Translations under genes and position numbers: made by a program
Sequence record: MW845758.1
Strand: one strand, 5' to 3'
DNA length: 64,000 nucleotides
In this document: positions 1 through 64,000 of the stretch, in pieces
Position numbering within the stretch: position 1 is the first letter of the stretch
Layout of the letters: every line of letters begins with the position of its first letter
Notes under the pieces: model-generated
Told to the model about the DNA's origin: nothing
Databases searched by the model: none
What the model saw: the letters and a program-made list of their open reading frames with translations, nothing else

Positions 1-2
1 AC

Positions 3-422
3 ATTCGTGATGCACTGTGGAATGCCAAGAAGTTCTTGGACAGCCTCGGCGACAAAGATATCGTGCTGACCATGCGTGGCCCAGACTTTGATGCGCCTAT
101 CCTGATGAATGCGTTTGCACAGTGCGACGTACCGCCGGGTAAATTCCGTAAGTTCTCCATGCTCGATTCAGACCGTACTGCTGAGCGTTTTGCTGCAGCG
201 TTTGGTTTGGACCCGGATATGGATGCGGAAGCGCACAACTGGACACGCGGTAAAGACTATATTGAACACCATGCCGGGTTCGATGCCGCCAAAGAAGGGT
301 ATATGACTGCGCGTCTGTACCACTTGGCGCTTATCGCCCGTACTCACGGTTTCCCACGCATGCTCGAGGCACATGAGCAACTGCGTACCGGCGAGTACAT
401 CCCGACCATGTTCTTGGAGTAA
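3..422 (+). CDS. DnaQ/DEDDh-like 3'-5' exonuclease, 5'-truncated by the window edge
   Basis: Frame is open from base 3. ExoII-like GPDFDAPIL and ExoIII-like HHAGFDA motifs; ExoI would lie upstream of the window. Confidence 0.6.
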   Translation: MRDALWNAKKFLDSLGDKDIVLTMRGPDFDAPILMNAFAQCDVPPGKFRKFSMLDSDRTAERFAAAFGLDPDMDAEAHNWTRGKDYIEHHAGFDAAKEGYMTARLYHLALIARTHGFPRMLEAHEQLRTGEYIPTMFLE

Positions 423-432
423 GTGAGGATTA

Positions 433-1950
433 ATGAAAGAGTACGACGTCGCCGTGTTATACACGGACGGAAGTCATACCACCGCCCCAATGGGTTCTGG
501 GGCGGGGATTCATGGCTATCTGTACAATAAAGCCGATTTCAAATCGGAACGTGGTTATTTCGCGGACGGAATTCCCGAAGCGGTGACGCCGGAAGAGTAT
601 CAGATTATCCCTCAGACTGAAAAGCTGCCGAAGTTACCGGACGGTGTGGTCGAGTGGGTGAACTGTACGATTCCGGTTCCCAAGGACAAGTTCTCGGACG
701 TCGGGGAATTGGTAGCCTTTATCTGTGCGTTTGATAATGCACCGTTCAAAGCGAAGAAGTACGTGATTCACGTGGATGCGACTTACGTGCTGAACACCTT
801 CACCAAATGGATTGACGGCTGGGCGTCTAAAGGTTGGATACGTGCCGACGGTACCCCTATCGCTAACAAGAAATTGATTGAGCGGATTTTCGAAATCAAA
901 ACCGATTGCAAGAAGAACGGCATTACGGTGAAGGTGGTGAAAATCAAAGGGCACTCCGATCGCTACGGTAACGACCAAGCGGACAAACAAGCCCGTCAGG
1001 GTTCCACGATGTCCGCAACGTTTGAGAACGTCGAGCACCGTCCGTTCTGGAGCAGTGAAGAGTCTCTGCCAACAATTGAGCTGGCGGGTGGCAGTGGTGT
1101 GCAGATTGGGGCAGCAAACTTGCCGGCCATCAATACGCAGAAGTACCACTATCTGCAAGTGAACGAACCACACCCGATGTGTACCGTCAAAGACCAGCAA
1201 TGGTATTACCTGTTCTCGGGCAACCACTCGAAGGACAAGGACGATATCGTTCTGCTCGGTAAAATGGTACCGGATACCATGTTCTCCATTACCATGGCAA
1301 AAGAGCCGTGGGAGAACCTGTATGCCATCGTCAACACACACGCGAAGTCTGCGTGGGAAGACACTCCGGTATTGAAACGCTTTGACCCGATAGCGATTGT
1401 GAACGGGGATTTCTTACGGCGTAAGAAGTTCGTGGAAGCATCGAAAGAAGGTCTGCCGGTTGCTCAGATGACATTTGAAGCAAACGGGAATGTGTGGATG
1501 TATCAGGACTTGGCCATCAGTCGTATCCTGCGTCCGGCACTGCTCTCTTATCGCGCCATTGAGTTTCGTGATGAACTCACACAGATGTTAAAGTCCGCTC
1601 TGTTGAAAGAGCCGCACATCGTGATGAATGATATCACTGACTTACTGTTCGATGAGAAAGGCAAGCCGAACAAAGAGTTCTATCGCAGTGTTGACCGTTC
1701 GTTTGAGATTAAGGCGAAGATTCCCGGCACTGAGCAGACTATCCCGATTATTTTAAGTCGTGGGATAGACTTGCCACAGCGTACGGATTTGAACCGTATC
1801 AAAGAACCAACGGGACGTTTCTACGTGTGTTGCTGGCGACCACAGGAACGTTACGTGCGTTATGCGGTAGTGTATATCGGGGAAGAGTACAACGGGTTAT
1901 GGATTGCCTATTACGCTGCAAACCGCATCCTTCCTAACGAGATTAAGTGA
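433..1950 (+). CDS. rnh: Ribonuclease HI with long C-terminal extension (phiKZ-type)
   Basis: YTDGS, ELVAF, HVDATYV, WIDGWASKGW..DGTPIAN and KIKGHS..GNDQADKQA are the RNase HI motifs. Confidence 0.9.
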   Translation: MKEYDVAVLYTDGSHTTAPMGSGAGIHGYLYNKADFKSERGYFADGIPEAVTPEEYQIIPQTEKLPKLPDGVVEWVNCTIPVPKDKFSDVGELVAFICAFDNAPFKAKKYVIHVDATYVLNTFTKWIDGWASKGWIRADGTPIANKKLIERIFEIKTDCKKNGITVKVVKIKGHSDRYGNDQADKQARQGSTMSATFENVEHRPFWSSEESLPTIELAGGSGVQIGAANLPAINTQKYHYLQVNEPHPMCTVKDQQWYYLFSGNHSKDKDDIVLLGKMVPDTMFSITMAKEPWENLYAIVNTHAKSAWEDTPVLKRFDPIAIVNGDFLRRKKFVEASKEGLPVAQMTFEANGNVWMYQDLAISRILRPALLSYRAIEFRDELTQMLKSALLKEPHIVMNDITDLLFDEKGKPNKEFYRSVDRSFEIKAKIPGTEQTIPIILSRGIDLPQRTDLNRIKEPTGRFYVCCWRPQERYVRYAVVYIGEEYNGLWIAYYAANRILPNEIK

Positions 1951-1957
1951 GGCGCTT

Positions 1958-2704
1958 ATGCTTCGTGTTTTTAGTCATGTATTGACATTGCACAGCGAAA
2001 AACTGGTTTCCGCGTTAGGCGAGTATTACCGACTCGTGTTTACGCAGTACGCACACACCATGAAATACACGCCGGCTGAAAAGGAGGCCGTTGACGCGGT
2101 CTGTGAAGAGGCCGGGCGTTGGATGGTGGCGAACATCCTGTTGGAGGGTATCGCCTTAGCTAACGCTCGCACACACCTCTCACCGAGCCTTCGAAGCTTT
2201 GACGTTTACGGTGATAAGCTGGCAGAGCAGTTTGACAGTCCGGTATTGCGTAACAAACTGAGCACCAATACCACCGTTGGGGATTTCTTTGCCTACGTCT
2301 GTGCGACCACACCCCTTTCTGCTTTACTGGAAGGGGCCATGAAATGGTTTGTCGAACAGTTCATGGATGAGGTGTACAACCTGCTTGGCAAAGACTCGTT
2401 TGCGATAGACAACTACACGGGGATTTACATGACCCGTGAGCTACTCATTAAGCAGCTAAAGCAAAGGAAAATCATCCTGCCCTTTATCGAGCCAATGGAG
2501 TGGTTGTTTGTGGCGAACGTCGATCCTGCCGATAGGGATTCTTTACCATCCATTGCAGCGGATATGGAGTACGCGTTTGTTGTACAGGGTGAAGCGTTCA
2601 TCATTCCTGAAACGTTCCCAACCATGGTACTCCCGGACGAAACCGAAGAGATAGAACTCTACGTGTTAAAGCCCGAGGTTATTAAAGAACTGAAAAGGCT
2701 GTGA
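1958..2704 (+). CDS. Hypothetical protein
   Basis: Long ORF; ATG at 1958 follows GAGG and abuts the previous stop. Confidence 0.75.
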   Translation: MLRVFSHVLTLHSEKLVSALGEYYRLVFTQYAHTMKYTPAEKEAVDAVCEEAGRWMVANILLEGIALANARTHLSPSLRSFDVYGDKLAEQFDSPVLRNKLSTNTTVGDFFAYVCATTPLSALLEGAMKWFVEQFMDEVYNLLGKDSFAIDNYTGIYMTRELLIKQLKQRKIILPFIEPMEWLFVANVDPADRDSLPSIAADMEYAFVVQGEAFIIPETFPTMVLPDETEEIELYVLKPEVIKELKRL

Positions 2705-2723
2705 GATAGATATTATCTCCGTG
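2705..2723 (+). promoter_or_regulatory. Putative phage early promoter GATAGATATTAT-N4-GTG
   Basis: Motif occurs 5 times in the window, always intergenic and upstream of + strand ORFs. Confidence 0.7.
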
Positions 2724-2744
2724 GTAAATCGTTAGGAGTCACTT

Positions 2745-3464
2745 ATGTTACGCGTGGTCTTACCCGAACTGTATCAGCTTACCACGCCTGCGGCGGAGAA
2801 GCTGTTTAACATTGTTTGGGATCGTTATTGCCCGGGGAAGATTGCAGACCGTCCTGAATTGTGGGTACGTCGAGATGAGTTCTATCTCGGCGCTTACCCG
2901 CTGTTCGTTAAAACGTTTGCAGTGGCTATCACCGGAATGCTCGATGCTGTAAACCTTGGTCGGGATTTTGATATTCACGAGTTGGAGTTTAACTACGAGG
3001 ATATCTACAACGACTACCAGCACGAAGACCTAAACGATGAGATGGAAGGCGAAGTGTTGCTTTTCATGAACTTCGTTGAAGGCGTGTTGGGGGCAGGGGA
3101 TGCGTTCTTGGATGAGTTGGCTGATAAACTCGGCACACCTTTTCAAACGTTGTTGGGTTTGCGTAAGCAACACAACATCCTCGGTTTCTGGTTGGATGTC
3201 TACGCCACAGACATGCGCATTTGGGAAGACAACCCCACGGTCTTTGCTATCCAAGAAGGGGACTTTGAACCACAGTGGCATGACAAATGGTACTCAGGTC
3301 CGGACAGCAAGTTTTACGAGTTAGCGAAAGAAGACGGGATGGAGTTCTATTACTGGGCAGGCAACATCGTGGCAGAATCACCACGTGCGACTATCCCAGA
3401 AGGCGAGCCTGTTACCCTGTGTCATTTAACCCATGAAGCGGTTGCGTTCATGGAACCCATGTAG
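2745..3464 (+). CDS. Hypothetical acidic protein
   Basis: 239-aa ORF with AGGAG RBS. Confidence 0.8.
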   Translation: MLRVVLPELYQLTTPAAEKLFNIVWDRYCPGKIADRPELWVRRDEFYLGAYPLFVKTFAVAITGMLDAVNLGRDFDIHELEFNYEDIYNDYQHEDLNDEMEGEVLLFMNFVEGVLGAGDAFLDELADKLGTPFQTLLGLRKQHNILGFWLDVYATDMRIWEDNPTVFAIQEGDFEPQWHDKWYSGPDSKFYELAKEDGMEFYYWAGNIVAESPRATIPEGEPVTLCHLTHEAVAFMEPM

Positions 3465-3489
3465 TTTATAAATCGTAAGGAGTATTACC

Positions 3490-3846
3490 ATGAAATTGAA
3501 TGAACTGATTGCACAGGCACAGAAGGCAACTAAAGCAACTGATGGCATGCTACTGATTACGGTTGAACCAACCGTTAATCGTTTTGCGTTGGGTTTTACT
3601 GAAACCTGCCCTCAGTTAGCCGGCACCGAAATCGACGCGGCAAGAAAGTTGCGTGTGGGTGCACAACAAAATCGTGCGTGGGTGGTAGCGTACACCGTTA
3701 CCCATAACCCGCATTGCATGCTCGCAAACGAAGTTGACATTGCGCTTCACCTGTGGCAGGACGGCGATAACGTGATTGCGCGTATCGCTAAGTTCCGTGG
3801 TCTCGGTAGTAAGCCCGAGGGTGACTTCGTTCTCGATCAGGAGTAA
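3490..3846 (+). CDS. Hypothetical protein
   Basis: 118-aa ORF with AAGGAG RBS. Confidence 0.8.
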   Translation: MKLNELIAQAQKATKATDGMLLITVEPTVNRFALGFTETCPQLAGTEIDAARKLRVGAQQNRAWVVAYTVTHNPHCMLANEVDIALHLWQDGDNVIARIAKFRGLGSKPEGDFVLDQE

Positions 3847-3849
3847 CGC

Positions 3850-4290
3850 ATGCTGACAGTGCAAAGCGAAACACTGATGCAAGTCGACCAACTCTTCCGC
3901 CACAAATACACTGAACTCATCGCTGACGAACGCCTTAACTGGACGTGCGCAGCGGTGAAGTATTTTTTAATGCGGGTCGTCATGGGAGACCGTGACATTC
4001 GGGGCGAGAAGCTGGTTGAGGTTCTTCAAGAGGTGAAGACACACTGGGTGGCCGCGGGTCTCCCGGAGGTGTTGTGGTGGCGAGTGAATCATTTCTTTGT
4101 GTGGTTGGAAAGCTTCTCTCAACACCCGGTTCATCTGCTTGACAGGGAACTCCATCGCATGCTCGAACAAAACTACGTTGAAATTCAATACACCGTACAA
4201 AACCTGATATTCAATCAGTATCGGGTGATTCGGGCGTTTGACTTGTTACTCACCCATGCATTATTGGAGCCACTCGATGCAGCAAGTTAA
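3850..4290 (+). CDS. Hypothetical protein
   Basis: 146-aa ORF with AGGAG RBS, operon packing. Confidence 0.75.
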   Translation: MLTVQSETLMQVDQLFRHKYTELIADERLNWTCAAVKYFLMRVVMGDRDIRGEKLVEVLQEVKTHWVAAGLPEVLWWRVNHFFVWLESFSQHPVHLLDRELHRMLEQNYVEIQYTVQNLIFNQYRVIRAFDLLLTHALLEPLDAAS

Positions 4291-4912
4291 AATGCACATC
4301 CTCATGGCGTTAGAGGATTACTTCAAACGTATGTCGTTCCACGAGGAGGCCGTGAAGACGGCCTACCTTATTGCAGCGAGAGAAATCTCAAAGCAGGACT
4401 ACATCGCGGACTGGGCACCCCTCTCTGGCATGTGGCAGGCGTTACGATTTATCGTGCATGAAGGTGGGCTTGAGCTTGCCCTCGCGGATGAGTATATCGA
4501 ACCGCGGATAATGAAAAAAGTACGCCAACTTCTCTTAGCTTTGATGGGGGACTTTGATAACTTTCCACGCCACTCCATGGACGTTAACCGAAGCTACCTC
4601 GGCAGTATCAGTGAAGTAAAGGCATCACTCGACATGCCGTTGGTGTTTGCTCGGGACGAAGACCTGTTAAATTACTCCCTGTGGTTTGCAGGTGAAATGG
4701 AAAGTCCGTGTTACGTCCAGCATCGCATGATAATTGAGACGCAGCAGGAGTGGTGTAATTTGGTGACCAAATACCCACACGGTCCGTACATGTGGCGGGC
4801 TGATTGGGACGCATTTGTGCCGGATATCAACAACATGCGACACAAGCACGTCATGATTCTCGACGTGGAATCAGAACGTGAGCGTTTCGAGATAATCTCT
4901 AAGGGGAAATAA
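4277..4912 (+). CDS. Hypothetical protein
   Basis: ATG at 4277 after GGAG; TAATG overlap with the next gene. Confidence 0.75.
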   Translation: MQQVKMHILMALEDYFKRMSFHEEAVKTAYLIAAREISKQDYIADWAPLSGMWQALRFIVHEGGLELALADEYIEPRIMKKVRQLLLALMGDFDNFPRHSMDVNRSYLGSISEVKASLDMPLVFARDEDLLNYSLWFAGEMESPCYVQHRMIIETQQEWCNLVTKYPHGPYMWRADWDAFVPDINNMRHKHVMILDVESERERFEIISKGK

Positions 4913-5514
4913 TGCAAGTCATTTTGAACATGGCGCTCGGTGAACAAGCGCCGAAAATTGCGGAGCTGATGGTGAACCTCCGTAAAGATTTGTCGTTTGA
5001 GCTGCACGACATCATTACCAAGTACGAACGGGGTCTGAAGAAGGACACCAGTAAGACGCACTTCGTGGTCGAGGCAGATGCTATCGTCGATGAGCTTACC
5101 GAGATGGTTGTTGGCCAAGCAAAAGACGTCATGCAGAAAACCTTTGCGATTCCAGCGAACGGCTTTGACACGGTGGACGAGTTAGCGCTGCGGGTTGAAG
5201 AAGCATTCAGCAAGGGCGTGACGGAAATCGAGTCATACATCCACCTCAGCACCCGCTCGACGTTTGTGGCCTGTGGTGAGACCAATGAGAAGTCCATGCT
5301 CTTCCAGATGGAATCACTCAACGATTTGTTCGGGGCACAAGACACGATGCGGGTAGAAAGTATCGTGGGTAAGGCCAAAGAGCAGGTCGGTGTTCTCGCT
5401 CGCATGGAAATGGAATCGCTGTTAAACCGACTCCAATCGTATAAGCTTTCTGCTGAACAGGTAGATGGCATTCACGAGATGGGTCGCGGCGAAATGACGG
5501 TAAGTCGTTTCTAA
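4912..5514 (+). CDS. Hypothetical protein, tandem family member 1 (MQVILNM start)
   Basis: 200-aa ORF; N-terminal strand motif shared with the next four genes. Confidence 0.8.
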   Translation: MQVILNMALGEQAPKIAELMVNLRKDLSFELHDIITKYERGLKKDTSKTHFVVEADAIVDELTEMVVGQAKDVMQKTFAIPANGFDTVDELALRVEEAFSKGVTEIESYIHLSTRSTFVACGETNEKSMLFQMESLNDLFGAQDTMRVESIVGKAKEQVGVLARMEMESLLNRLQSYKLSAEQVDGIHEMGRGEMTVSRF

Positions 5515-5523
5515 GGAACGTGT

Positions 5524-6018
5524 ATGCGTGTCATTATCGATCTTGTTGATAACGATAGTCAGGAGTTTGTAAAAGAACTCTCGGACTCGTGGGAGTGTAC
5601 CGTCGCCCAAGCGATAGAGGATGAACTGTATAATAGGGGCATTTCCCTCCCGACGGGTGTGAGTTTTAGCGAAGAAGCCATGATGATGTTAGCCCCGTAC
5701 TACCGGGCATTAACGAAACTGGTCAACAAGGTTGTTTCGATTGACGTGGGGTACAGTAACGTCATCTCTATTCAGGCAACGGATATCACTGACCGAGTAA
5801 ATGAGTTGTTAGCGGAATGTGATGTCGACGGTGAGTTCCCCTCGCCGTTTCGCATGACAATCGATGAAGCGGAGTTCAATTCCCGCGAGTTCTTTGAAAT
5901 CGGCCGCTGTCGAAAGTTGACCCGTTATTTGGAACAACTGCTGCATTCCTTTATATCGGACTGTTATCGCAAAACAGCCGAGCGTAGTGAACAACTGATA
6001 ATCAATTTTAACCGTTAA
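5524..6018 (+). CDS. Hypothetical protein with RHH-like N-terminus, tandem family member 2
   Basis: MRVIIDLVDNDSQEFVKELSDSWECTVAQAIEDEL fits the strand-helix-helix pattern. Confidence 0.8.
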   Translation: MRVIIDLVDNDSQEFVKELSDSWECTVAQAIEDELYNRGISLPTGVSFSEEAMMMLAPYYRALTKLVNKVVSIDVGYSNVISIQATDITDRVNELLAECDVDGEFPSPFRMTIDEAEFNSREFFEIGRCRKLTRYLEQLLHSFISDCYRKTAERSEQLIINFNR

Positions 6019-6027
6019 GGATAAATC

Positions 6028-6666
6028 ATGAAACTGTATCTGAATTTAACTACTGATGAAAACCGTAAAGTCTGGCCTGCGTTAATGATGTCGATGTACG
6101 ACGAAGTTGAACACATCATTGCGCACCACTACGCGTCTCAGCCGGACAAAGGCCCATTGATTCGTCAGGCAGCAGTTCAGGCGCTGATGCCGATTATGGA
6201 TGGCATGACCCGCCTGCAAGACACCCTGCTGGAGTTCCACTTTGATGGGAGTGATAACAATGCGGGTGTTATCGACACCACCATCGACCTCTTCACAGCC
6301 GATGCCAACGCTGCCAAAATTCGCGAAGTGTGGGTCAAAGAGATGCGTGAACGCGGGCCTGTCCATTTCGAAGACTCCGTCGGTGATCAGCATGTGCTTA
6401 ACCTGAAAGATGAAGAAGTGGAAAACTTCATCGAGATGGCTGACCAGCGCGTGAAAGAAATCTCAGCGGAACTCTGGGAAAGCGTCACCGAACAAATCAA
6501 AACCATCACGCTGCGTTTTACAGGCGATGTCACCCAGCAACGTTTCACGACTGCCGAGCGCAAGGTCGGTCTGCATCTGGATGCATCCAATGTGGATGTG
6601 ACTTTATCAGGTCCTACGGCTGATGCGGTGGAAGAGCTGAAAGAGAAGCTCAACAAGGACAAGTAA
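6028..6666 (+). CDS. Hypothetical protein, tandem family member 3 (MKLYLNL start)
   Basis: 212-aa ORF with AAGGA RBS. Confidence 0.8.
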   Translation: MKLYLNLTTDENRKVWPALMMSMYDEVEHIIAHHYASQPDKGPLIRQAAVQALMPIMDGMTRLQDTLLEFHFDGSDNNAGVIDTTIDLFTADANAAKIREVWVKEMRERGPVHFEDSVGDQHVLNLKDEEVENFIEMADQRVKEISAELWESVTEQIKTITLRFTGDVTQQRFTTAERKVGLHLDASNVDVTLSGPTADAVEELKEKLNKDK

Positions 6667-7140
6667 ATGCGCATCTATATCTCGTTCGATACGGAAGAGG
6701 TCTTAGCGACCAACGGTTTGCTTCGTCGGGATATCGTGGTCTTCGGACGTCAGTTCTTAATAGACGCGATGAATGAAGACCCCGAAAAGTATAAGGCGTT
6801 CGATAACTTTGAATTCCTTAACAAACTGAGTGCGGCGATGGCTTCTGGCTGGGTAGCGTTCCTTGAGACGATACAACACAAGTTGTGGATGCTCGACGAA
6901 CAGGCTCTCGACCACGGGGACAGTTTAAAGTGGTGTGAAGATGAATTCGCAGACACCTTTAGAAAGTCCAAGCAAACGTTTCTGGCGAACGTGGAGGCGT
7001 TGGAGTGTCCGGTTTACGATGCGACGGTGTTAGGGTTACTGGTTGACCGTGTCGATGCTGGGTATCAAGACATGCAAACGACGTTGGTAAACGAGCTCGA
7101 GCGTGTCTTTGAACGGGCATGGATAATGTTTCGTCTATAG
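6667..7140 (+). CDS. Hypothetical protein, tandem family member 4 (MRIYISF start)
   Basis: 157-aa ORF starting immediately after the previous stop. Confidence 0.8.
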   Translation: MRIYISFDTEEVLATNGLLRRDIVVFGRQFLIDAMNEDPEKYKAFDNFEFLNKLSAAMASGWVAFLETIQHKLWMLDEQALDHGDSLKWCEDEFADTFRKSKQTFLANVEALECPVYDATVLGLLVDRVDAGYQDMQTTLVNELERVFERAWIMFRL

Positions 7141-7149
7141 GGAGTTCTG

Positions 7150-7641
7150 ATGCGGGTCTACATTGACTTTAACACTGAAAACGTTTACGACGCGTTTGAT
7201 TTAGGATACGAAGGGGTGCTGGAGCGTACACTGGCCCACCATCGGTTACTGATTGCCAATCATGAAAACCCGACGGTGCGTGAGAACGAAGAGTATTATC
7301 GTTCGGTGGTGTACCAAAATCATCTCAGTTCGATTCTGTACAAAGCGTTTAAACGGTTCCATGACGCGATTGTTTCGCAGTTGGTGTGTTTCAACACCAA
7401 ACTACCTGTTGACCCTGAAGAAGACCCGGTAGAAAAACTGCTTAATCTAAGCGCTATGGATGTGCTTCGTGAACTCTTACCCCTTGATACGAAACTTGAT
7501 ATTGAACATATGTTGTTTGATGAAGAGTCTCAAGAACTGCTTTTCAATGAGCTCGAAGAGTTTCGTGATGAGCTTATCCGTGTAGTGCGTCGCGAAATTG
7601 CAGACGCATTGACGGTTGCTATCATGTGGGCAAAGAAATAA
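7150..7641 (+). CDS. Hypothetical protein, tandem family member 5 (MRVYIDF start)
   Basis: 163-aa ORF with GGGAG RBS. Confidence 0.8.
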   Translation: MRVYIDFNTENVYDAFDLGYEGVLERTLAHHRLLIANHENPTVRENEEYYRSVVYQNHLSSILYKAFKRFHDAIVSQLVCFNTKLPVDPEEDPVEKLLNLSAMDVLRELLPLDTKLDIEHMLFDEESQELLFNELEEFRDELIRVVRREIADALTVAIMWAKK

Positions 7642-7692
7642 AAAGTAACCCACCTCTTCGGAGGTGGGTACTTCATTTACTTTTATTTTTTG
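7641..7692. terminator. Bidirectional intrinsic terminator with bulged A
   Basis: AAGTA-A-CCCACCTC-TTCG-GAGGTGGG-TACTT, A-run before and T-rich run after, between convergent genes. Confidence 0.85.
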
Positions 7693-8438
7693 TTTTCACG
7701 CAGCGCTTTCAGACGTTCGGCTGTTGCGTTCAACGCTTCCAGCAGTTCGTTAGACTGTTTCATGAACAGGCCGAACAACTCAACCCAGTTCGATGCCATG
7801 TCCAGTGCCAGCGTCAGTTGCTCAACCACCTGCGGATGAACCGGCTCGTTTTCCAGTACCGCCGCAGAGGCACTGATAGAACCGATAAGACGAGAGACGT
7901 CTTTACGCAGCTTCTTACTGATGTCATCACGCAATGCTTTCGCACGATTGAATGCGGTGTCAATCTCAGCGGCCGAGTGGTAGGTCTTTTCAATGGCACG
8001 TTGGTCAATGACGTTGTTGGTATACGACTGGGCGAGTTTGGCCACCAAGTCTTTTGGGTCGATTGCTTTCAGCGGATATTTGAAATCCTTGAAACGAAAA
8101 CCCACCGGTAAGGTCAGCACGCCTTTCTGGTGTGTCATGCTTGCCAGCAGTTTGTCAATCGGTTGCAGCACACCCGGCAGAATGGTTTGCAGGGTATCCC
8201 ACGTAGACTCCAGACGTTGCATGTGATCCATCACGTAGGTGTTAAACCCCGGAGGAACCGGAACCAACATACCTTGGAAATTCAGAAACTTCTCTTTCTG
8301 CATCCAGTTCGCCATGCCCGACATGTCGTCGTAAGTGGTCAGTGCCAACTCTTGGTCGTTGGTAGTAAAACCTTTGGGTAAAATAACCGACGCTTTAGAA
8401 GCAAAAGCTTGCAGCGCGGCGATAGGATTCAGTGTCAT
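7683..8438 (-). CDS. Probable virion (head) protein
   Basis: 251-aa ORF with GAGG RBS and a CTTAGTATG late-type motif upstream. Position divergent from uvsX as in phiKZ-like phages (recalled synteny). Confidence 0.6.
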   Translation of the reverse strand: MTLNPIAALQAFASKASVILPKGFTTNDQELALTTYDDMSGMANWMQKEKFLNFQGMLVPVPPGFNTYVMDHMQRLESTWDTLQTILPGVLQPIDKLLASMTHQKGVLTLPVGFRFKDFKYPLKAIDPKDLVAKLAQSYTNNVIDQRAIEKTYHSAAEIDTAFNRAKALRDDISKKLRKDVSRLIGSISASAAVLENEPVHPQVVEQLTLALDMASNWVELFGLFMKQSNELLEALNATAERLKALRENKK

Positions 8439-8469
8439 TATACTTCCTCGAAGACGGGGTGAAGGGCTA

Positions 8470-8478
8470 CATACTAAG
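8470..8478 (-). promoter_or_regulatory. Putative late promoter CTTAGTATG
   Basis: Identical 9-mer upstream of the tail sheath gene; TATG is the known phiKZ late-promoter core. Confidence 0.5.
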
Positions 8479-8482
8479 TCTT

Positions 8483-8506
8483 TTTACGTATAGCGTCGTG
8501 TTTATG
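8483..8506 (+). promoter_or_regulatory. Putative middle promoter TTTAC-N15-TATG
   Basis: Same spacing at 7 intergenic sites in the window. Confidence 0.6.
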
Positions 8507-8538
8507 TAGAACACAAACTATTAAACACGGAGCAATCG

Positions 8539-10029
8539 ATGGCAGGTCCAGCTAACCAAGTAATAGGCGAAGTAATCCGCCCGCGCTTTAACGTCTATAC
8601 CATCATGGACCACGCTTTAGGTGGCTATGAACGTGGTGCAGACGGCCTGTATTATTTAAACGGTGGCTTTGCCCACATCATGGGGTTCTCAGGACGCGGT
8701 AACAGTTTCAAAAGTACCCTCCTCGACTTCTGCATCTTCCAGATCATGTTGCGTTATAACGCGGCATGGGGTTCGAAATACGACACCGAAGTTTCAGCGG
8801 CGTTAGACCGTTTGGAAACCGGTTACCTGTCAGCGCAGCGTGCCTCAGGTATTGATGATGGCAGTAGCGTACTGTCGATGATTGAAGCCGGTCGTTATAA
8901 CTTTGTTGCATCAGATATGTTGCCGGGTGAGCAGTATTACTCTGACTACATCCGTAAAGAGATTGAAGGTCGCTTCGCCAGCTACGTGAAGAAAAAAGAC
9001 CTGCGTGAGTCTCCGTTCCCAGACCCGATTCGTCGTCAGAACAAAATGATGCTCGACCCGTGGTTCTACACCATTGACTCCCTGTCAGAATTCCACACCT
9101 CGGATATCGAAGGCAAACACGCCAAGACCGACGTAGGTGATTCCGACCAGAACATCCTGAACGCCCACGATTCACTTCAGAAGTCGAACATGATGGGTCG
9201 TTGGCCGTCAGGCTTAGCACGTGGCCACATGTACATGGGCTTCGTGGTGCATCTGGCAGATGACATGGGTGGGGCAATGAAGAACGGCGGTAAACCGTCT
9301 GCGGATAAACTGCTGGATGATATCTCCGGTGAGTTGAAGTTCTCCAACGTTCCACGTCGTGCGATTTCCTTCTTAACGAACAGTCTGATTGTGGCCACCA
9401 AAACCGGTGAGCTGAAAGCAGATAACTCGTACGATGCGAAAACCGCCACGAACGAACCGATGTACCCGACTGCACGTTCCCGTACCATGAACTCGTCAAG
9501 CAACGATTTAAAACTCGTTCGTTACACGCAGTTCCGTGCCAAGGGCGGTGCGACCGGCGTTAAGTTTGAGATGGTGTTCTCACAGTCGTTAGGTTTCTTC
9601 TACCACCTTTCCCTGTGGCATTACCTGTCTAAAACATTAGGCACCGACTACGGCTACACGCGTACCGGCGCTAACTATGAGCTCCACCTATTGCCGGGTG
9701 TGAAGTTCATGCGTACCACCATCCGCGACCAGCTTGACGAGAACCCACGTTTACGTCGTGCATTGGAAATCACGGCTGCTATGGCGTACATGCGCAACAA
9801 CTACCACACGCTGGAGTTGAAGTACGCTGATATCGTTCCGGAACTGTTGTACAAAACTATCGCTGATAAAGGATGGGACTGGGATGAGATTATGGACAAC
9901 ACCACTGAATATTGGATGTTCAAAGACCAAGAAGAGAAGGGCGGGAAACGCACACTAACAGCGATGTCATTACTGGCAATGGCTGTGGATGATGACTGTG
10001 TTCCTAAATTCCTGACTCGCAAAAAGTAA
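8539..10029 (+). CDS. uvsX: UvsX/RecA-like recombinase (phiKZ-type)
   Basis: Walker A GRGNSFKST, KYDTE after it, Walker B YTIDSLS; about 500 aa as in phiKZ-like homologs. Confidence 0.8.
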   Translation: MAGPANQVIGEVIRPRFNVYTIMDHALGGYERGADGLYYLNGGFAHIMGFSGRGNSFKSTLLDFCIFQIMLRYNAAWGSKYDTEVSAALDRLETGYLSAQRASGIDDGSSVLSMIEAGRYNFVASDMLPGEQYYSDYIRKEIEGRFASYVKKKDLRESPFPDPIRRQNKMMLDPWFYTIDSLSEFHTSDIEGKHAKTDVGDSDQNILNAHDSLQKSNMMGRWPSGLARGHMYMGFVVHLADDMGGAMKNGGKPSADKLLDDISGELKFSNVPRRAISFLTNSLIVATKTGELKADNSYDAKTATNEPMYPTARSRTMNSSSNDLKLVRYTQFRAKGGATGVKFEMVFSQSLGFFYHLSLWHYLSKTLGTDYGYTRTGANYELHLLPGVKFMRTTIRDQLDENPRLRRALEITAAMAYMRNNYHTLELKYADIVPELLYKTIADKGWDWDEIMDNTTEYWMFKDQEEKGGKRTLTAMSLLAMAVDDDCVPKFLTRKK

Positions 10030-10072
10030 CCCTACGCGGGGCAGTGCACGCTGCCCCGTACTGGAGGAAACG

Positions 10073-10369
10073 ATGCAGTATCAACGAGTCATTATTCAGC
10101 GCCTTGAACAGGGCCTGCGAGCCATTGATCCAATCGCAGCAGATGCTCTGGTCGCGCAATTTGCACCACCTGCGGATAGTCTGGGAAGTTTTTGCCCACA
10201 AGTTGTGAGCTTCTACCAGCAGCTATTACGAAATCGGAATATCCCAGATGTTTGGGGTTATCCGTCTGTTCCTGAAAACGGCGAAGCTATCGCGTATTGG
10301 ATTGAGGACTTAGAGAACACCACTCTGCCTCACCTGCGTCTGGCTGCCAAACTGCAAACCGCCTCATGA
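10073..10369 (+). CDS. Hypothetical protein
   Basis: 98-aa ORF with GGAGG RBS; ATGA overlap with the next gene. Confidence 0.75.
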   Translation: MQYQRVIIQRLEQGLRAIDPIAADALVAQFAPPADSLGSFCPQVVSFYQQLLRNRNIPDVWGYPSVPENGEAIAYWIEDLENTTLPHLRLAAKLQTAS

Positions 10370-11037
10370 AACTGAACCCGGTACGCCGTAAAGCGGCAGA
10401 AAAGTTCATTCTGGATTTGCTCTCGTTAATCGACAAATCGGGTATCAACACCAACGCTATGGCGAAGGCGTTCCCGAGAATGTCCGATGAAGACTTTGCT
10501 ACTATCGCAACACGCGGTATTCCGGTGTATAACCCGCCGGGCAGTAAAGTGGACATCGACCACATGCGTAATGTGGAGATTGCCAGAGCGATGGGTCTGG
10601 ACATGAACCAACGGATGTGGTTCACCGATGCCAAGACTGGTTTGAAACACCGTACCCGACACCCGCACCTCTACTTCCCGGTACCTGCACGTCGTCAGAC
10701 ACAGATGCAAGAGAAGAAGATGGCGGTAGCGAAGAACGACAAAGTGCGTGATAAGCTGTCAGGTCAGGTGGTCGGTCCGTCTAAAGCATCTGGTGTATCT
10801 TTCCCGGAAGCCTACGTGATGTTTGCGGATGGCTTAGATGAAACCTTGCAAGAGTTCTTGCATGCCCGTGGTGGTAACGACACATTACAGCGTGCGTTCT
10901 ATCAGTCAATTCGACAGACCGGGCAAGGACGTATCCACATCGAGGGTGCTGAGCGTACAAGCGCCAAAAGTACCCGGACGTGGAGCGCGTATTACAAACA
11001 AATGCACATTGGTAATAACCTCGGACGCCCACAATGA
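10366..11037 (+). CDS. Virion RNA polymerase beta subunit, C-terminal fragment (phiKZ gp149-like)
   Basis: RRQTQMQEKK..DKLSGQVVGPSKASGVSFPEAYVMFADGLDETLQEFL parallels the conserved RpoB C-terminus (KLxHxVxDK..VTQQP..GQRFGEME..TLQE). Confidence 0.8.
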   Translation: MKLNPVRRKAAEKFILDLLSLIDKSGINTNAMAKAFPRMSDEDFATIATRGIPVYNPPGSKVDIDHMRNVEIARAMGLDMNQRMWFTDAKTGLKHRTRHPHLYFPVPARRQTQMQEKKMAVAKNDKVRDKLSGQVVGPSKASGVSFPEAYVMFADGLDETLQEFLHARGGNDTLQRAFYQSIRQTGQGRIHIEGAERTSAKSTRTWSAYYKQMHIGNNLGRPQ

Positions 11038-11765
11038 AACTAACCCGCCGCATCTTAGTGGAAGTAGACGTATTGTTCGATACTCGACTCGGACACGTCA
11101 AAGCCACTCAGCCTGAAAAGCTAGAGCAGTTAGATGAGCTCGCTTACGTGAAACGCATGACGGAAGCATGGGCGGCGGTGATTGGCATTGATGATTGGAC
11201 GGCCAACTACGCCAAACGCACCAAGGCTGCTTTGCAAAATGCTGAGCCGACTGAAATGTTGTTGGTACTGCGTAATTACATTGAGCGTGAGCTCTTGACA
11301 ATTGCGATGTCATCCCCGATTGAAAAGCCAGAGCTGACCATTAACCTCTGGCCATACACTGACCTGACGGAAGAAGAACGCCAAGCGTTTCTGGAATCCT
11401 TCAGGGCGTATTATCACATGGTGAAACTCAATGTCATCTGTGAGAACTCCCTTCGCCTAACACCGGGGCGTTTGCGTTCTGCTTGGGACGCGTGGTATGT
11501 GTACGACTGGTATCCGTGGATAAAACAAAACGCACATTTATTCCAACAATTGCGTATCCCGGATTTCGTCATTAACCGTCCGAGTTTGTTAACGGAAGAG
11601 TTGACTGACGAGATAGTCGCAACAATAAAAAGAGACCGGGCCAACCCCTTTATAGAGGCGACCCGGTTTATGGCTGAATACGTGACAGTTGACGTATTTG
11701 ACACTGCGCTATTTAGTCGTCGTCCTCATCAGTTGGACGACGCTGAGAAAACGCCGTCTTCATGA
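11034..11765 (+). CDS. HAD-like fold protein (degenerate motif I)
   Basis: N-terminal RILVEVDVLFDTRLG resembles HAD motif I (hhhDhDGxL); ATGA-type overlap with the RNAP fragment gene. Confidence 0.45.
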   Translation: MKLTRRILVEVDVLFDTRLGHVKATQPEKLEQLDELAYVKRMTEAWAAVIGIDDWTANYAKRTKAALQNAEPTEMLLVLRNYIERELLTIAMSSPIEKPELTINLWPYTDLTEEERQAFLESFRAYYHMVKLNVICENSLRLTPGRLRSAWDAWYVYDWYPWIKQNAHLFQQLRIPDFVINRPSLLTEELTDEIVATIKRDRANPFIEATRFMAEYVTVDVFDTALFSRRPHQLDDAEKTPSS

Positions 11766-12192
11766 TTTGCTCGACGTCCACTTGTGAGCCGACCGGCGCT
11801 AACTCTCCTTCCTTGTGAATCACCGATGGTAAAATCGGTATCATAGGTCGGTGACCGGTATCGGCTCCGGGGGCGTCGTGCCGTTGTATTTTTGCCCCGG
11901 CTTTGCCTGTGACCCATTGGTTCAGGGTATTGGCAACGTCACTGCTGATCTCGTTGGCTTTCTCAGCGGTCGCAATGCGTTTCTTAGTCAGGACCTGTTT
12001 GTCCATACCGTCAGCAAGTTTAGCTAACGAGTTAATGGCCTTGTGGTCTGAGCCTAGGTCTTTGGTGAGGGAAACTTGATTGAGGGCGAGCATACGCACT
12101 TGTTGCGTAAAGCGGAGTACGTCGTCCTCGTTATTAATGTCACCGTTAAAGCCGACATTAATTTCGGCTGGATTCTCTACATCGCTACTCAT
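11713..12192 (-). CDS. Hypothetical protein
   Basis: ATG at 12192 with GAGG RBS; 3' end overlaps the convergent gene. Confidence 0.7.
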   Translation of the reverse strand: MSSDVENPAEINVGFNGDINNEDDVLRFTQQVRMLALNQVSLTKDLGSDHKAINSLAKLADGMDKQVLTKKRIATAEKANEISSDVANTLNQWVTGKAGAKIQRHDAPGADTGHRPMIPILPSVIHKEGELAPVGSQVDVEQIMKTAFSQRRPTDEDDD

Positions 12193-12217
12193 CGCGTACC
12201 TCTTCAATCAGGATTCA

Positions 12218-12236
12218 GATAGATGTTATCTCTGTG
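12218..12236 (+). promoter_or_regulatory. Putative early promoter variant GATAGATGTTAT-N4-GTG
   Basis: One mismatch to the 5-copy motif; intergenic. Confidence 0.6.
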
Positions 12237-12279
12237 AACAACATCACACTGAGGTTATCATGCTTTAGGAAAATCGACC

Positions 12280-12804
12280 ATGTTCAACTGGCTTACGCGT
12301 ATCATCAAGAACAAGGCGTACAAGCGCCGTAGAAGCTTTTTAGAGGCGGAGTACCATAAGAATACCCCTAACAGGCTTAAGCGCGTTCTAGTGGGCTTAG
12401 AGCTGCTTACAGAACCACTCGAGTATAATGGTGACACCTTCCTGCCAATCTCATTGGAAGGGGTGGTTGCTGTGCGTACTCAGACCATGGATACACTCAA
12501 CAATCGGTTAGAGTTTCTGTTCATGGAGTACAATCGCGTATTGGCTTCACCCAGTCCGAATCCGGAGTGGTCTGTCTTACCGGGCAACCTGTCAAAGAAA
12601 CTTGATACGGATGACCGCAAATGGCTTGATGAGTATTTCGCTACTTCTCGAGATGAGTTGGCGCGAGATAAACTTCGTCGTGCTTTGGTGCTGCTGCTGT
12701 CGTTCGATGAGAACGATAACCAGAGTCCCGAACGGGATGTGTTCTTGAATCAGACAGGACAAATCCTACGTGAGTTAGAGACTATTGTGGAACACTACCT
12801 CTAG
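12280..12804 (+). CDS. Hypothetical protein
   Basis: 174-aa ORF with AGGA RBS. Confidence 0.8.
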   Translation: MFNWLTRIIKNKAYKRRRSFLEAEYHKNTPNRLKRVLVGLELLTEPLEYNGDTFLPISLEGVVAVRTQTMDTLNNRLEFLFMEYNRVLASPSPNPEWSVLPGNLSKKLDTDDRKWLDEYFATSRDELARDKLRRALVLLLSFDENDNQSPERDVFLNQTGQILRELETIVEHYL

Positions 12805-12838
12805 CTTGAACCATCCGCTCCTTGGAACAAGGTGTAAA

Positions 12839-13666
12839 ATGGGTAAAATTACTGATCTAATCTTAAATGGTCCGCCGGAGGACAGTCCCGTTGGGGTTGA
12901 ACTTCGAGACGCACACTGGTCGCTTATCAAGCTAATGCCGATATCATATTCGGATTGGAAAGAGCTGGCAACCCAGTATGCGAACAACCCGATGTACGTG
13001 GGTAAGTCCACGGCTGAACCCAAAGAACGTTTAGGTCGACTGGCGAATGCTTTGTCGGGCGGTAACGTGAAAGGGTTGAGTGTAGACTTTACATGGAAAC
13101 GTTTTATCGAAGGGTTGGTCTTGGTGAATGTTGAAACCTTGACCATGTCGATTAAGACGTATCGGGGACGCTTTGAAGACACGAAGGTGGTGAAAGGCTA
13201 TTGCCATCCGCAACGTGACTTGCTGCGTACACTGAATGGGGAAGACGATGAGGATCTGCGGGGCAGTGCATCTGATGCATTGAACCTCTATTTCCAGAAC
13301 GCGCAACAAACCGCGGAACAGGTCATGGAGCATATCCTCTTGAAAGTGTTGTGGTCGTTGTTTGCGGCTTACGGCATTACCGAGTCCCAGTGGCGTCAAC
13401 TGGTGACCAAGTATGTCAACAACTCTGACAACTGTCCTCAAATCACCAGTCGGCGTAGTGACCGTCGTCACAACCTGCAACAATCTATTCGCCACACCAA
13501 GAAGCTTAGCTGGAAACGTTTCTTAGAAGCGCTCAAGGCTATCGACGTTCGCAAGTTCGAATGCACGTTCTTAGTTCACGTTCCGGGTCAGTACGACGTT
13601 GAACATTCCTTCGAGGTGGATGTGACTGCACTTTCTTTCCGGAGTAATAAGAATGAACCCGAGTGA
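12839..13666 (+). CDS. Hypothetical protein with tandemly duplicated domain
   Basis: Two similar halves (ISYSDWKELATQY..FTWKRFIEGL and ITESQWRQLVTKY..LSWKRFLEAL). Confidence 0.8.
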   Translation: MGKITDLILNGPPEDSPVGVELRDAHWSLIKLMPISYSDWKELATQYANNPMYVGKSTAEPKERLGRLANALSGGNVKGLSVDFTWKRFIEGLVLVNVETLTMSIKTYRGRFEDTKVVKGYCHPQRDLLRTLNGEDDEDLRGSASDALNLYFQNAQQTAEQVMEHILLKVLWSLFAAYGITESQWRQLVTKYVNNSDNCPQITSRRSDRRHNLQQSIRHTKKLSWKRFLEALKAIDVRKFECTFLVHVPGQYDVEHSFEVDVTALSFRSNKNEPE

Positions 13667-14978
13667 CTTTAACCTAACGAACCGCATCACGAAGGCGACG
13701 TCGGGGGTAACTGACCGAGTCAGCCAAGCCCAAAGCGCAGTTAACAATGTGCAGAACCAAGCACAGAACGCTGTCTCTCGTGTAACCAGTACGGTGGACA
13801 ACGTTGAGAAGGGGATTACCAATGCCGCAGACACCGCGAAAAACGCCTACAGTAAAGCAGGCGAAGCTTACGACAAAATTACTGACGGGGCATCGACACT
13901 GGGCTCAAAAATCGGCAATCTCTTTGGCGGTAGCGACATCGCTAGCACTGGGGGGACGAAGACTGCTGGATCAGGTGCAAGTGGTGCCTCCCCGGGAAAC
14001 AAAATAGGGGGATTCTCCACTGACCCGAAATCGGTGTTGCCAAGTTTAGACCCACTGAAGCGTGAAGTCGAAACGCCGTTTAAAGCGGCTAACGAAGTGG
14101 CCACTGGGGCACTGGATTACTTAAAGCCGAGTAAAATCAGTAGCTTACTCGGTTCTGGATTCAGTACCCTGACGTCGCTGCGCGATAAAGGTCTGGCAGC
14201 CGTCGGTACGGATTTTGCTTCGGTGAAGTCTCGTGTGGAATCGACCATGAAGGTCGCAGGCCAGCTTGCTAAACTGCCGGGTCAAGTCCAGTCGGAAATC
14301 AACGGCTACGTCAGCGATTTCAACTCTGCGAAATATCAGGTGACGTCCATTGTTGATGGAGCGAAGACCACCTTTAACTCATTCAAAGATTTGGATGATT
14401 ATTTGGCGATCGATAACTTCATCTCGAGCTTTAAGACATCCAGTTCGGATTCTTACTCAACGCTGGACATCGGTACAACCTCTGCGGTGATTTACGGACT
14501 GTCCAGTTCTTTGGCCAGTTACAACATGCCGGAGAAAGTTGTCCCGTTGGTGGATGCCGTAGCCGACCCGGTTGCTCAAGCGCAGTTGTATCGTGAGCTG
14601 GCAGTGCAGTCCTCCGCACTCGGTAGTCTGACGTCTGTTGAGTTCTACGTTGGTAAACTCTCTGACTCTGACAAAGTGCTGATTTCTGCTGAAGTGATTG
14701 TGAACCTGTTGATGAACTTGCAGATGGAAACCAACCCACCGTACAAAACCTACGGTACACGTTTGCTGGCGTTGTTTAATACGCTCGACGCACGTTGGGA
14801 CAAATCGGCCGTTGTGGGTCAAACGGATGAGGTGGAACTCTACCCTTATACGTTCTGTAACACTAACGCAATTCAAGCGTTGTTGACCACAGAGAAACGT
14901 CCGTTTGTGTGTGCTGCCGGTTACCTGAGTTACGACCGGGCAGACACCATGGTTAACAAGTTCTTCGACGCGGCTTAA
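13653..14978 (+). CDS. Probable virion protein with low-complexity amphipathic N-terminal region
   Basis: 441 aa; S/T/A/N/Q-rich helical stretch and a G/S/A linker. Confidence 0.65.
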   Translation: MNPSDFNLTNRITKATSGVTDRVSQAQSAVNNVQNQAQNAVSRVTSTVDNVEKGITNAADTAKNAYSKAGEAYDKITDGASTLGSKIGNLFGGSDIASTGGTKTAGSGASGASPGNKIGGFSTDPKSVLPSLDPLKREVETPFKAANEVATGALDYLKPSKISSLLGSGFSTLTSLRDKGLAAVGTDFASVKSRVESTMKVAGQLAKLPGQVQSEINGYVSDFNSAKYQVTSIVDGAKTTFNSFKDLDDYLAIDNFISSFKTSSSDSYSTLDIGTTSAVIYGLSSSLASYNMPEKVVPLVDAVADPVAQAQLYRELAVQSSALGSLTSVEFYVGKLSDSDKVLISAEVIVNLLMNLQMETNPPYKTYGTRLLALFNTLDARWDKSAVVGQTDEVELYPYTFCNTNAIQALLTTEKRPFVCAAGYLSYDRADTMVNKFFDAA

Positions 14979-14988
14979 GGGTGCGCAC

Positions 14989-16029
14989 ATGACAATTCCT
15001 GCAGACTTCGACGACCCACGGGCTCGAGAGATACTCCGCGACCTGATTTTACAGGTGGGGGGTATCCAGAACCAGTCGGCCGATATCAGTGTTCCGCGGG
15101 CTATTAAGCGGTTGTATCATGACCGACTCTGTGGAATCAATAAAGCGGCATTGAACCCTAACCTTCCGTTAAGTGAACGTATTGGCCCGTACATCTACGA
15201 GCAACACGACACCACTTACGCGGCAGCGATGGCCAGTCGCTACGGCTTTAACTTAGGGCCGGAAGCCCGTCAGCGGTATGACGTAATGAAATACCCTGGC
15301 GATATTCGCTTGGAGCTCATCGGCGAACAGCGCGACGAATTCGTCCGCTATCTGCGTAACATTGGCGGTACTCCGACCAACACCGATATCATCGTTGCGA
15401 TGGACGGTGTGAATCACCTGAACATCTATTCGCGCAGTCGTGTGATGCTGGGCCGTTTAGTCAGTAACTTCTGGCAAGACACCAGTCCGTATCGTACGCT
15501 GCACGGCGAGATTGCAACACTGGAAGGCTACTACCATTTACTGCGTTTGCTCGACTACGCTTACACTCAGCACGAGTTTGAGTTCAGTATCGAGTCTGAC
15601 CTGTATCTGTTGGATAAGCTGATTCACCGTTATCCGGAAATCCACCGTCTGTTCCACATGGACGGTACAGAGGCAATTGGCTACGGTCGGAAAATGAAAG
15701 CCATGGTGTACGGCGGTACCGCGTACAAACCCAAGGCGTTCTCTCCGCACTTAGAACGTTGTTTCGTTTGGGCAATGGCCGGTAAGTTCCATCAGGTGAA
15801 AATCGGTGACGATACACCGTGTGGTATCTACATCGCGGAACTGGTTAACGCGAACGTTCCTCTGCTGCACTATTATGTGAAACACGACGGTCCTTACACA
15901 CCGGCGTACGCAGAATGGTTGCCAAACATCTGCCAGTGGTTAGGGGAGAACATCGACCCGTTCGATAACGACTTTAACGTGGCGGCTTTACAGCAGAAGG
16001 TATTGAGCGAATATGAGCCGATTGGGTAA
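14989..16029 (+). CDS. NADAR-superfamily (T4 gp30.3-like) protein
   Basis: LNIYSRS..LGRLVSNF..HGEIATLEGYY and RLFHMDGTEAIGYGRK match the SNF..EG and RIFGLSG.AAQ.AGR pattern of T4 gp30.3. Confidence 0.55.
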   Translation: MTIPADFDDPRAREILRDLILQVGGIQNQSADISVPRAIKRLYHDRLCGINKAALNPNLPLSERIGPYIYEQHDTTYAAAMASRYGFNLGPEARQRYDVMKYPGDIRLELIGEQRDEFVRYLRNIGGTPTNTDIIVAMDGVNHLNIYSRSRVMLGRLVSNFWQDTSPYRTLHGEIATLEGYYHLLRLLDYAYTQHEFEFSIESDLYLLDKLIHRYPEIHRLFHMDGTEAIGYGRKMKAMVYGGTAYKPKAFSPHLERCFVWAMAGKFHQVKIGDDTPCGIYIAELVNANVPLLHYYVKHDGPYTPAYAEWLPNICQWLGENIDPFDNDFNVAALQQKVLSEYEPIG

Positions 16030-16675
16030 TATCCTTGCCGAGATGGATAAAACACGCGAAGACGGGATTGTAAAAGTCGCGCGTGAGTCCATCTCTGTGG
16101 AAAAGGAAAAAGAGTATTGCATGTGGGTACGTCCAACTGAAGCGGGCTGGGCGTGGTTGCGTGATCATGCGGGTGAGTTCCATCTGGACGTGATGATGCC
16201 AATGCAAGGCGGTCGTCGTCGTGTGCGTATCCATGCGGATAAAGCAGAGCTGACGGTGAAAACCTTTGACGGGGCAGAGCGCGAAGAGGAGAACTCAGAA
16301 ATCGGGATGAAGTCCGCCATGTCGTTTTACGCAGATGGGTTCTTGACCCACCTTGTAAAGCGTGTCACTGTGGAACCCGAAGAGGAAGTGAAGGCAAAGG
16401 GCGGTAAGCATTGGGACATCGATGTATTCTTTGTCGCACAAGACCACCCAGAGCTCCCCGACGCAGATGCGTTGAAAGCCCTGTTTGACGTCGCGAAGCA
16501 AGGTACCGCTTACGGCGATTGGGTGAAAGTGGAACTGGAAGTGGAGCGGTTTGATTTAGAAAGCATTGTTGACCTGATACCGTTCGCGGTAGAAGAGGCG
16601 ATGCCATCTAAACCGTCTTCACCGGATGCGCAGGAATTCCTACGGCATTATTGGGATTCTGTAACACGACTTTAG
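16013..16675 (+). CDS. CYTH-domain (triphosphate tunnel metalloenzyme) protein
   Basis: EKEKEY, RRVRI, ELTVK, EEENSEI, WDIDVF and KVELEV follow the CYTH strand pattern. Confidence 0.65.
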   Translation: MSRLGNILAEMDKTREDGIVKVARESISVEKEKEYCMWVRPTEAGWAWLRDHAGEFHLDVMMPMQGGRRRVRIHADKAELTVKTFDGAEREEENSEIGMKSAMSFYADGFLTHLVKRVTVEPEEEVKAKGGKHWDIDVFFVAQDHPELPDADALKALFDVAKQGTAYGDWVKVELEVERFDLESIVDLIPFAVEEAMPSKPSSPDAQEFLRHYWDSVTRL

Positions 16676-16680
16676 CAGTC

Positions 16681-16716
16681 CCCCACTGACTTCATGTCAG
16701 TGGGGTTGCTTTATTT
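16681..16716 (+). terminator. Intrinsic terminator
   Basis: CCCCACTGAC-TTCAT-GTCAGTGGGG followed by TTGCTTTATTT. Confidence 0.75.
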
Positions 16717-16744
16717 AAACGCACACTTTGGAGGACTACTGAGA

Positions 16745-17398
16745 ATGGCTAGGGATCTGCGGACGTACAGTAGCTATCGCCAGATGCTGAATCGTTGTCT
16801 AAATACAAAAAATCATAACTACCATTTATACGGTGGAAGAGGCATTAAAATCTCTCCGCGATGGTTAGAATCGTACACTAACTTTTTAGAGGATATGGGC
16901 ATACGCCCTGAGGGGACCACGCTAGACAGAAAAGATAACGACGGCGATTATTGTTTAGACAATTGTAGGTGGTCGACGCACCTAGAGCAGTGTTACAATC
17001 GTAGCACATCGCATTGGTTGATTCTTCACTATGACAACGTCAATCAATACATCGATAGTGAATTGATTAATTACACCAATTTACCCGATCTGAGAATTCT
17101 GATAGAGGGTTTGATGGATCGCTATCCTCTCTCTAAGATTGAGGGCGGTGTTAAGTTCATCAGTAATATGCACGGTGTTGCAACCTTCGCTCTGCTTAAG
17201 GAATTCTCAGACAAAGATTTGTCAATAGGTGACAAAGTTAACATGCTAACTCTGCACAGACCACTTAAGGTCGGTAGAGGGAATTTAATCTTGTACGAAT
17301 GGCTTTGCGACTGTGGTAATCTAGTTACTGGGTATTGCAACCATGTGGTGGGTGATGATAGAAAATCTTGCGGTTGTCACCGACGCACCACCGAGTGA
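16745..17398 (+). mobile_element. Free-standing HNH homing endonuclease gene
   Basis: YRQMLNRC..YGGRGIKI..FLEDMGIRPEGTTLDRKDNDGDY..NCRWST..EQ is the common phage HNH family. Visibly AT-richer than flanks and bounded by terminators. Confidence 0.85.
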
Positions 17399-17418
17399 AA
17401 CCCGCCTCTGATAATACT

Positions 17419-17451
17419 TCCCTCACTTTCGGGTGAGGGATATTTTCTTTT
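17419..17451 (+). terminator. Intrinsic terminator
   Basis: TCCCTCAC-TTTCGG-GTGAGGGA followed by a T-run. Confidence 0.8.
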
Positions 17452-17470
17452 ATTCACACCGAGGAATACC

Positions 17471-17782
17471 ATGAAAGTAGAAGTGCACGCCACCACAAAA
17501 GGTATTGAAGTGTTGTGCGCGGCTACCCGCGCGAATACCTTTGTTAAGATTGACGACAACTGGGACGATTGGTACAGAACGATAAAGACCGAACTGGCTA
17601 TCGCGAAGAATAACCAAGCCCTTTTCATGCTGCCTGACCGCAGCGCTTTCCGTGTAATGGCTTTGGTGGCACAGGATAGCTGTCCACACGTCAGTACCGG
17701 ATTACTGTCCAATGCGCTCGGGATGTTCTTAGTCGAGCACGGGGATGAGAAGACCCAGTTGTCGATTGATTTCGACTGCTGA
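17471..17782 (+). CDS. Hypothetical protein
   Basis: 103-aa ORF with GAGG RBS. Confidence 0.8.
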   Translation: MKVEVHATTKGIEVLCAATRANTFVKIDDNWDDWYRTIKTELAIAKNNQALFMLPDRSAFRVMALVAQDSCPHVSTGLLSNALGMFLVEHGDEKTQLSIDFDC

Positions 17783-17787
17783 GAACG

Positions 17788-17820
17788 AGGCCACCTTCGG
17801 GTGGCCTTTTCTTTTTCTTT
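17788..17820 (+). terminator. Intrinsic terminator
   Basis: AGGCCACC-TTCG-GGTGGCCT followed by a T-run. Confidence 0.85.
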
Positions 17821-17875
17821 TTACGGCAGAGCGAGGTGTTATGTCGAAAACCCAAATTCTAATACGGACTTTATA

Positions 17876-18289
17876 ATGAACAAGATTGAATACATCGAAG
17901 GTCAAGGACTTTTCATCAACGATCAACTGATCCCAAATTCCGATGACTACCAAAAATGGCGTGATGTGCACCGCACGTACCACGACGGTTTTAATTTGGT
18001 TATCACTAACGAACTGGTGCTGGGTGCCAACCTCGATAAACTTCATCGCGGTCATTGTTTCCGTATCAGTTCCGAGTGCGCCGGTGGGATTCTCAAAGCT
18101 GCTGATTTCACCAGTGGCATGTATGCGTTTCGCCAGTTAGGTATCCTTCGCGAGTTGTCAGGCAAACACGTAGGTCAGGGTCATCCGCCAACGGTGCTCA
18201 AACCTGATAGCATCGTCATGGTGAGCTACTTCAGTGAAGATGGCGACCCATTGGCCTTTAACATCTTCTGGGGGTTCTTCAATGACTAG
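17876..18289 (+). CDS. Hypothetical protein
   Basis: ATG at 17876 after GGA; the track start at 17801 lies inside the terminator. Confidence 0.7.
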   Translation: MNKIEYIEGQGLFINDQLIPNSDDYQKWRDVHRTYHDGFNLVITNELVLGANLDKLHRGHCFRISSECAGGILKAADFTSGMYAFRQLGILRELSGKHVGQGHPPTVLKPDSIVMVSYFSEDGDPLAFNIFWGFFND

Positions 18290-18857
18290 TCTTAACCCAT
18301 TAGCGGTTGTCGAACAGGTCGAGCGTTGGAACGTTGCTGCGCTCGTGTATCAGAACGGCAATATCCGTCAACAAATCACCAAATACTACCGCATGTTAGG
18401 TACGGTTGCAGAAGGTGTGCAGAAGATGGACAGCTTGTTGGTCTCAGCGGGCGTAGGACAGGCTGTAACGACGTTAATCGGCGTACTCGGGTTCTACTCC
18501 CGTATTCGCAACGTCTCCGCAGAACACGTCTCAGAGCTTATACTGAAGAGTGCTCTGAATAACATCCCGCCGGGTTTGAAGTACGGCAACGACTACAACA
18601 CCATGTTGTTCGAACATCACAAGGTAATGACTGAGATGTTTGACGTGCTCTTGGAGAACCAAGAAGCTAAGCGTCAGAACGACATCGTGTTCTACACTAA
18701 ACTCGCGGAAGCGTTAGCACTGCTGCTCAGTATCGCCACATCCAAAGATATCGTGGTGACCCGCAGTATTCTCAACGCCGTCAATAAACTTGAAGTAACC
18801 CAAGGCGTCATGAACGAACTGGGGTTATTCGTCAAAACTGTCACGGGAAATAAATAA
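18282..18857 (+). CDS. Hypothetical helical protein
   Basis: ATG at 18282; TAATG overlap with thyA. Confidence 0.75.
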
Positions 18858-19864
18858 TGCGTCAATATCTGAATCTGTTGGAAACTGTACTGGCCTACGG
18901 TCGTGAAAAGAAAGACCGTACCGGTACTGGCACGGTTTCAATGTTCGGTGGTCAGATGCGCTTTGACCTGACCGAAGGTTTCCCACTGGTGACCACGAAG
19001 AAGGTTCACCTGCGTTCGATTATCCATGAGCTGTTGTGGTTCCTCAAAGGGGACACCAACATCCAGTACCTAAAAGACAACAACGTCACTATCTGGGACG
19101 AATGGGCAGATAAGGACGGCGATCTCGGACCAGTGTATGGTAAGCAGTGGCGGAGCTGGACGGCTCACACGGACATGCCGGTCTTTAACCGCAAGGCGTG
19201 CGATGAGTTAGAAGCAGAAGGCTGGGAAGAAGCCGGCGCGCGTGATTCGAATATCCTGTACACCAAAACGATTGACCAGATTTCCAAAGTCATCGACCAG
19301 TTGAAGAACGACCCGGATAACCGTCGTATCATTGTCAGTGCGTGGAACGTCAGTGAGTTGGATGAGATGGCCTTAGCACCATGCCATGCGTTCTTCCAGT
19401 TCTACACGCGTGAGCTGACGCTGCACGAGCGTGCGCTTGCCGCGGACATCAACGAAACCGAAGCGTATTTCCTGAACCTCAACGAGAAGCATCGGGAACA
19501 ATACCATGAAGAGCTCGATCATTTAGATACACCTCGTCGTAGTCTGAGCTGTCAGTTGTATCAGCGCAGCGCAGATTGCTTCCTCGGTGTTCCGTTCAAT
19601 ATCGCCTCGTATGCCCTGTTAACTGAAATGGTGGCACAACAGGTGAACATGGTGGCGGAAGAGTTCATCTGGACTGGCGGTGATGTTCACATTTACTCCA
19701 ACCACATGGAGCAGGTGAACGAACAGCTGACGCGTGACCCACATCCGCTTCCGAAACTGAAAATCAAACGCAAACCTGATTCTATCTTCGACTACCAGTT
19801 CGAAGACTTTGAAGTTGAAGGTTACGTTTCCCATCCTGCGATCAAAGCGCCGGTTGCTATCTAG
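18857..19864 (+). CDS. thyA: Thymidylate synthase
   Basis: [44 protein letters not shown] and [18 protein letters not shown]. Confidence 0.97.
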
Positions 19865-19872
19865 GAGTTGCC

Positions 19873-20268
19873 ATGGGCACATCCGTTTACTTACATTCAT
19901 ACCCCAAGACCTCAGTTAGTGCTAAAGTCCAAAAGGCGTGGGACAACAACAAACCCATCAGTCACCTCGACTACGTGTACGAAGAGGTTGAGGGGCGTGC
20001 AGATAAACTCGAGTGGTCTGCGAAGTACGGCTTCTGTTTAGAAGCGGTGAACTTACTGACGCCGAAAGATGCCAATGGTGCTCACGACGGTGACCAAGAG
20101 TTCTCGATAACCAAAGAGCAACTCATCGCGTTTAAAGCAAACATTGAACAGCTTGACGTGGGTGGTACTCTGGACGAACGTTGGACGAAACTATCGCTGG
20201 CTAATTTACAGACGCTTATCGATACTTTTGATTTCGATGCCAAGTATCTCACTTTATTCACGGACTAA
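19873..20268 (+). CDS. Hypothetical protein
   Basis: 131-aa ORF with AGGAG RBS. Confidence 0.8.
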   Translation: MGTSVYLHSYPKTSVSAKVQKAWDNNKPISHLDYVYEEVEGRADKLEWSAKYGFCLEAVNLLTPKDANGAHDGDQEFSITKEQLIAFKANIEQLDVGGTLDERWTKLSLANLQTLIDTFDFDAKYLTLFTD

Positions 20269-20273
20269 AATCT

Positions 20274-20747
20274 ATGGCTGATAACGTTGTTCGTCTCCCG
20301 GTCGGGAAACCGAAAGGGATGCCTGAACTGCCTGACATTCCGGTGATGTCATTTACCGGTAAGGATGGGTCGGTGCAGGATGTGGAGTTAACCCACTCGG
20401 AATACGTGTGGTATCTCCTCGTGTTCTCTAAACTCGCCGAGTACCGTAATGCGATTCGTTGGTTCGTGGTCAGTAATCCAGAAGCGTTGAAACTCAATGT
20501 TCGACGTTCAATGGAAATGCGTATTCCGCGTGCCCACTTCGAAGCGTTCACGGCGTCGTTTGATTTCACGTACGTCTCTTCTCTTGCCAGCGCGATGACC
20601 GAAGCTGATTTCAATCGTATCTTTACGATGGAGCACTGCACGATTATCGATGAGGTGCAATTAGAGAAAACGTTGTTGCCTTATGCTATCTACCTGCTGC
20701 CTACAGCGGACACGTCAGAGTTTGAACTGGTGTTCGCTGAACTCTGA
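20274..20747 (+). CDS. Hypothetical protein
   Basis: 157-aa ORF, operon packing. Confidence 0.75.
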   Translation: MADNVVRLPVGKPKGMPELPDIPVMSFTGKDGSVQDVELTHSEYVWYLLVFSKLAEYRNAIRWFVVSNPEALKLNVRRSMEMRIPRAHFEAFTASFDFTYVSSLASAMTEADFNRIFTMEHCTIIDEVQLEKTLLPYAIYLLPTADTSEFELVFAEL

Positions 20748-20777
20748 TTATGCACAGCGCATAAACGGAGAACAGTC

Positions 20778-21104
20778 GTGGGAAAAGAACTGAAGGTAGC
20801 CCAACCAATTGACGTGGGTGATGTAACGGTCTCGCCTTTTGCGAGTGTAGGTATCGGCGATGCCCCTGTCGGGAAAACGGGTTTACAGCTCGACTACGAC
20901 GGGGGTGCTATTGATCCCTATGCAGAAGTTTCAGAAGTGGCGAAGTTAAAGGATGGGGCTATCAACCTCTCAACACACGTTGAGGTGGGGGCACACGTTC
21001 ACGTATCTGATACCGTGGAAATCTCTGCTGCTGTTACACAAGACGACCCGCAACACGGCGATACCGTACGCGGTGTTTCTGTCGGTGTGAAGTGGACGTT
21101 CTAA
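20778..21104 (+). CDS. Small beta-barrel-like protein with C-terminal aromatic (BAM-type) signal and no signal peptide
   Basis: GTG start after GGAG; alternating amphipathic strands; ends VSVGVKWTF. Confidence 0.6.
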   Translation: MGKELKVAQPIDVGDVTVSPFASVGIGDAPVGKTGLQLDYDGGAIDPYAEVSEVAKLKDGAINLSTHVEVGAHVHVSDTVEISAAVTQDDPQHGDTVRGVSVGVKWTF

Positions 21105-21107
21105 CTA

Positions 21108-21131
21108 TTTACGTAATCGGTTTGTTTTATG
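21108..21131 (+). promoter_or_regulatory. Putative middle promoter TTTAC-N15-TATG
   Basis: TTTACGTA-N12-TATG, the same layout as at 8483-8506. Confidence 0.6.
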
Positions 21132-21164
21132 TTAAAGCAAACCCCTGAATAAAAGGAAGCAAAG

Positions 21165-21356
21165 ATGTCTCAGAAAGAAAGCTCACTGCAAAGCACCATC
21201 GACCAGCACGACCAGATGGTTGCCGACAACGCGGCAGACAGTTTTGACTTGCCGGGTCTGGATGAAGCAGAAGCACGTGTAGCTGAAAAGCGTGTGTCAG
21301 AAGAAAGTCAGGCCGACCTGTCTGATGAAGCTGACTGCGAAGGCTGCAAGATCTAA
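21165..21356 (+). CDS. Small acidic protein ending in CxxCKI (ribonucleotide reductase C-tail-like)
   Basis: AAGGA RBS, own promoter motif and terminator; ends DEADCEGCKI. Confidence 0.75.
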   Translation: MSQKESSLQSTIDQHDQMVADNAADSFDLPGLDEAEARVAEKRVSEESQADLSDEADCEGCKI

Positions 21357-21363
21357 GCAGTGT

Positions 21364-21396
21364 CTGTCCCGCTGTGTGCGGGACAGTTTTTCTTTT
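21364..21396 (+). terminator. Intrinsic terminator
   Basis: CTGTCCCGC-TGTGT-GCGGGACAG followed by TTTTTCTTTT. Confidence 0.85.
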
Positions 21397-21426
21397 ACTC
21401 TTAATTATCGTAAGGATTGATTTAAA

Positions 21427-22761
21427 ATGGGCGAACAATTTATTCTGCAAGTGCCGTACGTAGCGCTGATGAACCCTGACCAGTACCTGCTGGAAGTAAA
21501 CGACCAGCTGCGTGACCTGGCCGAGAAAGGTAAAGCGAACATTTTGTTCCGTGCTATCTCTTCTCTCGACCGTAACATCGAAACCGGCAAATGGTATATC
21601 GAAGGTTTGCTGAGTGCAGTGGCGGGTGAAGCCGAAGACATTGATATCTACGATTGTGAACTCGATTTACCACAGTTGGATATCCTGCTGGCCGGTCCGC
21701 TGAACGATGATAAGAAAAACATCGTTGAGCATCCACGCTATGTTAAACTGCTGCAAATCCCTGAATTGATTACGAATATCAAAGGCTGGTCTACCGCCCG
21801 TGGTATTCTGGAAAACGGCCTGTGGTATTCACAAGCGACCAAAATGTACGAAGAAGACGGTGAAGTTGCGCCGGGTGTGGCCAAGAACAAACGCAATCTG
21901 ATTATCGATGGTGTCGGTGATATGATCGTGGTGATGGTCAACCTGCTGGAGCTGTCTAGCTTTAATGCAGTAGCCATCACTGAAATGGTTGCCCGCATGG
22001 GCAAAGAAAGCACCCCGGCGGGGAACGCGCATTATCTGTACCACAAACTACGCATGTCCAATACGCTAGCGGTGGACTACCTGTGGGAAGTGGCGGGTAT
22101 TGACTCCCCGAAACAAATCACTCGCGAAATGTTTGATGAGGATCAAATCAAGTGCGTGGTTGGTCACTTAACCGAGTGCATCTATTACGCTATTGCTTTA
22201 GCTAATGCGTACGAATTCACGTTGGAACAGGCGCTGTCTCTGGCGTGGGATGAAATCAAAGACCGCACCGGTTTCCTGAACGCTGACGGTGTGTTTGTGA
22301 AGGAGTCTGATATGACTGAAAACGATCGTATCCAACGCGCCCTGAAAGAAACCGAAAAAGCCGGTGACTTTGATGGCGACACCGGTCCGACTATCAAAGT
22401 TGAACTGTCAGTAGCTGAACAGCTGAAAGACTACGACGGTGATGTCCAGTCTGGTGGTGTCCCTACGAAAACAGTAGAAGTTTCTTACTTCCCGGTTGAC
22501 TTGGCTATCGATCAGGTCAACTTCGCTATCGATGCCTGTGCACAACACGCTAACGTGCAGCCGGGTGAAGTGACGCTGGTACGCGCTGGCCTGTATTACG
22601 GCGGGGCAACGCAGCACACCAAGCCACACGTCCTGTTCGAATTCTTAGCGCGTGGCGCTGAGAGCAGCGTGGTGTATTCTGGTTACGGTGATGAATACTT
22701 CAAACTCACCGAAGATGCGGCGAGCTATCAGGTATTGGAACGTCAGGTCGCTACGCACTAA
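21427..22761 (+). CDS. MazG-like NTP pyrophosphohydrolase domain protein (multi-domain)
   Basis: WSTARGI..Q.TKMYEEDGEV..IIDGVGDMIVVMVNL and ALSLAWDEIKDRTG..GVFVKESD. Confidence 0.75.
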   Translation: MGEQFILQVPYVALMNPDQYLLEVNDQLRDLAEKGKANILFRAISSLDRNIETGKWYIEGLLSAVAGEAEDIDIYDCELDLPQLDILLAGPLNDDKKNIVEHPRYVKLLQIPELITNIKGWSTARGILENGLWYSQATKMYEEDGEVAPGVAKNKRNLIIDGVGDMIVVMVNLLELSSFNAVAITEMVARMGKESTPAGNAHYLYHKLRMSNTLAVDYLWEVAGIDSPKQITREMFDEDQIKCVVGHLTECIYYAIALANAYEFTLEQALSLAWDEIKDRTGFLNADGVFVKESDMTENDRIQRALKETEKAGDFDGDTGPTIKVELSVAEQLKDYDGDVQSGGVPTKTVEVSYFPVDLAIDQVNFAIDACAQHANVQPGEVTLVRAGLYYGGATQHTKPHVLFEFLARGAESSVVYSGYGDEYFKLTEDAASYQVLERQVATH

Positions 22762-22769
22762 GGGGTGCT

Positions 22770-23267
22770 ATGAACCGTATCAAAGTGATTGATGTCATTC
22801 CTGATGAGAATGATATCGAAATCAATGGTAAGGTGATTGGCTCTGTGAATGACCGCCACGCGATGTTGTGGCGGTACTTCTCGAATGCTGAGCACATCTT
22901 TATCATTGAAGATGTGAGTTTATCGTTTGATGAGACGCCGACCGAGCAGATTACCATTCCGCTTGAAGAGTCCATGTTACGTAAACTCATTGCGTGTGCG
23001 GATTACCGTAACGAAGACAACGACCCGAATGCGTTGTGGGATGAAGTTGACCCTTCGTTACCAAAAGAGATTGGTCTGCGTGCAGTGGAAACTGTCCGAC
23101 TGGATTCAATGTGGTTGGATTGCAATACCAAAATCCCTGTATGTACACCTATTCTGATTATCCATCTGGATCGCGATGAAGTGGATATGCCGGTTATTTG
23201 TATCAGCTATCTTATTCTACGCCATCCTACCGAGCGTGACGTAGGAGATAACATTGACCGAACTTAA
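22770..23267 (+). CDS. Hypothetical protein
   Basis: 165-aa ORF with AGGGG RBS. Confidence 0.75.
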   Translation: MNRIKVIDVIPDENDIEINGKVIGSVNDRHAMLWRYFSNAEHIFIIEDVSLSFDETPTEQITIPLEESMLRKLIACADYRNEDNDPNALWDEVDPSLPKEIGLRAVETVRLDSMWLDCNTKIPVCTPILIIHLDRDEVDMPVICISYLILRHPTERDVGDNIDRT

Positions 23268-23664
23268 TCGCATCCATCGGGTAAACACGAACAAAGTCCA
23301 CATCAACGATAAGGCAGCACCGGATAACCTCGGTATCGCTGACTGGGTGTGGGACTTGTTCGTGCCTAAGGCACAGAGCGGTTTTGAAATTGTGTTCGTT
23401 GACCAACCGCACGACGTTGGGCCTTGGGCACGTATCGGCAATCCCCGGTTCTTTACTACCGATGCCAAAACGGCAGGCTTCCTGTTACGGGAATGCAAGT
23501 TCCGTGGGCACTGCACCGTCGGTGCAAACGCACTGAAGGTTTCTGAAGAGCTCGGGATGGAAATCCCGTATCTGACCAAACCCGTAGGTGAAGCCGACCA
23601 CAACGCGCTGATTGTGTGGTACAACAACGGCAGTTGGACGCTTGTGATGTGTGACGAGCCGTGA
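23254..23664 (+). CDS. Hypothetical protein
   Basis: TTG start after AGGAG; ends before the terminator. Confidence 0.7.
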   Translation: MTELNRIHRVNTNKVHINDKAAPDNLGIADWVWDLFVPKAQSGFEIVFVDQPHDVGPWARIGNPRFFTTDAKTAGFLLRECKFRGHCTVGANALKVSEELGMEIPYLTKPVGEADHNALIVWYNNGSWTLVMCDEP

Positions 23665-23670
23665 ATAAAT

Positions 23671-23715
23671 AAAAGTAACCCACTCCCGTAAAGGAGTGGG
23701 TACTTCTTTTTTTTT
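23671..23715. terminator. Bidirectional intrinsic terminator with bulged A
   Basis: AAGTA-A-CCCACTCC-CGTAAA-GGAGTGGG-TACTT between convergent genes. Confidence 0.85.
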
Positions 23716-23716
23716 G

Positions 23717-25915
23717 CTATCGGGCAGGGGTGGAGAAGATGTTCGCCAATACACGCACAGGCGGTAAGTCAAACACCGAGTTCACCACAGAGCCTACGGA
23801 GAACGCAGACTTCCACGACTGTTTCCAGTTCAGGGCATTCATAATCGTACGGTCGATACCGTTGGTACGCTGATGGAGCGTCGCCCCACCTAATACCGCC
23901 ATGAATTCCGTAAACTTGTTATCGTCATCCCACACTGACTGATCCGTTACAATCGGCATGTACATCACACGACTCAGGTCACGAATGGTCACGGAGATGT
24001 CACACGACAACGGACACCCATCAACACGCCAACCCATACCACCGGCACCGAAGTTCATTGACACCGATGTCACAATCCCGTTACGGATAGAGTGACGCCC
24101 ACGCGAATACGCTTCCACGTAGAACGGGTGTGTGAACGACTGCTTACCGGTTGCAATAGGACACGCTGCTGCAATCCAAAACGAAAGTGGCACGATTAAG
24201 TCTTGGAACACATCCAAGTCATTACCTGACCAACAACGCAATGGAATGTTGAGCGTGACGTCATCCCCATCGGTTGACGAACTGTCCCACACTTCTGGGA
24301 AATCAATCACCGAAGAGTTATACAGCGACATAATCCCCGAGAGATGCAGGAAGTCTAACGCGCCGGTGAAGGCCGATTTCAATCCGGTGATTAAACCGTC
24401 CACGGCATCAAAGCCAGTCTTACCGCCGGAGAGGTTAACTTCCAGACTACGGGCTTTTTGGGTGGCGGAGTTAACCGTGCCGGAAATCTCTGGCTCTTTG
24501 GTGGAGTTCGAGAAGTTACGGCTGATGGTATCACGTCCGTCAATTTTCCATGACACCCACTGCGAACCGTTTTTGAATTCCGCTTCGGCTTGAGACTCAA
24601 CCGACTGCGCTAACTTGCCAACCTCACCCGCAGCGTCTTTTGCAAAGTCCCCGAACATATCGCCCAAGGTTTGCTTCTGACCGCCATCCATCCAGTTCTG
24701 AATCTGTTCCTGATTCGGCTGGTCGCTCTCTGCACCTTCGGCTTGGTTCGCCATCTGGTTCTGGAGTGCCTGTCGGGCTGTGTCGGTTTGGTTGTCGTAG
24801 TCCTTAACGGTTCCGCCTGCCTCCGATGCTCCGTCGTAGATACCACCCACGTTTTGCAAAATAGCATCTTCTTGGTTGTCCACGTTGGTGAAGCCTGCGT
24901 AGTAACCAGAGGATTTCGCAAAGGCAGCTTCCATTGCAGACAATGAGATTTCCATTGACGCCATGGCTTTGCTGTTCGGGTCGATAGAATTCGAGAACAG
25001 GGCTTCTTTGTAAAACGCCTGCACACGTGAAGCTTGGTCTTCCGGTGACGTTGACTCACGGGCGATTTTATCCAGCGTCTTCGCCTGATAATTCGCGAGT
25101 ATCTGGTAACGGTTGATCATCTTGTAGATGTCAAACTCACCGTTGGCTTTCCAGATATCCGGTAGTGCGGTGTACAAATCTGCTTTGGACTTGTAGTATT
25201 TACTCGCCGGGTCATCCACATCGCCTGACCCTTTCCCGCCAAAGAACCCAAGCAAGTTCGTTGGAACGAGCTTACGGTAAATCAGCTGGGTGTTAACGAT
25301 GTTCTGTACCGCACGCAGGTAAAGGTGCATTGTCGGTTTCACGTAGTAGTAACGCGAAGCCTGTTTGTTCAACGCCGCTTTTAACAGTCGTGGGATAATC
25401 AGAATAGCACCGAAGGCTACCGTACCCAAGGTCGCCCAGATTGCCGCAGCGGTCACCCACGTTCCCAGTGTACGAATCATGCCCGGGTAATCACCCGTAC
25501 GGGCGAGGTACGCCAGATTCGAATCGTACATGTTTGCGAAGAAGGCGGCTACACCGAGGTACTTCGGTTTCCCGAAACGACAGTGGATATAGAAACTGTT
25601 TTGCTCAATCGCTTCAGAGTAGAACGCTCCGTTACGATACGATCCTTGTGATTCTTGGCTATCATGCCACTTACGAAATGTAGACCGGGTCTCATCGTAG
25701 GGCTGCGCGAACACTCCACCGACGGGCGGATCGGCAAACAGGGTAAACCCCGGCGGGGTGTTAATCGCTTGTCCGCCACCGACGGTAGTATCGGCGAAAG
25801 ACATACGTGCGTCGCTGTACACGCGAAGGTTCGTAAAGCGTGTATCGCGTTGGGTTATCGCACCACCGAACAGGGCAGTGACCCAACCGGTGTCGCTGAT
25901 GGTTCTCGCATCCAC
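23717..25915 (-). CDS. Tail/baseplate structural protein with C-terminal tube-initiator-like domain
   Basis: Directly downstream of the tape measure gene. C-terminal FPEVWDSS..GIVTSVSMNFG..DGCPLSCDISVTIRDL resembles T4 gp48/gp54-type domains. Confidence 0.6.
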   Translation of the reverse strand: MDARTISDTGWVTALFGGAITQRDTRFTNLRVYSDARMSFADTTVGGGQAINTPPGFTLFADPPVGGVFAQPYDETRSTFRKWHDSQESQGSYRNGAFYSEAIEQNSFYIHCRFGKPKYLGVAAFFANMYDSNLAYLARTGDYPGMIRTLGTWVTAAAIWATLGTVAFGAILIIPRLLKAALNKQASRYYYVKPTMHLYLRAVQNIVNTQLIYRKLVPTNLLGFFGGKGSGDVDDPASKYYKSKADLYTALPDIWKANGEFDIYKMINRYQILANYQAKTLDKIARESTSPEDQASRVQAFYKEALFSNSIDPNSKAMASMEISLSAMEAAFAKSSGYYAGFTNVDNQEDAILQNVGGIYDGASEAGGTVKDYDNQTDTARQALQNQMANQAEGAESDQPNQEQIQNWMDGGQKQTLGDMFGDFAKDAAGEVGKLAQSVESQAEAEFKNGSQWVSWKIDGRDTISRNFSNSTKEPEISGTVNSATQKARSLEVNLSGGKTGFDAVDGLITGLKSAFTGALDFLHLSGIMSLYNSSVIDFPEVWDSSSTDGDDVTLNIPLRCWSGNDLDVFQDLIVPLSFWIAAACPIATGKQSFTHPFYVEAYSRGRHSIRNGIVTSVSMNFGAGGMGWRVDGCPLSCDISVTIRDLSRVMYMPIVTDQSVWDDDNKFTEFMAVLGGATLHQRTNGIDRTIMNALNWKQSWKSAFSVGSVVNSVFDLPPVRVLANIFSTPAR

Positions 25916-25963
25916 AGTGGACCTCTCTAAAAAGAATGGGGGCAGTTTCCCGCCCCCGTATCA

Positions 25964-28900
25964 CTACGATGCCTTACGGTCCAGACTCAACGTCGAGGCT
26001 GGGGCCGATGAGGATTGCTTACGTTGTGCAGCGCCCGGAGCGGTAGCCGCCGGTGCAGCAGGCGCAGCCGCGAGGCTACCGCCTTTCTGCATGAGGTTAT
26101 ACATCTTCTCGAGGAAGTCACGACTCTCTTTCTCGATACCGATGAGCTCCGCCATGCTCGTCCCGGTAACCGGGTCACTGGCACTTGCTGGCATATCGCC
26201 TGCAGGTTTACGCGGTGTTGCACGCGCAGCAGCTTGGTTCTCATACCCGGCTTTTACTTTCTGAGCATCACTTGGCGACATTCCATCGGCTTCTGCCTGT
26301 GCAGCTGCGTTATCGGCAGCGGTCGAGACATCAGACGGGGAGTTCGCGGTTGAGATACCCGCTGGGTTAGGGGCAGTTACGGATGCTGCCTGTGTAGACG
26401 CATCGTTGGCTGCCTGAGCACCTTTCTGAGCAAGCGCAGTGTCCTTGCGTTGCTCTGCACCATTGGCATCGTTCGCCGCTGGAGCGCCTGCTGCTACGGC
26501 CGGTTCTGAGGCCACTGGTGTTTGACCACCCATGGCTTTCTTCGCCAGCTCTGGGTTTGAGGTTGCAATGTTCGCTACCTGAGAACCCATACGGCCATTC
26601 AACTCTTGCATAACTTCAGCGAAACTGCGGATACGTCCGCCGCTGGTGAACACCGACATGTTGTTCTTAATCACGCCCGCCGAAGCATAACGGATTGAGT
26701 TAGCCGGTGCGCCCGGATTCGCTTTGTACGCACGCATGAACTTCGCAGCATCACCCGCACCTAAGAAGTGGTACAGATAAGCCACGCCCGGAGGGACTTG
26801 ACCACCGTAGTCTTTCTCGGCTTGTTTGATGTTGTTGCGGATGAAGTTCACCCCGAGCAACACGTTTGCATACGGGTCAAGCTGTGTAGAGCCTGCCGGT
26901 ATACCGAACTTGTTCCCGTAGTTCTGCATCTCACCTGCTGCGTTCCCTCTCCCTGACCACGTGGATTTGATGAACTGGAAGAGCCCACCGGCTCCTGAGT
27001 CTTGGTTCCATGCTTTGTAGTTGAACTTCGATTCCGCGTACGCCATGCCAAGCGCCACACCCGGTGGTACGCCGAGCTTCTGCGCCACGTCGACAATCAT
27101 CGCTTTGACGTTTGACACGTTATTGAGCTGTGCTCTCGGGTACTTCTCTGCCAGCTCTTTGTAGTTCCCGTCACCCATGGCCCCTAGCGAGACTTTTGAA
27201 CTACCGGTGGTCATCGCCGCATAGTTCGCAATCCCGCCCGCAGAGGCAATCTCCTGACTACCGTTCCAGCCACCGCCTCCGTTGCTGTATCCATCACTGC
27301 CGTTAATCGCGTCACCGCGAGCACGTTCAGCAGAACCCACACCGTAGGAATTGATGTTCGGGTCATCGTTAGCCGCATTGCCGCCGTAGAGACCTTTACT
27401 CAACTCTTTCTGCTTCCACTGGGCACGACCTTGTTTCTTCTCGTTCTCACGCATCAGATTACGCACTGCCAAATCCGCTTCTTTCGAAAGGACGTGGAGT
27501 GTTTCCAATTCTGCGTTCACCGAGGTTGCCAAGGTGTTGGCATCACCACCGAATGGGTTGATGGCGATATCCCAGATAGACTGACGGATGTCGTTCTTCA
27601 TGGAGTAGGCACGGGAAGTCATTAAGCCGACTTCGTAGAGATAGCCGCCCGAGAGTTTCAAGTCCAGTGGGTTGGACGTTGGTGAGTAACGATACACCCC
27701 GGTCACGTAGGTCATGAACACCGGAAGGAATCGGTTGAAGAACCAGTATTTCAACCGGTCTGCTTTCTCAGAGGTAGAACCCCCCGGTACTAGCGCATCA
27801 ATCGCTTCCTGCCATTTCCCTTTGAATGTGGCATTTTTGACATCGATGTTCGGGTAGACAATCCTCTCCATCAGCAACAGGGATTTCACCTGCGCTGGGT
27901 TCAGAGTGACCAGACCGTACGCTTTCACCCTCAAGGATTGCAGGGCGTCGACATCTTTCTGCTGAATTACCGAGTTGTAGTCCACCTGAATCGTAACCTG
28001 CTCGTTACCGTCTTCCCATCCTTCCTTTTTGATGGTGTTGTCTTGGCGGTCTTTATCCAAGGCAGCCAGACGGTTCACAGACTCTGCCACACCCGAGACT
28101 TTCACACCTTCCGAAGTCGGCGGTGCTAAGTGGTTACGGGCAGCTGCTGGCCCTTCTGCACGGAACTTGATGGATTTCTCCACTTCAGCCTGCACATCCA
28201 GCACGTCATCTGCTTCGAGTAAGTCCGGTGAGGTAAAGGTTACCGTGTCCCAGAGTTTTGAGAAGAAACCTTGACCGACCTTGCGGGGGTCTTCAATCGC
28301 TTTCAAATACTTGGAGTCTTTGGTCAACACGTTTTTGCCGTAGAGCGTTTGCATATCTGCTTTTGAGACCTTGGTGATGTCTCCTAAGTCTTTCAATGCC
28401 ACATCCGTTTCCAAGCCACGAATGGAGGTCATCCATCGCAGGTAGATAGGAATGAATCGCTGGAGCATAAACGCGTGGAAGGAGATGAGTTCAGATTTCT
28501 CTTCTTTGTTCACCCCGAAACCTTCGGCCAGTTTCTCGACGTCCGCAGCAGAGAGTCCACGCAAGGTAGCGTCTCCCCCGTTGTTGTACGAGATATAACC
28601 TTTCAGTTGGTCTTCCAGATACATCGCTTTCGCACCGTCATCTCCGTTCCACTTCTCGTAGTCACGGAAACCGTATTGTGCCAGACGCATCTTATCCAAA
28701 TACTTCGCAGGAACGTTGGTTGCAATCTTGTACGCCGCGTAGCTTACTGCTACCACACCGGCCACAACTGCAATCACTGGCCAACCTACCGCCGTTACCA
28801 CCGCAGAAGCTCCTGCAATCAACGGAGAGGCGATGGCGCGTACAGCCCAAGGCAACGCACGGGTGGCAACTGCCCACGCCCCACGAGCCATTAACTGCGC

Positions 28901-31900
28901 AGGTTTGAATACCCCCCATTTCCCGAGGAAGGCCAGTCCTTTTCCTAAGCCCCCGAGTACCGAACCGATTCCGGCCACGACGTTGGTGAGTTTATCCACC
29001 AAGCCCATCACGCCACCACGTTTCTGACCACCTGCGGCTCCACCGGTTGGATGACCGTCTTCACCACGGTGTGACTGCTGACGACGGAAGAAGTTGAAGT
29101 AATCTTTCTTCTCCGTGGAGTCACCGAATTTGTTACGACGGGAGAACTTGTTCATCATTCCCCGCACGAACCCTTCAGTACCACCTGCCGCTAACGTGGA
29201 TGTACGCATTTTATCAAACCACGTAATCTCTTGTAGCCCAACCATTTGATTGAGTTTGTCGAGCATGGCCTGACCCACAGTCTTGACTTTCTTTTTACCG
29301 GTGTTGATAACACGACCGGCTGCGTCTTTGGTTTCCTCAGCAGCATCGGATAAATCCGATTTCAGTCGAGCACCGTTCAAGCCCTTACGGCGATAGAGGC
29401 GGTCACGATAGAAGTTTGCTGATTCATCATCACGACCGGCTAAGCGTTGCTCAACCAGATAACGCATGCCGATATCGTGCTCTGCACCGGTATAACGGTC
29501 AGCGATGTCCGTAGCCGCACCGTGTCCACGACGCAACATATCGCCCAGTGACTGACGACCCCGGTTCCACCATCCACTGACACGCCCACGTGCGCTGTCA
29601 AAGCGTTTACCCCAACGACGACGGGACATCACCTTACCACGACGCCAAGCGCGTGACAGGCTGTTACGTACGCCACGGATACCACCGCCTCCCGCACGGC
29701 CTTCATCTTCCATCGACGATGTCCAGCTATCGTCTTCATGGTCACCGGCTAAACGCTGGTTCAGAAGTTTATAGATGCGGATTAGGATGTGGTTGGTTTT
29801 CTTGGCACTGCCGCCAAAGCCTCCGAAGAAGCTGTTACCGGAGAACCATTTACGATCGCCAGACGACCCACGATTACCCCACCAACGTGTGAGTGGGTTA
29901 TCTTTGATCATCCCCGTGAAGCGTTCTACGCCACCCCGTAACATGCCCGGGATTTTACCGGCTAAGTCAAAGGCACCTCTCGCAAGGCGACCAATGCGCC
30001 CACCGATACGACCCAGTGGTGATTTGACATCCCGACCCCAACGGTCAACCAGTTTGAAATCGGGGTTAGCCATTTCTGCCGCAGTGATGACATCGTTACC
30101 GTGTTGGTCAACAACCGCACCTGTAACTTCACTGGCTTTATAGATGACACGACCGCCCTCTTTCAAGCGGTACTCGCCATCGCGCATGCGGTTTGCAAAC
30201 AGACGTGGGTTGGTTTCCCCTTTGACGTACACGTCGGGTTGGTTAGTGAACCAGTTACGCACTGTGCGAAGTGGGTTACCGAGTTTACTTGCCAACCGTC
30301 CGGGAGCGCCTAGGATACCCCGACCGAGTTCACCGGCTTTTGCACCGATGGCATCTGAGAGCTTACGCCACGTCGAGCCTGTATAGAAGCTTAAGTCGCC
30401 GCCCTGTGCCAAGTCCGTGGCTGAGAGAATGACATTGCCTTCAATGTCGACAATGTCACGACCCATGCGGATGTCGTCGAGTTTAAACAACTGGGTTAAG
30501 GTTGCGGCTTGGCCTTTGCCTTGCTGGTAGTAATCACCAGCGGCTAAGCGTTTGCCGTTCAGCACAACTTTACCTTGTGCGTTGTACACGTCTTTGGCCC
30601 CGAGCAGCCCTTTAGCAAAACTCTTCGCCGAAGAGAAGATATTGCCAACCCCGCCCAGTAAACGTGAACCGATACCCGGACCCGACGAAGGGCCACCAAA
30701 GCGACCGCGTAACCACGACACAATCTTCCCACCGCGAGCACGGGCATTAGACAGGCCACGACGACCTGCTCGCCAACCGGCACCGGCTGAATCCAATCCT
30801 AAGCGACCCCAGCGACGAAGTAATCCACCGCCACCTGACCCACCCGGACCACCGCCACCTCCGGGTCCCGGTGAAGGGCCGTGGAGGTCATCGCCGTCTG
30901 CACGTAACGAGTTCAGGATAAAGACCCCTTCCTCATTCATGTCACGGACGTGGTCAAGGATTTTACTCAACACGTCGTTGTAGTTGTTGCCACGAATCGC
31001 CTGAATCAGGTCATCGTTAGCGCCACCCGTACCGCCCCCACCACCTAACCGGTTACCCAGTGTTTCAAAGAGTTCTGGGAAGGTGGTTGGTTTATCACCG
31101 TAGAGTACGTTGGACATCTGCAATGCAGTAATACCGCCTCGCAGTCCACCACCGAACCCACCGCCCCGACGTTGCTCGTCAGGTTTGCCTGAACCGTCTC
31201 CGAGACCTAAGCGACGTAAGTAGTCACTGGTCGCCGAACCGTTTTTCAGTTTACGGATAATCTCTTGCTCACGTGTCAGTGAACGCCCACTTTTGGTTTT
31301 ACCCATGGCGAGGTCATTGAACAGCGTGTGTGGGTCACTGAGGTCACGGTCAACGTGGAAGACGTCGTTCTTGTCATCGTAGTGGAAGATGCCTGCATCG
31401 CGCAGGGCACGTTCACCGTAGATGCCAGTTGCCTCATCAATACGGCCCTGACGACGCGAGATAGACGACTGGATAATCGCCATCCGGTTTGCCAGCTCAT
31501 TCGACAGCTCGTAACCGCCGCCCACACCTTGGCCCGGGTGAGAGCCAAGCAGTTCCTGAATCTTCTCTGAACCGTGGAAGCCCATAAAGCGCTGGAGTGC
31601 CTGCGGGTCACGTTTCAGTGCATCGACGTTAAACGCTTTACCGGTAGAGGCACGCTCTTCGATAAAGTCGGCTAACTGTTGACGCTCTTTCTGGTTCAGG
31701 GTCTTGTTGTGGTCGAGGTAATCCACGGTGGAGTTAACACTCCCCTGCAGACGTTTACGTTCGTCATCGTTTGCCACGGCTTTACGCACACGGTTACCGA
31801 TAACCTTACGGTCAACGAATCCACGACTGGTGATGTCGTAGGTCATGTCCGCGTGTTCGCCGTAACCCCGTCGAATCGATTTGTTAATCTCACCGAGCCA

Positions 31901-33283
31901 AGCCGGTAAGACCTCGTTCAACGTCAACCACGACCGATGGTCAAACTTTGCTGCCCGGTCGAGCATGGTTGGGTTACGTTCATCGAGCATTCCCTTTTCA
32001 CGCTGTAGCGGGTCGATAATGCCAAGCATGTTCAGGGCTTTGAACAATCCACCCAGTGGCCCCATGTCTTCCCCAGCAATCGCCGAGTTAGAAATAGAGG
32101 ACAGGTTACCGAAACCGTACTTGCCCCGTTGGGCTAAGCGCATGAACTCCGGGTTCTGTTCGAGCTTCTCACGGGTGGCTTTTTGTAGCTTCTCAACCTG
32201 CGGACCCAGTAAGCGTTTGGCGGCTTGTGAAGCTAACCACCCTGTCGCCTTCTGTGTGCCATTCTGACGACGTTTGTCCGCCGTTAAGGTGGAACTATCA
32301 TCAAGGTCGAAATCGTCCTCTACAGCCGTTCCTAGGACCATCTCGAGCATACCACGAACGTCTCCCATTCCTTCGGAGATTTTCTTCTTGGTATTGTCCT
32401 TGATTTTGTCAATAAAGCCGTCCGCGTATTTCAGCGGGTTCGTCCAATCGGCAAGTTGACGTTTGATACGGGCGTAGTGGATTTCCGAGAAGTCTTCCTT
32501 GGCGTAATCCGGTAACGCGGTGTTCTTGACGATGGCTTCGAGTGCCGGGGTGTTACGGTCAAACTGGGCTTGGTTCAGTTTGTTTGCATCTTCCAACGCG
32601 AAGAGCATGCGGTATTGCAATTCCAGTTGCTTACGGCTGATGTTGAGCATCACACCTTTGGCAAGGGAGGTTTGCATCTGAATGTCTTTTGCCATGCTCG
32701 TCATAACGCCGAACATTGCATCGGACTTCATGTCCCGGATGGATTCACGCAGGCGGTCTTCTACCGCGGCGTCACGCTCGTCGGCTTGGTCACGAACCTG
32801 TTGACGGTAATCACCCTGGTCACCCATGACGCTGCCGAGTTCACGATCCATCTGTGCTTGACGGGGGTCGTAATTGGCGTATTGAACGTCATCGTTTTTT
32901 GCCCAACGGTCAATCTTGCGAGTCAGCTTATCAGGCAAGTAACGACGCATTGTCGGACCGAGCTGACGGGCCTGTTGCTTCAGGACACGGTTGGTCTTTT
33001 GAAGCTCCTCTTTGGTATGAGCAAGTACGTCCTTTGTCGCTGCCGCCGCATTCTGATAGCCATCGTAGGCATCTGCCGCAGGCTTCGGCATCCCTTTCAT
33101 TATTACTTGGTCGCGCTTGCCTTTTGGCCACACGGTTGCCAACGCTGACTTACGTGCAGTGTTAAGCGTGTCCAGCACGGGCTTACGTTTCTTATCTTTT
33201 GCGCGTGGCGGCTCGTCGAAGTCATCCCAATCCATGTTGTCGAGATCAAGATCGTCGAATCCACCTTTGCCTTTTTTAGCCAT
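25964..33283 (-). CDS. Tail tape measure protein with lytic transglycosylase domain (phiKZ gp181-like)
   Basis: 2439 aa; SLT motifs AYAESKFN, GAGGLFQFIKSTW, DPYANVLLG and AYLYHFLGAG near 27100-26740. Confidence 0.9.
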   Translation of the reverse strand: MAKKGKGGFDDLDLDNMDWDDFDEPPRAKDKKRKPVLDTLNTARKSALATVWPKGKRDQVIMKGMPKPAADAYDGYQNAAAATKDVLAHTKEELQKTNRVLKQQARQLGPTMRRYLPDKLTRKIDRWAKNDDVQYANYDPRQAQMDRELGSVMGDQGDYRQQVRDQADERDAAVEDRLRESIRDMKSDAMFGVMTSMAKDIQMQTSLAKGVMLNISRKQLELQYRMLFALEDANKLNQAQFDRNTPALEAIVKNTALPDYAKEDFSEIHYARIKRQLADWTNPLKYADGFIDKIKDNTKKKISEGMGDVRGMLEMVLGTAVEDDFDLDDSSTLTADKRRQNGTQKATGWLASQAAKRLLGPQVEKLQKATREKLEQNPEFMRLAQRGKYGFGNLSSISNSAIAGEDMGPLGGLFKALNMLGIIDPLQREKGMLDERNPTMLDRAAKFDHRSWLTLNEVLPAWLGEINKSIRRGYGEHADMTYDITSRGFVDRKVIGNRVRKAVANDDERKRLQGSVNSTVDYLDHNKTLNQKERQQLADFIEERASTGKAFNVDALKRDPQALQRFMGFHGSEKIQELLGSHPGQGVGGGYELSNELANRMAIIQSSISRRQGRIDEATGIYGERALRDAGIFHYDDKNDVFHVDRDLSDPHTLFNDLAMGKTKSGRSLTREQEIIRKLKNGSATSDYLRRLGLGDGSGKPDEQRRGGGFGGGLRGGITALQMSNVLYGDKPTTFPELFETLGNRLGGGGGTGGANDDLIQAIRGNNYNDVLSKILDHVRDMNEEGVFILNSLRADGDDLHGPSPGPGGGGGPGGSGGGGLLRRWGRLGLDSAGAGWRAGRRGLSNARARGGKIVSWLRGRFGGPSSGPGIGSRLLGGVGNIFSSAKSFAKGLLGAKDVYNAQGKVVLNGKRLAAGDYYQQGKGQAATLTQLFKLDDIRMGRDIVDIEGNVILSATDLAQGGDLSFYTGSTWRKLSDAIGAKAGELGRGILGAPGRLASKLGNPLRTVRNWFTNQPDVYVKGETNPRLFANRMRDGEYRLKEGGRVIYKASEVTGAVVDQHGNDVITAAEMANPDFKLVDRWGRDVKSPLGRIGGRIGRLARGAFDLAGKIPGMLRGGVERFTGMIKDNPLTRWWGNRGSSGDRKWFSGNSFFGGFGGSAKKTNHILIRIYKLLNQRLAGDHEDDSWTSSMEDEGRAGGGGIRGVRNSLSRAWRRGKVMSRRRWGKRFDSARGRVSGWWNRGRQSLGDMLRRGHGAATDIADRYTGAEHDIGMRYLVEQRLAGRDDESANFYRDRLYRRKGLNGARLKSDLSDAAEETKDAAGRVINTGKKKVKTVGQAMLDKLNQMVGLQEITWFDKMRTSTLAAGGTEGFVRGMMNKFSRRNKFGDSTEKKDYFNFFRRQQSHRGEDGHPTGGAAGGQKRGGVMGLVDKLTNVVAGIGSVLGGLGKGLAFLGKWGVFKPAQLMARGAWAVATRALPWAVRAIASPLIAGASAVVTAVGWPVIAVVAGVVAVSYAAYKIATNVPAKYLDKMRLAQYGFRDYEKWNGDDGAKAMYLEDQLKGYISYNNGGDATLRGLSAADVEKLAEGFGVNKEEKSELISFHAFMLQRFIPIYLRWMTSIRGLETDVALKDLGDITKVSKADMQTLYGKNVLTKDSKYLKAIEDPRKVGQGFFSKLWDTVTFTSPDLLEADDVLDVQAEVEKSIKFRAEGPAAARNHLAPPTSEGVKVSGVAESVNRLAALDKDRQDNTIKKEGWEDGNEQVTIQVDYNSVIQQKDVDALQSLRVKAYGLVTLNPAQVKSLLLMERIVYPNIDVKNATFKGKWQEAIDALVPGGSTSEKADRLKYWFFNRFLPVFMTYVTGVYRYSPTSNPLDLKLSGGYLYEVGLMTSRAYSMKNDIRQSIWDIAINPFGGDANTLATSVNAELETLHVLSKEADLAVRNLMRENEKKQGRAQWKQKELSKGLYGGNAANDDPNINSYGVGSAERARGDAINGSDGYSNGGGGWNGSQEIASAGGIANYAAMTTGSSKVSLGAMGDGNYKELAEKYPRAQLNNVSNVKAMIVDVAQKLGVPPGVALGMAYAESKFNYKAWNQDSGAGGLFQFIKSTWSGRGNAAGEMQNYGNKFGIPAGSTQLDPYANVLLGVNFIRNNIKQAEKDYGGQVPPGVAYLYHFLGAGDAAKFMRAYKANPGAPANSIRYASAGVIKNNMSVFTSGGRIRSFAEVMQELNGRMGSQVANIATSNPELAKKAMGGQTPVASEPAVAAGAPAANDANGAEQRKDTALAQKGAQAANDASTQAASVTAPNPAGISTANSPSDVSTAADNAAAQAEADGMSPSDAQKVKAGYENQAAARATPRKPAGDMPASASDPVTGTSMAELIGIEKESRDFLEKMYNLMQKGGSLAAAPAAPAATAPGAAQRKQSSSAPASTLSLDRKAS

Positions 33284-33315
33284 GATATTATATTTCCAAT
33301 TCGGGAGCTGACAAC

Positions 33316-34929
33316 GTGAAAAAGCTTAACTGGGTTGACTTCTACCTGCTGAATGTCAACGCGTCCCTTGTGTCAAAACTACGACCGGTGGTCACCACCG
33401 ATACGTACCAAGGGATGACGAAAAACTTTCACCCTGAAGGTTTGTACTCTACCGAGATTTTTGGCCTCGTCGGTAGTGAAGAACGTGATGCCACGTTTTC
33501 GTACGTCGATGTAAAACTGGACATCATTTCACCTACCGTGTGCATGGGGCTCTTCAAACTGAAGGCCTTGTACGAGGACATTTGTGCGGGTCGTCGATTC
33601 GCCGTATGGAACGAGAAAGAGAAAGACTTTGAACCTGCGCTGCCGGGGGACAAGAACGCGGACACCGGGTTTAACTACTTCCTTAAACATTACAAAGAAC
33701 TGACCCCTGCCCGTAACGACTCCCTGCGTCGAGATGACACCCTTGATTTCTTCTTCAAATTCCGTGACATGTCATTGTCTCGTTATGTACTGGTTCTACC
33801 TGCCGGGTTACGCGACCTTGTGGTTCGCGAGGATGGCCGGGACCAAGAAGAAGACATTGGGGGTTTGTTCCGCCGGTTGATTTCCTTGGCGCGTGCTATT
33901 CCAGACCGTAATGCGCGAGTCGAATTAACCGACCCGGTACGTTGGCGTCTGCAGAGCACGTTCAATGACATCTGGATGTATTACTTCAACATCCTCGATG
34001 GGAAAGGCGGTTTCGCCCGCAGGAAGGTCACTCGTCGTCGGTTGATGAACGGCACACGTAACGTGTTGTCCTCGTTCCCAACCGGGTCGAAAGTGATGGG
34101 GCGTGAAGATGAGGTCAGACCGACGGACACCCGAGTGGGTTTATACCAGACCCTGAAAGCACTGCTGCCTGTGGCGCAGTTCAATATCCGCGAACGCTAC
34201 TTAGCGAACATTCGCGCAGGTGACGGTAACCTCTACGGCGTGAACACCAAAACCCTCAGACGAGAGTTTATGGAAGTAAAAGGTCGGGTCTACGACTTAT
34301 TCTCTACCGACGATGGTATTGAAACCCTGATTAACCGAATGGAAGCGCGTGAGTTACGCCACCAACCGGTGATGATTGACAAAGACCACTACGTGGCACT
34401 TATCTATCAGGACCAATACAACTTCAAAGTCTTTTACGACATCTCAGAACTGCCAGAGACCTTCGACAAGAAAAAAGTCCGAGGGATTTCACTGGCGGAA
34501 CTGCTGTATCTGTCGGGGTATGAACTGTGGAATGAGTATTTCTCGTTCGTCACACGTTACCCCGTAGCAGGCCGTGGTTCGACGTACTCCTCGACCATAA
34601 GATTGGAGACCACCACCTCTTCTCTTTACTTAAAAGAGCTGGAAGACGATTGGACGACAATCAAATCCAAAGGGGCAGTGAGCTTCCCAGACCGCAGTGT
34701 GGACACCTTCGTGGAATCGATGGCACCGCACCCAACACGTCTGGCAGGTTTAGGCGGTGACTACGATGGTGACACGGGTTCGTTCAACGCCCCGATGTCT
34801 CAAGAAGCCCTCGAAGAAAACCGCAAATGGTTGAAGTCGAAGAACTACTGGTTTGCAACAGACGGCAGCTTTAAAGTTAACCCGGTGAACGACGTCATTG
34901 CTCGTTCCATGAACGCACTGTTGCGATAA
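33316..34929 (+). CDS. Virion RNA polymerase beta-prime subunit, N-terminal fragment with catalytic loop (phiKZ gp180-like)
   Basis: FHPEGLYSTEIFG, VLPAGLRD and the catalytic GGDYDGD motif. Confidence 0.92.
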   Translation: MKKLNWVDFYLLNVNASLVSKLRPVVTTDTYQGMTKNFHPEGLYSTEIFGLVGSEERDATFSYVDVKLDIISPTVCMGLFKLKALYEDICAGRRFAVWNEKEKDFEPALPGDKNADTGFNYFLKHYKELTPARNDSLRRDDTLDFFFKFRDMSLSRYVLVLPAGLRDLVVREDGRDQEEDIGGLFRRLISLARAIPDRNARVELTDPVRWRLQSTFNDIWMYYFNILDGKGGFARRKVTRRRLMNGTRNVLSSFPTGSKVMGREDEVRPTDTRVGLYQTLKALLPVAQFNIRERYLANIRAGDGNLYGVNTKTLRREFMEVKGRVYDLFSTDDGIETLINRMEARELRHQPVMIDKDHYVALIYQDQYNFKVFYDISELPETFDKKKVRGISLAELLYLSGYELWNEYFSFVTRYPVAGRGSTYSSTIRLETTTSSLYLKELEDDWTTIKSKGAVSFPDRSVDTFVESMAPHPTRLAGLGGDYDGDTGSFNAPMSQEALEENRKWLKSKNYWFATDGSFKVNPVNDVIARSMNALLR

Positions 34930-34938
34930 GGTCTTAAC

Positions 34939-37900
34939 ATGCTGTTATTGCGCCAATTTAACCAACACTTCTCAATTCGTAAAACGGATGAGTTCAGCAA
35001 GCCGCGCATCATCCCGCTTGAGAAGTTGCAGATCCCACGTGGGTCTGTACTCCACACGGTCGACTTAGACCAAGTGGTATTGGCACCACCCAGCACCCTG
35101 CCGTATTTCAAGGAGCTGGAGAAGCCAGCCCAAATCCGTCACCATTACCGTTTAGCCTCGGATGGTATCAGTGGGAAACCTATCCCAGTGCCGGTGCAAG
35201 GTCAGGAACGTTCTATTCTGGCTTACCATCGTGCTAACCGTACGTTTCGTCGCATGCAGACCGATGAGTTGGTTCGCCGTGATAAGCGTACGCTGCTGAT
35301 TGAAAACTATACCCCGATGCTGCCGCACTACCGTTATGCCGATACCCAGCTGAGCTGGTACGATCGTCTGCGTAACGTGATGGTGACCGTAGCGCAACAG
35401 ATGAAGTACGACACGGCGGAATACAACCGTCAGAACTACTACATCCTGAACACCGGTTCAATGTTGCCTGCGTTTGATAAATTCCGTAACACGTACAGTG
35501 ACCGCATCAAAACCCGCTTAGAGCATTTCCGTAGCTTCGACCTGCTGTGGCTGTTGGAACTCTACACGTGGGCAACCGGTGAGCAGCAGCTGTCGGTATT
35601 CGATGGCATGGACTTCTCTCAGCTATCGCGCATGAACTTTATCATCGTCCACAACACCGGCTTTACGGTGATGAACATGGGCGTGATTGAGCGCATGCGT
35701 AAAAGCTCAGGTGGTCGTCTGCCGGATGAGATGGTTGCGCGTACGTTTTATAAGTTATTAGTGCAGGTGCTGACCCGTAACCCTGACCCGGTTGCTGATA
35801 TCGACTTCATTAGCCCATCGGGTGAAGAGTTGACCATCAGTGAGCCTGTTGTGGATGACGGTGAGCACATCGATGGTCTGGACGACAACGACGACATCGC
35901 TGATCTCGAAATGGTAGAAGATGATGACCACTTCGATGAGAAAGCGGACTTGGTTATCCAAGAGAAAGTTGAAGATGTCAAGCCAACCACGATTACGGTT
36001 GAGAAAGCGATTAACCACGGACAAATCATTAAAGACCAAGTGGAGCGACTGGCCGAGGCGGGCCGCCTGTCAGTCAAAGCGTACACTTTCTTGAATGAAG
36101 CGTCTGAGCGGTTTGTGTCACTGCCTAACCCGTACAACAGCAAAGAGAATTACGGTGAGGGTTTGGCCTTCACTGAAAAAGACTTGGAAGTCGAACCGGT
36201 TACGTTGGTGAAAAATACCACCGTGGCGGAAGAATCATGGATGCAAAGCACCACCGATGAGATGACCAAACGTTACAACCGCACTATGTTGCCGAAAGAC
36301 ATCTTAGGTGCAGTCGCGTCGTCTCAGCGTCTGGGTCTCGTGGTACACGACCACAAACTCGAAAAAGAAGTTGCCGTCACCGGTAACGTTGAACACCACA
36401 CCCTCCGTATTCAGCCAGTGGGCGGGGAACCTGTAACGGTCCGTTTCAGTGTTCCCGCATTGACAGAAGATGGTACGTGGGTGGCCAATGGCACCGAGTA
36501 CACCATGCGCCGTCAGCGTGTGGATGTGCCGATTCGCAAAGTCAGTTTCGATACCGTTGCCCTGACAACCGCGTACGGCAAGAACTTTGTTTCTCGTTCA
36601 GAGAAGGCAGTAAACGATTACGGTCGTTGGCTCACTAACGCAATCATTACCCGCGCGGTTGATCCGAAGAACACCGAAATCACCGATGCAAAATTGGCGA
36701 ATGTGTTTAACCCACTCCTGACGTTGCCGCGTCAGTACACGATGGTGGCTCGTCGTGTTTCGTCCTTTAATGCAATCGGATACCGCTGGAACTTTGAACA
36801 CGCCAAACGTGAAAGCTTCTTTGGTGAAGCTGTCGTGAAAGACCTCGAGAAGAAAGAACTCGTACCGGTCGCTACTGGACGCAGTGGTGTACTGGGCATG
36901 GATTCCCATTCTCAGGTTTATCGTGTCAAGGGTGACTTGATGGAACCGTTGGGTACGCTTGCTGATGCCTTGGGTATCGAGCAGGTGAAAGCTCCACGTG
37001 AAGTCACTGAGTTGAGTATCATGGGGCAAAGTCTCTCGTTGGGCTTTGTGTTCTCGTTCTATCTCGGGTTAACCGGGATGTTAAAACACTTCGGGATTCG
37101 CTACGAAGTTTTACCACCGGGACAGCGTATCGATAAGACTACGTTTGATTCGGTGATTCGTCTAGCGGACGCGAAGGTCGTTGTGATGTGTGACAACGAT
37201 AAACAGCGCATGATTGTTAACGGTCTCGACAAGTACCTGAAACACTTGGTGATGTATACCGAGTCGGAAGTGGAACGCGAGGACATCTACCTGAACCTGA
37301 TTCGCGATGCAGACAGCCTCACTCCGAGGTACGTCAATGAGCTGAAACAAATGCGGTCCGCGTTTGTCGATGACATGCACGCACGTATCTTGCGTCGGAT
37401 GGGTGAACCGGAGACTTTCATTGGCTTGCTCGAACGCAGTAATGAACTGCTGCAAACCGATCACTCGAAACCGGAAATCAACCGTGACGAGATGATGTTT
37501 ATCGGAAACCAACGTATTGCCTACCACGTCTATACTGCGATGGTGCGAGCAATGCGTAACTACCAAAACGCACCGGGTTCTTCTCGTAAGTTCGAGCTGT
37601 CGCAGGACATGATTTGGGGTGCTATTAACTCCGACCCATCTGTGCTGCTGGCACCGGGTGCAAACCCTATCCAGAACATCAAAGAGAAAGATGTTATCAC
37701 CATGGGGGGTACAGGCGGGCGTAACCGTAAGACGATGGTTTATCACACCCGTGAATTCCAACCGTCGGATTTAGGGGTTGTCTCGGGTAACACCGTGGAT
37801 AACGGGGATGTTGGTATTACCGCGTTTGCGGTGGCGAACCCAGGCTTTGATACCGTTGATGGGTTAGGGTCATCGCGCAATCCAGAGGAGTTGGCTCCGG

Positions 37901-39105
37901 CACAGTTGCTGTCGTTTATCGATGGACTGGTGCCCGATACCTTGATGGACGATGCGAAGCGTCAGAACTTCGTAGGGATTCAGTTAGGTTCGGCAATGGC
38001 TTGTGTGGGTGCGACCACCTTGCCTTATCGTACCGAGCTGGAAAAAGCCGTGGCACACCGTACATCGGTGAAGCATGCCCGGGTAATTGACAGACCGGGT
38101 AAAGTGGCGGAGGTCAGCGACGACCACATCAAAATCAAGTACGACGACGGCACCGAGGACTCGTTCCCGCTGGGTCGTTGGTTCGGGGCACACGAAGGCA
38201 GTAACTATCCACACACCGTTATTACCGATTACAAAGTCGGTGAGAAGGTTCCCGCCAATTCGGTGGTAGCGTTCAACGAGCAACACTTTGAACGTGACCT
38301 GATTGACCGTCATCAGGCGAACTGGAAGAACGGCATCGTAGGTTGGATGTCATTGATTGAAGGCGAAGAGGTTATTGAAGACTCCAACGCCATCTCTGTA
38401 CGTGCCGCGAAGTTAATGGAAGCAGATGTCACGAAGATGAAAGAAGTGACACTCGGCTTTAATCAAAACCTCATGGAAATCCTGAAGGAGGGTGACCACG
38501 TCGAAGTAGACAGTATCCTATGCACCTTCAGTGACAACCTGTCTGGCGAGATGGAAGGCTTCAGTGCCGAGGCTGCTGCAACCCTGTACGAGCTGAGTTC
38601 ATTCGCTCCACGTGCAGGTCTTCGTGGCTTCGTGGACAAGATTGAAGTCGTGTACCATGGCGACCCTGAGGACATGACACCGACGGTTGCTGCACTGGTA
38701 CAGAAATACGACCGTAGCCGTAAGAAGCGTGCGAGTGCGTTGGGTAAAGATGACATCCCAACGTCCGGTAGCGTGAACGGGGATTACCGTGTGGACGGCG
38801 TGCCGCTCGCTTACCAGAACGTGGTAGTGAAATTCTATATCACGCATCGGGTTGAGATGGCTGCCGCGGATAAGCTGGTCTTGGCCAATCAGCTGAAAAC
38901 CACAGTGTATCAAGTCATGCCCGGTGAGAACCACACTGAGAACGGTGACCCTATCGATTTCAAATTTGGACGTACCTCTGTAGATGCACGTATCGTGGGA
39001 TCGGTAATCAAAATCGGTACCACGAATGGATGTGCGCTACGTGGGGGCGAATGGGTGGGTCGTATTTTGGATGGCGAAGAACCACCGAAATTGCCGAAGC
39101 TGTAA
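34939..39105 (+). CDS. Virion RNA polymerase beta subunit, large fragment (phiKZ gp178-like)
   Basis: 1388 aa; ANGTEY..RRQRVD, DDAKRQNFVGIQLGSAM and ADKLVLANQLK parallel RpoB regions; adjacent to the beta-prime gene. Confidence 0.9.
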   Translation: MLLLRQFNQHFSIRKTDEFSKPRIIPLEKLQIPRGSVLHTVDLDQVVLAPPSTLPYFKELEKPAQIRHHYRLASDGISGKPIPVPVQGQERSILAYHRANRTFRRMQTDELVRRDKRTLLIENYTPMLPHYRYADTQLSWYDRLRNVMVTVAQQMKYDTAEYNRQNYYILNTGSMLPAFDKFRNTYSDRIKTRLEHFRSFDLLWLLELYTWATGEQQLSVFDGMDFSQLSRMNFIIVHNTGFTVMNMGVIERMRKSSGGRLPDEMVARTFYKLLVQVLTRNPDPVADIDFISPSGEELTISEPVVDDGEHIDGLDDNDDIADLEMVEDDDHFDEKADLVIQEKVEDVKPTTITVEKAINHGQIIKDQVERLAEAGRLSVKAYTFLNEASERFVSLPNPYNSKENYGEGLAFTEKDLEVEPVTLVKNTTVAEESWMQSTTDEMTKRYNRTMLPKDILGAVASSQRLGLVVHDHKLEKEVAVTGNVEHHTLRIQPVGGEPVTVRFSVPALTEDGTWVANGTEYTMRRQRVDVPIRKVSFDTVALTTAYGKNFVSRSEKAVNDYGRWLTNAIITRAVDPKNTEITDAKLANVFNPLLTLPRQYTMVARRVSSFNAIGYRWNFEHAKRESFFGEAVVKDLEKKELVPVATGRSGVLGMDSHSQVYRVKGDLMEPLGTLADALGIEQVKAPREVTELSIMGQSLSLGFVFSFYLGLTGMLKHFGIRYEVLPPGQRIDKTTFDSVIRLADAKVVVMCDNDKQRMIVNGLDKYLKHLVMYTESEVEREDIYLNLIRDADSLTPRYVNELKQMRSAFVDDMHARILRRMGEPETFIGLLERSNELLQTDHSKPEINRDEMMFIGNQRIAYHVYTAMVRAMRNYQNAPGSSRKFELSQDMIWGAINSDPSVLLAPGANPIQNIKEKDVITMGGTGGRNRKTMVYHTREFQPSDLGVVSGNTVDNGDVGITAFAVANPGFDTVDGLGSSRNPEELAPAQLLSFIDGLVPDTLMDDAKRQNFVGIQLGSAMACVGATTLPYRTELEKAVAHRTSVKHARVIDRPGKVAEVSDDHIKIKYDDGTEDSFPLGRWFGAHEGSNYPHTVITDYKVGEKVPANSVVAFNEQHFERDLIDRHQANWKNGIVGWMSLIEGEEVIEDSNAISVRAAKLMEADVTKMKEVTLGFNQNLMEILKEGDHVEVDSILCTFSDNLSGEMEGFSAEAAATLYELSSFAPRAGLRGFVDKIEVVYHGDPEDMTPTVAALVQKYDRSRKKRASALGKDDIPTSGSVNGDYRVDGVPLAYQNVVVKFYITHRVEMAAADKLVLANQLKTTVYQVMPGENHTENGDPIDFKFGRTSVDARIVGSVIKIGTTNGCALRGGEWVGRILDGEEPPKLPKL

Positions 39106-39148
39106 TTAACTCTGGCGGGTCGCTCCCGCCAAGTACCTTAACTCCGGA

Positions 39149-39448
39149 GTGAACATGAGTATTTTGGATAGCATTCGACTGCGCAACGGCATGCCGCCAG
39201 CACGTCACAGCCAGAACCGTGAAACTGACGGTTTCTCTGCGCAACAGCGCATGAACTTCGTCACCCTTGGTAACACCATTGAATTGGGTACCGAGATTTT
39301 ATTCGACCTGTTGCACAAAACCGATGGGTTGAGTGGCAAGGTCGGCGACCAGCGTTTGTACAAGCGTGACATTGCAGATATGATCGGCGGTAAAATCGCT
39401 GCGCGTATTCAGCAGGCTGTCAGCACCAATAAAGGAGGTGCCGCGTGA
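39149..39448 (+). CDS. Small probable virion protein
   Basis: GTG/ATG start after GGAG; GTGA overlap with the next gene. Confidence 0.7.
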   Translation: MNMSILDSIRLRNGMPPARHSQNRETDGFSAQQRMNFVTLGNTIELGTEILFDLLHKTDGLSGKVGDQRLYKRDIADMIGGKIAARIQQAVSTNKGGAA

Positions 39449-40914
39449 TTAACCAATATTCCCTGAATGCGGCGACCAACGCCATGTTGCTGGCGAAGCA
39501 GTCAAGCCTCAACGTAGCAGCCGATGAAGGCTCTCCGGTGGGTCTGCTGAATAAAGCCACCCCGAATCGTAGCGTATACGATTCAACCGTTACCGACGAA
39601 GTGTTCTATCAGGACTTCGCTAATGCCACCAAAGTACAGAAGCCTGCTATCGGTACCGGTGAAGAAGCGGTAGTGGTAGACACGGCGGCTGATGCCGTGG
39701 TGTTGCGCGTTGATGACCACGAGTCAACCCTGTTCGAACTGAAGACCATGGCCGTACAACGTGTGAACGGTATGGTGGACTTCGCCCGTAACGTCGTGCA
39801 GCCGTTTGTTGATGACGTTATCAAAAACATGCAGATTGCGCCGGTCAAGGAAACGTCGGAAGACTGGAACTTGGAACCGATTGAGCTGGAAGCATCGATT
39901 GATGACCCGCTTGTACATGCGTTGATTAAAAGTGTTGCGACACCAACCGCGCACAGTTATCAGCGTCCTGCGATTGATCTGAAAATCCCAGAGGGTATCG
40001 TGCCGCCTGAGTCAGGCAGTCGTGCGCTGGATGATTTACTGGCCAAGCTCTTAAATGAGAAGGGCTGGAACGTGGGTGAAGCGCTGAGCAAAATGGTTGA
40101 GCCGTTCAACCTGTCTCCTGCTGCGCCAGAAGCGCCGGCTGTTGCGAAAGACCAAGTGCTGTTTATGCTCTTGTCTTCGTTCTACGTGGATAACCCGTGG
40201 GAAAACAGTGGCGTGACATCTGCGAAGTGGGAAAACATCCTCAACAGCATCTTCTACTCCACAGTGAGCTGGACGTACCTGTTCGCACAGGACGTGGTAA
40301 CGCGTACTGAAGCAGGCCAGTTGGTTTACTCCTACGACGGCGCGACCAAAACCGTGTACGTGTGTCAGGAAGCCTTTGACCGCTACTTAGAAGAGGGCGG
40401 TACCACTGAAGCGCTGCTCGGTGCTATCTACGCATCTGATGACGGTGACCCGAAAGCGTCTCTACTCAGTAAGTCGATTATTGAGAACTTGGCGAAATAC
40501 ACCCAAGGCTGGGAACGTCGCAGTTCGGTTAACCGCATGAAGGAAGACACCGATTGGCTGTCGACTAACCGTCAGGCGCTGAAGGCAGCGTTTAACGTGG
40601 CCATCGGTAACGCCGACCATGAAACCTTCGGGCGTAACATCGCCGGTGACTTACTGTCTGTGGACGAAGTTCGCAAGTCAGTGAGTTCTTCTATCGATTA
40701 CCTATTCAACCGTGACAGCACAGACATCACTGCGTTTGCTATTCGCACCGCAGCGGCAGAAGTGTTCGGTGAGTGGGAAATCGCAGGCTTGCTGCAAGCC
40801 ATTCACGAAGGCATGACTGAAGGGGCTAACCCATCAGAAGTGGCTTCTGACTGGGCAGCAAACTACGTGATTGACTGGCTGTTAGGTGGAATTCTCATCG
40901 ACATGCCTGCCTAA
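39445..40914 (+). CDS. Probable virion (head) protein
   Basis: 489-aa ORF with AGGAGG RBS, inside the vRNAP-protease operon. Confidence 0.7.
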   Translation: MINQYSLNAATNAMLLAKQSSLNVAADEGSPVGLLNKATPNRSVYDSTVTDEVFYQDFANATKVQKPAIGTGEEAVVVDTAADAVVLRVDDHESTLFELKTMAVQRVNGMVDFARNVVQPFVDDVIKNMQIAPVKETSEDWNLEPIELEASIDDPLVHALIKSVATPTAHSYQRPAIDLKIPEGIVPPESGSRALDDLLAKLLNEKGWNVGEALSKMVEPFNLSPAAPEAPAVAKDQVLFMLLSSFYVDNPWENSGVTSAKWENILNSIFYSTVSWTYLFAQDVVTRTEAGQLVYSYDGATKTVYVCQEAFDRYLEEGGTTEALLGAIYASDDGDPKASLLSKSIIENLAKYTQGWERRSSVNRMKEDTDWLSTNRQALKAAFNVAIGNADHETFGRNIAGDLLSVDEVRKSVSSSIDYLFNRDSTDITAFAIRTAAAEVFGEWEIAGLLQAIHEGMTEGANPSEVASDWAANYVIDWLLGGILIDMPA

Positions 40915-40928
40915 ACGGGAGCATTAGC

Positions 40929-41651
40929 ATGAGCGCCATTGAGACAGCGGTACGTAATCCTGCGAAGGTGCACACCGACTTAATCAAACAAGGCGTGACG
41001 TCATTAACCAAAGGGGGGTGTTTTATTTACATCCCCGTCGGTTACACGTCGAAGGAACTGGCGTTTATCTCCAGCACGGTCGAGATTATTGGCATGTTCG
41101 CCATCAGTACCGACCGTAAAACCTACGGCGTGAGTAACGTCACGACTCTGATTGAAATCACCCCTTCCTCGTTTGAGGAAATTATGGTTCACGGCGAACC
41201 GTATTACGAGTTTCGATTCGATCCCGGAACGGTGGTTTTCCCGAACCGGCAACTTCAAGTCATCTCCAACCATGTCTACAACATTGCGTCGTATCAGTTT
41301 GACTTTGGTAACCGTCCGTTCTGGATGAACGCGGTGGATGATGCCGAGACGTTATCGAATACCCAGAAGTGGAATGGCTTTCGAGTATTCGCAGACCAGA
41401 TTACCGCTGACTGTTACGCTGCCCACACACAGCGTACGCTCGGTGACCCGCGTCAGTTCTTTCGTTATTCGTTGAAGAAGGACTCGGACCTGTTTAAACC
41501 GGTTCAGTTTATTCCTCTGCGAGACGGCAGTCTTAACAAAACATCTCGATTGGCGAAACTCGCCGACGTTGAATTACGACGCGGCATTATGTCAGCGTTG
41601 TCAGTTGACCCGGTACGAGCCGAACCCCTCGAAGATCTCTTTATGCGGTAA
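40929..41651 (+). CDS. Probable additional virion RNA polymerase beta-prime fragment
   Basis: Position just before the protease gene (recalled SPN3US synteny). C-terminal SRLAKLADVELRRGIMSAL weakly resembles the RpoC C-terminal helices. Confidence 0.45.
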   Translation: MSAIETAVRNPAKVHTDLIKQGVTSLTKGGCFIYIPVGYTSKELAFISSTVEIIGMFAISTDRKTYGVSNVTTLIEITPSSFEEIMVHGEPYYEFRFDPGTVVFPNRQLQVISNHVYNIASYQFDFGNRPFWMNAVDDAETLSNTQKWNGFRVFADQITADCYAAHTQRTLGDPRQFFRYSLKKDSDLFKPVQFIPLRDGSLNKTSRLAKLADVELRRGIMSALSVDPVRAEPLEDLFMR

Positions 41652-41663
41652 TCAGGAGCGGTC

Positions 41664-42479
41664 ATGGACAACTTATCGATGCGCTACAACTGTGTGGCGC
41701 TCGCCGGCGTTAATGCCGGAGCTAAACTGCAGAAAGACAAGGACGGGTACTACCGCGTGTTACTGGCGGCGTTAAACGTGTTCAACTCCGATGGGGTGTT
41801 CTACGCGTTCAACGAATCCAAGCACGTGTTTGACCGTTCCAACGTCTTTATGCGTAAAGTACAAGCGGGTAACCTTTTCGGTGAAGAGGATCATCCGCCG
41901 TGGGAAAACGGCATGAGCGATGCGGCCTTTATGGAACGCAACGAGTGGATTGAAACCAAAAACGTTTCACACCACATCCGTGAAGTAGAACTGGTCGACA
42001 CCGATCAGGTCTGTAACGGGATGCCTGTGGTCGAAGTTTGGGGTTGGATTAAACCTAACCGTGAACGTGGTCCACTGCTGGCGGAAGCGCTGGAAAACCC
42101 ACACCAGAACGTGTGCTTCTCCCTGCGTGCTATCGTGCGTGAAAAACGCATTGGTGGTACCGTCACGCGTCGTCTCGACAAACTCATCACCTTTGACTGG
42201 GTTATCGAAGACGGCTTGCAGATTTGTAACAAATACTCTGCAATGCAGCGTGGCAGCAAAGTGGCTCAAGAGTCGACCCGTATGTACCTCGACCGTGTTA
42301 TCACCCGCGAATCGCTGGAGGCGATTATGTACGCGCAGCGTGAAACCACAATGGTGGGTACAGAGTCCACACGCCAGAACAACCTTCGTGCCATCGCGTC
42401 AGAGTATCTGAACCTGTATCGGGAAACTGAGCAACGTTCTAACCTGCGCGTTGTTGGGATGGGGGCACAGCGCTGGTAA
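41664..42479 (+). CDS. Prohead (capsid maturation) serine protease (phiKZ gp175 / T4 gp21 family)
   Basis: LFGEEDHP (His77), CFSLRA (Ser153), FDWV; AQE at residues 201-203 is a possible autocleavage site. Confidence 0.85.
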   Translation: MDNLSMRYNCVALAGVNAGAKLQKDKDGYYRVLLAALNVFNSDGVFYAFNESKHVFDRSNVFMRKVQAGNLFGEEDHPPWENGMSDAAFMERNEWIETKNVSHHIREVELVDTDQVCNGMPVVEVWGWIKPNRERGPLLAEALENPHQNVCFSLRAIVREKRIGGTVTRRLDKLITFDWVIEDGLQICNKYSAMQRGSKVAQESTRMYLDRVITRESLEAIMYAQRETTMVGTESTRQNNLRAIASEYLNLYRETEQRSNLRVVGMGAQRW

Positions 42480-43106
42480 ATGGAAACTTACGCCGCGTCT
42501 CTTGAGAAATGGCTTCAGAACCAGTTACCTCGTGTGGCGAAGAAATCCACTCTTCGCCTACTGGACACCTCACCGCTGCACATCAGTACAGCGCGCATTA
42601 GGATGTTCAGCCCACGTATTCCGTTGTCAGCGATGAGCGATGAAGACAAAACCGTACCGCGGGTTTGTTGCTCGGTGGACTTGGCGCGTTGTATTGCGTC
42701 AGCTCGCCATATCCTGAGAACCGATGAGGTGCCTCGTCAGATTTTCATTTACGGCTTCGATGAACGCAGTGTCGTCCAACCGTCTGTGGAACTCAGTCAG
42801 GAACCAGTGCGTGCCGGGGAAGTGTGGATTGTCCCTCACCGGATGGGGAATTGGGAAATTAAACCTCTGGTGTTGGGCGAGATGCGCCTACTGGAAATGA
42901 ACGGGGAAGGGAACCGCTTTACCTTCGTGGTTCGCTGTGGTGCCGATGTAACTTTGCGTAACGGGGAACTGTTGCAAGAAGGGAAAGCTTATCGTTTGCC
43001 GGTGAGTCTCAACCGTCAGACAGAAGAAGTGAACGTCGGGGATTCGTCACCTATCGATTTGGACGCGTTCTATCGCGCTCAGGACGGATACGCCGTAACT
43101 TACTAG
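42480..43106 (+). CDS. Hypothetical protein, possible ADP-ribosyltransferase-like fold
   Basis: 208 aa; HIS..FSPRIP..EDKTVPRVCCS..GEVWI. Confidence 0.7.
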   Translation: METYAASLEKWLQNQLPRVAKKSTLRLLDTSPLHISTARIRMFSPRIPLSAMSDEDKTVPRVCCSVDLARCIASARHILRTDEVPRQIFIYGFDERSVVQPSVELSQEPVRAGEVWIVPHRMGNWEIKPLVLGEMRLLEMNGEGNRFTFVVRCGADVTLRNGELLQEGKAYRLPVSLNRQTEEVNVGDSSPIDLDAFYRAQDGYAVTY

Positions 43107-43150
43107 CTCCAGTGTTCGTGGTCTGCAATCACAAACAACGAGGAGGTCGT

Positions 43151-43447
43151 ATGAAGGTTGTAAACGTCAAGGTGCCTCCTAGCCTCCGGGAACTTTCAGC
43201 TGATGAGTTGAAACAACTGGCGGTCCACACGATTTTAGGTCGAGGTGGGAAGGAGGTGCTGGTCGAAGTGCTCGGTGGTCGGTTTGACACCAAACGTAAA
43301 GCCAACAATGCAGCCTCTGCTGTCGCGCCAATGGACTTGGCCACCTTTGCTCTCGATATGCGCCACGTTGGTGCAAGCATCGATTTCAATAAGACGTATT
43401 TCTTGCTAACCGAACCTCTTCGTGGTTTGCTGACTATCAAGCAATGA
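43151..43447 (+). CDS. Hypothetical protein
   Basis: ATG at 43151 after AGGAGG. Confidence 0.75.
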   Translation: MKVVNVKVPPSLRELSADELKQLAVHTILGRGGKEVLVEVLGGRFDTKRKANNAASAVAPMDLATFALDMRHVGASIDFNKTYFLLTEPLRGLLTIKQ

Positions 43448-43551
43448 TATCAGTGTGCCGCGAGACTTCAGTAATGGTGGGGGCTGTTACTTTTTTACTG
43501 CACGGTGGTTTGCTGTGTGGAAGAGGTTGATACGGATTAGGAACAATTGAA

Positions 43552-44103
43552 ATGTTAAGTTTAGACAGCGATGGCGTATTTGCAGGATGGCGTAAGTATG
43601 TGTTTTCAAAGCACATCTTGACGATGAGTCCAGAGGAGTTTAATAAACTGCCAGAGATTCGTCGCAGAGGAATATTGAGAGACATTTATCTCAAGGACCC
43701 AGATTTATTTTATAACCTTGAACCAATCGCCGGGACCGAGCGTATACTCGAAGCGGCTGACACATGTAGCGACGGTTGGGGCATTCTGACATCCAGTTCA
43801 GAAGACCACCAAGACTATAACCATGTTGTCGAGTGCAAGCACGCTTGGTTCAAAAAGCATTTTGATGTGCCCGCTACGCGAATTACCGTCGTGGAGAATT
43901 CGGCAGCGAAACAACAATACGCAGGACGCGGACATTTGCTGGTCGATGATTTTCGTCGCAACTGCAATCAATGGGCATTGGCGGGAGGATTTGCACTCTG
44001 GACAAAAACAGATGCACCGAGCGTGGATGCGATTGTGGAGCAACTTCGCAACTATCAGGAAGATCCGAATTTAAATTCGGGAATGCTTTTACTTTTGCAG
44101 TAA
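43552..44103 (+). CDS. HAD-family 5'(3')-deoxyribonucleotidase
   Basis: LSLDSDGVF (motif I), GILTS, KHAW..KHF, KQQYA and LLVDDF..N..QW..AGG. Confidence 0.8.
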   Translation: MLSLDSDGVFAGWRKYVFSKHILTMSPEEFNKLPEIRRRGILRDIYLKDPDLFYNLEPIAGTERILEAADTCSDGWGILTSSSEDHQDYNHVVECKHAWFKKHFDVPATRITVVENSAAKQQYAGRGHLLVDDFRRNCNQWALAGGFALWTKTDAPSVDAIVEQLRNYQEDPNLNSGMLLLLQ

Positions 44104-44118
44104 TCCGGTTTAATCAGA

Positions 44119-44158
44119 AGCGAACCTCTTCGGGGGTTCGCTCCTACTCTATTTTTTT
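44119..44158 (+). terminator. Intrinsic terminator
   Basis: AGCGAACCTC-TTCG-GGGGTTCGCT with a T-run shortly after. Confidence 0.7.
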
Positions 44159-44161
44159 AGA

Positions 44162-44180
44162 GATAGATATTATCCATGTG
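44162..44180 (+). promoter_or_regulatory. Putative early promoter GATAGATATTAT-N4-GTG
   Basis: Exact motif copy upstream of the HD gene. Confidence 0.7.
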
Positions 44181-44227
44181 AGTCTTATGCATTATCTTTT
44201 ACCTATCGACTATCTTAGAGGCCTATC

Positions 44228-44914
44228 ATGCAATACACCAATGGATCTGAAATCAATAAACTGCGTCTGAAAATCAAAGCCATGTTCAAGTCCTTCTACT
44301 TGAAAACCGATTCTGCCCATCGCATGGATCACATCGATTCTGTGATGAGCAACGCCATTCGCATCTGTCATCTGATGGACTGGCAGCAGCACTTACCGGT
44401 TGTGTTAGTCGCCGTAGGTGTGCACGATATCTTCAGCACCACTGACTGGCGTGCTGACCACCACATCCGTGCCTTTAACTGGACACTGGATAACAAAGCC
44501 AAACTCAAGAAGCGCTTTGACATGACTGACGATGACGTCATGAACGTAGCATACGCCGCACTCGAACACCGTGGCAGTTATCGCGGTGAGCGTTACAACG
44601 GGGTTATCTCTGAGATTATGGCGGCAGCAGACCGCGGTATCCCCTCTACGGAAGATGTGGACAACTACCTTGCGCGTTCTTTCCTCTACGCCCGCTCTCA
44701 CGGTAAGTCTGTGACGGATGCAAAGTTCCACGCTATCGGCCACATCAAAGACAAGTTCGGACGTAACGGTTACGGACGTGTGCCGGACTGGTACAATGTA
44801 TTGTTTGCTGAACGCCTGCGTGCGCGTTTGGAACTGATTGAAGAAATGGACATCAGCCATTTCGATGCTAACTTTACTGACGAACTGGAACGCAAGTACC
44901 ACGAGTCACTTTGA
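44228..44914 (+). CDS. HD-domain phosphohydrolase
   Basis: AHRMDHIDSV, VGVHDIF, RADHH, ALEHR and IMAAADR follow the H..HD..D pattern. Confidence 0.8.
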   Translation: MQYTNGSEINKLRLKIKAMFKSFYLKTDSAHRMDHIDSVMSNAIRICHLMDWQQHLPVVLVAVGVHDIFSTTDWRADHHIRAFNWTLDNKAKLKKRFDMTDDDVMNVAYAALEHRGSYRGERYNGVISEIMAAADRGIPSTEDVDNYLARSFLYARSHGKSVTDAKFHAIGHIKDKFGRNGYGRVPDWYNVLFAERLRARLELIEEMDISHFDANFTDELERKYHESL

Positions 44915-44925
44915 AAATAAACCGG

Positions 44926-44944
44926 GATAGATATTATCACGGTG
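44926..44944 (+). promoter_or_regulatory. Putative early promoter GATAGATATTAT-N4-GTG
   Basis: Exact motif copy. Confidence 0.7.
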
Positions 44945-44981
44945 AACTACTCAACCAATCCATCCATTGTAAGGAATAATC

Positions 44982-45491
44982 ATGACCACTAAAATCCATT
45001 CTCTGAAAGACCTTATCGCTGCTCTGGCTCCTGAAGACAAAGCGATTGTAGAAATCAGCAAAGACAACGGCCTGACCACCGAAGTCAAAGACGCTGTTAA
45101 TGCCGTGTACGCAGACACCCTGCCGACCGTGACCATCGAAGTGCCGGAAGATCACAAAGGTAAACTGGCGTATCAGGTAACACCTGAAAACATGGATCAG
45201 TTCCGTAAGCACGATGCGAACTTCCTCGAAGCGTACGGTACCGTACTGACCCCGCTGGTCGGTGAGCACGTGCGTGCCAACGCAGACGTCGCACAGATGG
45301 ATCTGACCACTGAAGTGGGTAACTCCAAGTTCTCTGTGGTCTTCGCTCGCCCAACCGGTGAGACGCCATCTGAGAAAGAGTGGGCTTCTTCTGTGGGCTT
45401 TGGCTACGCGACGCCGAAAGCGAAATCGCTGGAAGGCAAAGTGCGTAAAGACTTCGGTAAGTCGTTCTTCGAAACTGAAGATGAAGAATAA
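44982..45491 (+). CDS. Hypothetical acidic protein
   Basis: 169-aa ORF with AAGGA RBS and strongly biased codons. Confidence 0.85.
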   Translation: MTTKIHSLKDLIAALAPEDKAIVEISKDNGLTTEVKDAVNAVYADTLPTVTIEVPEDHKGKLAYQVTPENMDQFRKHDANFLEAYGTVLTPLVGEHVRANADVAQMDLTTEVGNSKFSVVFARPTGETPSEKEWASSVGFGYATPKAKSLEGKVRKDFGKSFFETEDEE

Positions 45492-45510
45492 AGCCTTCTG
45501 GGCACCTCGG

Positions 45511-45672
45511 GTGACAATTGAATCTCACCCGAACGTCATTCCTTTCACCGCAATACGAAAGGATGGCACCATCGCACCCCCTGAAGAACTGGGGATGACG
45601 ATTACCATTCAACGACCACCGTACGAACAGCCTGCGAATCCTTACCCGATTCCAAAGCGTCGTCGGCGGTAA
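45511..45672 (+). CDS. Possible small proline-rich basic protein
   Basis: GTG at 45511; fills the gap before a terminator; no clear RBS. Confidence 0.35.
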   Translation: MTIESHPNVIPFTAIRKDGTIAPPEELGMTITIQRPPYEQPANPYPIPKRRRR

Positions 45673-45676
45673 CTGT

Positions 45677-45710
45677 GGCCCCCTACTTCGGTGGGGGCTA
45701 TTCTTTTTTT
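45677..45710 (+). terminator. Intrinsic terminator
   Basis: GGCCCCCTAC-TTCG-GTGGGGGCT followed by a T-run. Confidence 0.8.
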
Positions 45711-45726
45711 GATACGGGACATTAAC

Positions 45727-46017
45727 ATGACTAAAGAACAGTGGACTTTACCCCTGACCGTTAAAGAGGCCAAAGAACAGTCTGTCGACCATCCTAAACT
45801 TGCGAGCTTATTGACCTTTGTTATTCAGCGCCTCTCTGATACGTTGTCGCCGTTACCGGACGACGGCTTTATTAGCTTTGAAAAATTGACCAATGAACAA
45901 ATGCCTTTATCAGACGAATATGATATTCGTCAGTACACCATCCCGATTGACTATCAGTTAGGGATGGACTCGCCGTATGTCCACCTGACCTATAAGCTGC
46001 CTACAGCAACAACGTAA
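45727..46017 (+). CDS. Hypothetical protein
   Basis: ATG at 45727 after GGGA. Confidence 0.7.
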   Translation: MTKEQWTLPLTVKEAKEQSVDHPKLASLLTFVIQRLSDTLSPLPDDGFISFEKLTNEQMPLSDEYDIRQYTIPIDYQLGMDSPYVHLTYKLPTATT

Positions 46018-46022
46018 CAAAT

Positions 46023-46052
46023 AGGGGCGGCCTACGGGCTGCTCTTTTTTTT
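46023..46052 (+). terminator. Intrinsic terminator
   Basis: AGGGGCGGCC-TACG-GGCTGCTCT followed by a T-run. Confidence 0.8.
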
Positions 46053-46112
46053 GTTTTTACACATTCACCTATACATGTGTAGCGAACCAAACACAGCATT
46101 GAGGAAATCACC

Positions 46113-46397
46113 ATGCCCATTCTGGGAACCATTGAACAAATTCATGTCATGCCACCTGAACCCGTCGCAGAAACGGTACTGGCGGTATTAGAAAAGAACC
46201 CACAGAAGTTCCCTTTGGGGGCTATCGTGGAAGTAGGTATCAGCTTTGAATTCCGTGAAAACTTTATCCCGCTGGAATTCTATGACTTCCACTCACACAC
46301 GTTCCCCATCAAAATGACGGAGAAAGTTCCGTACTGCGAAATCCGGGTATCGTGGTTCACCCCTAAAGAGGTAAAGGATGCAGCTCAAGAATCCTGA
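46113..46397 (+). CDS. Hypothetical protein
   Basis: 94-aa ORF with GAGG RBS. Confidence 0.75.
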   Translation: MPILGTIEQIHVMPPEPVAETVLAVLEKNPQKFPLGAIVEVGISFEFRENFIPLEFYDFHSHTFPIKMTEKVPYCEIRVSWFTPKEVKDAAQES

Positions 46398-46866
46398 GTT
46401 CCGCAAAGAGTTCATGCAACGTCTCGGTGCTATTGTCGATGCTAACGTCGCTGCGTACAAAGGTAGTGTTGATGATGAAGCGTTCGCGGCAACCACTAAC
46501 TTCCCAGCCGAAGTTATCCCGCACACGGTTAACGGATATCAGCGTTTCTTAAACGACAATGTCAAAGCCGATTCACGCGCAACCGTACTGTCCGGGTTTT
46601 TGATTAACCTGACAGCACACCTGAAGATTGAGTTCGGTAAGGAACTGCTAAAGGAGTTGCAAGAAGACATCTTTGGTGCAAACCGCCCAACCGAAACCGC
46701 GAACAACCAGAACACCAATGCGTTGTCACTGTGGGCTTTGGCTTATCAGCAGTATGATGAGAATACGCCGCCGGCTGACTTTAATGCGATGGTGTCGTAC
46801 CTGTTCTTGCAACGCTCTCGTTGGCTGTTAACTCAAGCCAAAGTCGAAGAGATGCGAAAAGAATAA
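46378..46866 (+). CDS. Hypothetical protein
   Basis: 162-aa ORF with GAGG RBS. Confidence 0.75.
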   Translation: MQLKNPEFRKEFMQRLGAIVDANVAAYKGSVDDEAFAATTNFPAEVIPHTVNGYQRFLNDNVKADSRATVLSGFLINLTAHLKIEFGKELLKELQEDIFGANRPTETANNQNTNALSLWALAYQQYDENTPPADFNAMVSYLFLQRSRWLLTQAKVEEMRKE

Positions 46867-46913
46867 AAGTAACCCCACTCCGAAGAGTGGGGTACTTCAC
46901 TTATTTTTTTTTT
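46865..46913. terminator. Bidirectional intrinsic terminator with bulged A
   Basis: AAGTA-A-CCCCACTC-CGAA-GAGTGGGG-TACTT between convergent genes. Confidence 0.85.
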
Positions 46914-46917
46914 GACC

Positions 46918-47796
46918 TTAGCCTGACAGCTGGTTGGTCATGAACTCGTCAGAAACCGTACGGTAACCACCGGCAGTCGCGTTAACGTCTGGGTTGATGC
47001 CATCGGTTTGCTGAGACGGAGTCAGCCACAGCTTACGAGAGTAAGGACGCAGACCGTACAACTTCATACGTTCCAGTTCCAGATCAGCCGCCTGCATGGC
47101 ACCCCAACCTGTCCATTGCTGGGAGGTGAAGGTGATAGACAGTTCGTTGGTCTGTGGCCCAGTGTTCGGATCACGATCGCCGGTATCCTGACCTGCTGCT
47201 TCAGGAATCATGTTCGTGAGCCAGAAGGCGTTCTGGGCTTTACGCTGGTACGCATCCGGTTCGATATACAGCACAGTCATGCTGTACATGTCCGGCAGGA
47301 AGTCAGGCACGTTGTTGTTGATAGCAACGATGCCCGGGTGACCGGTATCTTTATCCATGATACCGTACATCAGCCACGCCCACAGCATGTTCTGGAACAC
47401 CTTACCGTGTTTATCCGGTGAAGTGTGCGTCACGCTGGAGATGGCTTCTGTCACCATACCCGCTTCGTACTGAATGCGGTTGTTACGGCCCTGCTGAGTT
47501 TGCACCGCCTCATGGCTCAGGGTCTTGTCCAGACCAGAGATAGTGGAGTGCACCTCAATGAAGGACTTGATGGCCTGACGCCAGATGGCAGGGTTCGGCA
47601 TGTAGTCCACCCACTTCGGAAACTCCATCACGCGAGCGATGACGTTACGACGAAGACGGTGGGCGTTCGTGACGAACTTACCAACCTGTCCAACCGGGCC
47701 GTTTTGGCCCGAGCTAAACGGATTGACCATGTCGTACTTACCGCCATCGACATGGAGCCCCTGATCAGGAAGGATTAAACGATCTGTAAGTGCCAT
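46918..47796 (-). CDS. Tail tube protein (phiKZ gp30-like)
   Basis: 292 aa directly downstream of the sheath gene; tube-like pattern MYSMTVLYIEPD..AFWLTNMIP..ELSITF. Confidence 0.75.
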   Translation of the reverse strand: MALTDRLILPDQGLHVDGGKYDMVNPFSSGQNGPVGQVGKFVTNAHRLRRNVIARVMEFPKWVDYMPNPAIWRQAIKSFIEVHSTISGLDKTLSHEAVQTQQGRNNRIQYEAGMVTEAISSVTHTSPDKHGKVFQNMLWAWLMYGIMDKDTGHPGIVAINNNVPDFLPDMYSMTVLYIEPDAYQRKAQNAFWLTNMIPEAAGQDTGDRDPNTGPQTNELSITFTSQQWTGWGAMQAADLELERMKLYGLRPYSRKLWLTPSQQTDGINPDVNATAGGYRTVSDEFMTNQLSG

Positions 47797-47802
47797 GTGC
47801 TA

Positions 47803-49842
47803 TCACTCCCGACGGGTCACTTTGATGGTGGTATTGAACTGGGTCAGCAACACACCGCCGGCACAATTCAGGTCCAGCGTGATTGAATACCCGTTCGCGA
47901 TGTCTTCCGCTGTGAAGTAGGCATTTGGTGTGACATCAGCGATGCCATCCAATTTACCTGCCAGACGCTGGATGATGTTGTTCTCCACATCCTTGGCGAC
48001 TTCGTCACGCGTCATACGGTCTTCACCGGTGGTGTCCGCCCAGACCCGGTCAGAGACACGGTAGACGTACGTCATGATGAAGTTGAACAGCGCGTTGTTC
48101 AGGACAGAGCGGTCTTCGCTGTAGATAGACTGAATCGCCGGAATGAACAGACGATAGTAGTCGTAGCTACGCGCGGTGATGAGGTTCGTTTCCCAGTCGG
48201 AAGCGTACACTTCATTACCTTTCCACGGCTGTGACAGACCAGCGAGGTCTTCGATGATTGTCAGTGAACCGCGGTTGAAACGATTGGCTGGTTTACAGGT
48301 ACCTTCACCTGCACCCATGTACTTCGAGAAGAAGCTCGCGATGCTGTACAACATCGGCACGCGCTTTTTCCAGCTCGAGTTACGGATGACAGCCGACTGT
48401 CCCGCAATCAGACCACGGGCCGCAGGGGTGCCGTAGAAATCCGATTCCGGAATAGAGGTGATCATTTCGTTGATGGCGATTTTAGCCGCTTCTTCAGTCT
48501 GGTCATCGTTCTCACCTTCGCTGTAGACAAAAGTCGACAGGGCCAGATAAGTGTTACGAGAACCGGCGATGAAGTTACACAGCGACTGTTTGGTTTCCAT
48601 GGTGAAGCCGGAATCCCAGAAACAGCCCAGCGAGTATTTCAACTCGTTGTCATAACGCACTTTGCCGCCGTCCGGGAACAGCTGCATTTCACGGCTAACG
48701 AGTTCGTCGTAGGCCGCATCACCCATGGTACCGTCAGCACCGCCGGCGAGATAATGGATGTTGTTCGAACCCAGAATCGCTTTACCGGTTTCAGTCGCAG
48801 AGTTAACCTGCAAGCCGTCGTACAGACCGCCATTCAGATCGTAGCCTGCGAAGACATCGATAAGCCATTTCACGGTTGGACCACCCACCACTTTGGCAGC
48901 AGCCAAGTCCAGAATGTCTTCCAGATTGTCGCGGTAGATGTAGAACTGCTCGAACGGGCCGTAGTCTGGCAGGTTACCGTAATCCGGTAACGTGTTACGC
49001 CAAGCATCTGGAACCACGTTGTCGAAGTCCAAGTCCACCTTCATCGCTTGATAATATGCATCAGGCTTCAGGCTGAACTTAATGCTGGTCAGGCCGCCGA
49101 TAGTCTTCCAGATAACTGGAGACGTCACCCCTTTCAGGGTCTCGAAGAACTGCAAGCTGAACACGCGCGCACCCACGTCTTCCTGATACTTCGCCGACAG
49201 TGCCGGAGAAGAAGCAGCATTCAGTGGAACGATCTTATAGCCGAAGCCATTTGCATCGTTACCCGCGTATGGGGCTTTAATGTCCCACATCGGATAGAGC
49301 TTAGACTTCACACCGCCGGTGCCCGTACGGGTGCCGTCAGTGATAATGCCTGCGCCGAACAGACCAGTCTGTTCGTTGATCTCGATGACACGGTACACGA
49401 TGTCCAAGCCGGCGATTTGAGATTCAACCTTTGGCTTGCCATCAGAACCGTATTCGATTTTACCGTTCACACGCACGTATTTGGGAACTTCCGTTTCCAG
49501 TACGTCCGCCACCAAACGGTGGGTCGCGGTGGCCGCATCATCCGGCACCAGGCGCTGCATCATCATCTCGTTAGCGTTCGTGTTGAACATCGCCATAAAT
49601 GGCGTATTGAACGTCACGTAGTCACTGCGGAGGTCGAACAGATTACGGCCGAACATTGACAATGCATTATCCCCGAGTAACGGGAACGCCTCGTTGTCCA
49701 CCCCGCGCTGGGCGAAGGTAAAGATCAGCGGCTTATGAATCGGATCGCCAGTGGCGGTCCGCACAAGCTCTGGGACAGAGTTATCCTGCCACCCCTGCTT
49801 GTTATTCAATGGCGCGCCGTTTCGTGGAATAAAAATACTCAT
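47803..49842 (-). CDS. Contractile tail sheath protein (phiKZ gp29-like)
   Basis: About 680 aa; sheath motifs LAGGADG, FWDSGF and ESDFYGTPAARG; ATG at 49842 after GGAG. Confidence 0.85.
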   Translation of the reverse strand: MSIFIPRNGAPLNNKQGWQDNSVPELVRTATGDPIHKPLIFTFAQRGVDNEAFPLLGDNALSMFGRNLFDLRSDYVTFNTPFMAMFNTNANEMMMQRLVPDDAATATHRLVADVLETEVPKYVRVNGKIEYGSDGKPKVESQIAGLDIVYRVIEINEQTGLFGAGIITDGTRTGTGGVKSKLYPMWDIKAPYAGNDANGFGYKIVPLNAASSPALSAKYQEDVGARVFSLQFFETLKGVTSPVIWKTIGGLTSIKFSLKPDAYYQAMKVDLDFDNVVPDAWRNTLPDYGNLPDYGPFEQFYIYRDNLEDILDLAAAKVVGGPTVKWLIDVFAGYDLNGGLYDGLQVNSATETGKAILGSNNIHYLAGGADGTMGDAAYDELVSREMQLFPDGGKVRYDNELKYSLGCFWDSGFTMETKQSLCNFIAGSRNTYLALSTFVYSEGENDDQTEEAAKIAINEMITSIPESDFYGTPAARGLIAGQSAVIRNSSWKKRVPMLYSIASFFSKYMGAGEGTCKPANRFNRGSLTIIEDLAGLSQPWKGNEVYASDWETNLITARSYDYYRLFIPAIQSIYSEDRSVLNNALFNFIMTYVYRVSDRVWADTTGEDRMTRDEVAKDVENNIIQRLAGKLDGIADVTPNAYFTAEDIANGYSITLDLNCAGGVLLTQFNTTIKVTRRE

Positions 49843-49883
49843 GGACGCTTCTCCATACATTCGTCTTTTAAAGACCAGATGGT

Positions 49884-49892
49884 CATACTAAG
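49884..49892 (-). promoter_or_regulatory. Putative late promoter CTTAGTATG
   Basis: Upstream of the sheath-tube operon; same 9-mer as at 8470-8478. Confidence 0.55.
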
Positions 49893-49902
49893 GTAATCAC
49901 CC

Positions 49903-50808
49903 ATGGCGCTCGAAAACGCATACACAGGCAATGTCTTTCGCAGCTTTGACCTGATTTCTATCAAAGCCCAGTTAGAACTGGCACGTAAACTTAATCAAAC
50001 AGTTGCGCAGTCGGAAGAAGTCCACTATGTGGTCGAGACCGCCGATGTGACACCTTTTCCTCTCCCGATTGTTATCGAGAATGACGTGTATGTTGATGCA
50101 CGTACATTTACCACGCTGGATAAAACTGGCGCGCTAAAAATTCGTAACCCGATCGAGCACGCATTGCGACTCGACCAGGCCCGTTGGGAATTGGTGTGGA
50201 AACGGAACAATGGTAAGTTGGGTGCGCTGATGGCGCAATTACCCTACCACCATGAGGTTTTCAGTAAATGGGTGAGTGATACGATCTCGCACGCATTTTC
50301 ACTCGCTCCATATCAAAGCGGGCAAGTACAGGCTTTGGCTGCTTTGTTCTCGGTAGGACAGTTCTACAACAACTTCTCAGACGATGCGCAAATGTTCCGT
50401 TTGCAGCAAGTTTTGAGTCGTGACCTCGGTATTCCGTTCAACATCTTTGAGACGGTGACCGGGAATACCGAGCACCTGTTCCCGCGTGACATCACTGAGT
50501 TTGTGGAAACGCTGAAAGAAGCGGACATCACTCCGCGCCTGAAAGACTTCTCGACCCTGACGTTAGTGCAGGCGTTGAGCACCAGTTTCTTCGGGGTCAG
50601 CTACGACCGTCAGTTGGTCACCAGTGCGATTGAATATCCGCCGTCACTGCTTGTGATGATCAAAGCCTGTCTGAACGAAAACATGTATAACCGTTCGCGG
50701 TTAGGTGGTGTGGTGAAGAAAACGTCGGTCGCTAAGAAGAAAGACAAATTCCTCTTCACCTACAACACCATCCTGAACCAGAACAGTAAACCGACTAACA
50801 TACAGTAA
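49903..50808 (+). CDS. Virion structural protein (phiKZ gp28-like position)
   Basis: 301 aa, divergent from the sheath gene; recalled synteny. Confidence 0.65.
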   Translation: MALENAYTGNVFRSFDLISIKAQLELARKLNQTVAQSEEVHYVVETADVTPFPLPIVIENDVYVDARTFTTLDKTGALKIRNPIEHALRLDQARWELVWKRNNGKLGALMAQLPYHHEVFSKWVSDTISHAFSLAPYQSGQVQALAALFSVGQFYNNFSDDAQMFRLQQVLSRDLGIPFNIFETVTGNTEHLFPRDITEFVETLKEADITPRLKDFSTLTLVQALSTSFFGVSYDRQLVTSAIEYPPSLLVMIKACLNENMYNRSRLGGVVKKTSVAKKKDKFLFTYNTILNQNSKPTNIQ

Positions 50809-50818
50809 GAGGCACGTC

Positions 50819-53338
50819 ATGGAGAAATGGCTCACCGCTCACGCCGCGAAGAACGCGTGGCAGCGCCCTTATCTCGATGGACAACTGAATGTCAGGCCCG
50901 CTCGTTTGACGGAAGTCACGGGCGGGATTGGTTTTGTGCGCGAAGCCGGGGGAATTACCCCGATGCCAGAAGCCGGTACGTGGTGGCATGTTTTCCACAT
51001 TGGGAAACTCCACTCGAGCTACGGTAACTTGGCGATTGGTGCGGGGATGTGGAAACGCGTCTCCACTTGCATCAATGCTTTCAGCGCCTTCATTCTGTTG
51101 TACAACGAAGCGGGTGTCACGATTCCTGCGCACAACGCGTTTTTCTACCGCCGTCCCAACGGTGCGGTGTTGCTGGCCATTCCCCAGTCAGACCGTTACA
51201 AATGGTTGGAGACCGATGCGCTGTATGTGCGTTTTTATCCGGGTTACGACGGTGGCGATAACGCCCCTATCATTAACCCAACCTCGATTGAAGTCTTTAC
51301 CATCTCCACATTGCAAATGCGCCAGAAGGCGTTTGACCGGTATGCGCAGTTAAAGGCGGGTGCCAAAGGTTACGTGACCCTGTGGGTTAACGGCAAGTGT
51401 GTGGATAATCCGGTACTGGCCGATGTCACGCTGTGGGACGACTTTGAGATTCGCGTTGACGGTCGTGTGAAACGTGTGGTGGATTTCCGTTGTGGGGATC
51501 TCTCCAGTTTCGTTTCAGCGCTTGACCAGAAACGTAAGTATCTGCTGCACCTGCCAAAACAGTCAGGGACGTGGTCGTTTAACAACGACGTTGAGTTGCA
51601 TGTGCTCTACGGTCGTGAGGTGCGTTACTACCACCGTCATCGTCAGCAAGCAGTACGTAACCTGTCGTGGAATGACATGTCGATTCCCACTGAGCGTATC
51701 TCGCAGTTGCGTAACTCGTATTCCGCGGCTGTTGGTGATATCGACGACATGGTTATCCGGGTGTTGATTCGTGATGACTTCTTGGACATGGCTCCGTTGT
51801 TTAACACTGACCACGTTCATGAACTCTACAAAATGTCCGATGCACAAATCATCGCGGCATTGGTTGGAGCCGATGCAACGCTCGCTGCGTGGCAGGCTTC
51901 TAATCTGGAACAGTCATACGCGAACCGTCTGGCCGCTGCGAAGCCGCAAAGCATTACCCGCGACTTCTGTACCAAAGCGTACGGATATAACGCTGTGGCG
52001 CGTTACAGCGCGGATACGCCCCAACGTCTCACCATGGACGAACGTGGCTGGGGCTGTCGACTGCCTGCGTTACTGGCGGCTGAGTGCACAGTGTACGAAT
52101 ACGACGGCAATGGCATGTTGCTCGGTTACCAACCCCATTCGGGTGGTGAGCCGGTCTATTACGCTAAGAACCCGAAAGCACGTATCGTTGAAGCGATTGT
52201 AGGTACCGCGGGTACGTCAGTGAACATCACTGATAACGCCCCGGACTTTGAAATCGCCGATGGTGATAACGTGGGTCTGTGGATTCGCACACTGAAAAAC
52301 GAAGTGCCGACTGACACCTATGCGCAAGCGGTAGAAGGTACCGACTACGTTCGTAACGGGAACCTGATTACGTGGAAGGTGGACCGGACGCGTCGTCACC
52401 CAACGGTGATTCACGATAACCAGCATCTGTTCTTCGAAGTGGATGTGGAGTTGGATGAAGGGGAAATCCTGATTCCGATTCTGGCGACCAACCAAGAAGG
52501 CGACCAACGTACGCTGTGGATTCCAATGGAAACCGTAGAGAGTTGGATGAACGGACACCCACTGGTGCATTCGATTGATTACCAGACGGTGTGGCCGAAC
52601 GTGATGGTTGTGTGTAAGGCGTGGTCATCAGACACAACCACCAACCGTATCGCAATTCGCTGTCGTGGCGTGACGGGTCTGTTGAAGATTCCGAAGTGTG
52701 GCTTTGTGGCTTCGGGGCTGTTCTCCAACAACTCGCAGTTCGATGTGCGTGACGATAAAGTCATTCGTGTGGTTGCAGGTGGCGGGTTACTGCTGCGTGA
52801 TGAAGTGGTGTTCCGTGAGGACTCAACCATCGGTACGGACATCGTGCCTGACGGTTTCCCGTTCTCTGTGGATGACCCAACGATTCCGCTGCGCGACACC
52901 GTTGAAGGTAACACCTACGAACTGCGTGACGCTTCCCGTGCGTTGGATAAGTCGATTGAAGATTACCTCACGGTAAAACTGCCGACTCCACCGCCAGCAC
53001 CGGTTGTGGCTATCGAGCATTACTACCACTTGTTCTCACCGCTGCTCAATAAGCTACTGTGGGATAAAAAGTCTGGTGCGCTGACGCTCGTCGAAGATGA
53101 CCCGAACTATCGTATCTCAACGCAACAGCTGGATGAGATTATGCAGCGGTATTCGTACCTGCTGAAATTCGACCCGGCGTATATCGGCTACGATGAGATC
53201 TTTGTGAAAGTGCATCCGCACGTCCAGTATTCCGTGATGGAAGTGGACGAGTTAATGTTTGCGTTCGCTGACCGTGTGAACCAACGTTACCTGCGTGGTA
53301 AGGTGCAGCTTAACCAGTATTTGAAAATCAAGGGCTAA
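50819..53338 (+). CDS. Virion structural protein (phiKZ gp27-like position)
   Basis: 839-aa ORF with GAGG RBS; recalled synteny. Confidence 0.65.
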   Translation: MEKWLTAHAAKNAWQRPYLDGQLNVRPARLTEVTGGIGFVREAGGITPMPEAGTWWHVFHIGKLHSSYGNLAIGAGMWKRVSTCINAFSAFILLYNEAGVTIPAHNAFFYRRPNGAVLLAIPQSDRYKWLETDALYVRFYPGYDGGDNAPIINPTSIEVFTISTLQMRQKAFDRYAQLKAGAKGYVTLWVNGKCVDNPVLADVTLWDDFEIRVDGRVKRVVDFRCGDLSSFVSALDQKRKYLLHLPKQSGTWSFNNDVELHVLYGREVRYYHRHRQQAVRNLSWNDMSIPTERISQLRNSYSAAVGDIDDMVIRVLIRDDFLDMAPLFNTDHVHELYKMSDAQIIAALVGADATLAAWQASNLEQSYANRLAAAKPQSITRDFCTKAYGYNAVARYSADTPQRLTMDERGWGCRLPALLAAECTVYEYDGNGMLLGYQPHSGGEPVYYAKNPKARIVEAIVGTAGTSVNITDNAPDFEIADGDNVGLWIRTLKNEVPTDTYAQAVEGTDYVRNGNLITWKVDRTRRHPTVIHDNQHLFFEVDVELDEGEILIPILATNQEGDQRTLWIPMETVESWMNGHPLVHSIDYQTVWPNVMVVCKAWSSDTTTNRIAIRCRGVTGLLKIPKCGFVASGLFSNNSQFDVRDDKVIRVVAGGGLLLRDEVVFREDSTIGTDIVPDGFPFSVDDPTIPLRDTVEGNTYELRDASRALDKSIEDYLTVKLPTPPPAPVVAIEHYYHLFSPLLNKLLWDKKSGALTLVEDDPNYRISTQQLDEIMQRYSYLLKFDPAYIGYDEIFVKVHPHVQYSVMEVDELMFAFADRVNQRYLRGKVQLNQYLKIKG

Positions 53339-53341
53339 TCC

Positions 53342-54985
53342 ATGGCATTATCAACTGAACTTATCGACAAGGATCGTGGCTGGCGAGCGTGGGGTATTGA
53401 TGACCTCTACAACGAAACCACGGGCACCGGATTTGTGCCCAATCCCAACGACTGGATTTACTACCCGAGCACGAATATCGTCTACAAAGTTCTGACGGTG
53501 AACTACTCGGCCCAGACGTGGACGAAAGAACCGCTGAACGGGATTCCGTTGGTAGGCGATGACAGTCCGCTGGGTGGTCACTATCCACTGCGTTCGGACA
53601 AATACCGTGTCTACGTTGACAGCACCAAAAACCCGGCAACGATGTCGTTTGACAACAACGTGACGTGGAACGGTGCGGACGTCGAAGGGGTGCGCATTTT
53701 CCGCGGTAACGATATCACTGATGCCGGTGAAATCCTCTCGGGCTATTACAAAGACGGGAAGCTGCAGAAAACATATTTGCCAATGGCAAGCATCTCCAAC
53801 GCCGGTCAACCGACTGTGGTGAAGCAAGCGCTGCAAGGTGCCTGTTTAGCCGCAGTGGATCACGGTGAGATGATTTCGTTTGTGGTCTACGACGATGTGG
53901 GTAACGGGATTGCCATGGGGATCGGTTATGTTATCAAAACCAATCTCGTGATGGCACTGGAAACCCCAGCACGCACCGTGTTGAATCTGAAACTGGTGAG
54001 TCCGTTTATCTCCGGTGACGATTCCAACGTGTTGACCCTGCCGATTAACATCCCGCTGGAGTCTATCCCGCTGTGGTGTGAAGTGCAGTACAGTGACGGC
54101 AAGAAAACCTTGGCGGTTGACGGTACCCGTGTGAAACTCAACGGGCTGCGTAACTCCGGTTCTCACGACACGTACTACATCTCATCGAACGCCGGTAACG
54201 AGCTGCCACTGGTGCTCAGTTATCAGTTGGCGAAAGGGGAGTCGTACATCGGTGATGATTTGATTGATGGCAAAACCATCGTCAAAGATTACACCGCGGT
54301 CACCGAAGTAGTGGATGGGGCGTACTCAATGAAACTGTTTGTCGTGGCAACGTGGTTGGATGCAACCCGCGGCTATCGCTTGCAGTTCTTGCTGTACAAC
54401 CTGACTCGCGGCACCGTGTACGACGCGACTGCGCAAATCACCTACACCACGGGCGCAAGCTTTGACCCGCTGTTGTACGGTGTGAAGCAACGTCTCAACG
54501 TGCAGTGTGATATCAGCAAAGTGAACGTGGCGTACCGTGCGTATATTCACGCGCAGTCGTTTAGCATCACGCTGATGAATCCGGGCACCGAGAAGAACAC
54601 CAACTTCCTGCTGGAGTATCTGCCAAACGGTCTGGTGTTCGGTGAGGGGATTTGGGCGGAGTTCAAATACTCCAACGTCACTTATTCAGAGCTGGACGTG
54701 ACTTGTAAGAAAACGTCACAGGCTGAATGGCTGGCGGCGCTCTACGACCCAAGCTACCCACTGTACGATCGTCGTAATGAAGACGGGCCTCTGACCCCGA
54801 CCCATTTCGAGATTCACGTGGGTGGGAATATCTACCAGTATGCCATCGAAGACTGGATGTCGAAGAAGGTGGTGAATTACAAAGTGGGCTACGATGCCTC
54901 GCTGGTGATTCGTTGGATTCGTCGCACCCCGACTGATACCTTGCAACTCGCTGCAACCCCGATGCTGGCTCACCACATCGAATAA
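53342..54985 (+). CDS. Virion structural protein (phiKZ gp26-like position)
   Basis: 547-aa beta-rich ORF directly before terminase; recalled synteny. Confidence 0.65.
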   Translation: MALSTELIDKDRGWRAWGIDDLYNETTGTGFVPNPNDWIYYPSTNIVYKVLTVNYSAQTWTKEPLNGIPLVGDDSPLGGHYPLRSDKYRVYVDSTKNPATMSFDNNVTWNGADVEGVRIFRGNDITDAGEILSGYYKDGKLQKTYLPMASISNAGQPTVVKQALQGACLAAVDHGEMISFVVYDDVGNGIAMGIGYVIKTNLVMALETPARTVLNLKLVSPFISGDDSNVLTLPINIPLESIPLWCEVQYSDGKKTLAVDGTRVKLNGLRNSGSHDTYYISSNAGNELPLVLSYQLAKGESYIGDDLIDGKTIVKDYTAVTEVVDGAYSMKLFVVATWLDATRGYRLQFLLYNLTRGTVYDATAQITYTTGASFDPLLYGVKQRLNVQCDISKVNVAYRAYIHAQSFSITLMNPGTEKNTNFLLEYLPNGLVFGEGIWAEFKYSNVTYSELDVTCKKTSQAEWLAALYDPSYPLYDRRNEDGPLTPTHFEIHVGGNIYQYAIEDWMSKKVVNYKVGYDASLVIRWIRRTPTDTLQLAATPMLAHHIE

Positions 54986-54995
54986 GAAAAACTGT

Positions 54996-55021
54996 GACCC
55001 TCGGCCGAAAGGTCGGGGGTC
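54996..55021 (+). other. GNRA-capped hairpin just upstream of the terminase RBS
   Basis: GACCCTCGGCC-GAAA-GGTCGGGGGTC with no U-tract, so more likely a stabilising or processing hairpin than a terminator. Confidence 0.5.
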
Positions 55022-55033
55022 CGGGAGGGATTT

Positions 55034-57142
55034 ATGATTTTACGTGAAAGTGATTGGGGCTTGCACCCGGGGTCGGTGATTCACGACACCACCAAAAACA
55101 GACACTTCCTGAAATTTGCCAATACGCTAATGGCGTTAGGTGTGCGTCACTACTACGTGCACTTGGCGCTGCACAATCCGTCGCTCAAAGACGTTGACCC
55201 GTTCGACCCCAACCTCACCATTATCCAGAAAGCGGATATCGTGCAGGAGTGTGCGGAGAACCCGTGGTATTACTTCCGTGAATGTTTACGCGTACCTGCT
55301 GATGGTACCACCGGGGTGCCATTTAAAATGGACCGCGGTAACTTTGCGCTGTATTGGATTTTCTTCAACAACATCGACGTCGCATTGGAGTTCCTGCGTC
55401 AGCACGGTAAGACCATCGGTGTGGCGTCACTGGAATCGTGGTTACTGAGGTTCTTGGAGAACTCCCGTACCATCCACGTAACCAAAGGGCCGGTACTGCG
55501 TGAGGAAACCATCACCACGCTAAAACGTCTACGTGATGGGTTACCGGACTTCCTCTGGCCAACGCACCCTGATGACCCAGACAACAAAGAAGCCTTTGCG
55601 TGTTTGGCCATGGGGAACAAACTGATTACCGCTATCGGTCAGAACGATGAGCAGTCTGCTAACGGTGTGGGTCGTGGACTCACTGCCGGTCGACTGTTAT
55701 CGGATGAAGGCCCGTTCACCAAAAACATCCAGCACATCCTGCCGGCTGCGTTGGGTTCGGGTACCGCAGCACGTCGTATCAACGAAGAGAACGGTGTACC
55801 GTACGGAAACGTGTTCGCCACAACGCCTGGGGACTTGGCGACCGAAGAAGGTCGTTTCATGTACCAGTTGATGACATCAGGGATTTCGTGGGATGAGCGT
55901 TATATCGATATCCCAACGCGCAAAGAACTGATTGATTTGATTCAGCTGAACTCCACGGCGAAGATTCCGCGTATCATGTTCTACGTGAAGTTCAACCACC
56001 AACAGTTGGGTACGACCGATGCCGAGCTGGCAACGATGATTGCCAACGCCACGGGTACACCTGACCAGATCCGTCGTGACTACGGGGGTCAGTGGACCAC
56101 CGGTGGTTTGAACAAACCGTATTCAGAAGAAGATGCGGCAAGGATGACCAAATCACGTCAGCGTGCCGAGTTCAAAGACATCTCTACATCAGGCTATGTC
56201 ACCGACTGGTATTACAAAGAAGATGAAATCGGTTCGAAGCTTCGGGCTCGACACATCATCGGTTTGGATACCTCGGAGGCCGTGGGTCGAGATGCCATCG
56301 CGATGTCTATCGTGAACTCAGAGACGGCAGAACTGGCCGGTAAACTCACGGTAAACGAAACAAACGTCATCGGCTTTGCCATTCACTTGGCGAATTTCAT
56401 GATAAAGTATGAGAACACAGTTTTAATTCTCGAAAGACGCAGCACCGGGTCGTCGGTCGCCGATGCAATTATCTTGCAGCTGCAATCGAAAATCCGTGAC
56501 TTGCACAGACGTCTGTATGTGCGTATTACCCAAGACTACAGTCGTAATGATGAGCTCTACAAAGAGTACCATCGTGGTCCGGGTAACTTCCCAGAGAAGT
56601 TCTGGGATAAGTTCCGTAAATACATTGGCTTCTCAACGGATCAGAATAAACGTCTTAAGCTTTACGGTGAGGTATTCACTATGGCTCTGCGTTTATCCGC
56701 ACACCTCATACGTTCCGGGGAGTTGATAGACCAGATTCTTAGCTTGGTTGAAAGAAGCGGTCGTATCGACCATCAACGTTCAGGGCACGATGACTTGGTA
56801 ATCTCTTGGTTGCTGGCTATGTGGCTGCTCATTTTCGGTAAGAATCTCAATCACTACGAGATATCCAATCACCGTTTAATGATCCGTAACAAAACCATGC
56901 TCGAAGGAGGTGATACCCAAGACGAAGAGTTGTTGGTGGAAGAAGAACAAAAACAACAACAGCTGATGGGTGAAATTGAAGCGGTCATTCGGGATATGCA
57001 GGGGGTTACATGTCCAGTGAAGACCATGCGCCTCAAAGGGCATCTTCAACATCTAGTCAGTCAACTCAACACTGATATGCGAAACGTCGCATCGATGGAA
57101 AGTCTAAAAGACTTGATCCAGCGGCAAAGGATGAATTCATGA
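55034..57142 (+). CDS. terL: Terminase large subunit (phiKZ gp25-like)
   Basis: Walker A LRQHGKT, Walker B LLSDEGPF, motif ATTPG, nuclease IIGLDTSEAVGRD and HDDLVISW. Confidence 0.9.
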   Translation: MILRESDWGLHPGSVIHDTTKNRHFLKFANTLMALGVRHYYVHLALHNPSLKDVDPFDPNLTIIQKADIVQECAENPWYYFRECLRVPADGTTGVPFKMDRGNFALYWIFFNNIDVALEFLRQHGKTIGVASLESWLLRFLENSRTIHVTKGPVLREETITTLKRLRDGLPDFLWPTHPDDPDNKEAFACLAMGNKLITAIGQNDEQSANGVGRGLTAGRLLSDEGPFTKNIQHILPAALGSGTAARRINEENGVPYGNVFATTPGDLATEEGRFMYQLMTSGISWDERYIDIPTRKELIDLIQLNSTAKIPRIMFYVKFNHQQLGTTDAELATMIANATGTPDQIRRDYGGQWTTGGLNKPYSEEDAARMTKSRQRAEFKDISTSGYVTDWYYKEDEIGSKLRARHIIGLDTSEAVGRDAIAMSIVNSETAELAGKLTVNETNVIGFAIHLANFMIKYENTVLILERRSTGSSVADAIILQLQSKIRDLHRRLYVRITQDYSRNDELYKEYHRGPGNFPEKFWDKFRKYIGFSTDQNKRLKLYGEVFTMALRLSAHLIRSGELIDQILSLVERSGRIDHQRSGHDDLVISWLLAMWLLIFGKNLNHYEISNHRLMIRNKTMLEGGDTQDEELLVEEEQKQQQLMGEIEAVIRDMQGVTCPVKTMRLKGHLQHLVSQLNTDMRNVASMESLKDLIQRQRMNS

Positions 57143-57393
57143 CTGTAATTTATATCGTCAGTGTGTTTTTCGTGTGGGGAATTATTTTCTCAATAGCGAC
57201 CCATACGTTACACGCTATCCGCGATTATGGTAGACGAGAACATCTCGGTGCCGTGGCTGTAGCGCGGTGCAAGGTTGTGGTTATTTCGTTTATCATCTGT
57301 GCCGGCATTGCTTCCAATTACGGCATGTCAAAAGTTTATCAGATGCATCAGGCGGCAGTAGTGGCGACAGCCCCGGTGGTTAACGTTGCCTAA
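57139..57393 (+). CDS. Small two-transmembrane-helix membrane protein
   Basis: ATGA overlap with terL; hydrophobic VIYIVSVFFVWGIIFSIA and VVVISFIICAGIA separated by a basic loop. Confidence 0.65.
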   Translation: MTVIYIVSVFFVWGIIFSIATHTLHAIRDYGRREHLGAVAVARCKVVVISFIICAGIASNYGMSKVYQMHQAAVVATAPVVNVA

Positions 57394-57405
57394 TATTGCT
57401 CCACC

Positions 57406-57455
57406 AAAAAAATAATACCCCCAACCCGTGATAGGGTGGGGGTATTTCTCTTATT
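57406..57455. terminator. Bidirectional intrinsic terminator
   Basis: AATACCCCC-A-ACCC-GTGATA-GGGT-GGGGGTATT with an A-run before and a T-rich run after, between convergent genes. Confidence 0.75.
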
Positions 57456-58787
57456 TTAAATGGCCAAGGAACGAACCAAGAAATACAAGAGTAGTGCAGT
57501 ACGCACTGCCGACAATGCAGCATCATCACGCAAGTGGGTTTCTTTCTTCGCTAGGGCTTCGATACGCTTACGCAGGGACAGCACGTATTCATTCGAGGCT
57601 TTGGCAGCTTGGTACAATGCGCGCATGCGGTTGAGTAACGCGGCCACATCTCTGAAGTTAATGCGGTTCGAAACAATGAGGTCGAAGGAGTGACTCAACG
57701 TGTCCTCCATAATCGCCTCTATCTCGTCACGTTTCTTCCCGAGGGGTAACTGTGCGATATACACCAACAACGTCTTCATGGCGTTAGGAGAGGCCTTAGG
57801 CACCATCTCCAGCACCACACGCGCTAACTCCTCCTTGTACAGGTTGTTAATGCTATAAGAGGCATCAAACAGATTCTGCTTAGCGGTGTTGAACGCGGTG
57901 ACTTTGTCGCGGATGATGGATTCACCATCGAGTTCCACACGGGCTGACTGGGTAATCACACGACTGTTCTCACGACGCACCCGGTCCAACACTCCGTAGT
58001 AGTCTTTCACGGTTTGTTTGGTACGGGTGTTGAGGTCGGTGATAAAACGAATCAGCAATCCCGGTTGGTCGAACTTCTTGATGTTGTCCCAGTGTGGGGA
58101 ATCCTTTGAACAGAAGTCCTGTGCACGTTGTTCGATGTGTGCACCCCAGTTACCCAGACGACGGATATCGAATTTCAGGGAAAGTTGGGAGTAGGTCGCT
58201 TCAGCCGCAGGCATGTCGACAGGTTTCGGGAAGAAGTGGTAGTAGATACTCGAGTAGAATTTAAACTGGAGTAACTTCACAATCTCCACACCGGCCTTGT
58301 AGAAGTCCTTGTCATTGAACGAGGGCATCAGTCGGTGCACCACGTAGGCAATGGTCAGGTTCATGGTGTCAGACGCCACGTTCCACGTCGGGTCAATCGT
58401 TTTGGTGTTAAGAATCATCTCCGAGAGTAAATCCTCATCGACCACCAACACTTGGTCAAACAGGGCATAGCGATCGGTATCGAAGAAACGGATACTGTGC
58501 ACACCGAGCAGGTTCGACCCGAACCATTCGATATTGCCTTCGCGGGCGAACACCCCCGAGACGTAGTGCATGATACGTGTGCAGAGTTGCTTGTTGAACA
58601 CGACCTTGGCAAAGGCTTGGTCGAACGCTTTGAGGAGAGCGGGATTCTTTAACGACTCCGTAGCAAGTTTCTGCTCGTCTTCGAAATCGTCATCGTCGTC
58701 CCAGTGTCTTTGCCCGTAAGGGACATGGCTGCGGTGTCCACCTTCGACATACGCACCCCGATTAAAATCATAAACTAAATCCGACAT
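57456..58787 (-). CDS. Probable virion protein with acidic N-terminal propeptide
   Basis: 443 aa with GAGG RBS; WDDDDDFEDEQKLATE|S fits the AxE cleavage motif. Confidence 0.7.
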   Translation of the reverse strand: MSDLVYDFNRGAYVEGGHRSHVPYGQRHWDDDDDFEDEQKLATESLKNPALLKAFDQAFAKVVFNKQLCTRIMHYVSGVFAREGNIEWFGSNLLGVHSIRFFDTDRYALFDQVLVVDEDLLSEMILNTKTIDPTWNVASDTMNLTIAYVVHRLMPSFNDKDFYKAGVEIVKLLQFKFYSSIYYHFFPKPVDMPAAEATYSQLSLKFDIRRLGNWGAHIEQRAQDFCSKDSPHWDNIKKFDQPGLLIRFITDLNTRTKQTVKDYYGVLDRVRRENSRVITQSARVELDGESIIRDKVTAFNTAKQNLFDASYSINNLYKEELARVVLEMVPKASPNAMKTLLVYIAQLPLGKKRDEIEAIMEDTLSHSFDLIVSNRINFRDVAALLNRMRALYQAAKASNEYVLSLRKRIEALAKKETHLRDDAALSAVRTALLLYFLVRSLAI

Positions 58788-58810
58788 AGCAGAACCTCTA
58801 ACTTTTTACG

Positions 58811-58829
58811 GATAGATATTATAAATGTG
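58811..58829 (+). promoter_or_regulatory. Putative early promoter GATAGATATTAT-N4-GTG
   Basis: Exact motif copy. Confidence 0.7.
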
Positions 58830-58873
58830 ATAGTATACGCTATATATCATCTTAAATCATAAGGAGTTTTCTC

Positions 58874-60007
58874 ATGCCCACTCACTATCGCAAGGTCGAT
58901 TGGTTCGAACACCTTCGTGCCCAAAAAATCGATTACGAAGAAGAAGTTAAACTGTGGATTAACCCCCACGGTTGCCTGTGCGAAATTAAAGAAATCGCTG
59001 GGGTCGTTGCACTGGTCAACGGGGAGCACCACGCTATCAGCAGTCCCTTTGCCCAGATGTTATTCGACGCCGGCATTACCGGTCCGGTGGTAATCCACTC
59101 GACAGAAAGTATCCCGCAAAATACCTCCCGTTGGTTAACTTGGTGGTTGAGCAGGAATCCCGCAGAAGACGACGAGTTGATTCGTACCGTCACCGTCTAC
59201 ACCTTCAGTTGCCGACCGACGAAGAGCTTGCCCTTCAAAGTCGAAACGATGGAACCGGTGGTGATGCGAGCGGGGGACGTCCGTTCTACTGTGGGAATGC
59301 AGTCCCGGAATTTCCATATCTCGATGTTCGTTGTCGAGCTGGCAAATGGGACGAAGTACAGTCTCGAGCCACAGCGTTATGTTCAGTGTCAAATCGTTGC
59401 CTGTACCAAATACGGCTACGTGTTGCGCTCGGACAATAACAACGTGTTCATCGCAGACAAAATCTCAAGGCACGTTCAAGCCCAACTCCAGAATGCAAAT
59501 CTGCGCAAGGATGACTTAGTTGGCACCCGTGTGAAAGTCCAGTTCACGATGTACACAGAAGGCAACCGCCTTTGCAATTACAAAAATCCCATCGTGCACC
59601 GGAGTAGCGCTCTCGATCAGTTGAGCGCTCCGACCGTCCCGTCATACGATGGCCCGTATCTCTTCGAGCCATTACCGCAAACTAACAATGCTACCCTGAC
59701 GTCCACGCGCTGTTCGCGTGCGGCGATTACCGTGGTGGACGGCGTTATTTACGGCCGGGACGTTGAGTCCGGCGTGACCCTATTCACTTTCCGCAAAGGT
59801 GTTGAACCCGGAGTATATGGGGCGGAACTGGGAATCGGTGGTCAGGTCGAACACTGGCGATTTGAATCTCCCTACTCTGTAGACGCACTTGACCCAGAAG
59901 GGTTTGTGCACGCACTCGAGCCGAATTTGTATTTCTCGACCGGGTACAGTTTACAGCGTATCGGACTGCATTTCGCTGACCACACAAAGCAGTCTCTCAT
60001 TGCATAG
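58874..60007 (+). CDS. Hypothetical protein, possible degenerate DNA-ligase-like OB domain
   Basis: 377-aa ORF with AAGGAG RBS. Confidence 0.75.
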   Translation: MPTHYRKVDWFEHLRAQKIDYEEEVKLWINPHGCLCEIKEIAGVVALVNGEHHAISSPFAQMLFDAGITGPVVIHSTESIPQNTSRWLTWWLSRNPAEDDELIRTVTVYTFSCRPTKSLPFKVETMEPVVMRAGDVRSTVGMQSRNFHISMFVVELANGTKYSLEPQRYVQCQIVACTKYGYVLRSDNNNVFIADKISRHVQAQLQNANLRKDDLVGTRVKVQFTMYTEGNRLCNYKNPIVHRSSALDQLSAPTVPSYDGPYLFEPLPQTNNATLTSTRCSRAAITVVDGVIYGRDVESGVTLFTFRKGVEPGVYGAELGIGGQVEHWRFESPYSVDALDPEGFVHALEPNLYFSTGYSLQRIGLHFADHTKQSLIA

Positions 60008-60017
60008 GAGTTTTATC

Positions 60018-60521
60018 ATGCTTACTGCAACACCAACGATGGGGCCCGCGGTGAACATCATCTGCCAAGACCGCAGACTGGTGGAGCTGTGCGACCAGTA
60101 TATCATTACCGCCATTTTGAACCACCACCCGCATGTCTATTTTGACACAGCACAGCTACTGGCAGCAGCAGCGGTTCTGCGGAGACTCGAAGGTCGTCTG
60201 ACCATTGTCGAGTTCTGCGATTTCATGGACACGCAACCGGACCTGATGTCAGGCCTCGTGGCGTTAACCCAAGATGGGGTAGGGTCGTTCGACAACGGTA
60301 TCGGAAACTTCCTGGACTTCGGTTCCGGATTCGATGGTGGTATGATGTTTGTCACCAAAGAGCGTTTCGATGCTGTTTGGCAGTTCCTCGGCATGCGAGG
60401 TGTGACTGTACCCTATGCGCTGACACTGTTCAGCAACTGGGACATGAACATCTTCGGTGAAGCGGGGATTTGGGTTAAGCCGATTCAACTAGCGCTGGAT
60501 GGTAACACCATTCATGACTAG
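60018..60521 (+). CDS. Hypothetical protein
   Basis: ATG at 60018 after AGGAG. Confidence 0.8.
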   Translation: MLTATPTMGPAVNIICQDRRLVELCDQYIITAILNHHPHVYFDTAQLLAAAAVLRRLEGRLTIVEFCDFMDTQPDLMSGLVALTQDGVGSFDNGIGNFLDFGSGFDGGMMFVTKERFDAVWQFLGMRGVTVPYALTLFSNWDMNIFGEAGIWVKPIQLALDGNTIHD

Positions 60522-60533
60522 GGATAAGCATAC

Positions 60534-60600
60534 GCCGACGTGCCGTTTGGTGCGTCGGCACCCTTTCTACCCATAGGGTAGGATTGATTTATTTTTTTTT
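60534..60600 (+). terminator. Tandem hairpins and terminator closing the transcription unit before the gap
   Basis: GCCGACG..CGTCGGC, then CTACCC-ATA-GGGTAG followed by a long T-run. Confidence 0.65.
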
Positions 60601-60965
60601 GTCTAAAGTCCCTACTGGCACTAAGGATTGGTCATTTTTTGACCAGTTAATACACCCCTTTCAAAACCCTTCTAAAAAGCATTTTAAGCGGACTGATGTT
60701 GACCCGGTACATTCGGGTTCCTTACCCCCACTTATGGTCTCTACGAGCCGTACAGAGCGTCTGAGCACCCATCCCAATCCGAATTCGTGGATGCGATTTG
60801 CCGCTGGGGTGAAATCGGCGCGGTCGCCGCACGTTAAAAAATATATTAGCGCTTGCGCGTTTTAGGATACTCAGGATAGCTTAGCTTGAGAGGCGATCTA
60901 GTCTCTCGCTAAGTGGTTTGTTCTGTTCCCTTTGAATCTTAAATTTTAATTAAAAAATACTTATA

Positions 60966-60978
60966 AATCAATTACTTA
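60966..60978 (+). promoter_or_regulatory. IHF consensus site
   Basis: AATCAA-TTAC-TTA matches WATCAANNNNTTR exactly, with an upstream A/T tract (60938-60965). Confidence 0.55.
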
Positions 60979-61030
60979 CATCCCATTGCTAACCTACCGG
61001 TTAGCAACTGTTTAAATCTCTTCTATCTAC

Positions 61031-61200
61031 GCGTGTGCGCGCACACGCCATTTCCTACAGGATCTTTTTGTTTTATATATAAATATTATTTAATTATATT
61101 TATATAATTATAATAATAGATCATTATACCGCGCCCGCAAGCGCGTGATCCTTATTACTAGATCAATTTCAGGATTGAGAAGAATCGGGTGAGATCGATC
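61031..61200. other. Origin-like element: 18-bp palindrome, 48-nt pure A/T run and six GATC sites
   Basis: GCGTGTGCGCGCACACGC at 61031-61048; A/T-only 61071-61118; GATC at 61061, 61119, 61147, 61161, 61193 and 61197. Confidence 0.55.
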
Positions 61201-61567
61201 CCCAATCCCCTCCTCGGATTTTTTACAGGGTTGTGTAGTATTCTATGCAACTCCGATGTCTCGCCATGAACATCCGAGAGAGTTCCACACCCAACCGGTT
61301 AGCCCCCGGCGGTGTTCGCCGTAGTATCCTGAGTCGTGGTAAACACGTTTTGGCTCCAGTCCCTGTTCCGGACTCTGGCGGTGAGTTTCGGCTCACCGAA
61401 CTTTTCAAAACGTTTGAGTTATTACCTATGGCGAAAACGCATTTGGTTTCTCGAGCAAATCGGGAAACGTAACCAGACTAGCTAGCCAGCTAGTAATCTT
61501 CGACTGGACGATATTCAGCGAAGACTCAGACACGTGTATTCAGGTTACATGTGCCGGAAACCAGTTT

Positions 61568-61590
61568 GCCCCGCGTGCGGGGCCTTTTTC
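61568..61590 (+). terminator. Intrinsic terminator within the gene-free gap
   Basis: GCCCCGC-GT-GCGGGGC followed by CTTTTTC. Confidence 0.6.
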
Positions 61591-61591
61591 G

Positions 61592-62000
61592 AGTGTCTTC
61601 TCGCGAAGACATTGGAAAACGGTGTAATACGGCTTAGCCTTCGGGCAGAGTTCAGGTTCTTGTCTTACCCACCGTCGCTGCTAGGCTGAGCGGCATGCGG
61701 TGGCGGTTTGGGTTGCGGGGAGTTGTCCTGCCATTTGAATCTGACAAGTACCGTGGCAGTCTTGGGTGTGGTGAGGTTGGCGCGCGGCGTGAATACCCGC
61801 GTTCGGCATCTGCCGGTTGATTACACAACCGTGATGGATGGCTAGCCCACCACCCCAGGATGGGGCCAGATTGCATGGTGTGCCTTCTGAGGGGGAGGGC
61901 ACCACGGGGAGTGAGGTGATCACTGTCTTGGCGGCTCGGAAAGACGAGAGGGGTGGGTGTCCACGCTGCGAAGCGTCGATGCCTAGCTGATTATTTTTTA
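61592..62000 (+). ncRNA. Candidate large structured non-coding RNA (family unknown)
   Basis: No credible ORF; dense hairpins including cUUCGg and GCGA tetraloops, a nested multibranch helix and G-U pairing bias on the + strand. Confidence 0.45.
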
Positions 62001-62020
62001 CGGCAACCTTGGGTGTTATG
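61997..62020 (+). promoter_or_regulatory. Putative middle promoter TTTAC-N15-TATG
   Basis: Exact spacing match upstream of the gene at 62044. Confidence 0.6.
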
Positions 62021-62043
62021 TCTAAACCTCAAGGAATGTTACC

Positions 62044-62751
62044 ATGAATCTCGAAGAGCATTACAACAAGCCGCTGACCGTGTCGGGTGTTTGTGAGCTG
62101 CTGGCTGCTGAGCCGTTGTTGTCCACGGTTCCGCAATCCACACTGGCGGCTATCACCAACGTGTATCTCGGTAATCACCACATCAAGTCCGAAAACGCAA
62201 CCAGTCGCTGGGTAACCGTGACCGCGGGCGGTTCTGGCAAAGACGTTTGTGTCGCACAAGGCAAAGGCGATGCTCGCAGCGAAGGTGAAATTTACCAAGC
62301 GCTGCTAGCCAGTGCACTGACCACGGTAATCGAGCGAATTGAAAAAACCGCACCACCTAGCCAAAAATCGATTGAGTTGTTTGTCCCAAGAAACAATCCA
62401 AGCGAGTGTGGTTTTGTTGTGGACGGTGAAGTGATGCCTGTTGCGCCGTTTGTGGAATGGATTCGTGCAGCACAAGACGAATTCCATAATCGCTATGCTC
62501 TTCTGCTGGAACATCACTTCGAGTCGTTGCAGTTCATGCGCTTTCCGAATGACGCAGCAGTTGCGTTGGTCGGTAAACTGCGACAGACCTCAGGCGGTAA
62601 TCGGGTACCGGTGTGCGTAACGTATTTCGAAGGCATCAACGGCGTGTTGAAGGCGATTCACGAAATGGTGCGTGAGCATCAACGTTTGACAACGTACCCA
62701 GATACGTTCGATTACCTCACGTCGATTAACCCGGATGCGGGAGAAGCGTGA
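62044..62751 (+). CDS. Hypothetical protein
   Basis: 235-aa ORF with AAGGA RBS. Confidence 0.8.
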   Translation: MNLEEHYNKPLTVSGVCELLAAEPLLSTVPQSTLAAITNVYLGNHHIKSENATSRWVTVTAGGSGKDVCVAQGKGDARSEGEIYQALLASALTTVIERIEKTAPPSQKSIELFVPRNNPSECGFVVDGEVMPVAPFVEWIRAAQDEFHNRYALLLEHHFESLQFMRFPNDAAVALVGKLRQTSGGNRVPVCVTYFEGINGVLKAIHEMVREHQRLTTYPDTFDYLTSINPDAGEA

Positions 62752-63419
62752 TGCACTTAGTCAAACTCGAATTGCCATCACCGGACGGTTTCGCTGAGAT
62801 ATTCGCTATCGCGTACACCAGACATCCGGACAAAGCGCATTTGATGACGCCGTTTCGTCCCGGCCATCACCAGCCCGTGCAGCGGAAGTATATCTGTGAA
62901 ATCACGCTGCCACATGTTCCTGAAGAATCCATCGTTATGGTTTCTGATAACTGGAACAGCGCCCCGGACGTGATACCGGTAACCAACCCGCAACCCGGTC
63001 GACATCGTTTCCATCCTGCAAATTCGCAACCGCATGAATACTTTGGTTTTCGTCTGGACGAGGATTCGAAGTTTATGACGACCGATGCCGGTACTGTGTG
63101 CGAGTTTAAATTCGGGGTGTGGTATACGCTCGACCAAGCGACCCGTTATACTTTGCGGGTTTCGGTTACGGAAGAGTTAACCAGTCGGGGCATCATCAGC
63201 GGCGTACAGTTCTACGCGTGGCCTGAAACCAACACGGTGTCATGTTTGGCCAGAACGCCATACGGTGACTGTGTCGGTACTGCACAACCGTCAAACGGTG
63301 TCTATGACGAATCCAAGGCTTTAAAGCAAAGCTTCCAGATAGCCATTGGTCTGGCAGTAAGCCGTTGGGCTGGTAGCATGAAGCGTAGCCTGTCCGACGT
63401 GGATTGGTATCAGGGTTAA
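62748..63419 (+). CDS. Hypothetical protein
   Basis: 223 aa; GTGA overlap with the previous gene; GGAG RBS. Confidence 0.8.
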   Translation: MMHLVKLELPSPDGFAEIFAIAYTRHPDKAHLMTPFRPGHHQPVQRKYICEITLPHVPEESIVMVSDNWNSAPDVIPVTNPQPGRHRFHPANSQPHEYFGFRLDEDSKFMTTDAGTVCEFKFGVWYTLDQATRYTLRVSVTEELTSRGIISGVQFYAWPETNTVSCLARTPYGDCVGTAQPSNGVYDESKALKQSFQIAIGLAVSRWAGSMKRSLSDVDWYQG

Positions 63420-63462
63420 TCTTTTTACAGACAATCGCTGAGATATGCGAAGGAGCACTGCT

Positions 63463-63663
63463 GTGGCAAAGACCGACATGGTTTTCATCCATGACGAGAA
63501 AACCAACCGTCGGTACATTCAACGTGGTGGTGCTCGTCTGTGCTTAGACACTGAACCTGACCAAGGCAAAGCGCTCTACGCAACGTTTGCAAATGTCACG
63601 CCGAAATCAACCGGTACGATACAGATTATACTCAAGCCGAAGAAACGCGGTAAGAGTAAGTAA
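63463..63663 (+). CDS. Small basic hypothetical protein (paralog A)
   Basis: GTG at 63463 after AGGAG; TTTAC-N15-TATG upstream (63424-63447). Confidence 0.65.
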   Translation: MAKTDMVFIHDEKTNRRYIQRGGARLCLDTEPDQGKALYATFANVTPKSTGTIQIILKPKKRGKSK

Positions 63664-63759
63664 CCCAACCTATGCATGAGACGACCCGGATTAACCCATC
63701 TGGCCCTCGATGCTAACGCCGCATGTCGAAAGACGTGAGTGATGGGTTGGGAGACGAGT

Positions 63760-63894
63760 ATGAAAAAGAAAATTAACTCACCGGTGTTGACCGACGACAA
63801 AGGTCGACGTTACGTAGAGCGACATGGTGCGGTAGCTTATCTCGATGAGCGACACGTTCCCCTTCGCCCTGTCCGTAAACCCGAAGAGAAATAA
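63760..63894 (+). CDS. 44-aa hypothetical protein (paralog B, absent from the ORF track)
   Basis: MKKKINSPVLTDDKGRRYVERHGAVAYLDERHVPLRPVRKPEEK; GGAG RBS; similar to the previous ORF. Confidence 0.6.
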   Translation: MKKKINSPVLTDDKGRRYVERHGAVAYLDERHVPLRPVRKPEEK

Positions 63895-63954
63895 AATTTA
63901 GCCTACAAGTCCATAACCCAGCGATGACCCGTTAAGTCAATTGCGGAGGTTAAC

Positions 63955-64000
63955 ATGAACTTGTATTTGTTGGTACGACAGGACAGAGTGGGTTGGGACG
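63955..64000 (+). CDS. Start of a CDS truncated by the window end
   Basis: GGAGG RBS then ATG (MNLYLLVRQDRVGWD...). Confidence 0.55.
   Translation, partial: MNLYLLVRQDRVGWD

Follow-up and report, generated by a model that had tools for sequence, protein, structure and literature searches.

A conserved GATC-bracketed A/T run as a candidate Dam-sensitive replication origin of SPN3US-like nucleus-forming jumbo phages

Introduction

Where replication or packaging of DNA starts inside the protein nucleus of nucleus-forming jumbo phages is the question addressed by the locus described here. A literature search returned no mapped origin or pac site for SPN3US-like, phiKZ-like or other nucleus-forming phages, in agreement with the initial annotation of this DNA, which was aware of no mapped origin for phiKZ-like phages, and neither an origin nor a pac site is mentioned in a jumbo-phage review of 2026.

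The DNA analyzed, hereafter the window (64,000 nucleotides), matches, with 100% identity, the final 64 kb of Erwinia phage pEa_SNUABM_11 (MW845758.1, 251,480 bp), and window positions equal record positions minus 187,480. The phage belongs to the genus Wellingtonvirus and is an SPN3US-like chimallivirus, i.e., a phiKZ-related nucleus-forming jumbo phage, in line with the initial annotation, which had spoken of phiKZ-like phages. That annotation read a stretch of a gene-free gap as an oriC-like replication origin or a packaging-initiation site, possibly sensitive to Dam and SeqA. Here we ask what this stretch is, how far it is conserved and which of these functions it is likely to serve.

Results

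A gap without annotated genes downstream of terL

The origin-like element resides in a 1.5 kb gap (60522-62043) that carries no annotated gene in MW845758.1. A comparable gap is found at the same place in the relatives examined, holding at most small hypothetical ORFs and, in Kwan and Wellington, an HNH endonuclease gene. The 93-aa and 75-aa ORFs of the gap have no Pfam match, and neither Rfam families nor tRNAs were found in it. The gap is bordered by the following genes:

55034-57142: terL, terminase large subunit, ending 3.9 kb upstream of the element with four genes between
between terL and the gap, in conserved order: genes of 84-aa, 443-aa (opposite strand), 377-aa and 167-aa proteins
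from 62044, where the first gene downstream of the gap begins: small genes, along with 13 clustered tRNA genes

The synteny of terL and the gap is kept in SPN3US and in a relative whose TerL is 63% identical. The 377-aa protein encoded just upstream gave a confident fold prediction (pLDDT 86) and its model matches ATP-dependent DNA ligases (Foldseek probability 1.0); the protein is thus predicted to have a DNA-ligase-like fold, and its gene appears to be driven by an early-type promoter. The 167-aa protein adjoining the gap was considered as a small terminase or an initiator and dropped, as only 8 homologues were found and its model (pLDDT 63) matched no fold.

Features of the element

The features of the element, from left to right, are:

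60880-60913: hairpin with 12-nt arms, 83% complementary
60939-60978, + strand: A/T tract of 21 nt, then the IHF-like motif AATCAATTACTTA (60966-60978)
60986-60994 / 60999-61007: hairpin or dyad with 9-bp arms and a 4-nt loop, right of the IHF-like motif and left of the left GC block
61028-61048: left GC block TACGCGTGTGCGCGCACACGC, 21 nt of perfectly alternating purine-pyrimidine, Z-DNA-prone
61031-61048: perfect 18-bp palindrome within the left GC block
61049-61070, + strand: conserved motif CCATTTCCTACAGGATCTTTT, whose GATC at 61061 opens the oriC-13-mer-like GATCTTTTTGTTT
61071-61118: pure A/T run of 48 nt, candidate unwinding (or cleavage) region
61076-61090 / 61092-61106: near-perfect 31-bp dyad inside the A/T run
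61119-61122: GATC adjoining the A/T run on its right, in inverted orientation to the one at 61061
61129-61147: right GC block CCGCGCCCGCAAGCGCGTG, containing a 5-bp GC hairpin (61130-61147)
61143-61163, + strand: most conserved block GCGTGATCCTTATTACTAGAT, with two GATC (61147, 61161)
61165-61217: variable hairpin and G-rich spacer, including the overlapping GATC pair GATCGATC (61193-61200)
61061, 61119, 61147, 61161, 61193 and 61197: the six GATC sites, within 140 bp

The motifs that the initial annotation had listed, namely the hairpin, the IHF match, the inverted repeat, the palindrome, the A/T run, the GC hairpin and the GATC sites, all lie where it had placed them. The IHF-like motif at 60966-60978 is an exact match to the consensus WATCAANNNNTTR, yet the consensus is found 4 times in the window vs. 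1.9 expected, a count reached by 11 of 100 shuffles and therefore not significant alone. The likeness to the oriC 13-mer at 61061 stands as a one-mismatch match; GATCTNTTNTTTT with one mismatch occurs 4 times in the window vs. 1.1 expected, and two of these matches, at 61061 (+) and 61110-61122 (-), bracket the A/T run, inverted rather than in tandem. The initial annotation had seen no perfect DnaA box, and we found no match to TTATNCACA in 60522-62043 even with one mismatch allowed (the count in the window, 52 vs. 48.9 expected, is that of chance). The six GATC sites have nothing in common beyond GATC itself, and there are no iterons or other repeated binding motifs in the element.

Three genome-wide extremes coincide at the element

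In the whole genome of pEa_SNUABM_11, GATC is depleted about 4-fold (340 observed vs. 1289 expected; 0.26), and the densest 150-bp window of GATC in the 251 kb is the element, with 6 sites as the initial annotation had counted them; the next best window has 3. The A/T run of 48 nt is the longest in the genome, the next longest being 21 nt and located in the same gap, and no other 40- or 60-bp duplex of the genome is as unstable (-32.4 kcal/mol vs. a mean of -57.0, sd 3.4, i.e., ~7 sd below). Of all alternating purine-pyrimidine runs in the genome, the left GC block TACGCGTGTGCGCGCACACGC is the longest, with 21 nt as compared to 16 nt for the next.

The complete genome of SPN3US, assembled from the public record, was used as an independent replicate. 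The homologous site, where bp 100-210 of SPN3US correspond to the A/T run, has 8 GATC in 300 bp (next best 4) in a genome with 489 observed vs. 1207 expected, A/T runs of 54 and 35 nt (next longest 21) and an alternating run of 23 nt (next 16). It is also the least stable duplex, a 100-bp window of -87.9 kcal/mol as compared to -111.9 for the next best. The extremes of A/T run, GATC and alternating tract thus coincide within ~170 bp in two genera, and the core at 61028-61200, where the three fall together, is far from chance.

The element is conserved in four genera

The core alignment comprised seven phages of four genera (Wellingtonvirus, Erskinevirus, Machinavirus and Seoulvirus). Alignment across genera was possible in no more than two islands of the gap, the core (~61014-61180) and a second element (~61910-62030), whereas the surrounding non-coding DNA could not. 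The element is single-copy and the order of its modules is fixed in the four genera, so that conservation in relatives, on which the initial annotation had made its reading depend, was indeed found. In brief, the architecture is a GC block, GGATCTTTT, an A/T run with a dyad, a GC block and the invariant GCGTGATCCTTATTA..AGAT. In full, an A-tract with the IHF-like motif is followed by a lineage-specific hairpin, an alternating GC block and CAGGATCTTTT on the left, and on the right the A/T run with its dyad is followed by the second GC block, GCGTGATCCTTATTA(C/A)(G/T)AGAT, which often has CGTGATCGG after it, a variable G-rich hairpin and ATTTTTTAC. Among 32 matching phage records none carries an annotation at the core. 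The pattern GCGTGATCYTTATTANNAGAT retrieved 9 contigs from IMG/VR, all of them 236-248-kb jumbo-phage genomes or fragments thereof.

The largest set of invariant columns in the 7-sequence alignment is the GCGTGATCCTTATTACTAGAT block at 61143-61163, which we regard as a candidate protein-binding site, and CAGGATCTTTT is identical in every sequence covering it (alignment A1). Elsewhere the hairpins and dyads of the element are preserved through compensatory change. The dyad at 60986-61007 is kept as a structure across lineages and not as a sequence, as hairpins of unrelated sequence take its place in other lineages (CTGAACCCC/GGGGTTCAG in pEa_SNUABM_6, GGGTC/GACCC in SPN3US). The same holds for the left GC block, whose alternation is retained in all lineages with the sequence varying, and the right GC block of the relatives likewise shows purine/pyrimidine alternation, perfect over 21 nt in Proteus phage 7. 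The A/T run measures 48-100 bp across the phages compared, has invariant positions TAnnnATnATTnAAT and always shows dyad symmetry. In the relatives it is 50-100 bp of A/T-rich DNA broken up by small dyads whose changes are compensatory (ATATCTTTAGATAT, twice, in Asesino; AATACCTTTAGGTATT in SPN3US; ATCCCGTAGGGAT and AACCCGTAGGGTT in pEa_SNUABM_6). Conserved within Wellingtonvirus only are the hairpin at 60880 and the exact IHF consensus; at the corresponding place, the other genera have an A-tract and (A/T)A(A/T)CAAnnACTTA, which deviates from the consensus by 1-2 mismatches. The equivalents of 61165-61217 are GGGGG...CCCCC hairpins with additional GATC sites.

Judged by its sequence, the element is best described as a putative cis-acting site that SPN3US-like nucleus-forming jumbo phages have in a single copy, with 61028-61200 as its conserved core and candidate functional part. 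Could it nevertheless be without specific function, a compositional oddity, the remnant of a mobile element or an artefact of sequencing or assembly? The region does attract assembly breakpoints, and a gene of a homing HNH endonuclease is inserted near the element, in the gap of Kwan and Wellington. However, the same ordered modules, the invariant 21-mer and the extremes are found in phages of four genera that were sequenced independently, as well as in the 9 metagenomic contigs, and GATC is kept here despite its strong genome-wide avoidance. As the element recurs in independent genomes with GATC retained, we consider chance or artefact very unlikely.

GATC sites, a phage Dam methylase and resemblance to a pac site

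GATC sites are found on both sides of the A/T run in SPN3US, Kwan and Asesino with variable flanks (RGATCB), and the left group is a single site in pEa_SNUABM_11. In SPN3US they lie at -198, -194, -185 and -126 and, past ~100 bp of A/T-rich DNA without GATC, at -25, +4, +18 and +24. The GATC at 61119-61122 is shared by Wellingtonvirus, SPN3US, Proteus phage 7 and phiEaH2, and Asesino and the Machinavirus group lack it. A distant relative (the one with the 63% identical TerL; 42% G+C) has kept the synteny, the gap and ATTTTTTAC-N15-TATG, and upstream of ATTTTTTAC it has a reduced version of the element, CAATTACTTA, ~30 nt of A/T-rich DNA, ACGCGTAC and GACTTATTAAAGTCTAG, with no GATC cluster. 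As this relative has the reduced element without the cluster, this one example suggests that the GATC sites may be a later addition to the element.

The phage encodes a Dam-family adenine methylase of its own (record positions 107486-108307 of pEa_SNUABM_11; PF02086, E=1e-57; TIGR00571, 259 bits vs. a cut-off of 115), with orthologues in SPN3US (gp105, the annotated counterpart) and the SPFM phages, and upstream of its gene, at record position 106382, is a middle/late-type promoter. Because of this enzyme, Dam sensitivity of the GATC sites in the element is plausible, and a reader of these sites could be served inside the phage nucleus. No SeqA- or MutH-like protein was found, as phmmer gave no match at E<=10 in the genomes of pEa_SNUABM_11 or SPN3US; for a phage HU/IHF, a crude motif search, the only one made, gave no match. 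The initial annotation's origin or packaging site, possibly sensitive to Dam and SeqA, is partly supported: conservation, extremity and the presence of a phage Dam fit it, whereas the absence of DnaA boxes and of a SeqA/MutH-like protein, the weak likeness to oriC and the lack of a GC-skew signal speak against the oriC-like part of it. The element connects three observations that had not been linked before: the strong avoidance of GATC, the phage Dam and one protected GATC cluster.

These GATC groups resemble a pac site of the type of phage P1, in which the terminase, perhaps with a small subunit, would bind the GATC flanks and make the first headful cut in or near the A/T run, and would do so only after methylation by the phage Dam, so that packaging would be delayed until late infection. 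The phages are reported to package by headful and to be circularly permuted (PMC5690319; PMC6256631), and the pac site of phage P1 consists of 4 + 3 GATC hexamers ~95 bp apart, with an IHF site, central cleavage and regulation by Dam (PMC10028697). Like it, the element is a single site in a headful phage with its own Dam, has an IHF-like motif nearby and, in most relatives, has two GATC groups ~100 bp apart; in SPN3US the DNA between them is A/T-rich and free of GATC. The position of the dam gene behind a middle/late-type promoter and the conserved synteny with terL, 3.9 kb upstream, would fit as well. In contrast to phage P1, whose pac has the hexamer TGATCA/G, an IHF site between the clusters and a location inside pacA, the flanks of the element share GATC only, the left cluster of pEa_SNUABM_11 is one GATC, the IHF-like motif (60966-60978) lies outside the two clusters, ~50 bp left of the left GC block, and the element is located between genes, with four of them, one on the opposite strand, intervening before terL is reached.

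We know of no role for a pure A/T run or for Z-prone blocks in pac recognition. The starts of public records do not help this reading either. Many of the relatives' records start or stop near the gap, the SPFM2 record ends and restarts inside a small palindrome of the A/T run with a 17-nt overlap of end and start, and the record of Proteus phage 7 starts in the same palindrome. Given the palindrome and the overlap, we read these record starts as assembly breaks and not as DNA ends. Base 1 of the relatives' records was in any case chosen by alignment to SPN3US, not by a mapped end (PMC5690319; PMC6256631). Weighing both sides, we rank a pac site second among the readings of the element and hold it to be rather unlikely.

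Promoter-like sites and a structured RNA in the gap

Promoter-like sites of a first class, T..A(A/T)6..AGATAGATATTATCnnnGTGA, number 26 in the genome, all on the + strand and scoring 16-52 bits with a 56-nt weight matrix built from the 18 sites of 33-52 bits. They fit the published early promoters of these phages, which are served by the virion polymerase (PMC7598289), and SPN3US shares their core with pEa_SNUABM_11. No such early promoter was found in the gap on either strand, the best matrix score being -1.0 bit. The A/T run itself was rejected as an early promoter: it has TAAATATTAT, one mismatch from the core TAGATATTAT, but scores -1 bit with the full matrix. We also dropped TGACCCGGT as a regulatory repeat, because its copies fall in coding sequence on both strands.

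A second class, TTTTTAC-N13-17-TATG, has ~20 copies genome-wide, often right behind terminators, and fits the middle/late promoters of phiKZ, which are A/T-rich at -24 with TATG at the start site (PMC7598289). Exact ATTTTTTAC has two copies in the window and both are inside the gap, from which we infer two middle-type promoters, P1 and P2, with predicted starts at 61247 and 62020 (the promoter P1 is distinct from the phage of that name). The features of the right part of the gap are:

61218-61247, + strand: promoter-like P1 (ATTTTTTAC-N17-TATG), reading away from the A/T run, ~100 bp from it
61245-61930, + strand: structured, non-coding unit of transcription that includes an intrinsic terminator (61568-61592)
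61925-62020, + strand: second cross-genus conserved element, then P2, upstream of the first gene (62044)
61993-62001 and 62017-62020, + strand: ATTTTTTAC and TATG of P2

The unit at 61245-61930 is taken to be non-coding because its indels are not multiples of three and its 75-aa ORF is not conserved in frame. Double compensatory changes affect 18 of its 193 predicted pairs (three lineages), and no Rfam family matched it. The second element at 61925-62020 is matched by ~50 phage records and shows a compensatory change of CGCT/AGCG to CGTT/AACG.

The invariant block is separated by 55 nt from promoter P1 on its right; both are conserved in the same lineages, and what follows the promoter is a conserved structured RNA. 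It is thus conceivable that the element is the control region of promoter P1, perhaps at a boundary between late and early gene blocks, and sets a Dam-sensitive timing of the structured RNA; the invariant 21-mer, 84-104 nt upstream of the TATG, would then be an activator site, the A/T run an UP-like or curved tract, and the GATC sites the Dam-sensitive part. Dam-regulated promoters, such as Mu mom and pap, are well known. However, ~20 other promoters of this class in the genome have no such upstream structure, and in pEa_SNUABM_6 the transcript from promoter P1 would extend only ~55 nt before a terminator and yet the upstream element is fully kept. To our knowledge, no described UP element or activator site comes near the 48-100 bp of pure A/T, the pair of Z-prone GC blocks and the 6-8 GATC sites seen here. 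We therefore regard a control region as improbable and rank it third.

Discussion

Based on our data we propose, tentatively and with less than even confidence, that the element is a phage-specific, Dam-sensitive replication origin or at least the DNA-unwinding element of one. This reading ranks first, ahead of a pac site like that of phage P1 and of a control region for promoter P1, in an order that sequence alone cannot make decisive. It ranks first because unwinding potential, in the form of the A/T run, its dyad and the GC clamps, is the most extreme and the most conserved property of the element, and because the context is related to replication, with a ligase-like early gene upstream and a middle-type promoter reading away. 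A pure A/T run of 48-100 bp fits the need of an unwinding element and has no equivalent in the pac site of phage P1, the one GATC-type pac site that is well described. GATC-initiated, A/T-rich 13-mer-like sequences bracket this run, and GATC is kept at the element against the 4-fold depletion elsewhere in the genome. GATC-rich unwinding regions are known at origins of Dam hosts, and the gidA promoter points away from oriC as promoter P1 does from the A/T run.

In such an origin, a phage factor would bind on both sides, to the invariant GCGTGATCCTTATTA..AGAT block at the right and to the CAGGATCTTTT motif at the left, possibly assisted by an IHF-like bend at 60966-60978. Negative supercoiling, part of it perhaps derived from transcription leaving promoter P1, would then melt the pure A/T run, while the G+C-rich flanking blocks would confine the bubble and the dyad in the run could be extruded into hairpins, keeping the strands separated. 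Substrates of the phage Dam would be the GATC sites on either side of the run and beyond it, and their methylation state could license or time firing. Host DnaA would presumably not be used.

Several points count against an origin. No candidate initiator was found, the adjoining 167-aa protein included, and the element has no iterons, no DnaA boxes and no recognized promoter reading into the A/T run. The terL gene 3.9 kb upstream and two GATC clusters flanking ~100 bp suit a pac site equally. It may also be that such phages start replication by recombination and have no fixed origin. Cumulative GC skew, which the initial annotation had named as a check, gave no inflection at the locus; it rises near-monotonically and dips only at gene strand switches. 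As the skew follows gene orientation (most genes are on the + strand), it is uninformative here, and we rejected it as an origin indicator.

The phage protein shell is reported to exclude host nucleases and to admit the replication and transcription machinery (bioRxiv 10.1101/2024.03.27.586873; bioRxiv 10.64898/2025.12.19.695335); that it likewise excludes host DnaA or SeqA is our assumption. Going further, the element might be the first identifiable origin of a nucleus-forming phage and one of a new architecture, an A/T run with an extrudable dyad, clamped by Z-prone blocks and bracketed by GATC, that is read via a private Dam as a host-independent methylation clock inside the protein nucleus. 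This is an intriguing thought that we doubt more than we believe. Whichever function it serves, the element offers a precise, conserved and single-copy target of ~170 bp with an invariant 21-mer, and should it be an origin or a pac site, it would be useful for phage engineering, for which Cas13-based selection is reported to have succeeded in related phages (bioRxiv 10.64898/2025.12.19.695335), and for phagemid-like vectors.

Comparison with known systems places the element near, and yet apart from, each of them. Like E. coli oriC, it has many GATC in a short span (6 in 140 bp as compared to 11 in 232 bp in oriC), a nearby motif of the IHF type and a promoter directed away from the A/T-rich region, and its candidate unwinding sequence may likewise have units that open with GATC. 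Unlike oriC, it is without DnaA boxes and the phage is without a SeqA homologue, and its A/T run is pure, 2-4 times longer and clamped by alternating GC blocks that oriC does not have. The resemblance that the initial annotation saw between the stretch at 61145 and E. coli oriC is statistically weak. The short local match to an oriC R 13-mer, GTGATC-CTTATTA(..)GATCG, is equalled by 3-20% of shuffles, for which reason homology to oriC was rejected. With the likeness to oriC weak and DnaA boxes absent, the element does not appear to be an origin of the strict oriC type.

The pac site of phage P1 shares the spacing of two GATC groups, ~95-100 bp apart, but its central region is at most 70% A/T over 40 bp, whereas the center of the element is 100% A/T. 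At the primary origin of T7 and at oriF and oriG of T4, a phage promoter reads into an A/T unwinding region and its transcript primes synthesis. These origins resemble the element in having a phage promoter beside an A/T-rich region and in being independent of DnaA, and they differ from it in the direction of transcription, as promoter P1, ~100 bp from the run, reads away. Since no recognized promoter reads into the A/T run (the best score of the early class is -1 bit and promoter P1 points away), R-loop priming in the manner of T4 or T7 is not supported. In the oriR of phage P1, repeats that contain GATC and require Dam methylation are set in an A/T-rich segment, and DnaA boxes and RepA iterons are present too. 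The element likewise has GATC sites embedded in its presumed unwinding region, and the methylation-dependent activity of oriR is what we propose for it, but it has no counterpart to the DnaA boxes or the RepA iterons. Taken one by one, the components of the element, by sequence an unwinding element, a cluster of GATC, a motif of the IHF type and dyads, all seem to be of known kinds. What appears new is how they are combined and where: a pure A/T run flanked by Z-prone blocks, without initiator boxes, in a phage with a private Dam that replicates in a protein nucleus.

Structured RNA and a conserved block between the promoter-like sites

The promoter-like sites P1 (61218-61247) and P2 (61993-62020) flank the following features of the gap:

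61245-61930, + strand: structured non-coding transcription unit between P1 and P2
61568-61592: intrinsic terminator inside this unit
61925-61992, + strand: conserved block of ~70 nt upstream of P2

Comparison of the 61245-61930 unit with relatives showed indel lengths that are not multiples of three and, with no more than three lineages compared, double compensatory changes in 18 of the 193 predicted base pairs, as in the replacement of CACGTGT-ATTCAGGTT-ACATGTG by CACTCG-GATTCAGGTT-CGAGTG. No Rfam match to the unit was found, and in pEa_SNUABM_6 its first part is just ~55 nt long. In the related phages Kwan and Wellington this non-coding structured region is interrupted by an HNH homing-endonuclease gene (3949-4458 in the Kwan DNA, L002, corresponding to window ~61895), which pEa_SNUABM_11 and contigs L010, L014 and L016 lack.

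Of all non-coding sequence in this region, the 61925-61992 block is the most widely conserved, with matches in ~50 phage records, the consensus ATCTTGGCGGCTCGGAAAGACGAGAGGGG...CG(C/T)TGnGAA(G/A)CG and a small hairpin in which CGCT/AGCG is changed in a compensatory manner to CGTT/AACG. One possibility for this block is a role in controlling P2, another that it forms the 3' end of the RNA upstream.

Breakpoints and GATC sites at the element

The conserved core (61028-61200) appears to be a hotspot for assembly breakpoints, as several independently assembled records of the SPN3US group start within its A/T run (61071-61118 in pEa_SNUABM_11) or at the edge of that run, namely SPFM2, Proteus phage 7 (L004), SEGD1, EC001, SPFM16 and SPFM17. 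For SPFM2 (LR535921.1; record ends L028 and L029), end and start share 17 nt, an overlap that lies inside the palindrome AATACCTTTAGGTATT.

A reduced form of the element lies at 16380-16530 of L030, a metagenomic contig whose TerL is 63% identical and in which both the gap and a P1-like site are kept. It consists of CAATTACTTA, a short A/T stretch, ACGCGTAC and GACTTATTAAAGTCTAG, and the GATC cluster is absent from it. This single, more distant relative hints that the GATC sites are an addition in the Dam-encoding lineage.

The Dam-family DNA adenine methylase gene of pEa_SNUABM_11, annotated as a hypothetical protein, is located outside the window (107486-108307 of MW845758.1). Given that the phage has its own Dam gene, the genome-wide depletion of GATC, to 0.26 of expectation (0.41 in SPN3US), is curious.

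A ligase-like protein

58874-60007, + strand: gene of a 377-aa protein, annotated as hypothetical in all relatives

The gene is preceded by an early-type promoter at 58813. The AlphaFold model of the protein (pLDDT 86) matches ATP-dependent DNA ligases of T4, Chlorella virus and ASFV and human LIG1 with a Foldseek probability of 1.0, and its invariant N-terminal K-x-D-W could be the adenylation motif.

Promoter-like classes and terminators

2707, 12220, 44164, 44928, 58813 (core start), + strand: early-type promoter sites
8481, 17818, 61220, 61995, 63422, among others: TTTTTAC-N13-17-TATG sites
60530-60583: a pair of terminator-like hairpins (GCCGACG...CGTCGGC; TTCTACCCATAGGGTAGGA with a T-run after it)
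60587-60600: A/T tract just after these hairpins

The early-type consensus, T..A(A/T)6..AGATAGATATTATCnnnGTGA, occurs 26 times genome-wide, always on the + strand, and its core is found unchanged in SPN3US. The hairpins at 60530-60583 end the upstream operon. The second class, TTTTTAC-N13-17-TATG, has ~20 copies genome-wide, usually positioned immediately past terminator hairpins, and resembles the described middle/late promoter of phiKZ.

Follow-up and report, generated by a model that had tools for sequence, protein, structure and literature searches.

A large structured non-coding RNA conserved among SPN3US-like jumbo phages

Does a hairpin-rich stretch of about 400 nt in the genome of Erwinia phage pEa_SNUABM_11, an SPN3US-like jumbo phage of 251 kb, encode an RNA, and if so, of what kind? 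The stretch lies near the end of the 64 000-nt piece of this genome that was analysed (hereafter the window), and a preliminary description had proposed that it is a highly structured non-coding RNA. Our analysis confirms that the flagged stretch is a genuine non-coding RNA with many hairpins, and the best explanation of the locus is a large, multi-domain, structured RNA gene private to SPN3US-like jumbo phages. The conserved core spans positions 61584–61990 of the window on the + strand, while the non-coding transcription unit of pEa_SNUABM_11 probably begins near 61248. The locus comprises the following elements.

61223–61247, + strand: promoter-like TTACAG-N15-TATG, a putative promoter and the probable start of the transcription unit of the RNA.
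61248–61565, + strand: a structured, non-coding 5′ extension found only in Wellingtonvirus; one hairpin loop repeats the core motif TTCAGGTT.
61568–61589, + strand: P0, a GC-rich hairpin, GCCCCGCGTGCGGGGC, then CTTTTT, found by pattern scan; terminator-like, but the conserved first hairpin of the locus.
61584–61612, + strand: 5′ anchor CTTTTTCGAG, present in all homologues, and the predicted hairpin P1, GTGTCTTC-TCGC-GAAGACAT (61593–61612).
61637–61646, + strand: UNCG tetraloop hairpin GCC-TTCG-GGC, with the loop TACG in relatives.
61651–61752, + strand: invariant TTCAGGT, then the P3 domain, closed by GGT/ACC and CTTGTC/GACAAG and 22–111 nt long depending on the genus.
61750–61868, + strand: invariant ACCGTGGCAG and P5 (TGGC at 61754–61757 with GCCA at 61865–61868), which encloses P4; supported by covariation.
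61759–61861, + strand: P4 domain, an imperfect helix (about 61759–61781 with 61840–61861) with inner hairpins at 61782–61802 and 61814–61831.
61877–61903, + strand: hairpin GGTGTGCCTTCT-GAGGG-GGAGGGCACC (GGTGTGCC.../...GGCACC), at the P6/P7 position of other genera; its match to P7 is one of position only, as the model alignment is forced here.
61906–61925, + strand: P8 region with GAGGTGATC (61913–61921), complementary to the 16S rRNA 3′ tail.
61926–61953, + strand: 28-mer TCTTGGCGGCTCGGAAAGACGAGAGGGG with hairpin P9 (CTCG at 61935–61938, CGAG at 61945–61948), invariant in most homologues.
61951–61990, + strand: P10, a long hairpin capped by the GNRA tetraloop GCGA, and the GCTGA that follows it, the 3′ limit of conservation.
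61992–62020, + strand: T-run and second promoter-like motif, TTACGG-N13-TATG, outside the RNA and preceding the next gene (62044–62751).

The core folded on the + strand with a minimum free energy of −185.1 kcal/mol (z = −4.63), which none of 100 shuffled sequences equalled, while the − strand gave a z-score of only −0.97, in agreement with the earlier proposal that the structure reads on the + strand. Structure also reaches further upstream (61248–61590, z = −3.87 on the + strand vs −2.02 on the − strand), so that the proposed extent of about 400 nt holds for the core but not for the whole structured non-coding zone. Likewise, the hairpin and U-run at 61568–61589, previously taken as a terminator (61590) forming the left boundary, turned out to be a conserved part of the RNA locus. 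As folding z-scores were modest in the homologues (Huxley, −2.85 on the + strand vs −2.05 on the − strand; SPN3US, −1.76), covariation and not folding energy constitutes our main evidence.

All the hairpins noticed earlier were found at their positions, and most stay paired in relatives through compensatory changes. Within Wellingtonvirus, a trio of sequences gave 138 pairs, with 8 compensatory and 6 showing a break; the 5′ extension, aligned with L016, L024 and Wellington, showed one indel of 26 nt, further indels of 1 nt, and stems with compensatory changes. Both inner hairpins of P4 vary in this way, GCGCGG/CCGCGT (61782–61802) becoming GCGCAG/CTGCGT and CGGTTG-ATTACA-CAACCG (61814–61831) carrying CAGCTG/CAGCTG as its stem. 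Across genera, the stem of P0 differs wholly in sequence, yet it is always paired and always abuts CTTTTTCGA, and the predicted fold pairs the U-run of the anchor with a downstream A-run. The long-range pairing proposed between CTTGTC and GACAAG is upheld, as the closing helix of P3, a domain that also holds the hairpin CCACCG/CGGTGG (61669–61703), covaries through CTTGTC/GACAAG, CCTGTC/GACAGG, ACTCGG/CCGAGT and ACTCAG/CTGAGT. Comparison of 15 sequences from other genera showed the two terminal pairs of P5 to be UA in 11 and CG in 4, and UA in 9, CG in 5 and UG in 1, respectively, and 9 of the 18 pairs of the P5/P4 domain were compensatory.

Two other proposed pairings did not survive comparison: CTGCCA/TGGCAG fails because its 5′ arm is missing in close relatives, the TGGC pairing instead with GCCA at 61865–61868, and CTAGGC/GCCTAG is broken in both L016 and L024. 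Kissing of the loop CCTAACAC with the loop TGTAGAAC is possible on paper and lacks covariation support, because one loop varies while the other is constant; for a long-range pairing of CTTTTTCGAG with CTCGGAAAG, both segments are invariant, so covariation cannot speak. Resemblances of ACGAGAGG to the sarcin-ricin loop, GGTACCGCG to a T-box and CGGAAAGAC to 23S rRNA had no model support and were judged to be due to chance. As a general terminator motif of the phage, CTTTTTCGAG was not enriched in the 64 kb (10 matches at one mismatch vs 5 expected); only two exact copies occur there, and nothing related lies near the second (36358, − strand).

The 3′ module gave further support. Among 11 sequences, 12 of its 37 pairs were compensatory. 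In an alignment of 23 sequences, 95.9 % of cells pair as compared with 38–49 % in slid controls, both sides change in 23 of the 37 pairs as compared with 2–9, and none of 500 shuffles reached the observed values. In helices 5 and 6 (P10), where 97–100 % of cells pair, both sides change in 8 of 13 pairs, and the loop, which in pEa_SNUABM_11 belongs to ACGCT-GCGA-AGCGT (61963–61976), is GCGA, GAGA, GTGA or GGGA in all homologues. A covariance model of the 3′ module built without any Wellingtonvirus or Huxley-type sequence had a single match in the window, at 61837–61990 (E = 3.9e-18). MAFFT and RNAalifold applied to the whole family left the 5′ and central domains blurred, and no single family-wide structural alignment of these domains was obtained. 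The covariation that the preliminary description had called for is strong and extends across four genera.

These genera, Wellingtonvirus, Machinavirus, Erskinevirus and Seoulvirus, are related, and none of the 61 related phage records or of the metagenomic relatives lacks the element. A pattern of the invariant core matched none of 185 579 species genomes of bacteria and archaea, a search for distant relatives via the upstream 377-aa protein returned loci of the Wellingtonvirus level only, and two metagenomic pattern matches (L032 and L040) were chance matches. Across genera, the 28-mer differs only at one base, TCTTG(N)CGG, and in the P9 loop (GAAAGA, GGAAGA, GAACAGA), while the proteins neighbouring it are only 40–57 % identical; the other invariant unpaired segments are CCTAACAC, TTCAGGT, ACCGTGGCAG and GAACTTACC.

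Such invariance could point to an element acting as DNA, such as a packaging site, a protein-binding site or a homing endonuclease target, with the hairpins incidental. The HNH gene found in the phages Wellington and Kwan adjoins the 28-mer, as would be expected of an endonuclease that targets a highly conserved sequence. However, dozens of compensatory changes preserve pairing, many pairs are of the G-U type and would read as C-A mismatches on the opposite strand, the folding signal in pEa_SNUABM_11 is strand-specific, and a DNA site would not require some 400 nt of conserved helices, making this explanation very unlikely.

The HNH homing endonuclease gene, present in Wellington and Kwan only, encodes 169 aa (PF13392 and PHROG HNH families) and lies inside the RNA between P8 and the 28-mer, as part of about 610 nt, whereas the near-identical relative L024 lacks this ORF. 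Its placement in an RNA linker suits an intron-borne endonuclease and a free-standing insertion equally. Together with the size of about 400 nt and the many helices, these features recall group I introns with homing endonuclease genes, so that a group I-like self-splicing intron or another mobile ribozyme had to be weighed. Neither the covariance model Intron_gpI (P3–P8 core) nor any other intron model gave a match, even at E≤10, the flanks are non-coding and interrupt no gene, the RNA occurs in every relative so that there is no intron-less allele, and the HNH gene, which sits beside the conserved 28-mer, behaves like a free-standing insertion with altered flanks. Without exons or a model match, a group I or group II identity was rejected, and we regard the chance of a mobile ribozyme as close to negligible. 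Another natural variant, pEa_SNUABM_6, lacks the central domain, the whole P5–P7 region being gone, and the Huxley type is a compact natural form of about 410 nt. The HNH insertion and the pEa_SNUABM_6 deletion show that the RNA is modular; because phages with either the P5–P7 deletion or the insertion of about 610 nt are viable, the complete fold is dispensable for laboratory growth.

Searches for a known family were negative. Rfam 15 (4227 models, covering RNase P, tmRNA, SRP, 6S, riboswitches, T-box, GOLLD, ROOL, OLE, HEARO, raiA and self-cleaving ribozymes) gave no match at the gathering threshold in the whole window, and at E≤10 the region 61000–62200 yielded matches at chance level only, all outside or marginal to the RNA. 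In six homologous loci, the only matches were tRNA-Trp and one sub-threshold int-alpA in the Wellington insertion. ARAGORN found neither tRNA nor tmRNA in the window; the earlier remark had likewise noted no recognisable hallmarks of tRNA, tmRNA, RNase P, SRP or introns. No account of this RNA was found in the literature searched.

To be non-coding, the locus should conserve no reading frame, and our comparisons support this: no frame is conserved in strand, phase or length, features in which the longest open frames of the homologues disagree, substitutions are spread evenly over codon positions (12/16/11 and 12/12/7), and close relatives carry frame-breaking indels. Pfam and PHROG searches of the ORFs of the locus, including a 75-aa ORF of the 5′ extension, gave no match; two − strand ORFs of 74 and 80 aa likewise matched no family and are broken by indels in close relatives. 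A small protein might nevertheless be encoded, for instance by a 20-codon TTG frame (61928–61990) or by the longer frame annotated as Huxley gp278 and Parshik gp279, as a strong ribosome-site-like sequence lies 10–14 nt ahead of the nearly invariant TTG, an in-frame TGA inside GCTGA is retained in most homologues, and four Huxley-type sequences have an open frame of 133 codons. Against it, SPN3US, EC001 and Parshik carry frame-shifting 1-nt insertions, changes in P10 are compensatory as RNA and radical as peptide, the 28-mer is devoid of synonymous variation, and no frame is common to different genera. Both the TTG frame and the long annotated frames were thus rejected on indels, codon-position counts and inconsistent frames, leaving a small protein a very slim chance. 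Existing annotations overlook the RNA or overlay it with spurious hypothetical proteins. Taken together, the non-coding status, the covariation across genera, and the null results in Rfam 15 and the literature searched bear out the initial view of an undescribed large phage RNA. What is new here is the class, or family, of RNA; as a general phenomenon, large RNAs of unknown function carried by phages have precedents.

How, then, is the RNA expressed? The pattern TTACR-N12-16-TATG, presumably a promoter of the phage's own type, has eight matches in the window, all on the + strand, as compared with 3.2 expected. Each of the 21 homologous loci has one copy ahead of the RNA, with a spacing characteristic of the genus. 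Candidate sigma-70 promoters for the RNA were weak matches only, located in an A+T-rich block. Phages of this type probably carry genes for multisubunit RNA polymerases of their own, so the polymerase at work here may not be that of the host. The second promoter-like motif is missing in 8 of the 21 loci (SPAsTU, pEa29, pEa4, pEa9, Huxley, Parshik, pEa10 and pSal04); in these loci the following gene has its ribosome site and ATG within about 25–30 nt of the RNA, with no such motif between. Because the ribosome site directly follows, the RNA is probably a leader in these eight genomes, which fit an arrangement on the same strand, contiguous and with neither promoter nor terminator intervening; in the other 13, including pEa_SNUABM_11, the motif intervenes, so that the gene there would not need a leader. 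P0 has the form of a putative intrinsic terminator, a GC-rich hairpin directly followed by a U-run. The sole promoter-like motif available to Huxley-type phages precedes P0 by about 15 nt, and full termination at P0 would therefore silence both the RNA and the next gene. In most genomes no terminator follows P10.

The surroundings of the RNA also raise the possibility of a replication origin, in which a persistent hybrid formed through the G-rich 3′ end (GAGAGGGGTGGGTG) would prime or activate replication as in ColE1 RNA II, likewise a structured non-coding transcript of several hundred nucleotides with a G-rich segment. An A+T-rich palindromic block flanked by GC-rich inverted repeats (61060–61125) lies about 500 nt upstream of the RNA and has a similar counterpart in Huxley, A+T-rich sequence follows the G-rich 3′ segment, and the entire 1.5-kb stretch is non-coding. 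Nonetheless, unlike in ColE1, the block is upstream of the RNA and not at its 3′ end, and there is no similarity to RNA II in sequence or structure; GC skew is flat with no switch here, no replication gene is nearby, and covariation over the whole RNA goes beyond the needs of a primer. An origin RNA thus seems improbable.

The segment GAGGTGATC offers a more specific lead. Its predicted pairing with the 16S rRNA tail (the E. coli sequence) was −19.1 kcal/mol, the best value among some 12 800 windows scanned over the 64 kb in both orientations, and all 23 homologues retain such a complement (−19 to −31 kcal/mol), including those in which a different hairpin surrounds it. It lies 10–14 nt from the only nearby start codon, a TTG whose frame is not conserved, some 120 nt separate it from where the gene really starts, and no conserved ORF begins 5–9 nt downstream as expected of a Shine–Dalgarno or standby site; the geometry is therefore unlike that of a normal ribosome site. 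In most homologues the segment is partly buried in a hairpin, whose masking strand itself resembles the 16S tail. Conceivably the RNA engages ribosomes, a conserved GGAGGTGATCC-like segment pairing with the free 3′ tail of 16S rRNA while the 28-mer and the GNRA hairpin dock alongside, so that host 30S subunits would be captured or reprogrammed early in infection, or it might divert, as a decoy, a factor attacking the 3′ end of 16S rRNA. We consider this specific scheme unlikely; to our knowledge, an RNA-only ribosome effector of such a kind is known in no phage.

The reading that we tentatively prefer, with a probability somewhat short of even, is broader: a leader or stable RNA that would engage ribosomes or a conserved factor and thereby control or boost expression of downstream genes. 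The RNA would be transcribed rightward as the first 400–740 nt of a transcript heading a gene block, starting near 61248 in pEa_SNUABM_11, with P0 as its 5′ stem-loop or as an attenuator. It would act through its invariant single-stranded segments, the working part being the 3′ module (the 16S-tail-complementary GAGGTGATC, the 28-mer and the GNRA hairpin), which would most likely capture 30S subunits or a conserved protein, while the 5′ and central domains would serve as a scaffold or sensor. The RNA may also be excised from the transcript and remain as a stable species. Since the family of the downstream gene differs between genera, a gene-specific regulator is argued against. Like phage leader RNAs (the HK022 put antiterminator RNA, structured 5′ UTRs, standby sites), this RNA has a promoter-like motif just upstream, heads a gene block, would act, if at all, as RNA, and contains a masked ribosome-site-like sequence; unlike HK022 put, it is five to ten times larger and its fold is unrelated.

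Somewhat unlikely, and still a serious contender, is an independent trans-acting stable RNA (a scaffold for an RNP, a ribozyme, or an ornate RNA that self-assembles in the manner of GOLLD, ROOL or OLE), whose gene-proximal position would be incidental and which would be released by processing or weak termination. The many invariant unpaired segments and the GNRA and UNCG loops fit such a role, as does conservation far above that of the flanking genes (about 80 % nucleotide identity to the Wellington group, as compared with 52–57 % for the next protein), ahead of a downstream gene that changes between genera and has its own promoter-like motif after the RNA in 13 of the 21 genomes. The conserved G(A/G)TC core is self-complementary, forming the 8-nt palindrome GTGATCAC in pEa_SNUABM_11, and homo-oligomer formation is known from ornate RNAs associated with phages (bioRxiv 10.1101/2024.12.08.627333). 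With GOLLD, ROOL and OLE the RNA shares a size of at least 400 nt, many helices, strong covariation, many invariant unpaired nucleotides, carriage by phages and an unknown function, and Seoulvirus has a tRNA gene no more than about 1 kb away; it differs from them in matching none of their Rfam models, in occurring in enterobacterial jumbo phages only, and in lying directly upstream of a same-strand gene. The scarcity of terminators after P10, the eight genomes in which the RNA abuts the next ribosome site, and the viability of the natural deletion and insertion variants argue against an independent RNA.

The known large structured RNAs are few, and every new class, for example riboswitches, ribozymes and, recently, RNA-only assemblies, has given rise to research of its own. 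The RNA described here is the most strongly conserved non-coding element found in this analysis of a well-studied group of giant phages, among them SPN3US and many phages of Erwinia amylovora under consideration for the control of fire blight. Its Huxley-type form of about 410 nt is compact and favourable for study, and the natural deletion and insertion variants already indicate which modules are dispensable. The possible link to the 16S rRNA tail is directly testable, and the genetic system of SPN3US makes the function of the RNA testable as well.

Window positions 61000–62100 were identical to positions 248480–249580 of pEa_SNUABM_11 (pEa11; MW845758.1, 251,480 bp, Wellingtonvirus). The annotation of this record contains no feature from the end of one gene at 60521 to the start of the next at 62044 (window coordinates), which leaves about 1.5 kb unannotated; the genes flanking the RNA were assigned to PHROG families of unknown function, with no Pfam match of note. 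All the hairpins listed in the preliminary description were found in place, and the + strand of 61592–62000 folded better than its dinucleotide-shuffled controls (MFE −185.1 kcal/mol, shuffle mean −157.7, z=−4.63, with 0 of 100 shuffles folding as well), while the reverse complement gave z=−0.97. The segment just upstream, 61248–61590, was likewise structured (z=−3.87 on the + strand and −2.02 on the − strand). Since the energy signal was weaker in homologues (Huxley, z=−2.85 on the + versus −2.05 on the − strand; SPN3US, z=−1.76), the case for the RNA rests on comparative evidence. In the 5′ extension, a hairpin at 61530–61555 (CACGTGT-ATTCAGGTT-ACATGTG) displays in its loop TTCAGGTT, the same as the invariant core copy at 61651–61658, and its stem covaries in Wellington (CACTCG/CGAGTG).

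Using blastn, the RNA region was detected in 61 phage records, all of them SPN3US-like jumbo phages of Erwinia, Salmonella, Escherichia and Proteus. Full-length alignments were restricted to Wellingtonvirus members (~80%), and in other genera only the last 50–90 nt matched. When the upstream DNA of those genera was aligned, invariant blocks recurred as one series in unchanged order, the first lying 309–433 nt from an invariant 28-mer (61926–61953) across homologues:

Block 1: variable-sequence hairpin, then CTTTTTCGAG
Block 2: TCGACAAAGC
Block 3: CCTAACAC
Block 4: TTCAGGT
Block 5: GGTACCGTGGCAG
Block 6: GAACTTACC
Block 7: hairpin and GTGATCC
Block 8: TCTTGGCGGCTCGGAAAGACGAGAGGGG
Block 9: GNRA hairpin
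Block 10: GCTGA

The search was widened by an exact-pattern scan with the core of the 28-mer. This matched 12 loci in IMG/VR, all on contigs of the SPN3US-like group, none of 185,579 bacterial and archaeal species genomes, and 11 metagenome contigs, nine of which were SPN3US-like phages and two chance matches. As matches were limited to this group, chance hits aside, the RNA family is private to it.

Protein coding was rejected for the RNA. Close relatives carried 1- and 2-nt indels throughout, and the longest open frames varied among the phages in strand, phase and length. A 133-codon frame in four Huxley-type sequences (annotated as gp278 in Huxley) had substitutions spread evenly over the three codon positions, and no ORF over the RNA matched Pfam or PHROG. 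A small protein is a less likely reading as well: a 20-codon frame from TTG (61928) to TGA (61990) does lie behind a ribosome-site-like sequence, but 1-nt insertions throw it out of register in SPN3US, EC001 and Parshik, and its second half shows RNA-style compensatory evolution. Several deposited genomes have hypothetical proteins annotated across the RNA or the 5′ extension, on one strand or the other; as these frames lack conservation, they are probably mis-annotations:

L012:1152–1565, Huxley gp278
L030:852–1247, Parshik gp279
L006:1532–1660, phiEaH2
L026:942–1148, pEa_SNUABM_43
L002:2202–2935, Wellington gp291 and gp292

Within Wellingtonvirus, comparison of pEa11 with two close relatives (L016 and the metagenomic L024) covered 138 predicted pairs, of which eight had changed on both sides, about 30 had one-sided changes with pairing kept, and six had a broken or gapped cell. 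Compensatory examples include GCGCGG/CCGCGT to GCGCAG/CTGCGT and CGGTTG/CAACCG to CAGCTG/CAGCTG. For the 3′ module (a 16S-complementary segment, the 28-mer and a GNRA hairpin), 11 sequences gave 37 pairs, 12 of them compensatory. The covariance model R1, built from these 11 sequences with Wellingtonvirus and the Huxley subgroup excluded, recovered the Huxley subgroup at E ~1e-24 and 61837–61990 at E=3.9e-18, the sole match in 64 kb. In the 23-sequence alignment, which was fitted to R1 (helices P6/P7 forced for Wellingtonvirus rows, P9/P10 unaffected), standard pairs filled 95.9% of cells versus 38–49% with partners slid by 1–3 columns. Two-sided changes occurred in 23 of the 37 pairs versus 2–9 in slid controls; the covariation score was 0.505 versus at most 0.09 in those controls, and 0 of 500 shuffles reached the observed values. 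The P5/P4 domain (15 sequences) had 18 pairs, nine compensatory, with P5 end pairs alternating between U-A and C-G, while the closing helix of the P3 domain kept its pairing with wholly different sequence between genera. Many pairs are G-U and workable only on the + strand, the orientation initially proposed; a role at the DNA level is less likely.

No known family was recognized, in agreement with the first reading of the sequence. Rfam 15 gave no match in the window at gathering thresholds and nothing meaningful around the RNA at E≤10, and six homologous loci yielded only tRNA-Trp and a sub-threshold int-alpA inside an insertion in Wellington. ARAGORN found no tRNA or tmRNA in the 64-kb pEa11 window; Seoulvirus genomes carry a tRNA-Trp gene 0.6–1.2 kb downstream of the RNA:

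L004:2141–2216, tRNA-Trp
L005:2207–2279, tRNA-Trp
L008:1775–1847, tRNA-Trp
L007:2553–2628, tRNA-Trp
L025:2363–2438, tRNA-Trp

A full-text literature search found no published description of such an RNA, although a published catalogue (PMC10690425), which lists over 10,000 short, unnamed viral RNA motifs averaging 67 nt, could include parts of it. Covarying helices, no conserved frame and no Rfam or literature counterpart together uphold the proposal of an undescribed large phage non-coding RNA.

Two natural variants were found. In Wellington and Kwan, an insert of ~610 nt separates the 16S-complementary segment from the 28-mer and carries a 169-aa HNH endonuclease gene (PF13392) with ~100 nt of flanks:

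L002:2870–3480, HNH insertion in Wellington (likewise in Kwan), corresponding to window 61921/61925, adjoining the invariant 28-mer

L024 is near-identical to Wellington without the insertion and differs in ~25 nt at the junction, which looks like recent homing with co-conversion beside a highly conserved target; reading the RNA itself as an intron is less likely. Just upstream of the HNH ORF, L002:2867–2932 matches int-alpA at 31 bits (gathering threshold 35.8, E=0.005). In pEa_SNUABM_6 (L027:1001–1265), ~138 nt running from the 5′ strand of P5 to that of P7 are missing, with the junction at a short direct repeat, TAGCCCC; this is a natural central-domain deletion or possibly an assembly error. 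Given these variants, the RNA is modular and its full fold dispensable for propagation.

Hairpin P8 is followed by a segment complementary to the final 9–12 nt of 16S rRNA:

61913–61921, + strand, pEa11, 16S-complementary segment GAGGTGATC
Asesino, the corresponding segment GGAGGTGATCCA

It was the best 16S-tail complement of ~12,800 sites scanned on both window strands (−19.1 kcal/mol) and was kept in 23 of 23 homologues, at −19 to −31 kcal/mol against the 18-nt 16S 3′ end. The only other comparably strong complement in the window is GAAGGAGGTGATACCC at 56891–56930 (−19.0 kcal/mol). Most homologues have the segment as the 3′ arm of a hairpin, opposite a 5′ arm that is itself similar to the 16S tail; pEa11 and Wellington retain the sequence within a differently built hairpin, which suggests that the sequence as such has a role. 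Either base at the A/G position of G(A/G)TC could pair with the U of GAUC, in 16S rRNA or a second RNA copy. The next element is the 28-mer, which most homologues share unchanged and which contains hairpin P9 (loops GAAAGA, GGAAGA and GAACAGA), followed by P10 with its GNRA loop.

The pattern TTACR-N12–16-TATG occurred eight times in the window versus 3.2 expected, often with a T-run before and TAAAC after:

8484, 17821, 21109, 56662, 57208, 61223, 61998 and 63425, + strand, TTACR-N12–16-TATG (pattern scan)

Its spacing misfits sigma-70, and it may be a promoter specific to the phage. One copy lies on each side of the RNA (61223–61247 and 61998–62020), and all 21 homologous loci have one slightly looser copy upstream. 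The distance from the start of this copy to the 5′ anchor is ~61 nt for the Huxley type, ~110 nt for both Erskinevirus and Seoulvirus, ~230 nt for the pEa4 type and 342–371 nt for Wellingtonvirus. The RNA had been placed between a terminator at 61590 and a promoter at 61997; the promoter-like motif holds, while a terminator boundary on the left is not supported. In the Huxley type, the gap from motif to hairpin P0 is only ~15 nt, and an efficient terminator at P0 would there silence everything downstream. We read P0 and its U-run as a putative 5′ stem-loop or attenuator; in the predicted fold, this U-run is paired at the base of P1 to a conserved A-run (CGACAAAG; GGAAAA in pEa11).

An A+T-rich palindromic block (61060–61125) lies within 61025–61150, flanked by inverted repeats of high GC content (GCGTGTGCGCGCACACGC and CGCGCCCGCAAGCGCG), and Huxley has a similar block upstream of the RNA. 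This is the locus earlier called origin-like; GC skew is neutral and supports neither view, and an origin-primer role is less likely.

After the RNA, 13 of 21 genomes, including pEa11, have a T-run and then the promoter-like motif or a close variant. In the other eight, the ribosome site and ATG of the following gene come right after the RNA, and a U-run after P10 is absent in most genomes. The main rival reading, a free-standing RNA or ribonucleoprotein that acts in trans and is akin to GOLLD and ROOL, we consider somewhat less likely than the leader reading that follows. Our preferred, still tentative, reading is a leader-type RNA that heads a gene block and whose 3′ module would engage 30S subunits or a conserved factor; such a leader may additionally persist as a processed stable species.
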